64,000 bases of DNA, taken from contig NC_043001.1 of the NCBI RefSeq assembly GCF_006345805.1, positions 100,564,001 through 100,628,000 on the forward strand. Reading direction: 5' to 3'. Positions 1 through 64,000 of the stretch are shown piece after piece. The DNA comes from Octopus sinensis (lineage: Eukaryota). A program made the position numbers and the translations under genes. Each line of letters begins with the position of its first letter. The first letter of the stretch is position 1. The notes beneath the pieces were generated by a model. That model had not been told where the DNA came from, searched no databases, and worked only from the letters and a program-made list of their open reading frames with translations.

Positions 1-300
1 TAATGCTTGCTATGCAGAAGGCGAGGTAGACACGAAGGGAGATGTGATCAGCAGAAAAGCATGTGGTGTAAGAAGTGACAGGTCATTAGTAACCAGAGGA
101 ATGCTATGAAGAACAGAACAGAACTCTGGGATTCGCCTGATGGAATGTAGGTCGGAGAGAGAGCACCATCAATGTAATACTGCAAAAGAGGGGCCTGACT
201 GGAAATTTCTGAATTAAGATGTAGGTAAACAACTTAGCCAGGTTCTCACTGTTCAAAGGCTAATATCAACAATAACACAGCATGCACTGAATTTCCCTGG
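1..300 (-). pseudogene. Highly decayed LINE reverse transcriptase fragment
   Basis: Minus-strand reading across frameshifts gives DGALSPTYIPSGESQSSVL...TNDL...SADH, resembling RT GVPQGSVL...NDL...YADD. Confidence 0.4.
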
Positions 301-492
301 GTCTCGTATCACCCGTACATGGCAGACACAATGATATGCAAACATGCGCAAATATAAGCATGCACACACACACACATACACACACACACACACACACTCA
401 CATCTTTGTGAATAAATTCTTTGATAAGAATGTTTACTCTGAAGTGTTTATGAGGAACTGAAAAATCTGTGGCAATAAAACATGGTTTGCAT

Positions 493-1821
493 TTGCATAT
501 AGAAATTAGTAATTCCATGAAAATTATCCACCATGAATCTCCCTGAAGGGGAATACGGAGAATGGGCTGAGACTTGCGCAATATCAACCAGAAAATGAAT
601 TGGAACTCCATACAAATAGGCATGGAAACTATTGAACAAAACAACAAAAACTTCAGAGAGAAATTCTTCAGATTCCACACAGAGTCTTTGCTTCTAATTA
701 AATGGTAAAATGCAGTTAACAGCCAATAATGTTGTTGCAGCAGAACTTTACACCTGCACAAGTGATATTTAATTAATCTTAACTACATCATACACCACTA
801 GTCTAATTAGTTCAAACAACACCATTGTCTTGTTTGCAATGTCTCTTATATTCATAAACAACTCACAAGATCTTTTATTCTCTTTGTCCTTCTGTCACTT
901 AAACATTGTTAAGTATTTCAGAATTCTTACTTTGCTCAAAAGATGTAATTATAATTTTAGGAATACTTTATTCTTTAAGAAACACTGCCAACTCTTGCCA
1001 TAGTTTTATTATAGACTTTTAGTTGTTGATTTTCAAATGCCTTTGTTTCTGTTTTTTTGGGGGGGAGGGGGATTAGTAATTTAAGAAATGGTTGTTCATA
1101 TCATTAAGGATATTATTTTAATTAATTTATAAAAACCTTGGATTATTATCTTTTAAGTATGCTAGTTACCTCTTTTGACAAATGATTTTTCCATAGAGAA
1201 TCAACCAGACATTGCTTTACTGCTTTACCAAAAAATGGATGTGTGTGTGCATGTGCGTGTGTGAGTGTGTGTGTGTGTGTGTGTATGTATGTGGAGGCAC
1301 ATGGCTTAGTGGTTAGTGCATTGTATTCTTGATTGTAAGATTATGGTATTGATTCCTGGACTAAATGACGATGCATTGTGTCTACCAGCAAAACATTTCA
1401 TTTCACATTTGACTGACAGAAATAAATGATCCAGGGCTGTACTGGTGTCCTGTCCAGGTGTAGGATACATTGACCAGGAAACTGGTTTTATGACCTAATC
1501 CAGGAAACTGGTTTTATGACCTAATGGATCAAGTAGGACCTTTCATATTTTTCATACACAGATACATACATGCCTGCATACATACATACATACATGTGTG
1601 TATGTGTGTGTGCATATGTATCAGAAAACTTATTTTTGCATATAGAAATTAGTAAATCCATGAAAATTATCCTCCCTGAAGGGGAATACGGAGAATGGGC
1701 TGAGGCTTGCGCAATATCAACCAGAAAATGAATTGGAACTCCATACAAATAGGCATGGAAACTATTGAACAAAACAACAAAAACTTCAGAGAGAAATTCT
1801 TCAGATTCCACACAGAGTCTT
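493..1821. repeat. Local direct duplication of ~195 bp (493-688 and 1637-1821)
   Basis: The copies differ by 2 substitutions and a 10-bp deletion, which explains the twin MESEEFLSEV ORFs. Confidence 0.9.
1293..1520 (+). mobile_element. tRNA-derived SINE, decayed (same family as 9164)
   Basis: A-box-like TGGCTTAGTGG, degenerate B box, body similar to 9164-9410. Confidence 0.7.
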
Positions 1822-2119
1822 AAAACAAATTTTAGTTATTTAAATTTTAATAAATCAAAATTTAAAAAACTAAAATTATTAAAATACAATACCAGTTTCA
1901 ACAATATTTTTGTTTTGCAATGATAAATAAATAAATATATCCTAGGGCTAAATTACAGCAACATTCATCTTAAACCAGGACTGCCATGTTATGTTGGCAA
2001 ACAATCTTTACTTCATAGTACTGCATCTAAAATATATCTATGCATGTATGCATAAGGGCATTTACATGCATACATAAGTGGATTTGTTTACAAGTATGCG
2101 TTTACATATATATATATAT

Positions 2120-2321
2120 CCTGTCTCCACCTCATCTCTCCCTGTTTTTTTCTGTGTTCCTTTCTGTGGAAGAGTATAGGCTCGAAACATTAAAGACTTT
2201 TTCACTTCCCAAGCATCAAACTAATACATCTGTTTGTTGTCTACACCACCTGTCTTTTGTTTTTTTGCTTTCCCCCCCATATATATATGTGTGTGTGTGT
2301 ATGTATATATATACATACACA

Positions 2322-2380
<59 letters not shown>

Positions 2381-2810
2381 TAAATTAGAGATAAAACCAC
2401 TATTGGGCAAAACAAACAATGAAAAACATAAACCAAAACATAAAAATAAAAATAATTAATATAATATGCAAAATATATAAAATATAAAATTTTAATACTT
2501 TTAATACTTTTTGATAGTTATATATATTTGATAAAAATAAATAAATAAATAAATAAAAATTAAAATTTATAAATATAAATTAATAATTTTAATTTTAAAT
2601 TTAAATAATTTAAATTTTTAAATTTTATATTTTATATATTTTGTATATTATATTAATTATTTTTATTTTTATGTTTTGGTTTATGTTTTTCACTGTTTGA
2701 TTTGCCTAATAGTGGTTTTATCTCTAATTTAATTTATATTTATACTGTGAAATTAGATTTAATCCTAAATCTAATTTTTCCCTGTAAGTTTGGATTTACT
2801 CCCTAATATT
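2120..2810 (+). mobile_element. PLE-like terminal fragment with hammerhead-like motif and ~120-bp inverted arms (2373-2492 / 2620-2739)
   Basis: cttt-CTGTGGA-A-GAGT atag GCTC-GAAAC-ATT-aaag at 2160-2195; same sequence family at 18600 and 52700; the arms are reverse complements. Confidence 0.6.
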
Positions 2811-2878
2811 ATTATTATATATATATATATTTATATATATTATATATATATATATATGTATGTATGTATATATGTATG

Positions 2879-2943
<65 letters not shown>

Positions 2944-2995
2944 GTATATATATATGTGTGTGTGTGTGTTTGTGTGTATATATATATATGTATAT

Positions 2996-3044
<49 letters not shown>

Positions 3045-4351
3045 TGCATGAACAAGTATTTGTGTTTCAGTAGGGGTTCATTGTTTGTGCATATGTAGAA
3101 AATAAAATTTGACTCAGTTTTTCTAAGCAGCAGTTATTTTTATATTTTCGACATGGCTATTTTAGAAAGAGTTGATGGCATAATGTATAATTCGTTGATG
3201 CAATATCATATTTTATGCATCTTCTCCTCACCTTGCTATCCATCCTGTTAGCAACGTTTAATTTCACTTTCAATGTATGTTGAAGAGATCAAACCAAGTT
3301 TTTCTATTGAAAATCCTTTTCCTAACCATTTAACTGCAACATTTTAATTCATGAAGCTGTGCTCTGACTCTGTGATCTCAACCACTTGAGATATTCCTTG
3401 GATTTCTTACCATATTCCTGCCCTTCCTTCAAGTCCAATAATCTATTTCTTCATATTGTTTTCTTTTGAATCCTTCCCGCTGAATCTCTTATTTAGTTTC
3501 TATACTTCTTTGTTCACTGCTGCATTAGTACCTCTTTTACGAGGACAGAGAATTTGAAAATTCTTTTGATCATGTTCAACTGGTTTTATGGATGAGTCTG
3601 TGACTTTTACTATTTCAATTTGGTAGTTTGCATCTGCATAGGAGACATTATACTCTTATAATTTCATTGCATTTTATTATATTTCACATCATTCTGTAAT
3701 CTGCTACCAGACTTGATTCTGTTTAGTTTTCTTGGCCTCGAAGTTGAAGACTGCAAAATTCAATTCCAGAAACTGCACATCAATAAAGGATAAGCATTTG
3801 TGCACTGATTCTTGATAAATTCAGTAACTGCAACCATAAAAACTAAATCTCCCTTGCAAGCAAGTAATTTGTGAATGTGTAAGTATCTCTCTACAGCTGC
3901 ACCCTTTTCACAAAATTTCAAGAGAATTATCTATAAACTGTCAGCATAAAGATCAATAAGATTTTCTGTTATTGGACATAAGAGTATAATTTAATGTCTG
4001 TTTAAAGAAGTGGTTTTATTGTCACAAACCTTTGGTGATATTTCATGCTAAAAGAAAACGTTTCCAAAACTTTGTTATGCTACCTAACATGGTATCCTCC
4101 TGTCATGTCTACGGGTACCCTTAACTGGGTTCACTCTATTGTGAACCTTCAGCACAGACAACCAATTCCTTCCATTCCCTCCATATTTTCCTGAAAACAT
4201 TGACTAATAAAAGCTCTGATTAGTCACCAGATATGACCATCCCACGAGACTGGGACAGCCTGAAATAACCAGTGCCATTGCTCCTTCTGAAAAGAGCAAA
4301 TACCTGACTGGAAACAAAAGCATTAGAAATCACAGAATTCATTTCATTTTC

Positions 4352-4737
4352 TTTTTACCTGTTTCAGCCATTAGACAGTGGTCATGCTGGAGCACTGCCT
4401 TAGTTGAATGAATCATTTCCAGCACTTATTTTGTTTTGTAAAGCTTGGAACTTATTCTTTTGGTTCTTTTGCTGAACCGCTAAGTTATGGGGACATAAAC
4501 ACACCAACACCGGTTTTCAAGTAGTGGTTGGGGACAAACACAGACACAAAGACAGACAATACACACACATATATATATGGCAGGCTTCTTTCAGTTTCCA
4601 TCTACCAAATCCACTCACAAATCTTTGCTTGGTCCAAGGCTATAGTAGAAGACACTCGTTCAAGGTGCCACACAGTGGGACTGAACCCAGAATCATGTGG
4701 TTGGGAGACAAACTTCTTACCACACAGCTGCTCCTGC
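4352..4737 (-). mobile_element. tRNA-derived SINE (family A)
   Basis: Matches 31262-31670; B box GGTTCAGTCCC on the minus strand. Confidence 0.85.
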
Positions 4738-5929
4738 ATTTGAGGGATGGATTAGAATTGATTAGAATTGGAAAGTATCATTTGGCTGAATGTTAGACAT
4801 TGGGATTCCCAGGATTACAAGCGATTACAAATGGAGTATTTATGTTTTTGTCTTTGCCTTCATTTGGAGGGTTTCTCTATGAAAGATTGCAATTCCTTTT
4901 GTATTGGTTATAGTATTCTTTACTGCAATTTTGGGGTGATGCTGAAAGAATAGTTTAGTTCTCCCAGTCTCATCTCACAACTTCTTGAGTCAGTAATTAG
5001 TAAACATATACGACTTCCCATATTAAATTAGACCTTTCTTTTAATATGGATGGATAGAACAACCCTAAATGCATTCCAGTGTGTCTGTGTCCTTGCAGTA
5101 GAAATTTGTTGTAATAATTTCAGTTTCAGACATTGCCAAAATATCCAGAAAGGAATTTCCGTTTTGTTCGTTTTTATTACGAATTAGATTGATTCATGTG
5201 TGCTAGTCATTAATTCCAATGACTTTGTAAGGTCTTCCTTACTTCTGTTTCGAAATATGAAGCAATCATCCAGGAATTTTATTCACTTTTCTCTAAGATA
5301 GAAGTGGAAATGAAAATTAAAGGCAATTCCTGATCGAGCATTTTTTTTTTATTCTTAGAATCCCATTTCTAGTGTTGCAAATGTGTGTGCAGCTTCTGAA
5401 CCCTTTGCTGCCCTCTTTTAGATGAAGGTAATATTGGTTGTCAAAGAATTAGCTGTTTCCTAGCACCAATTGTAAACTTAATATAAATTCTTTGGGGATT
5501 CTTTCCTGAATTCTCTGTTGATCTTTGTCAAACCAGAATTCTGCTGCTTCCAAATGGGATATTTCTTAATCCAAATGGGATATTTTTGTAGAGATTGGTC
5601 ACATAACTAACCAGGATCATCTTCATATTTACTCTTTCTCGAATGTGGTTTAGGAAGCTCATATAATCACCAATGAAACTAGGAACCAATTTGCATAATG
5701 TTTACAAAATTATGTCCTTAAATTGTTTAATTTTGGTCCTTTGATAATTGGACAAATTTTAAGTCAGTTTGGGAACCTTTCTGAATGAAGTTCCTTTAAG
5801 TTGATATGTGTTTCTTTTGGTCATCCATAAAAGTTTGTTTTTACCTCAAAATTAGTGACATAATCAAACTGGGTTTCTGCTTAATTGTTTATCAACTTGT
5901 TTGTGTATTTGTTTTGTTCATTGTTTCTC

Positions 5930-6305
5930 TTTTTATTTGCTTCTGTCATTAGACTGCAGCCATGGTGGGGCACTCCTTTGGAGAACTTTAGACAGCCAAA
6001 CTTTTTCCGAGGCTGGTATTTATTCTATTGGTCTCTTTTGTCAAACTGCTAAGTTATGAGAACATAAACACATCAGCATCAGTTGTCAATCAGTGGTGGG
6101 GGAAAAACATAGACACAAAGACAGATACATAGATAGACAGATAGATATATTGATGAAATTCTTTTAATTTCCCTCTACCAAATCCACTCACAAGGCTTTA
6201 GTCAGCTTGAGGCTGTAGTAGATGCTTGCCCAAGATACCATGCAGTGAAACTGAACCCAGGACCGTGTGGTAGGGAAGCAAACCTCTTACCACACAGCCA
6301 TATCT
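5930..6305 (-). mobile_element. tRNA-derived SINE (family A)
   Basis: Similarity to the other family A copies. Confidence 0.8.
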
Positions 6306-6307
6306 GC

Positions 6308-6600
6308 ATCATCATCATCGTTTACGTCCGTTTTCCATGCTAGCATGGGTTGGACGGTTCAACTGGGGTCTGGGAAGCCAAGAGGCTGCACCAGGCCCAG
6401 TCTGATCTGGCAGTGTTTCTACAGCTGGATGCCCTTCCTAATGCCAACCACTCTGTGAGTGTAGTGGGTACCTTTTACGTGCCACCGGCACAGGTGCCAG
6501 GGGAGGCTGGCAGTGGCCACAATCAGTTGGCGCTTTTTTACGTGCCACCGGCACAGAAGCCAGTCTAGGTGGCGCTGGCATTGGCTGTTGGCGCTGGCAT
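6308..6600 (-). mobile_element. RTE LINE 3' end
   Basis: Shares the terminal ~170 bp and (GAT)n tail with the 10514-12403 element. Confidence 0.85.
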
Positions 6601-7504
6601 CCAGTTTCTAATTTTTGTGGAAATGATAGTTATTTCAGTCATTCTAAGACCATTTCCTTGCATTGGATCTTGTCCAATATGAGAAAGGTTCCTTCTTTGT
6701 CAGCTTTCTTAATGACAATAGAGGTATCTTTCTGTAGATATTCCATCTTCTTTGTTCTTTAGTTGTAATGTCTGATTCTGTATAACTGGATGGATTGTTA
6801 GGGTTTACCATATTTTTCAGACACATTATATATTCCTTATGTGTTTACTCCTGTTCATCAAAGATTTAAATTCATTTTTATTTTTACATTTGATGGATTT
6901 TTATAATCGTTCTTTTGGAAGAATTGCCACAGAAATAATTCTGTACAAAATTCTCCAATATCTTTTATAAGATCTGTCATATCAGGTTTTAGAGTTGTAA
7001 GGAATTTAAGTCCAAACTCCAAAAGCTTTATTTTATTATTCATAAGGTTTTTTTCTGATAAACTTATTATTGTTGGATTAGTTGCACAAGTCTTTCCTTG
7101 ATTGTTATGCACCTATATGTGTGTATGTGTGTGCACGCACATGCACGTGTGCATGTTCTTGTGTATTTAATATTCTAAAATGGAAAGAGATTTGAAGAAT
7201 TGCTTTGGTCCAGTGGTAGAACACCAGTCATGTTTACAGGAGAAGTGGGTCAAACTCACACGAGCAGTCTTTGACTTATGCTATCCAAAGGGCTTCTAAC
7301 TCAGTCTTTATATACTACCTTTTATAGCTTTATTGGCTTCGAGATTCATTTCCCATTCCAAAAGTTTCTAAATTCTTATGACATAAGTCTTATATCTGTA
7401 CATATATATTTGAACTTGTTTTTCTATCATCACAATCAGCATCATCATCATCATCATCACTATCGTTTTAACGTCCACTGTTTTTATGTTTTTATGTATT
7501 CTTT

Positions 7505-7893
7505 TATTCTTTTATTTGTTTCAGTTATTTGACTGCAGCCATGCTGGAGCACCACCTTTTTTTAGTCGAGCAAATTGACCCCAGGACTTATTCTTTGTAA
7601 GCCTAGTACTTATTCTATCGGTCTCTTTTTGCTGAACTACTAAGTTACGGAAACATTACCACACCAGCATCAGATGTCAAGCGATGTTGGGGGAACAAGC
7701 ACAAACACAACCACACACACACACACACACATATATACAACAGGCTTTTTTCAGTTTCCGTCTACCAAATCCACTCACAAGGCTTTGGTTGGCCTGAGGC
7801 TGTAGTAGAAGACACTTGCCCAAGGTACCATGCAGTGGGACTGAACCCGGAACCATGTGGTTGGTAAGCAAGCTACTTACCACACAGCCACTC
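7505..7893 (-). mobile_element. tRNA-derived SINE (family A)
   Basis: A box GTGGCTGTGTGG, B box GGTTCAGTCCC, CCTTGGGCAAGTG core. Confidence 0.9.
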
Positions 7894-8639
7894 ATATAAT
7901 ACTTATTTCAATGTGCACTTCCGAGATTGTTGTACCTTCAGTCATATCCTGCTTTTGTGCTGGTGATTTGAATGTTGTTGTTCAACCCTTGGTCCATCCT
8001 AATATGGTAAATTTACTATAATCAAAGTTATACCAGTCATAACCATTGCATAATTTTCTATATTGTCTTTCTATGTTTTATTTAAAATGTAATTAGAAAG
8101 TAATTTGACTGCTATTTATAACTGGTCAACAACCATGGGGGAACCTCTGTTTCTGTTTACTTTGGTTGATGGCTGTTATTGCTACTGTTGTTGTTGTTAT
8201 TATTGAGGATGAGGAAGTGGGTGGGGATAAGAGAAATAAATTGTTAACTCTTTTTAAATTCGATTGTTTTTATTTTTACATTTCCTTCCTGCCTCTGAAT
8301 TCACTGAAGACTGTACTCCATTGATGAAATTAAAACAAGATCCCAGCATGTCCAGATTTGTCCCTTGCAGAAAATTAATATAATAATATTTGTTAATTAA
8401 CTCTGTGTTTTAATTTTCATCACAAATTAGTAGGCCCTCTGCCTTGTACAATCCATATTCTTTGTTTTAATTTATTGCAAGAATGAAGTGCAAACACTGC
8501 TGATAGAAATCGGTTTTGAGCTGTTCAGCATGGCGTTTTGAATATGCTGCCTTGATGTTTCCATTATATTTATTCCTATTAAAAATTTGGAAGGTACTCA
8601 GAGGAGAGATCAAGAGAAATGCTTACAGGCTGAATATTG

Positions 8640-8845
8640 GTTTCACATTTTGGTACAAGGATTGCAGCTTTGAGTGGAGAAGGAACTCAACAACATCATC
8701 ATCTAGTGTACTTAATTTATCAAACCCCAAAAAGATGAAAGGCAAAGTCAACCTCAATGGAATTGGAACTCAGTAAATGAAGATAGGCAAAATGCTTCTA
8801 AGCGTTTTGTTCAACATACAAATGATTCTACCAGCTCGCTGCCTT
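8640..8845 (-). mobile_element. SINE (family B), decayed
   Basis: Reverse complement of the GACTTTGCCTTTCATC...GATAAATTAAGTAC core seen at 58877. Confidence 0.65.
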
Positions 8846-9163
8846 CTTCACACTTAATATTCATCTACTTATTACTGCCAAATGGTATAAAAAGCATCAG
8901 GAAAAATGCCGTGCGTTTTTCTGTTCTGGTTGGTTGCGTTCTAAGTTCATATCTTACCAAGGTCAACATTGTCTTTCATTAGAGCATGGTTGGTAAATAA
9001 GGGACCAATCAATGGGTGTTGAGTTTAAAAACTGTTAGAGCATCATATGGGATGCTTTGCAGAATTTGTTCTTTCTCTTTGTGTTATGAATTCAAATCCT
9101 CTCATGAGTTTTGGCTACTTGACATCATATATAATAATATAATAATAATATAATAATAATATG

Positions 9164-9410
9164 TGGAGGCACGTGGCTTAGTGGTTAGGGTGTCAGCATC
9201 ATGATCGTAAGTTTGTGGTTTCGATTCCTGGACCAGGTGACGTGTTGTGTTCTTGAGCAAAAAACTTCATTTCACATTGCTCCAGTCCACTCAGCTGGCA
9301 AAAATGAGTAATGCTGTGATGAACTGGCGTCCCGTCCAGCTGGGGAACACATACACCATGGAAACCAGGAAACTGGGCCCATGAGCCTGGCTAGGCTTTA
9401 AAAAAGGACA
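9164..9410 (+). mobile_element. tRNA-derived SINE (family C)
   Basis: GTGGCTTAGTGG A box, TTCGATTCC B box, TTGTGTTCTTGAGCAA core; inserted in an (ATAATA)n tract. Confidence 0.85.
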
Positions 9411-9599
9411 CATTTATATTTTTTTATAATAATAATATAATAATAATATAACAATATAATAATAATAATATAATAGTAATATAATAATAATATATAGCTT
9501 AATCCATCACTATTTGTTCTTCTGTGTCTTTAGCAGCATCCAGTATTTGAACCAAATCGTCAGTTTGATGATACCGTTCTGCTTCCCTTCCATAAGTCT

Positions 9600-10150
9600 T
9601 AGAGGCCCTATAAAGGATTATCACTATTGCTCTTTTTAAAATAATGACGAAAGTATCAAGATTGCAAATATATTGGTCTACAGAAGTGTTTTGGGATTGT
9701 CTCTGCCAAAGCAGTCAGATTATTGGCTTCATTGCCATAATCTTTGTCTCTTGTTTTTTTTTTTAACATCCAGCATAAGTCAGATTAATCTCCAATACAA
9801 ATATCATCTTCATCTTATGCAATCTCATTTATAAAGCCCTGTGTTCTCTGATCTGGTTTCATCATCTCTTCAACAAGATTTCTTTTGTCTACTTCAATGT
9901 TGGAGACATTTTCTTTTGTTGACTCACAACAGCTTCTTTTTATGGATTTATGTATTCCTCTAACATGTTTCAACACCAGTGAAGCTGCCACCTCTGTCTC
10001 TCATACCATTCACCTTCTCATTCAAACGATGGTGATGGTTCTACAGCAGTATTGTCATATAATCCAGGAGCATTATTGATTTGTCTGGGCTTTTTTAATA
10101 GCTAATGGCTGGAAACTGTGTGGAATGTGGTTTCCTTCCTACAGGTCTTT
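9600..10150 (-). pseudogene. Very decayed LINE RT N-terminal fragment
   Basis: Minus-strand CRPIYLQS resembles the YRPIxL motif; little else is readable. Confidence 0.3.
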
Positions 10151-10513
10151 CAACTTTTTACTACTTTGATCTTTATATTTTCCCAAAAGACTACCTACTA
10201 AGTAACATCCACAATATTTATATAGCATCTCTTTGGAAATGGTAATCCATTCCATGTATTTACACCAACGCAACTCATCTGTTAACAGGATAGACAAATT
10301 GGATAAAATAGACATAGATACATTATGCGTAAACAAAAAGTGAGGGAGTGTCATGGCTGGAACATTGGTGATTATCAGTTTGATGGATCAGGCTGACCTA
10401 AAGCTGAATAACAGCAGCAGCAGTAATGACAACAACAACAACAACCTGTCAGTGTCTGTCATTGTTCCTCTCTCGTTAGATATGTAAGGATATCCAACAA
10501 AATACATGTACAT

Positions 10514-12403
10514 TCATCATCATCATCATCATCGTTTAACGTCCGTTCTCCATGCTAGCATGGGTTGGACGGTTCGACCGGGGTTCTGGGAAGCCAGAAG
10601 GCTGCACCAGGCTCCAGTCTAATCTGGCAATGTTTCTACAGCTGGATGCCCTTCCTAACGCCAACCACTCCGTGAGTGTAGTGGGTGCTTTTTACGTGCC
10701 ACCTGCACAGGTGCCAGGCGAGGCTGGCAACGGCCACGGTCAGATTGGTGTATTTTATGTGCCACCGGCACGGAAGCCAGTCGAGGCGGTGCTGGCATCA
10801 GCCACGAGTCGGATAGTGCCTTTTACGTACCACCAGACCAGGGATCCTGGCTGGTTCAATTCGATTTCGATTTCGCTTGCCCCAACATGTCTTCACAAGC
10901 AAAGGGGGTTGGCATGGGTGCCTGTCGTACGGTCGCATTGGAGTATTTTACGTGCCACGGCCATGAGTCGGATAGTGCTTTTTACGTACCACCAGACCAG
11001 GGATCCTGGCTGGTTCAATTCTATTTCGATTTCGCTTGCCCCAACATGTCTTCACAAGCAAAGGGGGTTGGCATGGGTGCCTGTCGTACGGTCGCATTGG
11101 AGTATTTTACGTGCCACGGCCACGAGTCGGATAGTGCTTTTTACGTACCACCAGGCCAGGGATCCTGGCTGGTTCAATTCGGTTTCGCTTGCCCCAACAT
11201 GTCTTCGCAAGCATGGGGGGTTGGCATGGGTGTCTGTCGTCGGATGAGGTTCTATATCGACTTCGCTTGCCTCAACAGGTCTTTGTGTCCAAGGGAGGAA
11301 AGGCATTCATAAGTGGGCTGGGCTCACTTGTCCTGCCTGGTCTTCTCACGTACAGAATATTTCCAAAGGTCTCGGTCGCTGGTCATTTCCTCAGTGAGGC
11401 CTAAAGTTCGAAGGTCGTGCTCCACCACCTCGTCCCAGGTTTTCCTGGGTCTACCTCTTCCACGGGTTCCCTCAACTGCTAGGGATTGGCACTTTCTCAC
11501 ACACCTATCTTCATCCATTCTCGCCACATGACCATACCAGCGCAATCGTCTCTCTTGCACACCACAACTGATGCTTCTTAGGTACAACATTTCTCTCAAG
11601 GTGCTAACGCTCTGTCGAGTATGTACACTGACATTACACATCCATCGGAGCATACTGGCTTCATTCCTCACGAGCTTACGCATGTCCTCAGCAGTCACGG
11701 CCCATGTTTCGCTGCCATGTAGCATGGCTGTTCGTACACACGCATCATACAGTCTGCCTTTTACTCTGAGCGAGAGGCCTTTAGTCACCAGCAGAGGTAA
11801 GAGCTCCCTAAACTTTGCCCAGGCTATTCTTATTCTAGCAGTTACACTTTCAGCGCACCCACCCCCACTACTGACTTGGTCACCTAGATAACGGAAGCTA
11901 TCAACTACTTCTAGTTTTTCCCCCTGGAAAGTGACGGAAGTTGTTTTCTGCAGATTTTCGGAGGTTAATGCTCCCGAGCATCTGCCACATACAAAAACTA
12001 TCTTCCCAGTTAGCCTACCTTTGACATTGCTGCACCTCTTATGTGTCCATAGCTTACACTGGGTACATCTTATAGAGTTTCTACCTACACCTTTTCTACA
12101 GATCGAGCAGGGCCATCTTCCTGAAGATATTTGTGGATTGTCTACCTTCCTACTTATTAGTACTTTGGTTTTAGCTAGGTTGACTCTAAGGCCCCTTGAT
12201 TCTAAACCCTCCTTCCACACCTGGAACTTCTCCTCCAGTTCTGATAGTGACTCAGCAATAAGAGCAAGGTCGTCAGCGTAGAGGAGCTCCCAGGGACAGC
12301 CTGTCTTGAATTCCTCCGTAATTGCCTGGAGTAGTATGATAAATAGGAGGGGGCTGAGTACTGAACCCTGGTGGACCCCAACCTCTACTTTGAATTCTTC
12401 TGT
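10514..12403 (-). mobile_element. Young 5'-truncated RTE-clade LINE with repeat-containing 3' UTR and (GAT)n tail
   Basis: Open RT frame, ~800-bp 3' UTR, tail GTTAAACGATGATGAT. Confidence 0.95.
11324..12403 (-). CDS. RTE reverse transcriptase C-terminal half (no start codon, 5'-truncated) with internal C4HC3 finger
   Basis: Uninterrupted frame: GVHQGSVLSPLLF, LLYADDL, FRYLG, MLHGSETW, RLRWYGHV, RGRGRPRKTW. Confidence 0.9.
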   Translation of the reverse strand, partial: TEEFKVEVGVHQGSVLSPLLFIILLQAITEEFKTGCPWELLYADDLALIAESLSELEEKFQVWKEGLESRGLRVNLAKTKVLISRKVDNPQISSGRWPCSICRKGVGRNSIRCTQCKLWTHKRCSNVKGRLTGKIVFVCGRCSGALTSENLQKTTSVTFQGEKLEVVDSFRYLGDQVSSGGGCAESVTARIRIAWAKFRELLPLLVTKGLSLRVKGRLYDACVRTAMLHGSETWAVTAEDMRKLVRNEASMLRWMCNVSVHTRQSVSTLREMLYLRSISCGVQERRLRWYGHVARMDEDRCVRKCQSLAVEGTRGRGRPRKTWDEVVEHDLRTLGLTEEMTSDRDLWKYSVREKTRQDK

Positions 12404-12545
12404 ATTTACATTATTTACAATTGACGGATATTTGTCCTCATCTTGTTTGTTGTTAACACAATGTTTCAGCTGATATACCCTTCAGCCTTCATCAGGTGTC
12501 TTGGGGAAATTTCAAACCTGGGTTCTCATTCCTAAGGTCTTTTTC
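12404..12545 (-). mobile_element. PLE-like 3' terminal fragment with hammerhead motif
   Basis: acac-CTGATGA-A-GGCTGA..TCAGCT-GAAAC-ATT-gtgt at 12456-12499; stem III reads ACAT rather than palindromic ACGT. Confidence 0.7.
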
Positions 12546-12583
12546 GATGTTGTTATTACTATTATTATTACTATTGTTATTAC

Positions 12584-12662
<79 letters not shown>

Positions 12663-12665
12663 ATT
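12545..12665. repeat. (TTA)n(TTG)n microsatellite
   Basis: Seen directly. Confidence 0.95.
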
Positions 12666-12769
12666 TTTATTGAGTAAGAGAGCAGTGCATGCCATCAAAG
12701 TGACACTGAGGTAAAATATATGAAGCCCAGTATACCCATCATGACTACCCGTCAATATTGATGAACATT

Positions 12770-13135
12770 CTGGGAGATCCACAACCAGCAGAACTGAAAA
12801 AAGAAACATTGTAGATGTGAGGAGAAATCATCGAATCACCATCAGTGAGTTATCAGAGGATGTGCAAATTAGTTACGGTTCAGTTCAGTCCATTTATCAC
12901 TGGAGATTTGGGTATGAGACGCATGTCTGCTAAGTTGGTGCCAAAATTGCTTTCAGCTGACCAAAAAGACACTCGAGTCTCAGTTGCACAAGATCTCCTT
13001 GACTGAGTCGAGAATGATGAAAACATTTCGGAAACTTTATGTAGGCCTCTGAGCAGGTATTGCCAAGCTTTTGGCAAAATTTGATGCGGATTCTCTGCTC
13101 AACTTTCTCTGCCATGGTCTACGTGATGATCACAT
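12770..13135. mobile_element. Mariner transposase fragments in opposite orientations
   Basis: Plus: RITISELSEDVQISYGSVQS..DLGMRRMSAKLVPKLLSADQK; minus 13030-13115: MAEKVEQRIRIKFCQKLG. Confidence 0.85.
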
Positions 13136-13178
13136 GCTACACACCGTAATAAGACACTCAGCGAAGGAAAGAAAGGGT

Positions 13179-13213
13179 GTTTTACGTTTCGAGCAATGCT
13201 CTTCTTCAGAAAC
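13179..13213 (-). ncRNA. Minimal type I hammerhead ribozyme, intact core (PLE-type)
   Basis: gttt-CTGAAGA-A-GAGC att GCTC-GAAAC-GTA-aaac: stems I and II pair, palindromic ACGT stem III, GUA site. Confidence 0.75.
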
Positions 13214-14495
13214 AGCAGACAGGGGAAAGTCCAAGGGAAAGGAAAGACGGAGGGAAAAAATCACCAACAGTCCACATATGATTACATTTGGGAATGACCG
13301 GAAGCAGATGGACAAAGAGAAAGTGCTTTCTGAGATAGGAGAGTGTGAAGAAAGTTTGGTAACTGTATGTATGTGTAGGTGCAAGTGCGTGGCAGTAACT
13401 GAGTGTGTGTGTGTGTGTTTTTGTGTGGTTGTGTGTTTTAGCACATGTGCGTAGATGGGATGATCAGTAGTAGTAGGAATGGGTGGTTGTGGATGTGTGT
13501 GTGTTGGTATGTTTATGTAGACGGAGTGGGAATGTGTCTATGTGTGTGTGTGTTTGTCCCACCCTCTGTGTCACTCTGTTTCTCTCTCTATCATTCACTG
13601 TATGTGTATGTGTGTGTGTTCACATGTGCAGGTTGGGATGTGTGTGCGTGTATGTGTGTGTGAGTGAGTGTGGAAGTGTATGTATGTGTGTGTGTATGTA
13701 TGTGTGCTTGTGTGTGTGTGTATACACACACACACACATACACACATATATATATACATGTATATGTATGTATATATGCACACAAGCACATAGATATATT
13801 AATGCTTATGTGAAACACTAGGGTTTCTCCCTCAGCTGGTTCTCACAATGAACCAACCATTCTCAGACAACATGGGCATTTCACAGTTTTGTTTAGAATG
13901 CTCTATATGCTGTGTTTCTTTTGTGTATGAACTTAGGAACTTAAAAGACCTTCATTGTTACACACACACTTTTTAAAGTAAGATGAAACCTTGGTGTAAA
14001 TGTCAGATAATAAAAAAGAAGAGGCAAAAATATTCCTGAGCTTTTGAAATCTGTCAGACATATTTGGTTCTTATGATTGGTTTCTACAGGTTCGTTTTGA
14101 AGTCTATGTAAATGGCCAGATTGTTCTCTTTGAGTACAATTATTTAGAATGGAAAGCCAAAAGAATTGTGAATATCTAAAATATTATTCAAGTCTCTAGA
14201 TGAGCAGAAGGAAACATAATTCTTGAATGTGCAAGTATTTATTCCAGATGAAGAATATTGGAGACTAAAGGCAATCAAATACCAAAGTGGTCTGGAGTCT
14301 GCAATGAGAGACTATTTGGTAGTTCAGCTTCTTTAATATTGTTGATGATGGTATAGGTAGAATCAGGGATGAGGTAAGTGGTATTGTTGGTGGTGTAATA
14401 GCATTGGTGGTAGTGTAGTGGTATTGTTGATGGTGTGGTGTTATTGGTTTGATGGCATTGGAGACATGAACGTTGAAACAAATTATATTAAATGT

Positions 14496-14536
<41 letters not shown>

Positions 14537-14574
14537 AATAATGGTTTCCTTTTTATTCTTTCTTTATGCTTTTG

Positions 14575-14885
14575 TTTGTTTCAGTCATTAGACTGCGGCC
14601 ATGCTGGGGCACCACCTTGAAGAATTTTTATTGAATGAATCGACCTAAGTACTTCTTTTTTTAAAGTCTGGTCCTTATTGTATTGGTCTCTTTTGCTCAA
14701 CTGCTAAGTCACAGGGACATAAATACATCAAAATCGTTTACCAAGCAGTAGTGAAGGACACACACACATTCACGGCTGACTTATTTTAGTTTCCATCTAC
14801 CAAACTCATTTGCAAGGCTTTGGTTGGCCTGTGGCTCTAGTAAAAGACACTTGGCCAATATTCCATGCCGTGGAACTGAACGAGG
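14575..14885 (-). mobile_element. tRNA-derived SINE (family A), partial
   Basis: Similarity to 31262-31670. Confidence 0.75.
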
Positions 14886-15569
14886 AACCATCCAGCCATG
14901 CCAGTGCCTGTGAAAGAATTGAAGATGCCAAAGAATAGATTAAGTGTGAAGTTGTAATCTTCATGCTGTCATCAATGATATTAATGATGCAGATGAACGG
15001 AAATGTATGCAACTGGTTCTGGAAACTAGGCAGCAGCTTGCCAACAACTTGCCTCTACTCAATACCATTGAGATATGTTCATAAGAATTTTCTCTAAAAA
15101 CATAACTAACAAACATATGGTTAATTTAATAATCATTCTTGTAATAATTTTTGAAACCAATTCTAAAGAAACATTGTTTCATGTTTATTTGTCAAAAACA
15201 TCTGGCAGATGAAGAACGTTGCTACTATGATGGTTATTGTTCTTGTTGCTGTTGTAATAATCATTGTTGCAATTATTGTTACTGTTGTTGTTGTTGTTGT
15301 CACAATTACTGTTATTGCTTCAAAGTTGTGGTTGAAGCTGATAGTGTGTATGCATTTTGTTTTCTTTCTTAATTGGCAGTTTCAAGTAAACATTCATCAA
15401 GTCAAACTACAATGAATTGCTGACTTCCAACTCATTCTAAACTAAAAGTTCCAACATACCATATTAAACATTTACTCTAAACCCTACTGATCTCAGGTGG
15501 AGGGTCAAGTTAGACTCAGGGGCTTAGACCCAAGAAGGTTAAAATAGAAAGCAATCCATTCAAATTGAC

Positions 15570-16430
15570 AGAGTGTAAGCATCTTGGGAGAAAAGTTGTG
15601 CATAAAAGGCATCTGATGTGATGTGCAAGAGAGGCAACTGTGCTGGTATGGTCATGTGTTTCATATGGATGAAGATAGCTGTGTAAAGAAGTGCTGATCT
15701 TTAACTGTGGAGGAAACTTATGGTAGAAGTAGGCCCAGGAAGACATGGGATGAGGGGGTGAAGCATGATCTTTGAACTTTGAGCCTCGCAGAGGCAATGA
15801 CTGGTGATCAAGACCTTTGGCGATATGCTGTCAAGCTGGTGGCATGTAAAGAACATCTTTTTAATGTTGGGCCTCAGGGAGGCAAGTAGATGAGTTCCTT
15901 TTGAGCATTGGGACTTGGGCCTCATGGGGGCAAAGTGGCTGAATTCCTTTTGAGCATTGTACCTGACTGAGGCAGAGTGGCTGAGCTCCTTTCAAGCATT
16001 GGGCCTCATGGAGGCAAAGTGGCTGAGTTTCTTTTGAATGTTGGGTCTCACAGAGGCAAGGTGGCTGAGTTCCTTTCGAGTTTTGGGCCTCACGGAGGCA
16101 ATGACCAAGACTTTTGGCATTATATCATGCTTAAGAAGACCCATCAAACCAAGTTGTGGCAGATACTGGTGTCATTCAAAATGGCACCTGTGCTGATGGC
16201 ACATAAATATACCACAGTGTCATGCAAATGGCACCTGTTCCGGTGGAACGTAAAAGCACCCATTATACTTTTGGAGTGATTGGCATTAAGAAGGGCATCC
16301 AGTCGTAGAAAACCATATCAAATCAAACTCTAGTCTGGCGCAGCCTTCCAGCGTGCCAGCCCAGTCAAAACGTCCAACCCATGCCAGCATGGACAGCAGA
16401 CGTTAAATAATGATGATGAAGATGATGACA
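15570..16430 (+). mobile_element. Decayed RTE 3' end with ~38-bp tandem units in the UTR
   Basis: WYGHV and GRPRKTWD remnants; repeated GGGCCTCAnGGAGGCAAAGTGGCTGAGTTCCTTT; (GAT)n tail. Confidence 0.8.
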
Positions 16431-16769
16431 TATACACACATAGGTATATGTATGTATTTATAACTATTTATATTCATGTATGTGTATATATATATGAACA
16501 TATGCATGTGTCTGTGTGTTGGTGTCTCAGTACACACACAAATGCATCATTATAAGCATCATGTTATACTAAACAAACGTGCATACATGTGTGTACAAAA
16601 ACAATATAATATTATTTTATATCTATATTAAGTTACACTATCTGATGGATATCTTTATATACGAGTAACAATGGAAACTATTCTACGTAACCAAAAGTAT
16701 GAAGAACAATTATACATTGTGCTTATCTATTAAATATTTGTACATGCAATATATAGATACACACACACA

Positions 16770-17135
16770 CACACACACATATATGTATGTATGAATGTGT
16801 GTATATATATGCATGTGTATGTATGAATGTATATATATATGTGCGTGTGTGTATGTATGAATGTATATATATGTATGTATATGTGTGCATATATATATAT
16901 ATATGTACACACATACACACACATATATATGTATGAATGTGTTCATATATATATATATATATATATAGATAGATAGATAGATAGGTAGATAGTTAGATAC
17001 ACACACAAATATACATGCATACATACATGTATGAATGCGTGTATATATATGTGTGTGCATGTATGCCTGAACGTTTATATATATATATGTATGAATGCAT
17101 ATATATGTGAATATATATATATGTATATATATATA

Positions 17136-17196
<61 letters not shown>

Positions 17197-17539
17197 CACA
17201 CACACACACATATATGTATGTATGAATGTGTGTATATATATGCATGTGTATGTATGAATGTATATATATATGTGCGTGTGTGTATGTATGAATGTATATA
17301 TATGTATGTATATGTGTGCATATATATATATATATGTACACACATACACACACATATATATGTATGAATGTGTTCATATATATATATATATATATAGATA
17401 GATAGATAGATAGGTAGATAGTTAGATACACACACAAATATACATGCATACATACATGTATGAATGCGTGTATATATATGTGTGTGCATGTATGCCTGAA
17501 CGTTTATATATATATATGTATGAATGCATATATATGTGA

Positions 17540-17631
<92 letters not shown>

Positions 17632-17640
17632 CACACACAC
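16770..17640. repeat. Tandem duplication (~430-bp period) of a compound microsatellite
   Basis: Marker GCCTGAACGTTTATA occurs at ~17065 and ~17494 with matching surroundings. Confidence 0.9.
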
Positions 17641-17663
17641 ACACGACACAATTAGACACTTAC

Positions 17664-17731
17664 GCAGACTTATGTACAGCTTATCATGAAGTAATGATCT
17701 CCAGAGTATGAGATGAATGAATATAGTTCCT
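17664..17731 (-). other. Candidate 68-nt exon
   Basis: Acceptor tttatttcag and donor gtaagt in non-repetitive sequence; no recognisable protein. Confidence 0.3.
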
Positions 17732-18107
17732 CTGAAATAAACCGTTAAAAGGTTACACGAGAACCACTCTCGCTGATTATGCATCCTGTTCGTGTGGTAT
17801 TTCTTTGCATCTGTCATCAGATTATTTGTCATCTTATTCAGACTGGTATTTCAAATTTGAGAAAGTCCAGTAGAAAATGTCATCTAAGCTTGCTCCCTCA
17901 TCAAAGCACTTTTATAGCGTAATTAACCATCTATTTAACGCTAAGCATTCTTGATTGGTCAAGGGCTGAGTGGGGTAGAGGTCAGTCATCTACTGATTTC
18001 TAAGTGTAAACATCTACATTCACACATTCGAGTGTGTATGTCTGTGTATGACTCTCTGTGTATGACTCTCTCACTTACTCTCTTCATATATATATGTGTG
18101 TGTGTGT

Positions 18108-18144
<37 letters not shown>

Positions 18145-18197
18145 ATGCATATGTATATATAAGTGAGTGGACAAGTGTTATTAATATATATATATAA

Positions 18198-18402
18198 GGC
18201 AAGCTGGTAGAATTTTAAGCATGCTGACCAAAATGTTTAGTGGCATTTCATCCATCTTTATGTTCTGAGTTCAAATTCTGCCGAAGTCGACTTTGCCCCT
18301 GACCCTTTCAGGCTGATAAAATAAGACTCTGTCGAACATTGGGGTGATGTAATTAACTCAGCCTCTCCAGAAAAGTTGCTGGCCTTGTGGCAAAATTTGA
18401 AA
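18198..18402 (+). mobile_element. SINE (family B)
   Basis: GAGTTCAAATTC B box followed by the GTCGACTTTGCC core. Confidence 0.8.
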
Positions 18403-18418
18403 CCTATATCTATATCTA

Positions 18419-18477
<59 letters not shown>

Positions 18478-18482
18478 ATCTA

Positions 18483-18537
<55 letters not shown>

Positions 18538-18579
18538 ATATATCTATCTATCTATATCTATATATATATAGCTGATAGA

Positions 18580-18754
18580 TCGGTAGTCACTACACACACT
18601 TTTTTCTCTCCTTGTTTCTTTCTGTGTTCCTTTCTGTGGAAGAGCGTAGGCTCAAAACGTAAAAGACTTTTTCAATTCCCGAGCATTATACTAATACATC
18701 TGTTTGTTTTCTACACTACCTGTCTTCATCTTTTGTTTTTTTCATAAATTCTCC

Positions 18755-18760
<6 letters not shown>
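18580..18760 (+). mobile_element. PLE-like terminal fragment with degenerate hammerhead-like motif (18630-18665)
   Basis: Same family as 2120 and 52600. Confidence 0.6.
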
Positions 18761-18803
<43 letters not shown>

Positions 18804-18844
18804 TATATATATACACATATATACATAGATATATATATATATAT

Positions 18845-19950
18845 AAAAACCAAAAAGTCTTAGTAAATAGGAAGGCAGAAAAATCACAAATCCCTTCAGG
18901 TAGGTGGCCCTGCTTGATCTGTAGGAAAGGTGTAGGTAGAAACTCCATAAGATGCACCTGGTGTAAGCTATGGGTATATAAGAGGTGCAGCAATATCAGG
19001 GGAAGGTGAACAGGGAAACTAGCTTTTGTATGTTGAAAATGCACAGCTACAATAAATACTGAAAATGTGTAGAAAATAGACTCCATCAAGTGCTGGTGGG
19101 GGGTGGGGGGCAAGCTAGTAGCTGTGAGATCAGACTAGGCAAAGTTCAGAGAGATCCTACCTCAGCTGGCAACAAAAGGCTTCTCTCTCAGACTGAAAGG
19201 CAGATTGTATGATGCCTGTGTGCGAACAGCTATGCTACACAGCAGTGAAATATGGGCTGTGACTGCCAAGGACATGTGTGGGTTTGAAAGAAATGAAGCC
19301 AGTAAGCTTCGCTGGATGTGCAATGTCAGTGAGCATTTTTGACAGAGTGTAAGCATTTTGAGAGAAAAGTTAGGTGTAAGAGGCATCAGAGACAGCTGCA
19401 CTGGTATGGTCATATGATATGTATGGCTGAGGACATCTGTGTGAAGAAGTGTTGATCTCTAACTGTGGAGAGAACCTGTGGTAGAAATAGACCCAGGAAA
19501 TCATGGGACTAAGTGGTGAAGCAATGATCTTTCAACTGTGAGCTTCACAGAGGCAAAGTGGTTGACTTTCTTTCAAACATTGGGCTTTATGGAGGCAAAG
19601 TGGCTGAGTTCCTTTCAAGCATTGAGCCCCACAGAGGCAAAGTGGCTGACTTCCTTTTGAGTATTGGGCCTCACAGAGGCAATAACTGAAACCTTTGGCA
19701 TTATGATGTGCTAAAGAAGGAGATCCATAAAGCTGAGCGAAATCATAGTCATGGTAGATACCAGTGTCATGCAAACGGCACCCATGGTTGGCATTAGGAA
19801 GTGGTTGGCATTAAGAATGACATCCATACATAGAAAACCATGCCAAATCAGAGTGGAGTCTAGTGCAGCTTTCCAGCTTACCAGCCCTGGTCAGACTGTC
19901 CAACCCATGCTAGCATGGACGACAGACGTTAAATGATGATGATGATAGTA
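18845..19950 (+). mobile_element. Decayed RTE 3' portion
   Basis: Homologous to 10514-12180, including WPCLICRKGVGRNSI; multiple stops. Confidence 0.9.
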
Positions 19951-22560
19951 TATATATGTATGTATGTGTGTATGTATGTATGTGTGTATGTATGTAGTGG
20001 AAATGGAATTTCCACAATGTATTCCCTGTTTATCATAAGTTGTATCACTACTAATTAGTGGCCAATTAACCACTATAAGCTGATTGAATAATGAAAATCT
20101 ATGCAGTAGTTGAACATCTAACTGCATATGCAAGATATCATCTTCATCATTATCATAATCATCATCATTTAGCGTCCATTTTCCAAGCTGGCACGGGTTG
20201 GATTGCTTGACAAGGAGCTAGCAAACCAGAGAGCTGTCCAGGCCCTAACTGTCTATTTTTACATGGTTTCTACAGTATCTGTTACAACTCCACTGCTGAG
20301 TCCAGTGGCTGACTGTTTTAAAGATAACCTCAGTAACAATGTTTAACTTCTCTTGCTATCAGAATCACTTTTTGTCAGCTTCCTTTCAGCTCACACGATC
20401 TGTTTATGTTTAAAATTTGGAACTAAGTTTATGTCTTAATTAAATTTTACATCATTTGAGCTTAAGACATGATCAATCATTGGCCTACATCAGTGCCATG
20501 GAGGAATGTGCTGACTGTGGGTGTCTTAGCTTTTGTACACTTATGATAAAGTTCTAGCAATCAATCTAGGCAAAGTGTCATGCTGTCATAATTCTTGGAA
20601 ATTTCTTCAATATGAATATTTTATTTTTAAATGGAGATATAAATAGTCTGCAACTCTCCTTCAAACTTCAATACCGAAACACATCAAACATTTAGACATA
20701 CCAGCTTGGTGCATTATAAATCTGGAAATATCTGCCAATTAGAATGCAGAAAGTTACAATAAAATATCTCCAGGAAGATATTTCTTTATAGTTCCTCTTC
20801 TTCTTTAACGAGACTTCACTTTTTTGTGAAGACATCTTTTAGAGAATGTCTTATTGCCTTATCCATAATTCTATTAGTTCTTGAAAGCAGGTCAATCATA
20901 TTGGACTTATAGCAAGCTTTTAGATATAACATTACAAGCTGAAATTAAACAATGCCTGATCTAAATCACCATTTAAAAACTGACTTATCGAAAATACCAT
21001 CAACAGACAAAAAAACCTTCTCACACTTGGTAAAGGCCTTCTCGTAATGCTTCATTTGCCGATCATTCTTATTCTTCATTTACATATGACTTTCAATATT
21101 GTTATCACACAAACCTTTATTGACATTGTTTTTTATTTATTGTTTTTTTTAAGTAAAACTTCCCAGAATATTGCTTTAGAGATAAAAATAAATGCAAGTG
21201 ACAAAACTTGTTTTTTTTTTTTTTTACAATAACTACAACAAAATGTTTCGTTCAAAAGGAAAGACAAAACAAACAACAGAAAACATAAACAAAAACCGTC
21301 GTTGAGATAACATATCGGCTGCTGCAATGTTCTTTTAAATTGAACAGTTACTTTTTATATGATATAACTGTTGGTTTCAAGTGTATTGATTTTAAATATT
21401 TGCATATGATAAATAGGAATTCTTTAATCTTTTATGAATCCTTTTGAAGATAGAACATTACTTTCGAAAATTAAGAAAGTTAATTACATAGAAAAATGAT
21501 CCTATTTCCCCTCCACAAGTATCTGAGATGTTAAGGAGGTTTTTACACTTCTCTTTAGTTTATATTATTTAAGAGATTAACAACTGGAATATAATGTCAA
21601 ACCATAGTAATGAAGAATACCTAATTTAATTGTGAAGCCTAATAGCTTTGATAAATAGGAAAATGGAAGCTGTGATACTGGTGCTTCCTTTAAGCCAAGT
21701 CAGTGAAGCTGCATATATTCAATCTTAAGCTTTTACTCTTAAAAACTGGAGGAAAATAAGATGGGTATTAATAGCAAACGCATTCAGGAACGGATGAGTG
21801 TTGGGTGAGAGGCAAAGTTTTTCAAGTTTTAGTTACGTTGATCAGGATATGGTTTGGTCAGGATCTCTGTTGCCATTGGAAATTGTGGATTTTCAGGAAA
21901 AGAATTCTCACTATAGAAATGGATTCAGACGACATTACTTTGCAATGCTTTGATAAGGATTAACCAACAAACACTAATGTTTCCAATACAGTGCCACTCT
22001 CAAGACAATCAACTAGAAAATATCTGCCTGCCAGATCCAGTAAATCTACCCTCAAATCTTGTAAATCTACTCTGAAATCTTGCAAATCTAGTACCCCAAA
22101 TCCATTCCTATAGTTTGAAAATTGATGACAAAATCGTTCTGCATGGAACACCTCTTATCAAGAATCTACTTGAGCAGGCTGCTACTACTGCTGCTACTGC
22201 TGTTGTTGCTGCTGCTGCTGCTACTACTACTACTTCTTCGTCTTCTTTTCTTCTTCTCAGCCCCCCCCTCTCTCTCTATATATATATATATACCAACATA
22301 CATACATATACAGTCTGAGCTATAGACATACAACAGGTACAGGTGTGGTTATGTGAGTAAGAATTTGCTTTGCAGCCAAGTAATTTCAGGTTCATTCTCA
22401 TGGCATGGCACCTTGGCCAAAAGTCTTTGGCCCCCACCCTCCAACTGATCAATGTCCTATAGGATGGAAGTTATATAAAAGAACACCATGTTTGTGCACA
22501 TGTGTACATGTGTGTATATGCTCATGTATTCTTGTGTGTTTGTGTGTGTGTGTGTGTTTG

Positions 22561-22609
<49 letters not shown>

Positions 22610-22914
22610 GTGTTTGTGTCTTCTTGTTTGTGTTTTGGCACTGTTTATCTGCTTCAGCATAAAACATTGTCATCATTTAGGTTTCAGTGTCATTGTTTAC
22701 ATCTGCTGTAAAATCATGTCTGACTGGTGAGGGATTTGTCATCGAAACACCAATAGTTGTAAGTACATAATTCATAAAGAAAAAATGGTTGAAGTCAGCA
22801 AGAGCATCCAGCTGTAGAATGTTACCTTAACAAGTTTAATCCAACTTATGCTAGAATGGAAAAGCAAATGCAAAAACGATAATGGTATTGATGATGACAC
22901 ACGTATATACATAT

Positions 22915-23250
22915 ATATCATCATCATCGTTTAACATCCTCCTTCCATGCTGGCATGGGTTAGATGGTTTGACAGGAACTGGCCAGGCAGGAGCCTGTGA
23001 CATGCTTCTATGTCTGCTTTGGCATGGTCTTTATGCCTGGATTCCCTTCCTAACACCAGCCAACACACTGAGTGGACTGAGTGATTTTTATGTGGCAAAA
23101 GCACAGGTGAGGTCAGTTTTGGCATGTTGTTTTACAACTGGATGCCCTTCCAAATGCCAACCACTTCACAGTGTGGACTGGATGTCTTTTAAGAGGTACC
23201 TGCACTGGCAGGGTCAACAAGTAACTTTGCAAGACAAGGAATCTATGAGA
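22915..23250 (-). mobile_element. Decayed RTE 3' end
   Basis: CATCATCGTTTAAC...CCATGCTGGCATGGGTT terminus. Confidence 0.7.
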
Positions 23251-24384
23251 GTGGAGGGGGCATTGGAGGAGGTAATCTTGTGTCAGATGGTGAAAGATTA
23301 GAATGTGGCAGAGAGACAGAAACAGATGTCTTGCTGCAGAGGAGGTCCTTGGGTACCCAGCCAGAGAGAGGCAGAGAGAGAGAAAGCAGGAGAGAAAGTG
23401 AGGGGGAGAAAGAAAGCGAGAGTTAACAAGAATGAGGACAAAAACAGGTGTGCTGCTGAAGTGGAGGGACATGGTTACCGAGAGAGAGAGAGAGAGAGAG
23501 AGGGGAGGGAGTTAACAAGAAATAGGTTTGTTGCTGTAAAGGAGATACATGGCTATCTATCCAGAGGTAAGAGTAAGAGAAGGAGGAAGAGAGAGGGATC
23601 AAGAATGAAGGCAGAAAGAGGTTTGTTCCTGTAGAGAAGATAGGTGATTATTCAGCCATAAGGGGGAGCAAGGGAAGAGAGAGAGAGAGAGTGGAGGAGA
23701 CAGCAAGAGTAGGAGATGGATGGAGGCAAGTGCCATGGGGAAGAGGACTGGATTGGGGAGTGCAAAATAATCATTGGGAATGAAGAGGAAATGTAAAGAA
23801 GAGAAGAGAAAGAGTTTGGGAAGGGGGGGATGTAGTTTGGTTTGTTGGAGTAGGGTGAGTTCAAATACTGCCATGGTCAACTTTGCCTTTCGTCCATTTG
23901 GGGTTGGTAAATTAAGCCCCCAGTCAAGCACTGGTAATTGACTAGACTCATTCTCCAAAAGTTTCAGCCCTTGTGGTTGCATTTATTTTTAAAGAACGTC
24001 TTATATAGAAACCAAATCAGAAAAAAATTTTCTAAAAGCGATGTTTTTTGCAGAGGAGTCTAACATGGCAAAGCTGATTTAAAAAACAAAAGCATCACTC
24101 AGATCATTCTAATTTTTTTTTTTTTTGCATTTTATAATTATAACTATTTTTCTAAGATAAAACAGCAGTCCACAAATTTTAGGGTTTTTTTTACTGTTTC
24201 CTTGAATTCTTATAGCATCTAATGTTGCACTGTAATAAAAATAAAATATACAAGTTAAAATAGATTTTGATCGTTTTTTTAATCAAAAAGAGGTGTATTT
24301 TTTAAAAAATTTTATTTATTTGAGTCCTATTTTATTTTTTAAGTGAAAAACATTTCTCAGTATGTAGATATAACTGAAGAAAAT

Positions 24385-24800
24385 TGGTAGGATTGTCATC
24401 AAATCCTCAATGTCAATGAAACTGGCCTGTTCTGGAAAAAAATGTCAACTAGAACTTTTCTGGCAAGAAAAGAGGCAACGATATCAGGTTATAAAGCAGC
24501 CAAGGATAGATTAATACTTCTACTCAAAGCTAATGCCAAAGTTGAATGTAAATTAAAACCGATGCTAATTTATTGTACAATGACCCCAAGAGCATTAAAA
24601 GGCAGTAACAAGCAATCCCTTTCAGTAATTTGGAAACCAAATAAAAGGGCTTGGGTGACAAAGCTGTTGTTTGAAGAATGGTTCAATGTGCATTTTCGTT
24701 CCAAATTTGAAAACTTTTAAAGAAATAATAATAATTTAGATTTTCAAATTATTTTAATTTTAGATAATGCACCTAAGTATCCCACCTCACTTAATGATTT
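24385..24800 (+). mobile_element. Tigger/pogo transposase fragment
   Basis: NVNETGLFWKKM, GYKAAKDRL, NKRAWVT, LILDNAP motifs of the DDE_1 family. Confidence 0.9.
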
Positions 24801-25049
24801 GAATGGCAAATGCAAATAGCTGGATAGGAGAAAAATCTGCAGACATGCTGTTAAAAACTAAGGACAGACACACATTTGCTGTTAACCATCACAGAGTACA
24901 ACCAATGGCTATGGAGCAGAGGTCACCATTGGGCTTGGTGAGACCAAATAGTTTAGCCCAAAAGAAGAGGGGACAAATGTAGGATAGGACAGTTGGACAA
25001 GAACAAGTTTCCATGTAAGCCAACTTTTCCGTCTTTGGAGAGAAAGAGT

Positions 25050-25270
25050 TAAGGAATATCTTTAATAAAGGATATTAGTAGTTACCAGTTCATTGAAGAA
25101 TTAAAGAACATTCTTAGTGAAAGATAAATGTAGTTGGCACTTTCATGATCAGAGAAATAGGGAAATCCTTAGTGAAAGTTAAAAGTAGTTCACAGTTCCA
25201 TTGCTAAAGGATCAAGGAATATCCTTAGTAAGTAAGACAAAAGAAGTTCCTAGTTCCATCTTCGAAGAGA
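25050..25270. repeat. Four diverged ~55-bp tandem units
   Basis: Recurring AAGGAATATCCTTAGTGAAAG...GTAGTT...GTTCCAT. Confidence 0.6.
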
Positions 25271-25299
25271 AAGTTAACACATATCACAGGAAACTTTGT

Positions 25300-25990
25300 A
25301 AATCTCAGAAAAGAATTTGCTGAAGAATATGGTGCAGAAATAAGTCAGCAGTTTAAATGATGAGTTAATTTCCTATCTGATACCCTGCATAATGGAATCC
25401 TAGAGGCATATGCTCATAACATCCCACATGAGGTGAGAAAAGAAGTTGAAGATTCCATGTTTATTGATGTTCAATGTGATTGCTCTGGCATGGAACAAGA
25501 ATCAATTATTGCCATTATGTTTCTGAAAACTAGGATGTCCATGAAGATCTCTTTGGCTTTTTTAACCCTCCTGACTACACTTCGGAGACATTGACTACGG
25601 TTATTCTGGATGTTTTTGTTTCCTTAACATTTCTCTGGACTCAAAATCATGCTGTTTTAGTCTTTAATGGTGCATGTACTATGAGCAGAAAAATTTTAGG
25701 CTTACAAAAGAAATTAAAAGACATGTTGCCTGGTACATATTTTGTACACTGCAGAAACTACTCTCTGGACTTTGTCCTCCAAGCAGTTGGATCTACAGTT
25801 TCCATGGTCACTGATGCATTGAACTTTGTTCACCAAATCACCATTCTTCTGAAAGCACTATTGACCAGCCTTTGTGATGGAAATGACTTCATGCTGCAAG
25901 CCTGTGTCTGCTGCATCAAGTAATAGAATGTTCAGCATGCTTCATTGTTTGAAGATCTGACTCCGTGCCACAATGACATAACACCATCTG
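25300..25990 (+). mobile_element. hAT transposase fragment (Tip100/ZMYM1-like)
   Basis: DCSGMEQES, NGACTMS..GLQKKLK, YFVHCRNYSLDFVLQ, matching the hAT HCxxH region. Confidence 0.8.
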
Positions 25991-26254
25991 ACACACTGTG
26001 CTGAAATGCCTGTACTTAAAATCATGTGTAATACAAAGACTTTGGACATCCTCTTGGAAAACTTCATCTCCAAAATGAGCGAATATAGAAAAACTTTGGG
26101 AATGATTTGAATAATTATTTTTCCATGTAAAATAATAAAAAATATTATCATACTTCTGTTTGTTTTAACATTAAGATTGAAAAAATATCAGCCTTGATTG
26201 CAAAAAGAATTGCACCTGAGTTTGCACCCACCTAACCAAATTTTGTTCCTGGGT

Positions 26255-26577
26255 CACTGGACTCGATAGAGGGAAACTGAAAAAAAACCTGCCGTATATA
26301 TATATGTGTGTGTGTGTGTATGTGCGTGTGTGTGTATGTGTGTGTGTGTGTGTGTGTGCGTGTGTCTTTGTGTCAGTGTTTGCCTTTCACCAATGTTGAC
26401 TACCAGCGTTGGTGTATTTATATTCCTATAACTTAGCAGTTCAGCATGAGAGACCAAAAAAATAAGCACCAGGCTTTAAAAAAGTATTGGAGCAGATTCC
26501 TTGGACTAAAAATTATTTAAGGTGGTGCTCCAGCATGGCCACAATCTTCTGACTGAAAGAAGTAAAAGATAAAAGAT
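26255..26577 (+). mobile_element. SINE family A, 5'-truncated
   Basis: GGTGGTGCTCCAGCATGGCC 3' region and (AAAAGAT) tail. Confidence 0.75.
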
Positions 26578-27426
26578 GAAATGTGTACTCTTCGGTACCA
26601 AATAATCATACAAAATATATCAGAAAGCAAGAAAACAAACTTGTAAATTGACTAAATATGTGTTTCTCGTCTAAATCTGTCTGACTCTGAGGAGGGCCTC
26701 AGGAAATTCCTCTGAAGAGGCAAGTTTTTAATCTGCTGCACAGAGCAGTAAAAACATCAGCACTTCAAGAGAAAAAATGGTAACAACATGTCTGCTGGCT
26801 TAACAAGGCTGGAAGGCAAGCAGTAAAATATCTGCTTTCTCTGTTTTGACCCCTCACTAATTTTTTGTCCTTCATTTTGACACTCCTTTCTCAAAAATAA
26901 TAGAATACAAAGAAAATAACATCACTGCTCTTGCTATTTCTGAAAGCAAGCAGTAAAGAATTTGTTTCCCTTTACCTTTAAAGTCTTTACCATTAAAGAC
27001 TAAAACAGCATGATTTTTTTCACCTGTTTATTTTGTCTCTCTTTCTGATGCTCCATTCTCCAAGAGAATAATAGAATACAAAGAGACTAGTACCATTGCT
27101 CTTACTGATTATAATGGAAAGCAGAAAAATTTGCTTGTTTGTTTTGTCCTTCTTGTTGACATTCCCTCCTCAAAAGAACAGGAAAGCAATTAATTCACAG
27201 CTTTTCCTTCTTTTCTCGCAAAGTAAACAGGGACTTTCACTACTTTCACTTGTCAAATGATTTCAATTGTTTACTATTTAGAATAAGAAATGAAGGAATA
27301 CAATACAAAAGTAAATATGACTACAATAAATCTAATGAAAATCATCAATAATTAATTATATATTAGACAAAAATTATTTATTGTGGAAAAATAGTAAGGC
27401 ATTCAGCTCATACATAGACTCTTTGC

Positions 27427-27492
<66 letters not shown>

Positions 27493-27493
27493 A

Positions 27494-27652
27494 TGGCTGT
27501 ATGGTGTGTGGTTAGAAGCTTGCTCTCCAGCCACATGGTTTTGGGTTTAGTCCCACTGCACGTCACCTCAGGTAGGTGTCTTCTACTCTAGCATCAGGCT
27601 GACCAAAACCTTGTGAGTGAATTTTGTAGGCAGAATCTGAAAGAAACCTGTC
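27494..27652 (+). mobile_element. SINE family A, 5' half
   Basis: tRNA-like head with GGTTTAGTCCC. Confidence 0.7.
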
Positions 27653-27659
27653 ATATATA

Positions 27660-27900
27660 CAGATATAGGCATCAAACTCAGCAATGACACTCTGGTCTCA
27701 TGCCATTTCCACTCTACTGGTCATTCACTACAACACCTGTCTGTGTTCAGACTGTCTTTGCTTTGGGACCATCTAGACTGCCGCCTTCACTGTGAACAGG
27801 AATTGATCTTCTCTCTTCACTCCTTTGCACCACACGGGCTCAACTCCCCTCCTCTCTTCATCTGACACTTACTTCCTCTCTTCACTCCTACCCTCCTATC
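27660..27900 (+). mobile_element. PLE GIY-YIG endonuclease C-terminal fragment
   Basis: HFHSTGHSLQHLSV...RLHCEQELIFSLHSFAPHGLN, the typical Penelope ending PxGLN. Confidence 0.8.
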
Positions 27901-28230
27901 TTCATTGATATACATACATACATATATATATACATATATATATATATATATGTGGGTGTGTGTGTGTATACGTATATATGTATGTATATATGTGTATATA
28001 TATATATATATATTATGTGAAATAGAAAGATGAATAATCTTGTAGTAGATTAATCAAAAGTTAAACCGATACCTTAGTAGCAAAAATCACAGCATAAACA
28101 GCACGGTTGGAGGTACAACCATCTGGCGTTGCAACCGTGCGTTGGTGCGGATAATTGAAATTAAAACATTATTGGTGAATTGAAGAAATGGAGCTGAACG
28201 CAGATTGAACACAGAAATCGTTTTATTTCA

Positions 28231-28310
28231 TTCTACACGTGTTTCGAAAGGCACAAATTACCAAAATCCGATTGAATAATGGGACCATATTGTGTCTTTC
28301 TCTTCAGGAA
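28231..28310 (-). ncRNA. Hammerhead ribozyme in left pLTR arm
   Basis: ttc-CTGAAGA-GAAAGACACAA...TTGTGCCTTTC-GAAAC-ACGTGT-A-gaa. Confidence 0.75.
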
Positions 28311-29660
28311 GAAAAAAGGAAATCCGTTGGAAAAACAAAAACAGAACAGAGGCGGAGCAAAAACAAATCGAACTATGCTCCTAAGAGCCCATGGCGAAAC
28401 TGTTTATCAGTGTATGTTGAGAACCGGTGGCTGAAGAATTCAACGGGTCAGGCATCGGTCCAATGCATGGGGTGAGGGTGTATAGATGATGTCTTTGTGA
28501 CCGAGAATGAAGTTCTGACTATTTAAGGAATATTGGATGTTTTATAAGGGGCGAGAAAAAATCTACTTAGAGACGTGTGTGTGTGTATAGTTCTATATGT
28601 GTTGTGTGGCGTAGGGGTAGAAAACATTTTTTGTGTACGTGTGTGCGTTTGATCGTTCGGCTGTCAGTGGCTACTGCCGTGAGAACCGTTGGGTGGCAGA
28701 AAGAAAAAAAATATATTATATTATGTTTTATGTGTGTGTGTGTTCATCTAAGCCTGCTTGTCAAGGAAACCTCAAGATGTCTTTGCGTGTCTCCAACCAT
28801 TACGCAACTTTTCGGGACATGAACAAGCGCCAGACCACGGGACTCAGTAAGCTGATATGGCGACTGAAGGATACGAAATTAAGCTATAGGCTGGAATGGT
28901 CAATTTTGTCGGTGGCCCTCCCATTTGATAGGGGCAGAACAGTGCAACCTTTGTGTCTCCGAACTCTTCCATATTTTGTTGCCAGAGGCCGGATGGTAAC
29001 GGGCTTTTACAGTCGGCTTTTCGATGCCCCCCATTGGCGGCGTTACACTTATCTGGCTTTTAAATAGCGTTTATAAATAATACCGGCACCCATAGCCCTT
29101 GGTAACAAATTCTGAAATAGCCTTTAAGATATCTACGATTAACCACTGCAAGGGGAATTACTCCTGTAAGACAAACGGGGCTTGGTTTTTTCACAGCGGG
29201 GGGTTTCCTTGACAAGGCAGGCTTAGATAACACACACACACATAAAACATAATATATATATATTTTTCTTTCTGCCACCCAACGGTTCTCACGGCAGTAG
29301 CCACTGACAGCCGAACGATCAAACGCACACACGTACACAAAAAATGTTTTCTACCCCTATGCCAACACACACATATATAGAACAGTATACACACACACAC
29401 GTCTCTAAGTAGATTTTTCTCGCCCCTTATAAAACATCCAATATTCCTTAAATAGTCAGACTTCATTCTCGGTCACAAAGTCATCTCTATACACCCTCAC
29501 CCACATGATTGACCGATGCCTGACCCGTTGAATTCTTCAGCCACCGGTTCTCAACATACACTGATAAACAGTTTCGCCATGGGCTCTTAGGAGCATAGTT
29601 CGATTTGTTTTTGCTCCGCCTCTGTTCTGTTTTTGTTTTTCCAACGGATTTCCTTTTTTC

Positions 29661-29739
29661 TTCCTGAAGAAAAGACACAATATGGTCCCATTATTCAATC
29701 GGATTTTGGTAATTTGTGCCTTTCGAAACACGTGTAGAA
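29661..29739 (+). ncRNA. Hammerhead ribozyme in right pLTR arm
   Basis: Same motif, but the first G of stem II is missing; AATAAA follows. Confidence 0.65.
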
Positions 29740-29807
29740 TGAAATAAAACGATTTCTGTTCAATCTGCGTTCAGCTCCATTTCTTCAATTCACCAATAAA
29801 TATGTTT

Positions 29808-29847
<40 letters not shown>

Positions 29848-29849
29848 TT

Positions 29850-30030
29850 GTGTGTCTGTGTTTGTCCACCCACTGATGTCACCGTAATTTAGTGGTTCAG
29901 CAAAAGAGACTGATAGAATAAGTACTAGGCTTCCAAAGAATAAGTCCTGGGGTCGATTTATTCGACTAAATGCAGTGCTCCAACATGGCTGCAGTTAAAT
30001 GACTGAAACAAGTAAAAGAATAAAAGAATA
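29850..30030 (+). mobile_element. SINE family A, 3' half
   Basis: GAATAAGTACTAGGC...GACTGAAACAAGTAAAAG. Confidence 0.8.
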
Positions 30031-30402
30031 TATTTTATTTATCTAGTTATAGGGATGGAATCTCTAACAGGATGTGACCTCAAAGTCGAAATGAACATTA
30101 TCAAAACACTTTGTGTTTGTGGTAACATTCAACGTCTACGATCTAGATGCAAGCAAGTTCTAGAGAGTAATTCAAAAGTTTTCTATTATGGTCTAAAGAA
30201 AAATGCGTTTACTAAACATCATTTTTTTTAACAGTATTGATATTAACTTGTTTAACTGTGGTTCTATTTTAAAGTGTCCATTCATACCTAAGTTAAAACT
30301 TTACATCATAATTTTTTTTAGAAACTTTTGTTATGTTCAAAGCACCATCTTGATGTAAATACTATTGTAAAAGTGAATGTTGTATTAGAACACAAAATAC
30401 TG

Positions 30403-30837
30403 CAAGAGTGCTTATATGCACCAAAAATAAATATGAGAGTTTCTCTCATGGTAGCTATCACAGTATTTTGTGTTCTAACACAATATCCACTTTTAAGAGG
30501 GATAAATATTAACCTTTTGGTATGAATACTACTTCTGTTGCTAATAATTATTTTTTAATGAGCCCACAGGCTATATGCAACTCTGTGATTCTATGTATTT
30601 CACCAGCCGAGATATCGCTGTTGTCTCTAGCCCCAAGTGTGATAGAGCCAAGAAAGCCTGAAATCACATGATCTGGCAGTGACAGCGGTGATGATGGTGG
30701 ATGATTTATTTCCCAGCTATTGGTGTATACAAGAATGCTTATATGCACCAAAAGCCAATATGAGAGTTTCTCTCATGGCAACTACAGCAGTATTTTCTGT
30801 TCTAATACAACATCCACTTTTAAGCGGGGATAAATAT
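30403..30837. repeat. Diverged direct repeat of ~107 bp (30403-30509, 30730-30837)
   Basis: Shared GCTTATATGCACCAAAA..AATATGAGAGTTTCTCTCATGG..ATCCACTTTTAAG. Confidence 0.85.
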
Positions 30838-31261
30838 AACTAGAACCATGTATCTTGTACCCTTCTAGTCATCTTTTCCACTACCATTAACCTCCTTCAA
30901 GAACAAAAAGAAATAAGATATGTTGCTGCTGAGCAATATCACCGTCTTTCGTAAGCTGACACAGTATAGATATAGAAAATTCGGAGAATTCATATGATAC
31001 AAAAAGACGTGGTGGCTAGGCTTTCATATCTATTGTTTGAACTTTATATATGCTTCAATTTTACCTACATTGTATTTGAAACAGATCAAAATTCTATCAG
31101 AAGGAGGAAAAACTTGCAAATCCAAGATTTTACTATTCCAGTTTTGCTTGAGCATTCTCCAGTCATTTATTACCTGTCTGTGTTTAGCCCATTGAAATTG
31201 AGCTTCTATTCCATTATATTCAGCTTCGACCCTGAAGCATGCATGAGTGTATGAATCTCTT

Positions 31262-31670
31262 TACTCTCTTTTACTCTTTTACTTGTTTCAGTCAGTTGAC
31301 TGCGGCCATGCTGGAGCACCACCTTTAGTCGAGCAACTCGACCCTGGGACTTATTCTTTGTAAGCCCAGTACTTATTCTATCGGTCTCTTTTGCCGAACC
31401 GCTAAGTGACGGGGACATAAACACACCAGCATCGGTTGTTTAGCAATTCTAGGGGGACAAACACAGACACACAAATACGCACACACACATATATATATAT
31501 ATACATATATACGACAGGCTTCATTCAGTTTCCGTCTACAAATCCACTCACAAGGCATTGGTCGGCCCGGGGCTACAGCAGAAGACACTTGCCCAAGATG
31601 CCACGCAGTGGGACTGAACCCGCAACTATGTGGTTGGTTAGCAAGCTACATACCACACAGCCACTCCTGT
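31262..31670 (-). mobile_element. Full-length tRNA-derived SINE (family A)
   Basis: A box, B box GGTTCAGTCCC, CTTGGGCAAGTG core, internal microsatellite, (AAAGAGT) tail. Confidence 0.9.
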
Positions 31671-31764
31671 GCCTATCTTTTCTTTTTTTTTTTTTATTAA
31701 ATTATGACTGGTTAAATGAAGCAGCAACAAGCAAGTCTTGTCAGTCCCTCATCATGGACTCAGC

Positions 31765-32135
31765 AGACAAAATGAAAATGGCACTGCCCTGGAGGATGGC
31801 ATGGGATATGTGCTGGAACAGCCACTCTGACTCACAGGTCTTGCACTTACAGATAGCTATCTCCACCCTGATAGTGGTGAGCGGGGATGTGGTCCAGGGG
31901 CTGAGAATGCCAGAGGTCTCCACTACCACAGGCTCAACCGCAAATCTATCAGAGTGGCCTTTACTTTGACAGTTTCCCTTTCTTAGCCTGACGAGCAGTG
32001 AAGCCTGCACTGACAGCTAAACACACTATGTTGCTACTGGAGGTGGGTGTCACAGCATGTGGCATCCCAGATGAGGGCCTTCCATAGTGGAATGAGAAAA
32101 TTGTCTTGCTATCTGGCTTTTTACCATCCCCTTGG
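31765..32135 (-). mobile_element. CRE-like non-LTR retrotransposon RLE C-terminal fragment
   Basis: DGKKPD..GRP / LIWDATCCDT / EPVVVETSG / WLFQHISHAILQGSA across frameshifts. Confidence 0.75.
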
Positions 32136-32407
32136 TCTGGAATAAACAAAATCCAACTTCAAACTTGAAAGATGGACACTCAACCTGCTAGAAATAGCAA
32201 CCAAAGCTCCCTCAAATCACACCCTGCACTTTTCAAATATATTGGACAAGGTAGTTTATACATCTTGCATCTGGAAAAAGTCTAGACCATCATAGCTAGA
32301 AACCTTTGATCATGTGTCTAATCAATCAAGTCTAATCAGGAGCTAAACAGCAATCATTCAAACATTCCAATTCAAAGTAATATACTATTATTTATTTTTA
32401 TGTAGTA

Positions 32408-32805
32408 CTAGCAGTATCGCCCGGCGTTGCTCGGGTTTGTAAGGGAAATAACTATATAAGCATTTTTAGAGAGTTATAGCCAAAAAATAGCAAAAGAATG
32501 CATTAAAAATGGAAAAAAAAATGATGGTAAATTTTTTTTTAAATCGTTGACTCATCGTAGACATTTTTAGAGAGTTACTTCCCTTATATAATAGCGAAAA
32601 ATGCATTAAAATGGAAAAAAATTATGGTAAATTTTTTTTTAAATTGTAGACTCATCGTAGACGTGCGCTAATATCTAGAAGGGCTCGATATGAATCACGA
32701 CTATAAGATACCCGGTTTTGGTTAAACTGCACCGCAAAATGTGGGAGTAGTTAGGAATCTAAATCGTAGGAGACAGACACACAACTTCACTTTTATATAT
32801 AAAGA
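32408..32805 (-). mobile_element. Non-autonomous Helitron
   Basis: 5' TC, 3' CTAG, subterminal hairpin CCCGAGCAACGCCGGG, inserted between A and T with no TSD; internal ~100-bp duplication. Confidence 0.9.
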
Positions 32806-33500
32806 TTTGACAGTCTACTTTTAATCAACTAGCCCATCCAAAGTTAATGTCTGACAAAATTACATTTCTATGAAAAGTAGTTTTCCTGCTGTGTTGAGTC
32901 CCAATTTCCATTTTGCTTTCTTTTTCTTCTCAAACCAGATATGCCACTTATGTTGTGCTTACTCATTTCCTAGTCCTTAATGACATCAAAGGATTGAAAA
33001 AAAATCCATTGTTCATTATTGTTTTAGTTTCATTTTCACTATAATTCACATAGTATTACAGCTGAGGTATTTAACCCCATCCTATTTTCCTCAGGTCATT
33101 GTCAGCTATAATAAGTATAATCCAAATAACAAACATCATTGGCACTTAGCTATCTAAAGTGTCTCTAAATTACAATTGTGATTGGCTTCAGATAATAGTA
33201 CAAGCATCCCTATGGTAAATAATGTTAGAAAACAAGTTACCACTCTATTTAACAATGTATTTTATCTTTTATCTGTTTTATTCATTGAAGCACAGTCATG
33301 CTGGAGCACTGCCTTTGAAAGATTTGCTCAAAGAAATCCACCCCACTCCTAGTACTTACTTTTTATTAAAGTCTGGTCTTGAAAGTCATCTGAGAGCTTA
33401 TCAATGAAGTAATTGTGGTGTGTGATGAGGTGTGGTGTGTGTGTTGATGGGCCGGTTATCATCTGTTAAGATGGAGCAATCATCATATCATATATATATA

Positions 33501-34035
33501 TATCAATAGTTATCGCCATACTAATATGGCAGTCTATAAATAAGACTAAAGCTGTCGCTGATTAGCTCCAAGAGGCTGTCGCCTCTAGCTAGCTATATGA
33601 CACACGAACCTGCGTCCATTACAAACTTCGAAAAGGGGAGGTCAGCCGCTTCACCTTGCTAGTCAGACATTTGCAGACATGTTTCAGGGTTGTTGCCCTT
33701 TATCAATGCAACGTAGTCAGAACCAGCAGGTGTCGCTACTGACCGTCTGTTCGAAGATTTTATTTACCTAGTTACAGTGGAATACATCCACTTGTTTTCA
33801 ATAATAGAAATATTAAAATTACTAGGTCTCTCTGGAGGAGATTATGGCAGCGTTGCTGGATGTTGATAGTTATCGCCATACTAGTGTGGCAGTCTGTAGA
33901 TGAGACTGGGGCTGTCGCTGATTGGCTCCGGGGGGCCGTCGCCTCTGGCTGGCTATAAGACACATGAACCTGTTCGAAGGTTGTAATGGACGCAGGTTCA
34001 TGTGTCATATAGCTAGCTGGAGGCTAGCTATATGA
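33501..34035 (-). mobile_element. PLE-like terminal repeat structure (360-bp-period direct repeat plus short inverted copy)
   Basis: 33506-33612 is repeated at 33866-33972; inverted copy at 33973-34024; hammerhead inside. Confidence 0.7.
33672..33710 (-). ncRNA. Minimal hammerhead ribozyme with U3-A8 core variant
   Basis: tgca-TTGATAA-AGGG caacaa CCCT-GAAAC-ATGTC-tgca. Confidence 0.65.
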
Positions 34036-34039
34036 TGTA

Positions 34040-34492
34040 TCTTTGTGGTACCAGTGCCGGTGGCACATAAGAAAACCATCCGAACATGGCCGTAGCCAGT
34101 ACCGCATCGACTGGCCTCCGTGCTGTGGGCACGTAACAAACACCATCCGATCGTGGCTGTTCGCCAGCCTCGTCTGGCACCTGTGTCGGTGGCACATAAA
34201 AAACACCATCCGAGCGTGGCCGTCTGCCAGCCTCATCTGGCACCTGTGTCAGTGGCACATAAAAAACACCATCCGAGCGTGGCCGTTCGCCAGCCTCGTC
34301 TGGCACCTGTGTCGGTGGCACATAAAATCACCCACTACACTCTCGGAGTGGTTGGCGTTAGGAAGGGCATCCAGCTGTAGAAACACTGCCATATCTGACT
34401 GGCCTGGTGCAGCCTTTGGGCTCCCCAGACCCCAGTTGAACCGTCCAACCCATGCTAGCATGGAAAGCAGACGTTAAACGATGATGATCATG
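34040..34492 (+). mobile_element. RTE 3' end with ~62-bp tandem units
   Basis: Repeated GTGGCACATAAAAAACACCATCCGA, then the conserved RTE terminus. Confidence 0.9.
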
Positions 34493-34905
34493 ATCTATAT
34501 ATATATATATATATATATATACAGTATATATGTATTAAGTAGTAAGCCACCAATTTAACTCCGACCACTATGTTCCTCTAATGCATACAACCTTAATCTC
34601 CCACCTCACTCCCTTCTCTTTTCTTCTCTTCTACCAAATCCACCTTGCCCCCCCCACTCCTAAAAAGTTAACCTCTTCTTTTCCTTTTCTTCTCATTTTA
34701 CTTCCAAAACTTTGTTTCTTTTCTTCACCAACTCCTGACATTTTCCCCCTCTTCCTTCTTTTCTCTTAACAACCATTTTATTTCTTCCTTCATACGTTTT
34801 CCCCCTTTACTCCATTCTTCCCGCTTCAATCATTTTAAATTATATCTCTGGCAAGTTGAGATTCCTTATTGATAATGTAACCCTTCATATAACTCAGGTA
34901 TATTC

Positions 34906-34988
34906 AGTCTGATGAGTAGCTAGCAGAGTACCCCTCATTGAGTAATTATTAGTTCTGAGGATCTGCTAGCTAAGAAACATATGTAGCC
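34906..34988 (+). ncRNA. Hammerhead-like motif with long stem II
   Basis: CTGATGA-g-TAGCTAGCAGA...TCTGCTAGCTA-a-GAAAC-ATATGT-A; stem I weak; lies after a pyrimidine-rich pLTR-like tract. Confidence 0.55.
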
Positions 34989-35255
34989 TCGACTTTTACC
35001 CACACCATTCCTTCAATTTGGATTTTTATTCACATTCATAGCAACCCTAGATGTTCATTGTGAACTATAAAGAACCTTTTTTTCAGCTGATTGAACTTTG
35101 ATATGGCGAAAAACCTATAACCTTCTCCATCAATAATCTATTACTATACCTGAAAGTTGGTATTTATACCTACCATTGACTACTTGAAGCTTACTAACTG
35201 CCAGCACCTAGATCTTTGGATCTTGAAATTATACATACGCACACACACACACGTA

Positions 35256-35306
<51 letters not shown>

Positions 35307-35539
35307 TAAACAAAAGACAGAAGATGGAATATACAAGAATATATTCCATCACTACAGTTGTTTCGATACATCTAACATCAATCCCTCACAGGTTTTGATT
35401 TTTCTCATACCATAATGTTGTGATGGCGTAAAATGTGTACAATTATTGGAGGAATTGACAGTTTTGTATATGCCTACTTCTTGTATATATTGAATCTTCC
35501 CATGGTGTCCAGCCCTAGCTGTCATATATACAAATACAT

Positions 35540-35750
35540 ATATATGCTCATGCAAAGAAAAATCAGAATGTCCATTGATGAACCTCTGCACGAGTACAAA
35601 TCGCGTATATAAATGTAAGTTGCACACAAAAGGAGGGCTGTGTGTCTACACTGGGCAAACAGCTGTTTCATTCAAGAATCGTTATCACAACCATGTCATC
35701 AGCTTCAAGAGAATCAATAAGAGACATTCAACACCTTTGGCTGATTTTGT
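35540..35750 (+). mobile_element. PLE GIY-YIG N-terminal fragment
   Basis: CSCKEKSECPL..C....VYKC....VYTGQT..FKNRYHNH..SF. Confidence 0.85.
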
Positions 35751-35759
35751 GTGTGTGTA

Positions 35760-35800
<41 letters not shown>

Positions 35801-35841
35801 TATATATATATATATATATATATGATGATGATGATGATGAT

Positions 35842-37113
35842 ATATGTCATCCTATAAATAATGCATTTTTAAAATACTTCTTTTATTTTTCAAAATTAAG
35901 ATAGAGAAAGTTCTTTTTCAATCTAAAATATACCCTCCTTCATTTTCTACAAGGCTCTTCTATCTCTCTGGTAAACTTGCAAGGATCCTTTTCCAAAATT
36001 AACTTGTCTGTGATGAAAAATACTCCCCCAGTACTGTTCTGACTTCATCTACAGAATTTGTATTGCTTCCATCCAAATAATTTTGAAGACTGTGGAATAA
36101 ATGATGGGGCAATGTCCAGCAAATATGGTGAGTGGGGAATTGTTTCCCATTCAAACTGCTCCAGCCTTTGGAATGTCATCCTCGTCCTATGTGGCTGAGT
36201 ATTATCTTAATGGAAAAACACTTTTTTGTTTTGCAACCAAAGATGGTCATTTTTCTTCTGGTGCTTCCAGTACAGCTCACAGTAGATCTCCTTTGTTATC
36301 ATTTGGTTTGAGTTAAAAAGTTCAAAGTGGACAAAACCTTTCATATCCCACCAAACAGATAACAACACCTTACATGCATGAAAACCTTCTTTAGCCTGGG
36401 CTGCCAGTGTTTCTCCTTCCATATCCAATGTCTTCTGTGCTTGACATTTTTACAGAGAATCCATTTCTCGTCACCAGTCACTATTCGGTCCATAAAAACG
36501 GTTCACTTGTGAGACATGACAGCAAAGAAGAGCACACTCTCATGCACTGCATGAGATTAGACACGGAAAGTTTGTGAGGAACCCATTGACCCAATTTTCT
36601 GATGGCACACAGGTGTCAATGAATAGTTGAATGACCAAACCCAAACTTCACTGCTAATTCCTCAACAGTAACAATGGAGTTTTGTTCCAACAGAGTTAGC
36701 AGGATGTCCTTGTTGAGCTCTACAGATCTCCCAGGATGAGACAAGTCTTCGAGGTTGTAGTTTCTGGTTTGGAATTTCTGGAACCACTGTTGACACTGGC
36801 TTACACTTACTGTCCAATCCCCATATACTGCATTAATATTTCTCACACTTTCTGGTGGGTTGTTGCCTTTATTGAACTCATAAATAAAGGTATGCCAAAT
36901 GTATTTCTTCATCACTCCCATTATAGTTTGGAAAAAATAACTGTTAAATTCAAACTGCACTCTTCAAAACTTGCACTATGAATAAGTACAAGGTAAAATT
37001 ACTACCTGCTTTTATAGTAAGTTGATGCAGGTAGTTAATCCTGTCCCCCTTTGACTTTTGCAATTGCTCATGCAATTGAAAAAAACCCACATTATTTATG
37101 GGATGACCCAATA
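35842..37113 (-). mobile_element. Full-length decayed mariner transposon
   Basis: TIR remnants GTCATCC(T/C)ATAAATAATG at both ends; WVPHKL, VTGDEKW and LSVWWD motifs; ~1.27 kb; frameshifted. Confidence 0.9.
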
Positions 37114-38144
37114 TGTATACATATGTATACATGTGTGTGTGTGTGTATATTTTGATAAAGATAATTATGGCTGGTTTATAGGGTTACCCAGGGTTTTGCA
37201 TCTATAAAGCACTTGTGTGTGTGTGTTTGAGAGTGCTACATGGAAAACCCATCATGGTAAATCAAAGAAATATTCTCAATATCCTTTCCCATGTTGTGGA
37301 TCCATGTTTCTAAGGGAAATGTGTGGGAAAAATAAATATCTACTTCTCACCTTCATCAACAGATGAAAGAGTTAACGACATAACTTATATTAACAAATAG
37401 ATGGACTGATTAATTGAATGATGGGTAATTTGAGACAAGCATAAAGGGAGATATTTATTTTTAGTTTTCTGATAGGAATCAGTAATGCCAACACAAATTA
37501 GACCATGTTTGATGAGTTTACCAATATTCACTGGAGCCAAACCTTTTACATAAAGTTTATGTTCTGATTTTCATTTGTGTAAAACATCATAATATAAAAG
37601 CAATATTAATTTGGTAAACTCAAATATTTCCTTACAAATTACTCTGAAATTCTAGAATAGGCACAAAAAAAAAAAAAAATTATCACAAGTTTTCTGTTAT
37701 TGTTGTGTTATTACTATTATTAAAATAGTTATAATAATAAAGTAATATTCTTGTTCTTGTTATTATTATTATTATTTTTATTAATATTAATATTTTAAAT
37801 TAATATTGTTATCATCATAATCATCATCATCGTCGTCATCATCATCATCATCATTTACTAATGGAATTGTCTGCTAGTTCTATACAACATCAGAGAACAA
37901 CAATTGCACCCTTTAACTTAGCTTAATGGAATATTTGTAAAACAATTGGTGAAGATCTAATTGAATAGGAATGCTTTCTGTTAGAATTGACTTACTCTTC
38001 AAAGCTTAATACAAGATGGGGGTATCTTCACCAGACCTCCACCCCCATTCCATAAAGATGCTAACTTGATAAATTACACTAATGACTCAATATTCTCCAA
38101 CTTTGCATATTTTTTTTCCATATTGTCAGCACAAATATAGAGAA

Positions 38145-38375
38145 CATTGTCGTCATCATTGCTATTAACATCAGCATTTTCATTATCATTGACATCATCA
38201 TCATCATCCTCATCACCTTCATCATCATCGTCGTCGTCATCATCATCATCATCATCATCACACCATCAACATCACCACCAATGCCACCATCTCCATCGTT
38301 GTCATCATTAGTGTCATTGTCTTCATCACCATCATTATCATGGTCATCTTTATCATGATGATGTTTACCATCATT
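38145..38375. repeat. Degenerate (CAT)n tract
   Basis: Seen directly. Confidence 0.85.
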
Positions 38376-38634
38376 TAATAAACTCTCTTCCTCTTTTTCA
38401 TTTCTTTTTCATTATCCCTCTCTTCTTCATCAGCATCATTCTCTGACTTTTTGTCAGTTATTCCTCAACTCACTCCTGAGAAATTCTTTCTCACACATTC
38501 ACTAAGGACACAATGTGGTCCTCTCCCTTGCTAGAAATAACACCCATGCCATTAAATCACACCCTAAAATCTTTAGGAATGGAATAACACAAATGGTAAA
38601 GAGTAAGTCTGAAACAAAAGAGGATCAATATCTT

Positions 38635-38855
38635 TTATCTTTTATCTTTTACTTGTTTCAGTCATCAGACCACGGCCATGCTGGGGCACCACTCTGGAGA
38701 ATTTTTTAGTTGAACTTATCAACCCCAGTACTTATTTTAAAGCTTGGTACTTATTCTTTCGATCTTTTTTGCCAAACCACTAAGTTACAGGGACGTAGGC
38801 ACACCAGCACCATTTGTCAAGCGGTAGTGTGAGACAAACAGACACATTGACACAT

Positions 38856-38890
<35 letters not shown>

Positions 38891-39045
38891 ATGGGCTTCT
38901 TTCAGTATCCGTCTGTCAAATCTACTCACAAGGTTTTGGTCAGCCCAAGACTAGTAGAAGACACCTATCGAAGATGCCATGCAGTGGGATTGAACCTGGA
39001 ACCATGTGGTTGGAAAGCCAACTTCTGACAACCCAGCCATGCCTG
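38635..39045 (-). mobile_element. tRNA-derived SINE (family A)
   Basis: Similarity to 31262-31670. Confidence 0.85.
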
Positions 39046-39324
39046 ATGTAGAAATGGAAAAGAAAACGATTAAATACATTGTGTTCAACTCGGCAGGGGC
39101 TTAGCAAGGAAGAGGACATTTCTGGGTATGAATAAGATGGGGATTGTACAGTCTGGAAGTTGTGTGAGTATTAGGGAGCATCAACCAGAATTAGCATAGA
39201 CATCCTGAAGAAGACAAAGCAGCTATACACTGAGGTATACTTATCCATAGAAGCTGGGTGAACAAGGCTAACCAAATTAATATTTTACTTTTATTTTTAA
39301 TTTGCTTCAGTCATTTGACTGTGA

Positions 39325-40040
39325 CCAGAATCGTTTCTAACTTCGGATCGAAGTGTGTAAGCAACAAGTTTGAAGTTAACATGCTGTTTAGTTCCTCAAA
39401 TGCCTTCTGGCATTTTTCTGGCTAAAACTATTTGGCATTCTTTTTTAACAGCTCGTTTAGTGGAGCCCTTGTGTTGTATATGTTCAGGATATATACTTGA
39501 TAGTAGTTTACCATGCCTACAAATGCTTGTAACAATTTGATGTTAGTTGGGGGAAGCATATTGCGTATTACCGTCGCCCTTGATAAGACTGGCCTTCATC
39601 CCCTTTCGTCAATTACTTGACTTAAATATTTGAATTTTTCATAAAAAATTCATACTTTTCCTCTTTGTTAGTCTAAACCCATATTCATTTATTTTTCTGA
39701 ATACTTTTTTTAGCATGTTTAAAGTGCTGCTCCACTTTATTAAAATATCACCAAAATAAGCAATAGCAAAGCCACAATAATTTAACATTGCATCCATCAC
39801 ACTCGTTGGAATATGGCAGGTGCTACTTTTACTCAAAAAGGGAGCCGCTTGAATTTATACAATTCACGGTCTGTGTTGATTGTTAAATGGTTTGCGTAAT
39901 CTTTCTCTACCAGTATCTGTAGATAGCATTCCGAGAGGTCTAACTTCGTGAAAATTTTTCCTCAATTTAGTTTTGAGAACACTTCTTCTGAGCTTGGTAA
40001 TGGATAATTGTGTTAGACTAAACAGTCATTTAATCCACTT
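39325..40040 (-). mobile_element. Ty3/gypsy pol fragment (RT and connection)
   Basis: FTKLDLSECY, LYKFKRLPF, IAYFGDILI (degenerate YxDD), AFVGMVNYY, QKAFEEL, DPKLETI. Confidence 0.85.
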
Positions 40041-40062
40041 GAAAAGTTCGCACACACTCTCA

Positions 40063-40127
<65 letters not shown>

Positions 40128-40656
40128 TAGTTTTATTTTTATAGCGTGCTTTCACTTCACTACCGAGCGCAGCTCTGTGTGCCTTGGGTATGTGCTGTGA
40201 TTTGTTGTGATGCTCTGATTGTTTTTGTATGGAAAGTGTTCTGCGTAGGATGTGTGCAGTGCCTAGTAGTGCAATTTTCTGTATGTTATATGTGTTTGTA
40301 AGTCCTGGTGTTTTTGTTATGTATTTGTCTGAATATTTTTTTTATCATGCCTAATGCACCTACTATGATAGGAATTGTTTCTGTTTTTAGATTCACATTC
40401 TGGTTACCTCTATTTCCAGGTCTTTGTATTTTGAAAGTTTTTCCATTTCTTTTAGAGACACATTGTCATCTGCCGGTATTGATACATCAATTAGAAAGCA
40501 TTTTTTTCTTCATGATCTCTGACAACTATATCTGGTCTGTTGGCCTTAATTTCTCTATCTGTGTGTATCGGCATATCCCAGGGTATGGTTGCTTTCTCGT
40601 TTTCTGTGACCTTTTCTGGTGTGTGCCTATACCATCTTTTTTCTGTTGCTATTCCA

Positions 40657-41773
40657 CACCCTGGCAGTTGAGGGGACCTGTGGAAGAGGTAGACCCAGGA
40701 AAACCTGGGTCGAGGTGGTGAAGCACGACCTTCGAACTCTAGGTCTCACCAAGGAAATGACCAGAGACCGAGACCTATGGAAGTATGCTGTGCGTGAGAA
40801 GACCCGGCAAGACCAGTGAGAACAATCAAAATCAAATCATATATCAGAAAGCAGGGGTTAAGTGACCCATCTGTTCGTGTCCACTGTCAGCCTCGTCTGG
40901 CACCCGTGCGGTGATACGTAAAAGCACCATTCGCTCATGGCCGTTTGCCAGCTCTGCCTGGCCCCGTGTCGGTGGCACGTAAAAGCACCATCCGTTCGTG
41001 TCCGTTGCCAGCCTCGGCTGGCCCCCGTGCCGGTGACACATAAAAGCACCGTCCATTCGTGGCCGTTTGCCAGCTCTGTCTGGCCCCGTGTCGGTGGCAC
41101 GTAAAAGCACCATCCGTTCGTGTTCGTTTCCAGCCTCGCCTGGCCCCGTGCCGGTGACACATAAAAGCACCGTCCGTTCGTGGCCGTTTGCCAGCTCTGT
41201 CTGGCAACTGTGTCGGTGGGACGTAAAAGCACCATCTGTTCGCGTCCGTTGCCAGCCTCGGCTGGCCCCCGTGCCGGTGACACGTAAAAGCACCATCCGT
41301 TCGTGGCCGTTTGCCAGCTCTGTCTGGCCCCGTGTCGGTGGCACGTAAAAGCACCATCCGTCCGTGTCCGTTGCCAGCCTCGGCTGACCCCCGTGCCAGT
41401 GACACGTAAAAGCACCATCCGTTCGTGGCCGGTTGCCAGCTCTGTCTGGCCCCGTGTTGGTGGCACCTAAAAGCACCATCCGTTCGTGTCCGTTGCCAGC
41501 ATCGCCTGGCCCCGTGCCGGTTACACATAAAAGCACCATCCGTTCGTGGCCGTTCGCCAGCTCTGTCTGGCACCTGTGCAGGTGGCACGTAAAAAACACC
41601 CACTACACTCACGGAGTGGTTGGCGTTAGGAAGGGCATCCAGCCGTAGAAACACTGCCAGATCTGACTGGGCCTGACGAAGCCTTCCAGCTTCACAGACC
41701 CCAGTTGACCCGTCCAACCCATGCTAGCATGGAAAACGGACGTTAAACGATGATGATGATGATGATGATGATG
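40657..41773 (+). mobile_element. RTE 3' end nested in the R4/Dong element, 6-bp TSD ATTCCA
   Basis: GRGRPRKTW...EKTRQDQ stop, UTR array, (GAT)n; ATTCCA at 40651-40656 and 41774-41779. Confidence 0.95.
40857..41600 (+). repeat. Twelve ~61-bp units in strict A/B alternation
   Basis: AAAAGCACC recurs about every 61 bp; A units carry GTGTCCG..GCCTCG and B units GTGGCCG..GCTCTG. Confidence 0.95.
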
Positions 41774-43175
41774 ATTCCATAATGTTGGCTTAGCTTCCAG
41801 TGTATGTAGGTTCCAACTCTGTCATGTCTGTGAATATATTCCTTCTTAGCCAGGACTGGGCAGCCAGAGATAATATGATTTATTGTTTCTTGTCCATCTC
41901 CACATATTCTGCAGTTACTTGTTATATTTCTTTTCATTACATGTTTTTGGTAATTTCTGGTGGGGAGGCTTTGGTCTTGTGTTGCAATTAAAAATCCCTC
42001 TGTTTCTGCTTTGAGTCCTGAGCTTCTCAACCATTGCTGGGATTTTTCTTTGTCTATTTCTTTTGCGTTTAGTTTAGTCCAGTATTTACCATGAAGGGGC
42101 TTTTCTTGTCATCGTTTTATCATGGTTCGTTGCTGTTCTGTTTTTAGTTTGGATTTCATTTCTTTTATAGCTTTTGTTGTTTCTTCATCTTCTTCTTCTT
42201 CTTCTTCATATTTATTAGGTGGTATGATTTCTTGTTTGTATTTGTCAGCTTCCTTAAATACTGAGAACAGTTTTTTGTTTTGCTCGTGTTTTGCCGCTAT
42301 TTGTATCAGTTTTCCTTCCTTCTGAAGTAGATATTTTTGCAGTCCTATGGTGGTTATTTTATAGTAGTTTTCCAGCTGTATAAGGCCTCTACCACCTTCT
42401 ATACGTTGTATATATAGTCTTTCTATGTCAGATTTTGGGTGATGCATCCTAGATCCTGTCATTATTTTTCTTGTTTTCCTATCTATTTTGGTCAGTTCAT
42501 TTAGTGTCCAGTTAAGGATATTGTAGCTGTAACTTATAACTGGGACAGCTAAAGTGTTAATACCTATTATCTTGTTTTTAGCATTGAGCTCTGTTTTTAG
42601 CATTGATCTAACTCGTCTATAATATTCTTTTTTTATTTTCTCTTTCATTTGTGTGTGTTGTGTCTTATCTAGTTCATGGATTCCTAAGTATTTGTAAGTT
42701 TGGCTTTGGTCTAATTCTTTTATTTCATTGGTTTTATCTAGTGTGATATTACTACTCTTAACTAGTTTTCCTCTTTTCATGGTTACTTTGGCGCATTTTT
42801 CTAATCCAAATTTCATATTTATTTCTTTGGTAAATCCATGAACTGTCTTTAATAGTGTTTCCAGCTGTTTGTCATTTGCAGCGTATAGTTTTAGGTCATC
42901 CATTATAAAAGGTGGCTGATCGTTTTGCCGTAACATTTATATCCGCATCCAGTTCTATTTAGCATATCAGATAGAGGTGACAGTGCCAAGCAGAAAAGGA
43001 GTGGAGAGAGCGTGTCTCCCTGGAATATTCCTCTTCTAATGGGGATGGCTTTGGTTTTCATGAGTCCCTCTTTTGTTTGGAGCTGTAGCACTGTTTGCCA
43101 TTTATTCATAGAGTGCCCAATGAATTTTATAATTGTTGGTGCTACTTTGTTAATGGCTAGTGTTTCGAGGACTAT

Positions 43176-43390
43176 CGAGCACTATCTGGAGTATTCGAGC
43201 GGTTCTAAGCAGTGCTGTTTTCTGCAAGTGCTTCACCCCACCCTTATCACAGCCCCTATTTGTTCCACATACTTCTCAAGATTTTTACTCACTGCTCTCA
43301 GGGCTCCAACAATTATTGGTACTACTACCACCTTTTTCATCGACCACAACTGCTTAACTACCCAAGCTAACCTGTCATATCTATCGACTA
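43176..43390 (-). mobile_element. C-terminal coding fragment of a second R4/Dong-like family
   Basis: LWSMKKVVVVPIIVGAL...LQKTALLRTARIL, homologous to but diverged from 40240-40420. Confidence 0.8.
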
Positions 43391-43514
43391 TAACAATAAT
43401 AACAATAATAATAATGATAATAATAATAATAATAATAATAATGATAATAATAATAATAATAATATAATAATAATAATAATATAATAATAATAATAATAAT
43501 TATTATTATTATTA

Positions 43515-43615
43515 CTATAGACGTTGCACAGTATACAATATCGTGAGGTTGTTGATTGAAGGTATTGTGTCTACCGGGAGTTGTTCTGTTTGTCAAGTCA
43601 CAACAAAGACCTCAG

Positions 43616-43617
<2 letters not shown>
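43515..43617 (-). mobile_element. Probable short R4/Dong-like 3' UTR insertion in (TAA)n
   Basis: ~100-bp non-repetitive insert flanked on both sides by TAA/TTA repeats. Confidence 0.4.
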
Positions 43618-43655
<38 letters not shown>

Positions 43656-44061
43656 TCTGGCGTGGTCACTAGGTCACACATTTCATTTTTGGTGGAATGT
43701 GGTGGGGGAGGGGCAGAATTAGTTTAGACTGACCCCAGTACATCTCTGTTACATGTATTTTATCAACCATGAAACATAAACCCTACAAGCTCTTTGTTCA
43801 ATGCTCTACTGATTCTGCCAGTTCGGTAGCTTCAAGGATAATAATAACAATAACAGTTATAATAAAATCTAATAGTACTTAACTGTTTTTCTGTCACCAA
43901 TTAGTTATCTTATTTCGTGGCATTTTATATATTTGCTAGAAATCCACAAATTCCATCACGAGATGAAAATGAAGAATTGGGTAGGGCTTAGCTAAATGGA
44001 AATAAATCACATTCGTTGGCTGTGCACAGAGAAGCTGAGCAGGAAAATTGATCTCTCCGCT

Positions 44062-44112
44062 TCACACAAACTGTTCATATATAACTCTGGTGATTCCAGG
44101 ATTACTTGTCAC
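44062..44112 (-). other. Candidate terminal coding exon (VTSNPGITRVIYEQFV-stop)
   Basis: Long pyrimidine tract plus AAG acceptor, in non-repetitive sequence. Confidence 0.2.
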
Positions 44113-44280
44113 CTTGGACAAAAAAAAAAAAAGAAGATATTTCCAAAGTGAGAGAGAGAAATTCTTGACTTAAGTCGGCAAGCAATGACAAGTAACTTGG
44201 TAAGAAAGAAAAAAACAAATTCTTTATTTCTCATCAAAATCACCTCACAGAAACAAATGCATGTGTGTGCATGTGTGTGT

Positions 44281-44315
<35 letters not shown>

Positions 44316-44422
44316 CATGGGGGGTGAGCAGAAGCCCACGCACATGCATGCACACATAATTACATATAAATGAATATATAAATACATACATACACGCACA
44401 CACATTCATATATATATGTATG

Positions 44423-44502
<80 letters not shown>

Positions 44503-45669
44503 TAGATAGATAGATAGATATAGGGACTAATGCATATATGTGTGTATATGTACAAATATATTATATATACATTCGTATACATGAATATCATACATACATA
44601 CACACACACATACATACATACTTACATATATACATAAATACATAGATACTTACATACATACAAAAATACATACATGCATACATACATACATACATACGTA
44701 CATACTTACATACATACATACATACATATTACAGTGCTTTTGTAGAAAGTTGAATATGCTAGGAAAAAACACAGAAGCATCATTCTAAGAGCAAATACAA
44801 AAAGTGGAAATGTAAAACAGTTTCTGGTAATATTAAAATGAAAGCTCAAGTTTCATGGGTAACTTTGATTTAATAACTAAATCAGCAAGGAAAATAGATA
44901 AATTCAAAAATGTTGGCTGTAAATTCCTTCAAAGACAAAACATTGGACAGATCTTAGTTGAAGAGGTGATATTAAGAAGAAAGAAAAACCTATAGAGATG
45001 GAAGGATTGCTGGTAGGCAGCTTATCTTAGAATCAATCCTTCCTCTACATTTCATTCCCAAACACCCACCATTTCCCCTTATCACCTGAGAGTAGAATAG
45101 GCACGGTCTACATCGCCACCCCATCCAGATTCCTCAATTACCTTTCTTTCCCACATTTTCTCCCTACCCAAGGTCTCCACTAATCACCTACTTCTTTCAC
45201 CTCCTCTCTGAGCCTCTCCTCTCCATCCCTGAGCCTCTCCTATATTTCTTTTCATCATTTTCTAGTCACCTCATCCTGCCCACATATTTAGCCCAAGCCT
45301 CTGTGTCACTTCACCTAGTCTCATCACCCCTAATGTCCACTGAGAGTATATCTCAACAAATCTTCACCATAAGCTCCCTCCCCACCTCTCTCTCTCTCTC
45401 TAACAACTGTTTTCCATGCTGACATGGTTTGGATGGTTTGACTGGAGCTGGGCCAGGCATCATACCATGTTCTATAGCCTGTTTCAGCATGGTTTCTACA
45501 ACTGGATGCCCTTCCTAATGTCAACCACTATACAGGGTGGCTTGAGTGCTTTTTACATGGTTTACATGTTGCCCAAGTAACAGAAACTGTTTACTATTTC
45601 TAAAGAGCCCCCTCTCCCATACATTTAAGGGGATCTATTTTTTGTACATTCCTGGAGTTTATTGCACCT

Positions 45670-46059
45670 GCTCATCTGCCACACATAAAGACTACTTTCT
45701 CTGTTAACCTTTGCACTTATGTATCAATTGCTTGTACTGGGTACACTGTATGGACTTCCTACCAGCACCTTCCCAACATATCAAGCAGGGCCATCTCTCA
45801 GAAAGGATCAGCAATTTGTTCATTTTCCTGACTAATAGTGAAAGTACCATCCAATCGTGGACATTGCCAGCCTTCTCTGGCCCCTGTGCCGGTGGCACGT
45901 AAAAAGCACCCACTACACTCTTGGAGTGGTTGGCATAAAGAAGGGCATCCAGCTGTAGAAACACTGCCAGATCAGACTGGAGCCTGGTGCAGCCTCCTGG
46001 CTTCCCAGACCCCAGTCGAACCGTCCAACACATGCCAGCATGGAAAACGGACGTTAAAC

Positions 46060-46090
<31 letters not shown>
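45670..46090. mobile_element. RTE fragments: finger region (minus) joined to a 3' end (plus)
   Basis: WPCLICWEGAGRKSIQCTQY on minus; conserved terminus and (GAT)n on plus. Confidence 0.8.
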
Positions 46091-46091
<1 letters not shown>

Positions 46092-46149
46092 CATAATACT
46101 GTGGGTATCTTTGGAGGAAATCCGTAACTGAGTCATCAAAATCTTCATC

Positions 46150-47240
46150 ATTAGAAAAGGGATCAAATCAGCTAACATTTCAGCAGGAGTAAAAGGAATT
46201 CTTTTTGTCTACGAAATTTGACATGGAACTGTAGGACAGCTCAGTAGACATTACTGCTTTTGTTTTGCAGACGTAAAGCAATTACCTGGAGATGTATCGC
46301 TCTTGGTATCAAAAGCGCTTTTGATAGAATCTGCCACAATGTACTTTGTGCAAACTGAAACCCAAAGAAATTCTAGGTAAAATGATGAAATCATTGCAAA
46401 GTTACGCTAACAAAAAATCCAATAAAACCAGTCTTTCATGTAAATTATCTGATCCAGCACCTTTCAGGACATTAATCCACTAAGATCTGCTTCTGGACTC
46501 AGTTATACATAAATAATCTGATCAAGACCAATGGAAACCTCTTGAATGTTATTATTTCATGCTGTTTGTACCAGTAGGATTATCATGACCCTAAGGAAAA
46601 GAGATGCATCAAATTTTGATTTTCATTTTAGGAATTATAAGCTTCCTATGGAAAAGCATAAAGTTTTAAATTTTGGGTGTAACCCTAACAGGAACCTTAA
46701 TAGCATGTTGATATGGGTAGAATATATCAATACCATTTGTAACAGATCTGCACAGGGGGTTGGAATGGTAAACACAATCAATAGATATGAAAGGGACAGC
46801 TGCCGTTTACAGAGCACAAGCTTGAAATATCATGGAGTATGGCCATCTATCCCAAATCTATATTTCATCTGCCTTCGTTTTACATCTCATTGAAATCCAA
46901 AGCTATTCTGTCATTCCAGAATGAAAGACTCGTTGCACAATGACTCGCACCTTCGCATTCGCACCATCTCTCTTGACACTTGATGTCTTCTCACTTGTTG
47001 TGCATCACCTCTCTATGCTTTGCTGTCAATATGATGAACAAATTCCTTGAAAGCTGCAACAGAACCACCCCCAGCTGATAGAATACATACTTTCAAAAAG
47101 CTGAGTATACAAATATTGTCTATCACTTTCAGCTTTGATAATGAGGTGAACTTGAGATTAGCCAGCTGGAACTGAGCAGAGCAGTAATCATACTGTGTCG
47201 AATATTGATCCTGATGAAGACTAAAAGAATTTGGTAGGCA
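46150..47240. pseudogene. Very decayed LINE RT fragments
   Basis: LGIKSAFDRICH on plus (~46305) and RHSMITALL on minus (~47190). Confidence 0.35.
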
Positions 47241-49319
47241 GACTTCTAAATAATATTGGACAAATGTTATTGAATAAACTGTTGTTAAAAATAGAAGAGA
47301 TGACATTAGATGAAAGAGAATCTAAAAGATTATTGGAAGCATTATTCCCTTACAAACATATATCTCTTCTTTCTTCATTTCAAATTCAATTCTGGCCAAC
47401 ATACATCACCATTTCTCTAACAATGTTATCATTTTATATATATCAGCAGAGATGAGTTCAATTTTGTAACTCATATATTTGTTTTTGTTATTGCTATTTT
47501 ATTCTAATCTTGAACCTAGAAAAAGATTCAAGTCATGAGCAAACTTCCTTTTCCTCATCCTAAATATATCTAGGATAACATCATCCAATGTCTTCTTCCT
47601 TTTTGCTGTTTTTTTCTTCTTTTTAATGCAGAATATATGATTTGAGGATTATTTTCTTGTGAGCAACAGACTTATGTGAAGTGATATGTATGGCAGTGGT
47701 TCATATCAAGCAAAATACAATTAAAGAGCTGGAATTAAAATACATTTGTAAGATCTGAAGAGGAAAGGATATTTCATATTAAATCATTGTCTTAGTCTAT
47801 ATCAGACTAGTGTATCCGTCTCATACATGGATTAGATACAAGTTCTTTGACTGTTGTCTTATAATGTATTTTAAAGACAGGCAAAGCTAAGTTAGCAGAC
47901 CAAGCAGTAATTCATATTTGTTTGGTCAGTCTGGCTACCGGTGGCCAGATTGATTACCTTCACTTGATCACTTAAGTATTGATAATTAATCCGGTTAAAC
48001 TAAGTTTGGTGGAATATAATCTAGCATCGTCTCAAAATACTGGAGTTGAAACATTAAGTAATTGAAACATTAAACCCCGCAACTTTATAGGTTAAATATA
48101 CAACAACAAGTTCAGTGACGACAGCATGCTAAACTCTAGTAAAAGATAATTATGATTCTGGCTTAGGTTACATTTTATTAGATTCGGTGTTGTTTCATTA
48201 ATTTGGCAACCATTTAATCTCTCTACACATATTTCTCATCCTTCTTACACACACATACACATAGACACATATATATATAAATATAGAGAGAGATGTGTGT
48301 CTATACATGCGAATACAATTGTGTGTGTGTGCATATATATGTATGTATGCATATACATGTATATATATGGGTATGTATGTATATATGATAAATATAAGTG
48401 GTACATAAAAATGGTAACGCCTCCTAATATAGCAAATCATATTGACCAATTTATTCTTTGCTTTGATTGAATGTGTCATGCTTAACATTTTCGGTAAACT
48501 ACAGACTAAAATCTCTCATCAGACTTGATGCTAGCTTCAAAGAAATTTGTAGGAATTTTTATTGGGAGATTTTGTTTCCCTCTCATTGGTATTTCCATAT
48601 TTTCTATGGCTATATTTACATAGTGTTTAGTTGTGTTGTAAAGCAACTATCTTAGCTCTGTGTACTGGGAGCATAAAAGATATTGTAAGATGGTAGATAT
48701 TGGGTTTAATAGAGGTTGAATGTGATTAACAATCTAACATTTGTTCGGTTGCTGATACAACTGTAGGCTTATTGTTTTATCTGGTGAACAGGACAGCTTC
48801 AAACATTGGACACTAACTTTCAAATGAATTGACAAGATATAGCGAGGGAGTACAAGGGGGAGAGAGAGAGAGAGAGGTGGAAGAGGAATATAAGAGATAA
48901 GAGAGAGAAAGAGAGAAAATGAAAGAAGGAAAATAAGGAGAAAGAAAGCTATAGTGTACAAGAGTGTGTGTATTTGTATGTAAATGAATAAGAAAGAGAA
49001 ACAAGAAGAAAGACATTAAGAAAATAGAAAGGAAGAAGGAAATAGAGAAAGTTATACATATTTATAGATAAACACCCATTATTGATGATATTCTTTCTTA
49101 AGACTCTTATTTAACAAGTCTTGTGTGATTTGATAGTAACTTAGCTGTTATTTCCAGTAACTTTGTAGAAGCTCCCTTTTCTAGCCGATATTGAGGCCCT
49201 TTGTGTTATAGTTGATGCTGTTGTGTAGTCCATAGTCAGCCTTCATTAAGTGAAACTTTAAGCATAGATATTCCCACCATGACCAACTCATCTGCATTTC
49301 AGACATAGTGTACTATTCA

Positions 49320-49600
49320 GTACATGCATATACGATGAGGTGGCTACAACAAATTACGAATCTCATATTCTTTGACAAGATCAAGAATGAAGAGATCCTA
49401 CGATGTGCTGGTCTGCCTCCTATCATGGAAATACTCTTTGATAGAAATTTACGTTGGTTTAGCCACATACACAGAATGGACAACAATAGACTCCGCAGAC
49501 AACCCTTTGACTCCTAACTATGCAAGCGGAAAAGACATCATGGAGGACCTAGACTGAGATTCAAAGAGAGTGCAGAAAGGAATTGGTCATAACAAAATGG
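49320..49600 (+). mobile_element. RTE C-terminal fragment
   Basis: DKIKNEEIL..LRWFSHIHRMDNNRL..GGPRLRFK. Confidence 0.8.
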
Positions 49601-49861
49601 CAAACTCAAGCAAAAAACTGACCAGTAAGGAGAAAGCTTATCAAATCAGGATAAAGACATGAACTGTCATAGTGGCAACGAGGGACTGGGGGCAGGGCAC
49701 TTTTAATTTTCTTTTAAGCTAGAAGCTTGTGATTTTGGAGAAAAGATAACTGGTATTTCTGGCTCAACAGGAAACAAAATTTACCACTTTACCACATATG
49801 TACAGTGGTGATGAAGGAATGTTGTGTCTCTCCATTGCTATGCAAAGTCAAGAATTATTAA

Positions 49862-50082
49862 CCCTTTCATTACCAACCCGGCTGAAACCACCTCGGGCTC
49901 TGTAGTACAAATGTCTTGTTTTCATAAGTTTTGAATTAAAATCTTCCACCAAACTTTAGTCACAATTTATGTTCCTAACACTAGTTTAATGATAACTTAG
50001 TTATTTAACTAAATTATTTCTTATATTTAAAGTAATTGAAAGAAACAGAGAGCATCTCAACAGAAATACAGTAACGAAAGGG
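49862..50082. mobile_element. piggyBac-type MITE
   Basis: TTAA on both flanks; TIR CCCTTTC(A/G)TTAC. Confidence 0.85.
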
Positions 50083-50243
50083 TTAAATCTCTCTACCTTC
50101 CATATTCATTTAACTCTGTAGTTTTTTGAATGTGACAAACTGTGTATACCACTTCACACACACAAGCACAGTATGTGTATACATACATACATACATACAT
50201 ACATACATACATACATACATACATACACACATACATACATATA

Positions 50244-51508
50244 CAGGAGTTGGACAAAATAATAGAAACACCTAGCATCATAGCATCTTAAATTTGAAAT
50301 ATCTATAAAACCATCAAAAGCTTATTTATTTTTGTGTTTTTTAATTTATTATTAGTGTTGTTTTATATGTTTTGCTAAAATTGCTGTTTCTTTTCAGATA
50401 TCATCAGAAAAAGGTAATTAAAATTCGTTAAAATGACAGATCTATCGGACTTTCAAAGAGATCAAATTGTTGGTGCTTGTATGGCAGGCACCAGCATAAT
50501 GAAAACAGCCGAGATGTTTGGTGCATCAAGAAGTACTGTCTTGAAAGTTATGAGAGACTGTGAGAAAGAGGGAAAAACCTCCTCATCGAAACAAAACTCC
50601 GGGAGAAAACCAAAACTTTCACATAGGGACCATCGGATTCTTACATAAATTGTTAGATGGGATCACAAAAGTACAGCTCCCAAAATTACTGCAGAGCTTA
50701 ATGACCACCTTGAGAACATAGTCTCCACAGGACTGTTTGCCAGGAGCTGCACAAAGCCAGATTTCATGGGAGGGCTGCAATCAGAGAACCACTACTTTCA
50801 AAAGCAAATGTTGCAAAGCATTTAGAGTGGAGTAACAACCTATAGAATTAATCCCTAGAGCAGTGGAAGAATCTTATTTTCTCAGACGAGTCAACCTTTA
50901 CCATATTTCTGACCACCGGCTGAGTATATATGTGGAGACAGCCAAAAGAAGCATTTGACTTAGACAGCCTTCTTCCAACTGTTAAACACGGATTGGATCT
51001 GTAATGATCTGGTGGGGGGAGGGTCCTATATCTTGGAAATTCACCGGCCCAATGGTTTCCCTTCATGGCACAATTAATAGTCAAGACTAATTAAAGATTT
51101 TATTTGATCAAATTCATCCTATGTTTGTGGAACTCTTTCTAGAGGTAAACACAATCTTTCAGGATGATAATGTACTAATTCACACAGCTAAAGTTGTTAC
51201 TGAATGCACGAGTAACATTCTAGTGAAGCTGAACATCTTATACCCAGATCTCAATATTATTTAACATTTATGGTGCATTTTAGAAAAACAAGTAAGGAGT
51301 CGATATTCTCCAGTATCATCACTACAAGAACTGGAGACTGCTTTAGCTGAAGAATGGATAAAAATTCCATTGGAAACAATTCGAGCTTTGTACGAATCCA
51401 TAGCTCATAGAATTCAAGCTGTAATTACTGTCAAAGGTGGTCCTACTCCATATTAAAATAAATTTGTTTGAAATTTTAAGGTGTTTCCATTATTTTGTCC
51501 AACCCCTG
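50244..51508 (+). mobile_element. Full-length decayed Tc1 transposon
   Basis: 30-bp TIRs CAGGRGTTGGACAAAATAATRGAAACACCT, TA flanks; ORF from 50433 MTDLSDFQR, then FSDES, FQDDN, PDLNII; several stops. Confidence 0.95.
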
Positions 51509-51543
51509 TATATATATATATATATTATATATATATATAATAT

Positions 51544-51599
<56 letters not shown>

Positions 51600-51700
51600 A
51601 TTAATAAGGGTGATAGAATTAGATACTAATTTAATAGTATCCCGATTCAACACCAAGTGGCCCAGTGCACAGAGAAACTGTGACCACTCTGTTATATTTA

Positions 51701-51784
<84 letters not shown>

Positions 51785-51786
<2 letters not shown>

Positions 51787-52540
51787 CATCATCATCATTT
51801 AACGTCCGTTTACCATGCTAGCATGGGTTGGACGATTTTGACTGAGGGCTGGCGAACCAGGCTCCAATCTTGATCTGGCAGAGTTTCTACAGCTAGATGC
51901 CCTTCCTAATGCCACCCACTCCGAGAGTGTAGTGGGTGCTTTTTACATGCCACCGGCGTGGGGGCCAATCAGGCAGTACTGGCAATGACCTCGCTCAAAT
52001 CTTTTTACACATGCCACCAGCACAGGTGCCAGTGAAGCGATGTTGGTAACAATCATGGTTGAATGGTGTCTTTTACATGCCATGAGTACAGAAGCCAGTT
52101 GGCTGCTCTGGCAATGATCACGCTCAGATGGTGCTCTTGGCACCCTACTAGCACAGGCATAAGTGCCAGTAAGACGACGCTGGTAATGATCATACTTGAA
52201 TGATTACACTTGTATGGTACTCTTTGCACCCTGCTAGCATGGATGCCAGTCATCTAATTGATTTTGATTTTGATTTCCCTTGCCTCAACAGGTCTTCGCA
52301 AGCAGAGTTTAGTGACCAAAGAAGGAAAAGGTACGCATAAGTGGGCTGGTTACGCTCCTGGCATAGGCCACAGGTTATGGTCTCATTTGGCTTGCTGAGT
52401 CTTCTCGAGCACAGCATATTTCCAACAGTCTCGGTCGCTAGTCATTTCCTTGCTGAGTCCTAATGTTCGAAGGTTGTGCTTCACCACTTCATCCCAGGTC
52501 TTCCTGGGTCTACCTCTTCCACAGGTTTCTTCAACCGCTA
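51785..52540 (-). mobile_element. RTE 3' end with diverged UTR units
   Basis: GRGRPRKTWDE remnant through to the (GAT)n tail. Confidence 0.9.
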
Positions 52541-52571
52541 GTATGTATATATATGTATATATATATATGTG

Positions 52572-52599
<28 letters not shown>

Positions 52600-52603
<4 letters not shown>

Positions 52604-53280
52604 ACGGGAAGCTTTATGAAAATAGACAAAAGACGAAGGCAGGTGGAAAACAAACAAACAATTGTATTAGTATGGCGCTCAGGAAATATAAATAAAACAA
52701 GTCTTTAACGTTTCGAGCCTACGCTCTTCAACAGAAAGATACACAGAGAGAAAAAAAACACAGAAAGAAGGAGAGAAAAAAATGCGTGCAGTAACTAACG
52801 AATCAACATGGCGATCTGATTTCGGCCAGAAGTCAAAGATCAAACATGAGACGCGAGAGCGAAATAAGGGGAGATAATAGGGTTGATAATAGGGTTGAAT
52901 GACCACTTATTAGTGCGTAGGAGGGGTCTGGACGTGTGTATGTATAGGGTTGGTGTATGTATTAGTATGTATAAGGGTGTGTGTGTGTGTGTATGAGAGA
53001 GTATTAGTGCGTAGGATAGGTCTGGACAGGCGTATGTATGGGGTTGGTGTATGTATTAGTATGTATTAGTACGTATTAGTATGTATAAGTGTGTGTGTGT
53101 GTGTATGAGAGAGTATAAGTGCGTATGAGGGGTCTGGACGTGTGTATGTATAGGGTTGGTGTATGTATTAGTATGTATTAGTATGTATTAGTATGTATTA
53201 GTACGTATTAGTATGTATTAGTTGGTGTATGTATTAGTATGGCACATCATATATGATGTGATGTGTAAAGTCGTGTGGTG
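52600..53280 (-). mobile_element. PLE-like terminal region with hammerhead-like motif (52703-52738) and (GTATTAGTAT)n repeats
   Basis: cttt-CTGTTGA-A-GAGC gtag GCTC-GAAAC-GTT-aaag. Confidence 0.65.
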
Positions 53281-53367
53281 TAGTGAGGAGAAGAGGGGGA
53301 GGGGAGAAGGGGGGAGAAGGGGGGAGAAGGGGGAAGAAGAGGGGGAGGAGAGGGGGGGAAGAGGAGA

Positions 53368-53417
<50 letters not shown>

Positions 53418-53625
53418 CTCTCTCTTTCGGAGAGGCACTGAGCAGCTATACGCACACATACATAAACGGCAGTAACTTCCGCTTACCGTATTCAATCACA
53501 AAGTTCCGGTCGGCTCGGGGCTATAGTGGAAGACACCTACCCAAAGTGCCATGCAGTGGGACTGAACCCAAAACCATGTAGTTAGGAAGCAATCTCCCTA
53601 ACCACACATCCATGCCCGCACCTAC

Positions 53626-53676
<51 letters not shown>

Positions 53677-53681
53677 ATATC

Positions 53682-53718
<37 letters not shown>

Positions 53719-53719
53719 T

Positions 53720-54319
53720 ATATAAAAGGGCTTAGTAAAATAAATTACTTTGCCGCATACTGAACTCATTAGAAATAGCAGCTAAAAAACTTTTTTAAGG
53801 CTATTTCTAATACTTAAAGAAAATCTCTCTCATATATAGTGTTTGCTTAATTCAACTCACAAAAGTTTGGGGGTAAGGACATCGAAAAATCAAATGCTAA
53901 GGTTATTCGAGAACGTACGTTTCAAGATTAGTCAAAACAACATTTCTATCATCGGCTCAGAAATTCCTTGGTTTGGATTTGGAAACACTGAAAATAAGAA
54001 CATACCCTTTCGAAGATCTGCTCCCAACTAACAGTGCCAACAAATTCAAAATAAGCAAGCGAAGAATCTCTGTTCTCCCCTTTCCACCAGCGTGGGTTAA
54101 AATCATCAAACACTATGCTTATTTCGGTAAAATCCGAAGCATTAATCAGAGGGAGATTAATTATAATTTCAACAATTGAGGGCAAAATTAATTAATTATT
54201 AATCAATTTCACCAAGTGTTCAGTATGCAAAGGGACCATTCAAGGCGAATTCAAATTATTACATTATATAAAAGGGCTTAGTAAAATTAATAATTAATTA
54301 ATTTTGCCCTCAATTGTTG

Positions 54320-54325
<6 letters not shown>
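53720..54325 (-). mobile_element. PLE-like terminal repeat with short direct and inverted duplications and a degenerate hammerhead (53909-53958)
   Basis: TATAAAAGGGCTTAGTAAAAT at ~53721 and ~54267; 54287-54323 is the reverse complement of 54166-54202; gag-CCGATGA..GAAACGTACGTT-ctc. Confidence 0.55.
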
Positions 54326-54357
<32 letters not shown>

Positions 54358-55133
54358 CGTATTGCCACAATTCAAACAATTTGCCAATACACAAACAGAT
54401 CGACCTGCATAAATATACACACATTAAAATATACATATTGCTGTTTATAAAATCATAGCCAGGCATCATATACCATTTATACTCACCAGTGGGACATTTT
54501 CATAAAACTTCCATACAAATACATTCATAATCCCACTAACACTTAGATATACATACATGGCCTCTTGCATATCTAAATACATATACATATACACATACAG
54601 TGCAGAAACTCAAAAACACACCCACTCATACATTCACACACATACTCACACACTCTCTCATATTCACATGCATGCACACACATCAACCAAGAAAGACATT
54701 TTCGACATTGAATTATAAACTGAAAATGTGAAGAGGGAGAAGGTGGAGGAGGGGGGTGGCAGAAACAGGGATGACAGCAACAAGAAACAAAAAAGCAACA
54801 AAATTAATGGCAATAACAGCGGCACCAACCAATGACAAGATCAACCTCATCCTTAACAACAATAGTAACAAAACCATCCAATATATCACCACCACCACCA
54901 CCACCACCACCACCACCATCAAAGGACAACATCAACAACAATAAGAGATGTTAGATCTTTTATTTAACACATTCAGAAAGCTGACACTAAAACTATTCGA
55001 TTAAATTAATTCGTTTCTGAAAAATAAAACAACTTTCTGTCAAATGAGATAATTTTGTGGTGACATTTCTGGGTGTAAAGATTTCTCACCAGAACTGTTT
55101 GCTTCATTGCATAAACAAGCACATAGATATCTA

Positions 55134-55183
<50 letters not shown>

Positions 55184-56257
55184 TCTCTGTATACAAATTA
55201 CTGGTACTTTAACAGTGTCCTGTGTCAGTGTTATTCTGAACGTTGAAACAAAACACTGAAACCAAACCAGAAATATTTAAATGTTGCTCGTTGCCAAGAA
55301 GGCATTAAAGATGCAAATCAGCCAATCTGGTTTACTTATTCCCTTATTAGTTGTGGTTTTATAGACTAAAGTATTTTGTTATTAGGAAACAAGACAGGAC
55401 CCTATTACCATGTTTGATCTGCAGGGGATTAGTTGGTAGGAATTCCATATGATAAGCAAAGTTTAATCTATAAACTCACTGTAGGTATAGTAGTATAGTG
55501 GACTCCAACCATTTTTCCTACGGACCTCTTTGGTTCTTATTTTACTCTGCTGGACCCTTAAAGCCATTTGATGTTTAAATAAAATCCTATTAAATTGTTA
55601 TATTACTAGGAATTGTATAAAGAATTAGTAAGATGCTTTGTGTATTCTAGAATTGCGACCAATTTATTGCGCACAAATTTAAAGAACAAAATCTTATATG
55701 GGTTCTCAAGAGTCATCCAGACCCCGGTTGAAACCGTTGATATTCTAGGATCACAGGCAGGTTGACAAAGTAATCCTAATATGTGGCAGATGTACAGGAA
55801 CAGCCAGTTGTAAGAGTTGTGGAGTTTATTCAAAGTCTTTTAATTCTTTGTAGAAATAATGGTTTGTTTTTGTTGCCTAGTGGGGCCCAGTAATGTATTT
55901 TAAAAGCATTTGAGCCAGAGTAAGAACAGAGTAAAAAGAGGTTGAGGAACTAGGAACACTGCTGGTAAAATAGGGTTTCTTAACAGAGTGTAAAAGGTAG
56001 ACTGTGTAATGATCATGTACAAGATGTAAGACATGAGTTTTGAATGCAGAATGATGTGGAAATAGTACAAAGAAATGCCACATGTTCAACTGGATATCAA
56101 ATGAATCAGGCCTGGAGTGCAAAAGATAAGACTGTGCTTCTACAGGAATGTGATGAGCATGGAGAAAATTAGTTGAATCGTATAAACTTCTTTTCTTTAC
56201 GGTGCTTTGTACAACTCACTTTTCGGCTTTTGTATAGAAACAGCATGAGATACTCAC

Positions 56258-56358
56258 GTCTGAAGCATCAAATTTTCTGCTGTCAAAAAATGTCCAACTC
56301 TTGTAAATATATGTTCGAAATTTGATTCTGATTTCTCTTTTTTTGTTTTGCATTTATT
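56258..56358 (-). other. Candidate ~101-nt exon
   Basis: Acceptor tttgtttcttcag and donor gtgagt; one open frame (..KEKSESNFEHIFTRVGHFLTAENLMLQ), protein not recognised. Confidence 0.3.
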
Positions 56359-56385
56359 CTGAAGAAACAAACTTGTACTAAGAGA

Positions 56386-56423
<38 letters not shown>

Positions 56424-56981
56424 AAGACATAGATATACATGTTCACACACATATACTCACACACATATACTCACACACAAAGACATAGATATACATGCAC
56501 ACACACACACAGATATACATGCACACACATATACACACACACAAACACAAAGACAGAGATATACATGCACACACACACATACACACACACACATACACAG
56601 ACATAGATATACATACACACACACACAAAGACATAGACACACACATACATGCATATATAAAACTGTATGTATAAGTAATTATACATATCTAAATCAGTCT
56701 GTGGAATACTCAGCCATTTGTATCATAATGTTATGAGCAAGCTATTCCGTTGATCAAATCAACTGGAACAGCAGAGGTAGCTGACCAAGTGCCAGCTCGT
56801 TAGTACCAGTGGAGCTTTTTAATTTGAAAATGGGCATCAGGCCAGTGGATCATTATGTACTTCCAAATAAACCTAAGCTGTGGCTCATATCCTTCCTGGA
56901 GGATCTGGTTCCACTTTAAATATGAGTGAAAAGGATATATACATATATTATGACATTATGTACAGAACAAATTATATTATT

Positions 56982-57362
56982 GTGAAGTATATTTGCCACT
57001 TAAATGTGGTTAACCACTAAGGGTGGATGCTACTGTAGCTTGTAGCCCCAGGAGAACATCTTTTCCAGCTGGCTATTGACACACTTTCTGTGCCGTATCA
57101 GTATTTGCAAAGGGAAGCCATCCTTCCCATCGTCGACCTGACGTGATACGCATGGACCCGGGTTTCTAGGTATTTACCTGTTGTCAGCGCACGACAATAC
57201 ATTCTAGGTCGACGATGGAAGGATGGCTTCCCTTTGCAAATACTGATTGGGCACAGAAAGTGTGTCAATAGTCAGCCAGAGAAGATGTTCTCCTGGGGCT
57301 ACAAGCTACAGTAGCATCCACCCTTAGTGGTTAGCCACATTTAAGTGGCAAATATACTTCAC
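56982..57362. repeat. Foldback/MITE-like inverted repeat, ~157-bp arms, ~66-bp spacer
   Basis: Arms differ by 7 substitutions and 1 indel (counted by eye). Confidence 0.95.
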
Positions 57363-57959
57363 GTTGTTGTGCAGCTGCTGTTTATACCTCGTTCAGAGAT
57401 TTATTAAATTATTTATTCCTGTCTTCTAATTCAGTTGCAGTTATTGAAAGACGACAAGCATTGCATACAAAACCGATAAACAAAGACACGGAGGATCTGG
57501 TAAGGGAGCTTCCCATGGTTGCTCAATCTACTGCAAATAGTAGAGAAACCACCTTCGAATCAGTTTGCTCTTTTCAAGAGGAAGTGCATTGGAATGACAA
57601 AAAACTAATGGCTGGAATAGCAATTATGAACAAAATTTTGTTGTATTTAGTCAAGTATTGATCAATAGAGTCACCAATGTGAATATATTTATAACCCAAT
57701 GAATATTTAATATATTGTCAGTATCACAGAAAACTGTAACAGTATTATAGTGATCTTAACTTTTTGTTACATTTCATTTAAGACAATAGACATAACTTAC
57801 TTCTGGTCATACCAACCTGAAAATGGTTATGCATGCTTACACCTAATACATAATATTTGGGTTAAAAAAATCTAGTATATACATATAGCCTATGCCAGCA
57901 TGGACAACAGACGTTAGATGATGATGATGATGATATATATGTATATTATGCCCTTAGAT

Positions 57960-58553
57960 ATATGTGAGGACAGCTGTGTGATGAAAAGCCATTCTCTAAC
58001 TGTGGATGGAACCTGTGGCAGAGGTAGACCCAGGAAGACATGGGATGAGGTGGTGAAGCATGATATTCAAACTTGGAACCTCACAGAGGCGATGACTAGT
58101 GACCAAAACCTTTGGTGATATGTTGTGCTTGAGATGACCCATCAAGCCAAGTGAAATCATAGTTGTGGCCAATGCTGGTTCCACGTAACTGGCACCTGTG
58201 CCAGTGACATGTAAAAAGTACTTTTTGAGTGTTGGGCCTCACGGAGACAAAGTGGCTGATGCTGGTGATAAATGAAAAGCTCCTTTTGAGTGTTGGGCCT
58301 CACAGAGGCAAGGACTAAGATCTTTAGAATTATGTCGTACTTGATAAGAAGACCTATCAAGTCAAGCAAAATCAGAGTCGTGGCAGATATTGGTGTCACA
58401 CAGATGGCACCCATGCCAGTGGCACATAAAAGCACTCATTAAACTCTTGGAGTGGTTGGCATTAGGAAGGGCATCCAGCCATAGAAACCATGCCAAATCA
58501 GACTGGAGTCTGGTGCAGCCTCCTAGCTTGCCAGCATGGATAATGGACGCTAA

Positions 58554-58585
<32 letters not shown>
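57960..58585 (+). mobile_element. Decayed RTE 3' end
   Basis: GTCGRGRPRKTWDEVVKHD through to (GAT)n. Confidence 0.85.
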
Positions 58586-58629
58586 ACTTAGATAAGTTTC
58601 GGCCAGAAATGGCCCAGGCCATATTTTGA

Positions 58630-59598
<969 letters not shown>

Positions 59599-61254
59599 CT
59601 ATAATTAAATTAGTGCCCAGCAAATCACTATTTATACAAATCAAACCAACTAATTTAGTTGCTATGAATAACTTAACGCTGTATGGCTCTCCCTGGACAG
59701 AAGAAGGAGATGCATGACTTCTGAGGAAGAATCTAACGCTAGTGACATTTATTTTTGCTTGCAGAAGATGTGATGACCATTTGATGGCTAAAAAATATTA
59801 GGTTAACCCAAATGCCTATATATAATTATGAATATAAATATAACTATATTAAAATTCTTCTTAGAAAGAGGGGGGCTATTTTCTGACAATGACAGTTTTG
59901 GGAGAAAGAAAACAAGAATGGTTAACAGATATCAAAGAAGAAAGGAACTAGTTTCAGGAAGCTGAATATTAATTTCACAGAAAATTAAATTTCTTTGATT
60001 TGGAGAGTAAAATGTAATTTTTGTCACCAAGCAAAATGAAAGTAACAGGCATGTTTCAGATTTATCAAACCTCATCAGTATATTGTACTCCATAAGCTTG
60101 CTTTCAATAGTTAACAGTTGTTACAAGCATAAAAAAACATATTTTGTGAAATCTATTCTTAATTTTATCTAATTCTTTCCTCTTTCCTTTGAGAATCAAC
60201 AAGAGTTGATTCTGCTACATTTTTTGAAATAAAGAAAGAAATTCTTTAAACAGTTTTTGTGGAATTAATGCTGACTTCATTTGAGTTATTTCTCTCAGCA
60301 CACTTGTTTATAATTATACAGGTTACGTTGACCAAAAATTTTCCTCCTACTTTTTCTACTTAAGTAGAATATGATGTACCAGAATGAATTGTTAAGAAAA
60401 AATTCCATTTCTATCTGTCACCTTATCTGATAATAAAGATCAGATTTTCTTTCTTATCATTTGTGAAATAGATTTTTGATTTTTTTGAAATTACCGATTT
60501 ACATAAATAAACTGGTTCTTTTGTTTGTTCATGCCTTTCCTTTCTCATTCTTTATCACGATATTCAGAATAGTCGGCTTGAAATAACAAATTTTACATAT
60601 ATAAGTACACACAGACATGCCTGCATGCTTACACACACATACACATGCACCTCACACACACGCACGCGCACACACACACACACGCACAAAGTCAAACATT
60701 TACATTATGGCTTGAGAATTAAATGATTCCTCTACCATATGCTTCAATTAACTTTGAATATTGTCCATTTTCTGACTAATTTTTAATCTAGTTAAGTTTA
60801 ACCACAGATTCTGAGAAGCTTTGGTGTATGTGGCTTTATTTTCTCTCTCTTTGGCATGAATACCATAAATACCAGTAACGTACAAGGGTTGATCTTATGG
60901 GTTACATTTCTTCTCTTCTACTTATCAACTTTATTTTTAGGAAGGAAACCATCAATATTAATTTCATTTACATAAACAGTTTAGCTGTTAATTAGCCATG
61001 ATTTAATTATTGTTTCATTAAGATTAATTCTTCATTTGACCAATGAACTGAGCTGGTATCAATCATTGCATTAAGAATGGGGAGAAAATGGTAACTAAAA
61101 GCTAGACAAAGCTACTGATTCAATTAGAGACAATTCATGAGATGAAGTCATACAACAACTGCTCACTGCTGTCATTCTGCTCATAACTACTTAAATCAAA
61201 TGCTGAGATATTTAGTTTTACTACATCAAAATACCTGGCTGCTTCATCTTCCGG

Positions 61255-61680
61255 TGATCATCATCATCATCATCGTCATTATCATCGTTTAACATCCGTT
61301 TTCCATGCTAGCATGGGTTGGACGGTTTGACTGAGGTCTGGAGAGCAATGATAACATTCAGGTAGTGTTTTTTACATGCCACCGGCACAGAAGTCAGTCA
61401 GCTGGACCTGGCAACAATAACATTTGGATAGTGCTTTTTATGTTCCACTGGCACAGGAGCCAGTCTAGTGGTACTGGCATCAGCCACGTTCGGTTGGTGC
61501 TTTTTACATGCCAGCGGCATGGGAGCCAATCTAGGGGTACTGGTGTCGGCCATGTTTGGTTGATGCTTTTTATGTGCCACCAACACGGGAGCCTGTCAGG
61601 TGGAACTGGCATCAACTACGTTCAGATGGTGCTTTTTATGTCATCAGCATGGGAGCCAGTCAGGCAGCACAGCCTCCAGG
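61255..61680 (-). mobile_element. RTE 3' end with five ~65-bp units
   Basis: Conserved terminus, then repeated GTGCTTTTTA(C/T)(A/G)TGCCA. Confidence 0.85.
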
Positions 61681-61899
61681 TATGGTAAATTTTCCTATAA
61701 ACTGTGTCTGTTAATATACTTCTTAGTTGCATACTTTATATAGTAAACCAAAACGTTTAAATTAATCAAAACTAGTGATGAGTAAAACATCATTCTAAAA
61801 GACTAATTCTGTCAACAAAAATAAGGGAGACAAATATGGAATTTACATTAATAAAATGCAGTTTAGAATAAGTTTCATTGGATACTTTTTTTCCAGGTA

Positions 61900-62145
61900 T
61901 CTATATAGTTCACCAGCCAAAGCACCTGACATTAGTTTCCACATTAGCAGAAGACACGTTATTGATCAAAAGTTGGATGCAACATTTCCCTTTTCAGGAT
62001 CCTTGGCACACAACAATGTCCTTCCCTTTGTCATCCAGCTGGGGACTGCTGCACCTTCCTGCAAGCACACATCTGGCTGTTGTGCTATCCTTTCATGGAG
62101 CCTGCTCAGTTTCTTCACCCAAAAACCTTGGACTTCATCTGGCCT
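61900..62145 (-). mobile_element. R4/Dong-like RT N-terminal fragment
   Basis: PDEVQGFWVKKLSRLHERIA..VPSWMTKGRTLLCAKDPEKGNVASNF. Confidence 0.8.
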
Positions 62146-62520
62146 TAAGCTCTCCATCCACCATTCAAACAATATGGCCAGACCATCTCATTTGGTTTCT
62201 CAGAATCATTGATTTAATTGAAGTGATGCCTGCAGATACAAAGACATCTGTGTCTGGAGTAAAAAAAAATCCCTATTTAATGGTTAAAATGCTGCGAGGA
62301 CATTTTTGGTGGAATCGTTCTAATAGTTTGAAGTGTTTTTCATAGCACATCCATGTTTCAGAAGAATACAACAGGGATGGTAAGACAAACGATTTGTAAA
62401 GAACCAATTTTGTGTTGTTATTTAGATGCTGTTGGTGCCAAACATGTGGCTCCAAACCACCAGATGCTTATGCTGCCCTTTGAATTTGCAGATGCATTAC
62501 TGTGTCCAGATTTCCATCAT
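62146..62520 (-). mobile_element. RTE (BovB-like) RT C-terminal fragment
   Basis: TKLVLYKSFVLPSLLYSSETW..LERFHQKC..MRWSGHIVRM. Confidence 0.85.
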
Positions 62521-62539
62521 TTTGTACAGAGCTTCCAAA

Positions 62540-63420
62540 ATAAATGGAAGATTCAACAGCTCCAAGAAGTCAGAATGGAGTACTGCACTTATTGCATGTG
62601 AGCTTAAAAACTATTCCCTTGATATAGTTGCGCTCTCTTAAACATGTCTCTCTTGTGAGGGTCGAGTAAATGAACCTACTAATGAGTATACTATCTCCTG
62701 GAGAGGTCTTATCTAAGGGTCAGCGTAGAGAATCTGGTGTTGGGTTTGCTCTCAAGAATTCATTAGTATCCTCCATTGTGGAATTTCCAAGTGGTTTATC
62801 TAAATGGACCATGCCGTATTAAACTGACAAAAGGTAGGTCTCTTACCATTGTCAGTATTTATGCACCAACAATGTCCCATTCTGATGAAACTGTAAGGTA
62901 GTTGGTAGTTCTATGACAATCTAGCACAATTATTGCAGAAAGTACCAATTTCTAACAAGCTGGTCATATTGGAAGATTTCAATGCAAGAGTTGGAAACGA
63001 CTACATTTCATGGCCCGTTTTAGGTCGACATGGAATTGGAAAATGTAATAAAAAAGGAGTAGTTTTTTGACATTTTGTACTGAGAACAATCTGTTCGCAC
63101 CCAACACATTGTTTAAGCAGAAAAATAAATATACAACCACCCAAGATCTAAGCACTGGCATCTCATAGATTATATTTTGATCAGAAAGTATGATATGAAA
63201 GATGTTTCTAGTGTTCGGGTCATGAGAGGAGCAGAGAGCTGGACTGGCCATTGCCTAGTGCATGGAAAAAGGAATCTTTCGATAATGCCTAAATGTCAAC
63301 AGTGTGGTCCTAAGGTATCGTAAAAGTTAAATGTTGCCAACTTGAAATTACCAAGCAATTTGCAAAGATTCCACAATGCTATAGAAAGTATCATTCTTGA
63401 TCCAAACAATCTATGGCAAG
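62540..63420 (+). mobile_element. RTE (BovB-like) AP endonuclease fragment
   Basis: DIVALS, SGVGFA, SIYAPT, DFNARVG, LGRHGIG, HWHLIDYIL; stops and frameshifts. Confidence 0.9.
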
Positions 63421-63432
63421 ATTCCAAAACAG

Positions 63433-63477
<45 letters not shown>

Positions 63478-64000
63478 GTCTGTCTGTATATGTGTGTATG
63501 TGTGTGTGTGTGAGTGTGCATATATATGTATATATATATATGTGTGTGTGTATGTGTGTGTATACATACATACACACACATGCACACACACACACACACA
63601 CACACACATCCCAGTTGTAACAGTTTATTCACCTATGCTGTCAGCTACTTAGTATGAATACTAAAGATTACCAGTGAGTGTTATGCAATCTCTGAAGATT
63701 TGACAGTGCAATCAGATAATATGATTATCCTTATGCAACAATCCATTATCTTATGGGAGTAATGCATTCTTGAAAATCTTGCAGTAACATGAAATCTTAT
63801 AACACAAAATTAATTTTCTTGCTGTTATGAAGTGAGATTGTCTTTTGATGGCTTTTTCAAGAACAACAACAACAACAGCAAAGCAAGTAATCCAACCGTT
63901 TACATGCATCAAAATAACAATTTCTAAACATTCACTGTATAATATGTATGCATAAACATATATTTCAAGGAATAAATTAAAATCACAATAAGGTACATTG

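Follow-up and report, generated by a model that had tools for sequence, protein, structure and literature searches.

A likely inherited ADAR-type A-to-G scar of antisense polarity in a Penelope-type repeat copy of Octopus sinensis

One copy of a dispersed, non-coding repeat in the genome of Octopus sinensis carries a 127-nt tract (33825–33951, plus strand) in which 20 of 38 A residues read G when compared with the family majority. The copy lies in a 64,000-nt stretch of contig NC_043001.1, hereafter the window, and all positions are those of the window. The changes belong to a single mismatch class on a single strand: in the zone surrounding the tract (33801–33972), 20 of 59 A are changed to G and none of 47 T is changed to C. 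The tract is likely an inherited ADAR-type scar of antisense polarity in a Penelope-type copy. In the reading that we prefer, with a probability of about 0.72, an antisense read-through hairpin would have been hyper-edited by ADAR and reverse-transcribed into germline DNA, and a LINE would later have taken away most of the partner arm. What is directly seen is the tract with its polarity, the ancestral base from which it departed, its occurrence in independent data sets and the palindromic build of the family. The initial annotation of this DNA had proposed that a hyper-edited RNA was reverse-transcribed and integrated, a proposal that the analysis supports; we infer both the action of ADAR and the way in which the edits re-entered DNA.

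Extent and polarity of the A>G tract

The repeat copy consists of one full and one partial pass of a 360-bp unit, followed by a short inverted arm (Table 1). In unit coordinates its left arm runs 355→360→1..360→107 and is joined at CCTG to the inverted arm 131→76. We take the minus (hammerhead) strand as the sense of the element.

Table 1. Features of the repeat copy and its immediate surroundings
Feature	Position	Strand	Basis or remark
ATC/TA microsatellite, likely insertion target	33479..33499		Sequence; most copies are TA-flanked
First pass of the 360-bp unit (355–360, then 1–360)	33500..33865	-	Left end lies at a natural terminus of the family
Hammerhead-like motif, minimal type I (putative)	33674..33710	-	Read from sequence
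Zone (unit 296→107), predicted partner of an untruncated right arm	33801..33972	+	All 20 changes inside
A>G hypermutated tract	33825..33951	+	Versus family majority; contigs X1–X4
Second, partial pass (unit 1–107)	33866..33972	-	14/33 A changed
CCTG 4-nt microhomology at the inversion junction 107|131	33969..33972		Sequence
Inverted right arm, surviving 56 nt (unit 131→76)	33969..34024	+	Sequence
Locally templated snap-back insertion where the right arm breaks off	34025..34035	+	Reverse complement
Young LINE, 5′-truncated 3′ end	34036..34494	+	Relatives; 63-bp tandem repeats, GAT tail into TA run

The tract was noticed through a comparison of the two passes. Re-alignment of 33506–33612 with 33866–33972 is gapless and returns the same 17 differences, 14 of them A>G, and the 5′ neighbours of the 14 changed A (T seven times, A five times, C and G once each) were confirmed exactly on recount. 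The three other differences, described as T>C, T>A and C>T, are all seen, but the supposed T>C is a private C>T of the first copy at 33577. The hypermutated stretch, which had been placed at 33866–33972, is real but starts earlier, with six further A>G in the end of the first unit (33825, 33834, 33835, 33855, 33862 and 33865). The second pass has 14 of 33 A changed, against 0 of 33 in the matching 107 nt of the first pass.

Besides the subfamily site 33938, the other change in the tract is a C>T at 33845, at a CpG. Position 33938 was left out of the A>G count because G there is a subfamily state common to 33578. The ends of the tract were picked from the data, and a duplicate of the window locus is counted once in the family columns used for it. 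At the background of young copies (0.0049 per A), the chance of finding 20 of 59 A changed is about 1e-31. The locus thus displays what is expected of an ADAR footprint, a dense cluster of one class (A>G) on one strand and derived from A. APOBEC-edited retroelements are recognized instead by a sense-strand G>A cluster; the changes here are A>G on the plus strand and T>C on the hammerhead strand.

Ancestral state, independent data and privacy

At each of the 14 sites, G occurs in none of 31 long alignments from 30 family loci, and at the two sites covered by the inverted arm (33969–34024, unit 131→76) the ancestral base is still present there, as the initial annotation had observed. Judged from these alignments, the ancestral base at the changed sites is A; the G form is derived and not the ancestral consensus. 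Nor did it prove to be a widespread subfamily: its best other match in the genome has 86% identity (40 of 123 candidates scored).

Contigs bearing the tract were found in four of four runs (X1–X4, from four studies under one organism label) with 0–1 mismatches. They cover 33798–33997 in X1, 33795–33996 in X2 and 33795–33997 in X3, each with no other letters, and 33795–33965 in X4, with one. These are Logan contigs of runs whose kinds are guessed or unrecorded. Since contigs of four runs carry the G tract, it is not an assembly error, and an earlier worry about long-read basecalling was not borne out; since it is present in the data sets of four studies, it is inherited. No contig over 33905–33954 or 34030–34050 was found in X5, X6 or X10, which carry other organism labels, or in X16, guessed to be RNA; contigs show presence, not absence. 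An assembly or base-calling artefact might be suspected, since the locus is part of a hairpin, a setting in which long reads can be wrong, and since the sample of the assembly itself may underlie one of the four runs. The contigs nevertheless come from four studies, no G subfamily was found and the background probability is that given above, and we consider artefact, an old G-rich subfamily and clustered chance mutation to be extremely improbable.

Within the hammerhead repeat family, the event appears to be a singleton as far as the searches reach. A 19-mer from the unit, in unchanged form, is found 564 times in the genome without mismatch, and its doubly changed form occurs at the window locus and in one 29-nt fragment, giving a frequency in the family of one doubly changed arm versus 564 unchanged matches. 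Two further plus-strand patterns, each forcing two changed sites, matched the window locus only, and three patterns designed for the hammerhead strand had no genomic match; each two-site pattern is blind to copies edited at other sites. A 130-nt span in any of 213 other distinct arms holds at most six A>G, a maximum reached in old copies with mixed changes, and the same measure gives 19 at the window locus after variable sites are dropped. A masked all-versus-all scan of 139,225 positions with at least four partners returned two A>G clusters, both of them the window tract, no T>C, no G>A and one C>T cluster; TA/CA microsatellites, a source of artefacts when unmasked, were masked. With no second edited copy found in the family by these searches, the pattern is unreplicated there.

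The 29-nt fragment (L065:1495–1523) comes from the unit, has each of its two TAG sites changed to G, and lies in the loop of an unrelated inverted repeat. It was not counted as a second edited copy.

The repeat family and its insertion anatomy

The repeat unit is 360 nt long, with a GC content of 0.425, and no ORF of at least 120 aa lies over the repeat. The family is dispersed in the genome at 94–96% identity (search of 2.72 Gb; 40 of 2429 candidates scored). A putative minimal type I hammerhead-like motif (33674–33710, minus strand), read by eye from the sequence, has a U3–A8 core and a palindromic CAUG helix III, and the core is identical in 100 of 129 passes. A U3–A8 hammerhead variant has been described in PLEs (PMC4209133). 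Rfam returned no hammerhead: nothing in the window reaches the gathering score, and the hits admitted by E-value are chance hairpins. The unit has features by which retrozymes are recognized, namely a non-coding, low-GC unit of 150–450 nt arranged head to tail, with partial tandems in many loci, and a conserved core that we read as a type I hammerhead. One hammerhead is present at the window locus, whereas a 2026 preprint reserves the term 'active' for retrozymes with at least two consecutive hammerhead-bearing units (bioRxiv 10.64898/2026.07.22.740005).

The insertion has a partial tandem, an adjacent inverted truncated copy, a tail at one end and a microsatellite target, and tandem or inverted, tailed, microsatellite-targeted insertions of this kind have been described for PLEs (PMC8557442). 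Most family copies are flanked by TA runs. Plain head-to-head (+/−) palindromes account for 74 distinct loci, most of them joined by 2–6 nt of microhomology. The outer ends of 215 arms fall at 293–305 (92 arms), 351–3 (86 arms) or elsewhere (37 arms). The two ends of a palindrome are 296 and 355 at 49 of the 74 loci, 296/296 at two and 355/355 at one, and palindromic copies with one end at 355 have the other at 296 in 49 of 62 cases. We infer that reverse transcription is primed by each target end, at an AU-rich site; the plus strand of the left arm would therefore normally be first-strand cDNA.

A 2-nt indel marker is concordant among the passes of one locus at 75 of 82 loci (family G000, L001–L156). 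Taken with the 296/355 pairing, this agreement suggests that priming at the two ends of the target is coordinated and uses a single template, a hint as to how PLEs integrate. Identical inversion junctions also occur at unrelated loci (L007/L120, L075/L130, L053/L057/L026 and L042/L129/L140). L053 and L057 have a common junction, common arm lengths and five private changes; their flanks differ, and they are without an A>G cluster. Such pairs may reflect the re-mobilisation of whole palindromes as units.

Predicted pairing geometry of the hypermutated arm

Because palindromes that end at 355 usually have their other end at 296, the right arm of the window copy likely ran 131→296 before the LINE insertion. 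A lost arm of this extent would likely complement 33801–33972. All 20 changes fall inside this predicted zone, with the partner arm predicted beyond its surviving 56 nt, which hold one change, and with the first 24 nt of the zone unchanged. The zone has 20 of 59 A changed versus 0 of 77 in 33506–33800 (Fisher p = 6e-9), and the identical first-pass sequence outside it is the clean stretch described above. A 127-nt tract placed at random would fall inside the 172-nt zone in 13% of placements. The 14 A in 33801–33824, inside the predicted stem, are all unchanged, which has a probability of about 1e-6 at the rates of the tract. The initial annotation had cautioned that the edited strand is antisense to the hammerhead strand. 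This concern is answered by the family: most copies are palindromic, and the edited zone is the arm that would be paired in a plus-strand read-through hairpin.

Part of the hairpin survives. Positions 33941–33972 form 32 bp with the right arm, comprising 28 Watson–Crick pairs, three G:U pairs and one mismatch. Two of the G:U pairs arise from changes in the left arm and one from a change at 34019, and all three are plus-strand A>G at UAG. The change at 34019, in TAG context, is the only one among the 12 A of the surviving right arm; two of the other 229 passes have it, and the probability that background gives one or more such changes in this arm is 0.06. Close to the loop, the A>G rates are similarly low on both arms.

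Other sources of duplex RNA were considered. Self-folding of the monomer was rejected, as the predicted plus-strand circle leaves 11 of the 20 changed positions without a partner, and editing of the element's own RNA was rejected, as it would yield plus-strand T>C (0 of 47). A duplex between an antisense transcript and sense or circular retrozyme RNA, edited and then patched into the locus, would require neither a hairpin nor a long right arm, and abundant partners are plausible in that other invertebrates express retrozymes at high levels as circular RNAs (PMC7229834). It would leave unexplained both the tract's fit to the arm rule and the absence of changes from the identical first-pass sequence (0/33), and we regard it as very improbable.

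The edited strand is also first-strand cDNA, and explanations at the level of cDNA therefore share its polarity. One of these is misincorporation by the reverse transcriptase, in which target-primed copying of sense RNA from a dATP-poor pool would place G opposite U (dG:rU). Biased dNTP pools lead to hypermutagenesis in vitro. The A>G polarity of first-strand cDNA, a left end at the natural terminus 355 and the frequent change of A in runs (8 of 10 A followed by A) all agree with this explanation. Over its first 325 nt, however, the same arm has none of these changes (0/77 A, and also 0/14), so that the dNTP pool would have to switch within one synthesis, and the A-rich runs in 33801–33824 are unchanged. 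Misincorporation moreover predicts neither the match to the pairing zone nor the 5′ U/A bias described below, and we think it improbable.

Neighbour context

Grouped by 5′ base, the changed A in the tract number 11 of 17 after U, 7 of 11 after A, 1 of 4 after C and 1 of 6 after G. The 5′ preference of ADAR follows the order U>A>C>G (PMC3113232). Changes after U or A (18/28) exceed those after C or G (2/10) with a Fisher p of 0.027 and a rank-permutation p of 0.02; depletion of 5′ G alone has p = 0.08. The ADAR-like 5′ context claimed initially holds for the whole tract but not for the 107 nt on which the claim was made (12/23 versus 2/10, p = 0.13). Background A>G in the family is flat by 5′ base (0.0043–0.0055). 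On the 3′ side, A followed by A is changed in 8 of 10 cases versus 12 of 28 for the others (p = 0.07). A 3′ A is favoured in the hyper-editing motif of invertebrates, and the two animals most heavily hyper-edited in the survey include an octopus species (PMC5625713). The neighbour context is modestly compatible with ADAR.

The same context would be produced if ADAR acted on DNA, deaminating dA of the cDNA in the RNA:DNA hybrid that follows priming or in an R-loop with sense RNA, with dI then fixed by replication. This would cover both the antisense polarity and the neighbour bias, and the tract occupies the terminal part of the arm, in which a hybrid would persist longest. ADARs edit DNA at dA-C mismatches of hybrids in model substrates; the DNA editing described concerns mismatches or mutant enzymes, and retroviral hybrids are an open case (PMC12925331). 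Conversion of 53% of the A in a matched hybrid would, however, be extreme. The hybrid stage is common to every copy of the family, yet one doubly changed arm was found against 564 unchanged matches, and the right-arm change at 34019 has the other polarity. Direct editing of the cDNA thus appears improbable as well.

Proposed mechanism and source copy

In the preferred reading, that of an edited antisense hairpin, a palindrome of the form 355→1..360→107 joined to 131→296 would be transcribed on the plus strand. Its arms 296→107 and 131→296 would pair, and ADAR would edit about half of the paired A. The 3′ end of the hairpin RNA would be the normal priming end of the element, and a retroelement reverse transcriptase would copy inosine as G. 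A LINE would then insert at the flanking TA run, delete most of the right arm and leave a snap-back scar. The unchanged A in 33801–33824 would mean either that pairing began near 33825 or that edited and unedited templates crossed over there.

The LINE piece (34036–34494) is 98–99% identical to its nearest copies over 165 nt, and its relatives extend upstream into the C-terminus of an RT-bearing ORF; it may belong to an RTE-like clade. No A>G excess was found in this piece, where mismatch classes are mixed. The snap-back comprises 13 bp, 34023–34035 being the exact reverse complement of 34005–34017. Pol theta, by extending stem-loops, can make inverted inserts of this kind (PMC11292364).

Two routes could have brought the edited sequence to its present place. 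A new insertion from a source palindrome would be the ordinary behaviour of such elements, and we tentatively put at somewhat under even odds that the window copy was made in this way from a source now lost or unassembled. The alternative is that the edited hairpin RNA of a resident palindrome was reverse-transcribed in place, overwriting about 150 bases in the germline. In-place rewriting would explain why no source copy was found, why clean sequence gives way sharply to edited sequence near 33820 and how the snap-back scar arose, and RNA-templated repair by Pol theta has been reported in human cells (PMC8195485); we hold it to be rather unlikely.

Junction searches of the genome for the source copy gave three other loci, none of them the parent. 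The 107|131 junction recurs in two other loci, of other subfamilies. L062/L174, L063 and L175 were rejected as parents: the junction is the same or nearly so, and subfamily markers or the position of the junction differ. None of 135 other loci has more than 3 of 11 markers of the window locus. The C>T at unit 100 that is common to the second pass and the right arm is uninformative, being a CpG change that arises often, with discordance inside 16 of 71 loci.

Run X5, under a different organism label, has a contig that begins in the flank and continues into the element (33330–33519), with no differing letter. The left junction of the insertion is therefore shared, and an allele comparison is feasible. 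A contig of run X6, also under another organism label, joins 33610 to 33973 near the 107|131 junction at a depth of 25; it could be an unedited allele of the window locus or an L062-like copy.

Other elements in the window

No host gene was found in the window: Pfam, applied to 150 of 182 candidate frames, gave three transposon matches only. The window contains a LINE RT frame with RVT_1 and a PHD-like finger (11324–12481, minus), a second, broken RT with zf-RVT (41746–43181, minus) and a DDE_1 transposase piece (24391–24717, plus). A 610-bp inverted repeat with 96% identity lies at 28162–28771 and 29202–29809. Two frames have no Pfam match: that at 28621–29067, presumably the C-terminus of a PLE ORF by its look, and that at 35494–35760 (plus), which we take to be a fragment like the end of a PLE GIY-YIG endonuclease. 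Short palindromic or direct-plus-inverted repeats of similar anatomy occur at 30368–30828, 56982–57362 and 2368–2744.

Relation to known systems

Among avian retroviruses, the U3 of Rous-associated virus and an inverted repeat of avian leukosis virus are hyper-edited A-to-G (PMC12925331). As in the window, about half of the A become G in a region associated with an inverted repeat and are recorded in DNA through reverse transcription. Unlike these viruses, the window element is endogenous, non-coding and retrozyme-like, and the strand edited is the one antisense to its RNA. APOBEC 'DNA-edited' LTR retrotransposons carry G>A changes in vertebrate genomes and are given as absent from 19 invertebrate genomes (PMC4866542). 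They likewise preserve a strand-biased cluster from a single event, fixed in a genomic copy and polarised by the family consensus. Their changes are G>A, by cytidine deamination of cDNA, whereas those in the window are A>G with a 5′ U/A bias.

Metazoan ADAR hyper-editing of inverted-repeat transcripts (PMC5625713, PMC3113232) shares with the tract its density on one strand, the depletion of 5′ G, the favouring of 3′ A and the link to inverted repeats. It differs in being confined to RNA against an unedited genome, whereas the changes in the window are in the genome itself. Non-LTR retrozymes and minimal-hammerhead PLE repeats (PMC7229834, PMC4209133, PMC8557442, bioRxiv 10.64898/2026.07.22.740005) resemble the window family, with its 360-nt non-coding unit of 42.5% GC, its type I hammerhead-like motif, its partial tandem and inverted copies and its microsatellite targets. 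Unlike long head-to-tail arrays, copies of the window family mostly have about 1.3–1.7 units, with one hammerhead and an inverted arm.

A>G hypermutation in the DNA of avian retroviruses and G>A scars in vertebrate LTR elements are already known. Among the titles and abstract openings covered by the literature search, with most subscription journals outside it, there is no report of ADAR-type clusters fixed in endogenous Penelope-type copies.

Significance

RNA editing is taken as transient. A 2016 review stated that the role of ADAR editing in retrotransposon evolution was not determined (PMC4982230), and one genome screen for deaminase scars sought G>A, using invertebrates as a negative control (PMC4866542). 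Such a tract is seldom seen in the family, and no function is evident for it. What it offers is insight into mechanism, because with antisense polarity and a broken partner arm a single allele comparison can separate insertion from rewriting. An inherited, polarised A>G burst of this kind indicates a likely way for RNA edits to become heritable mutations and leaves a datable record of past editing, and it implies that ADAR activity and read-through transcription occur in germ-line cells.
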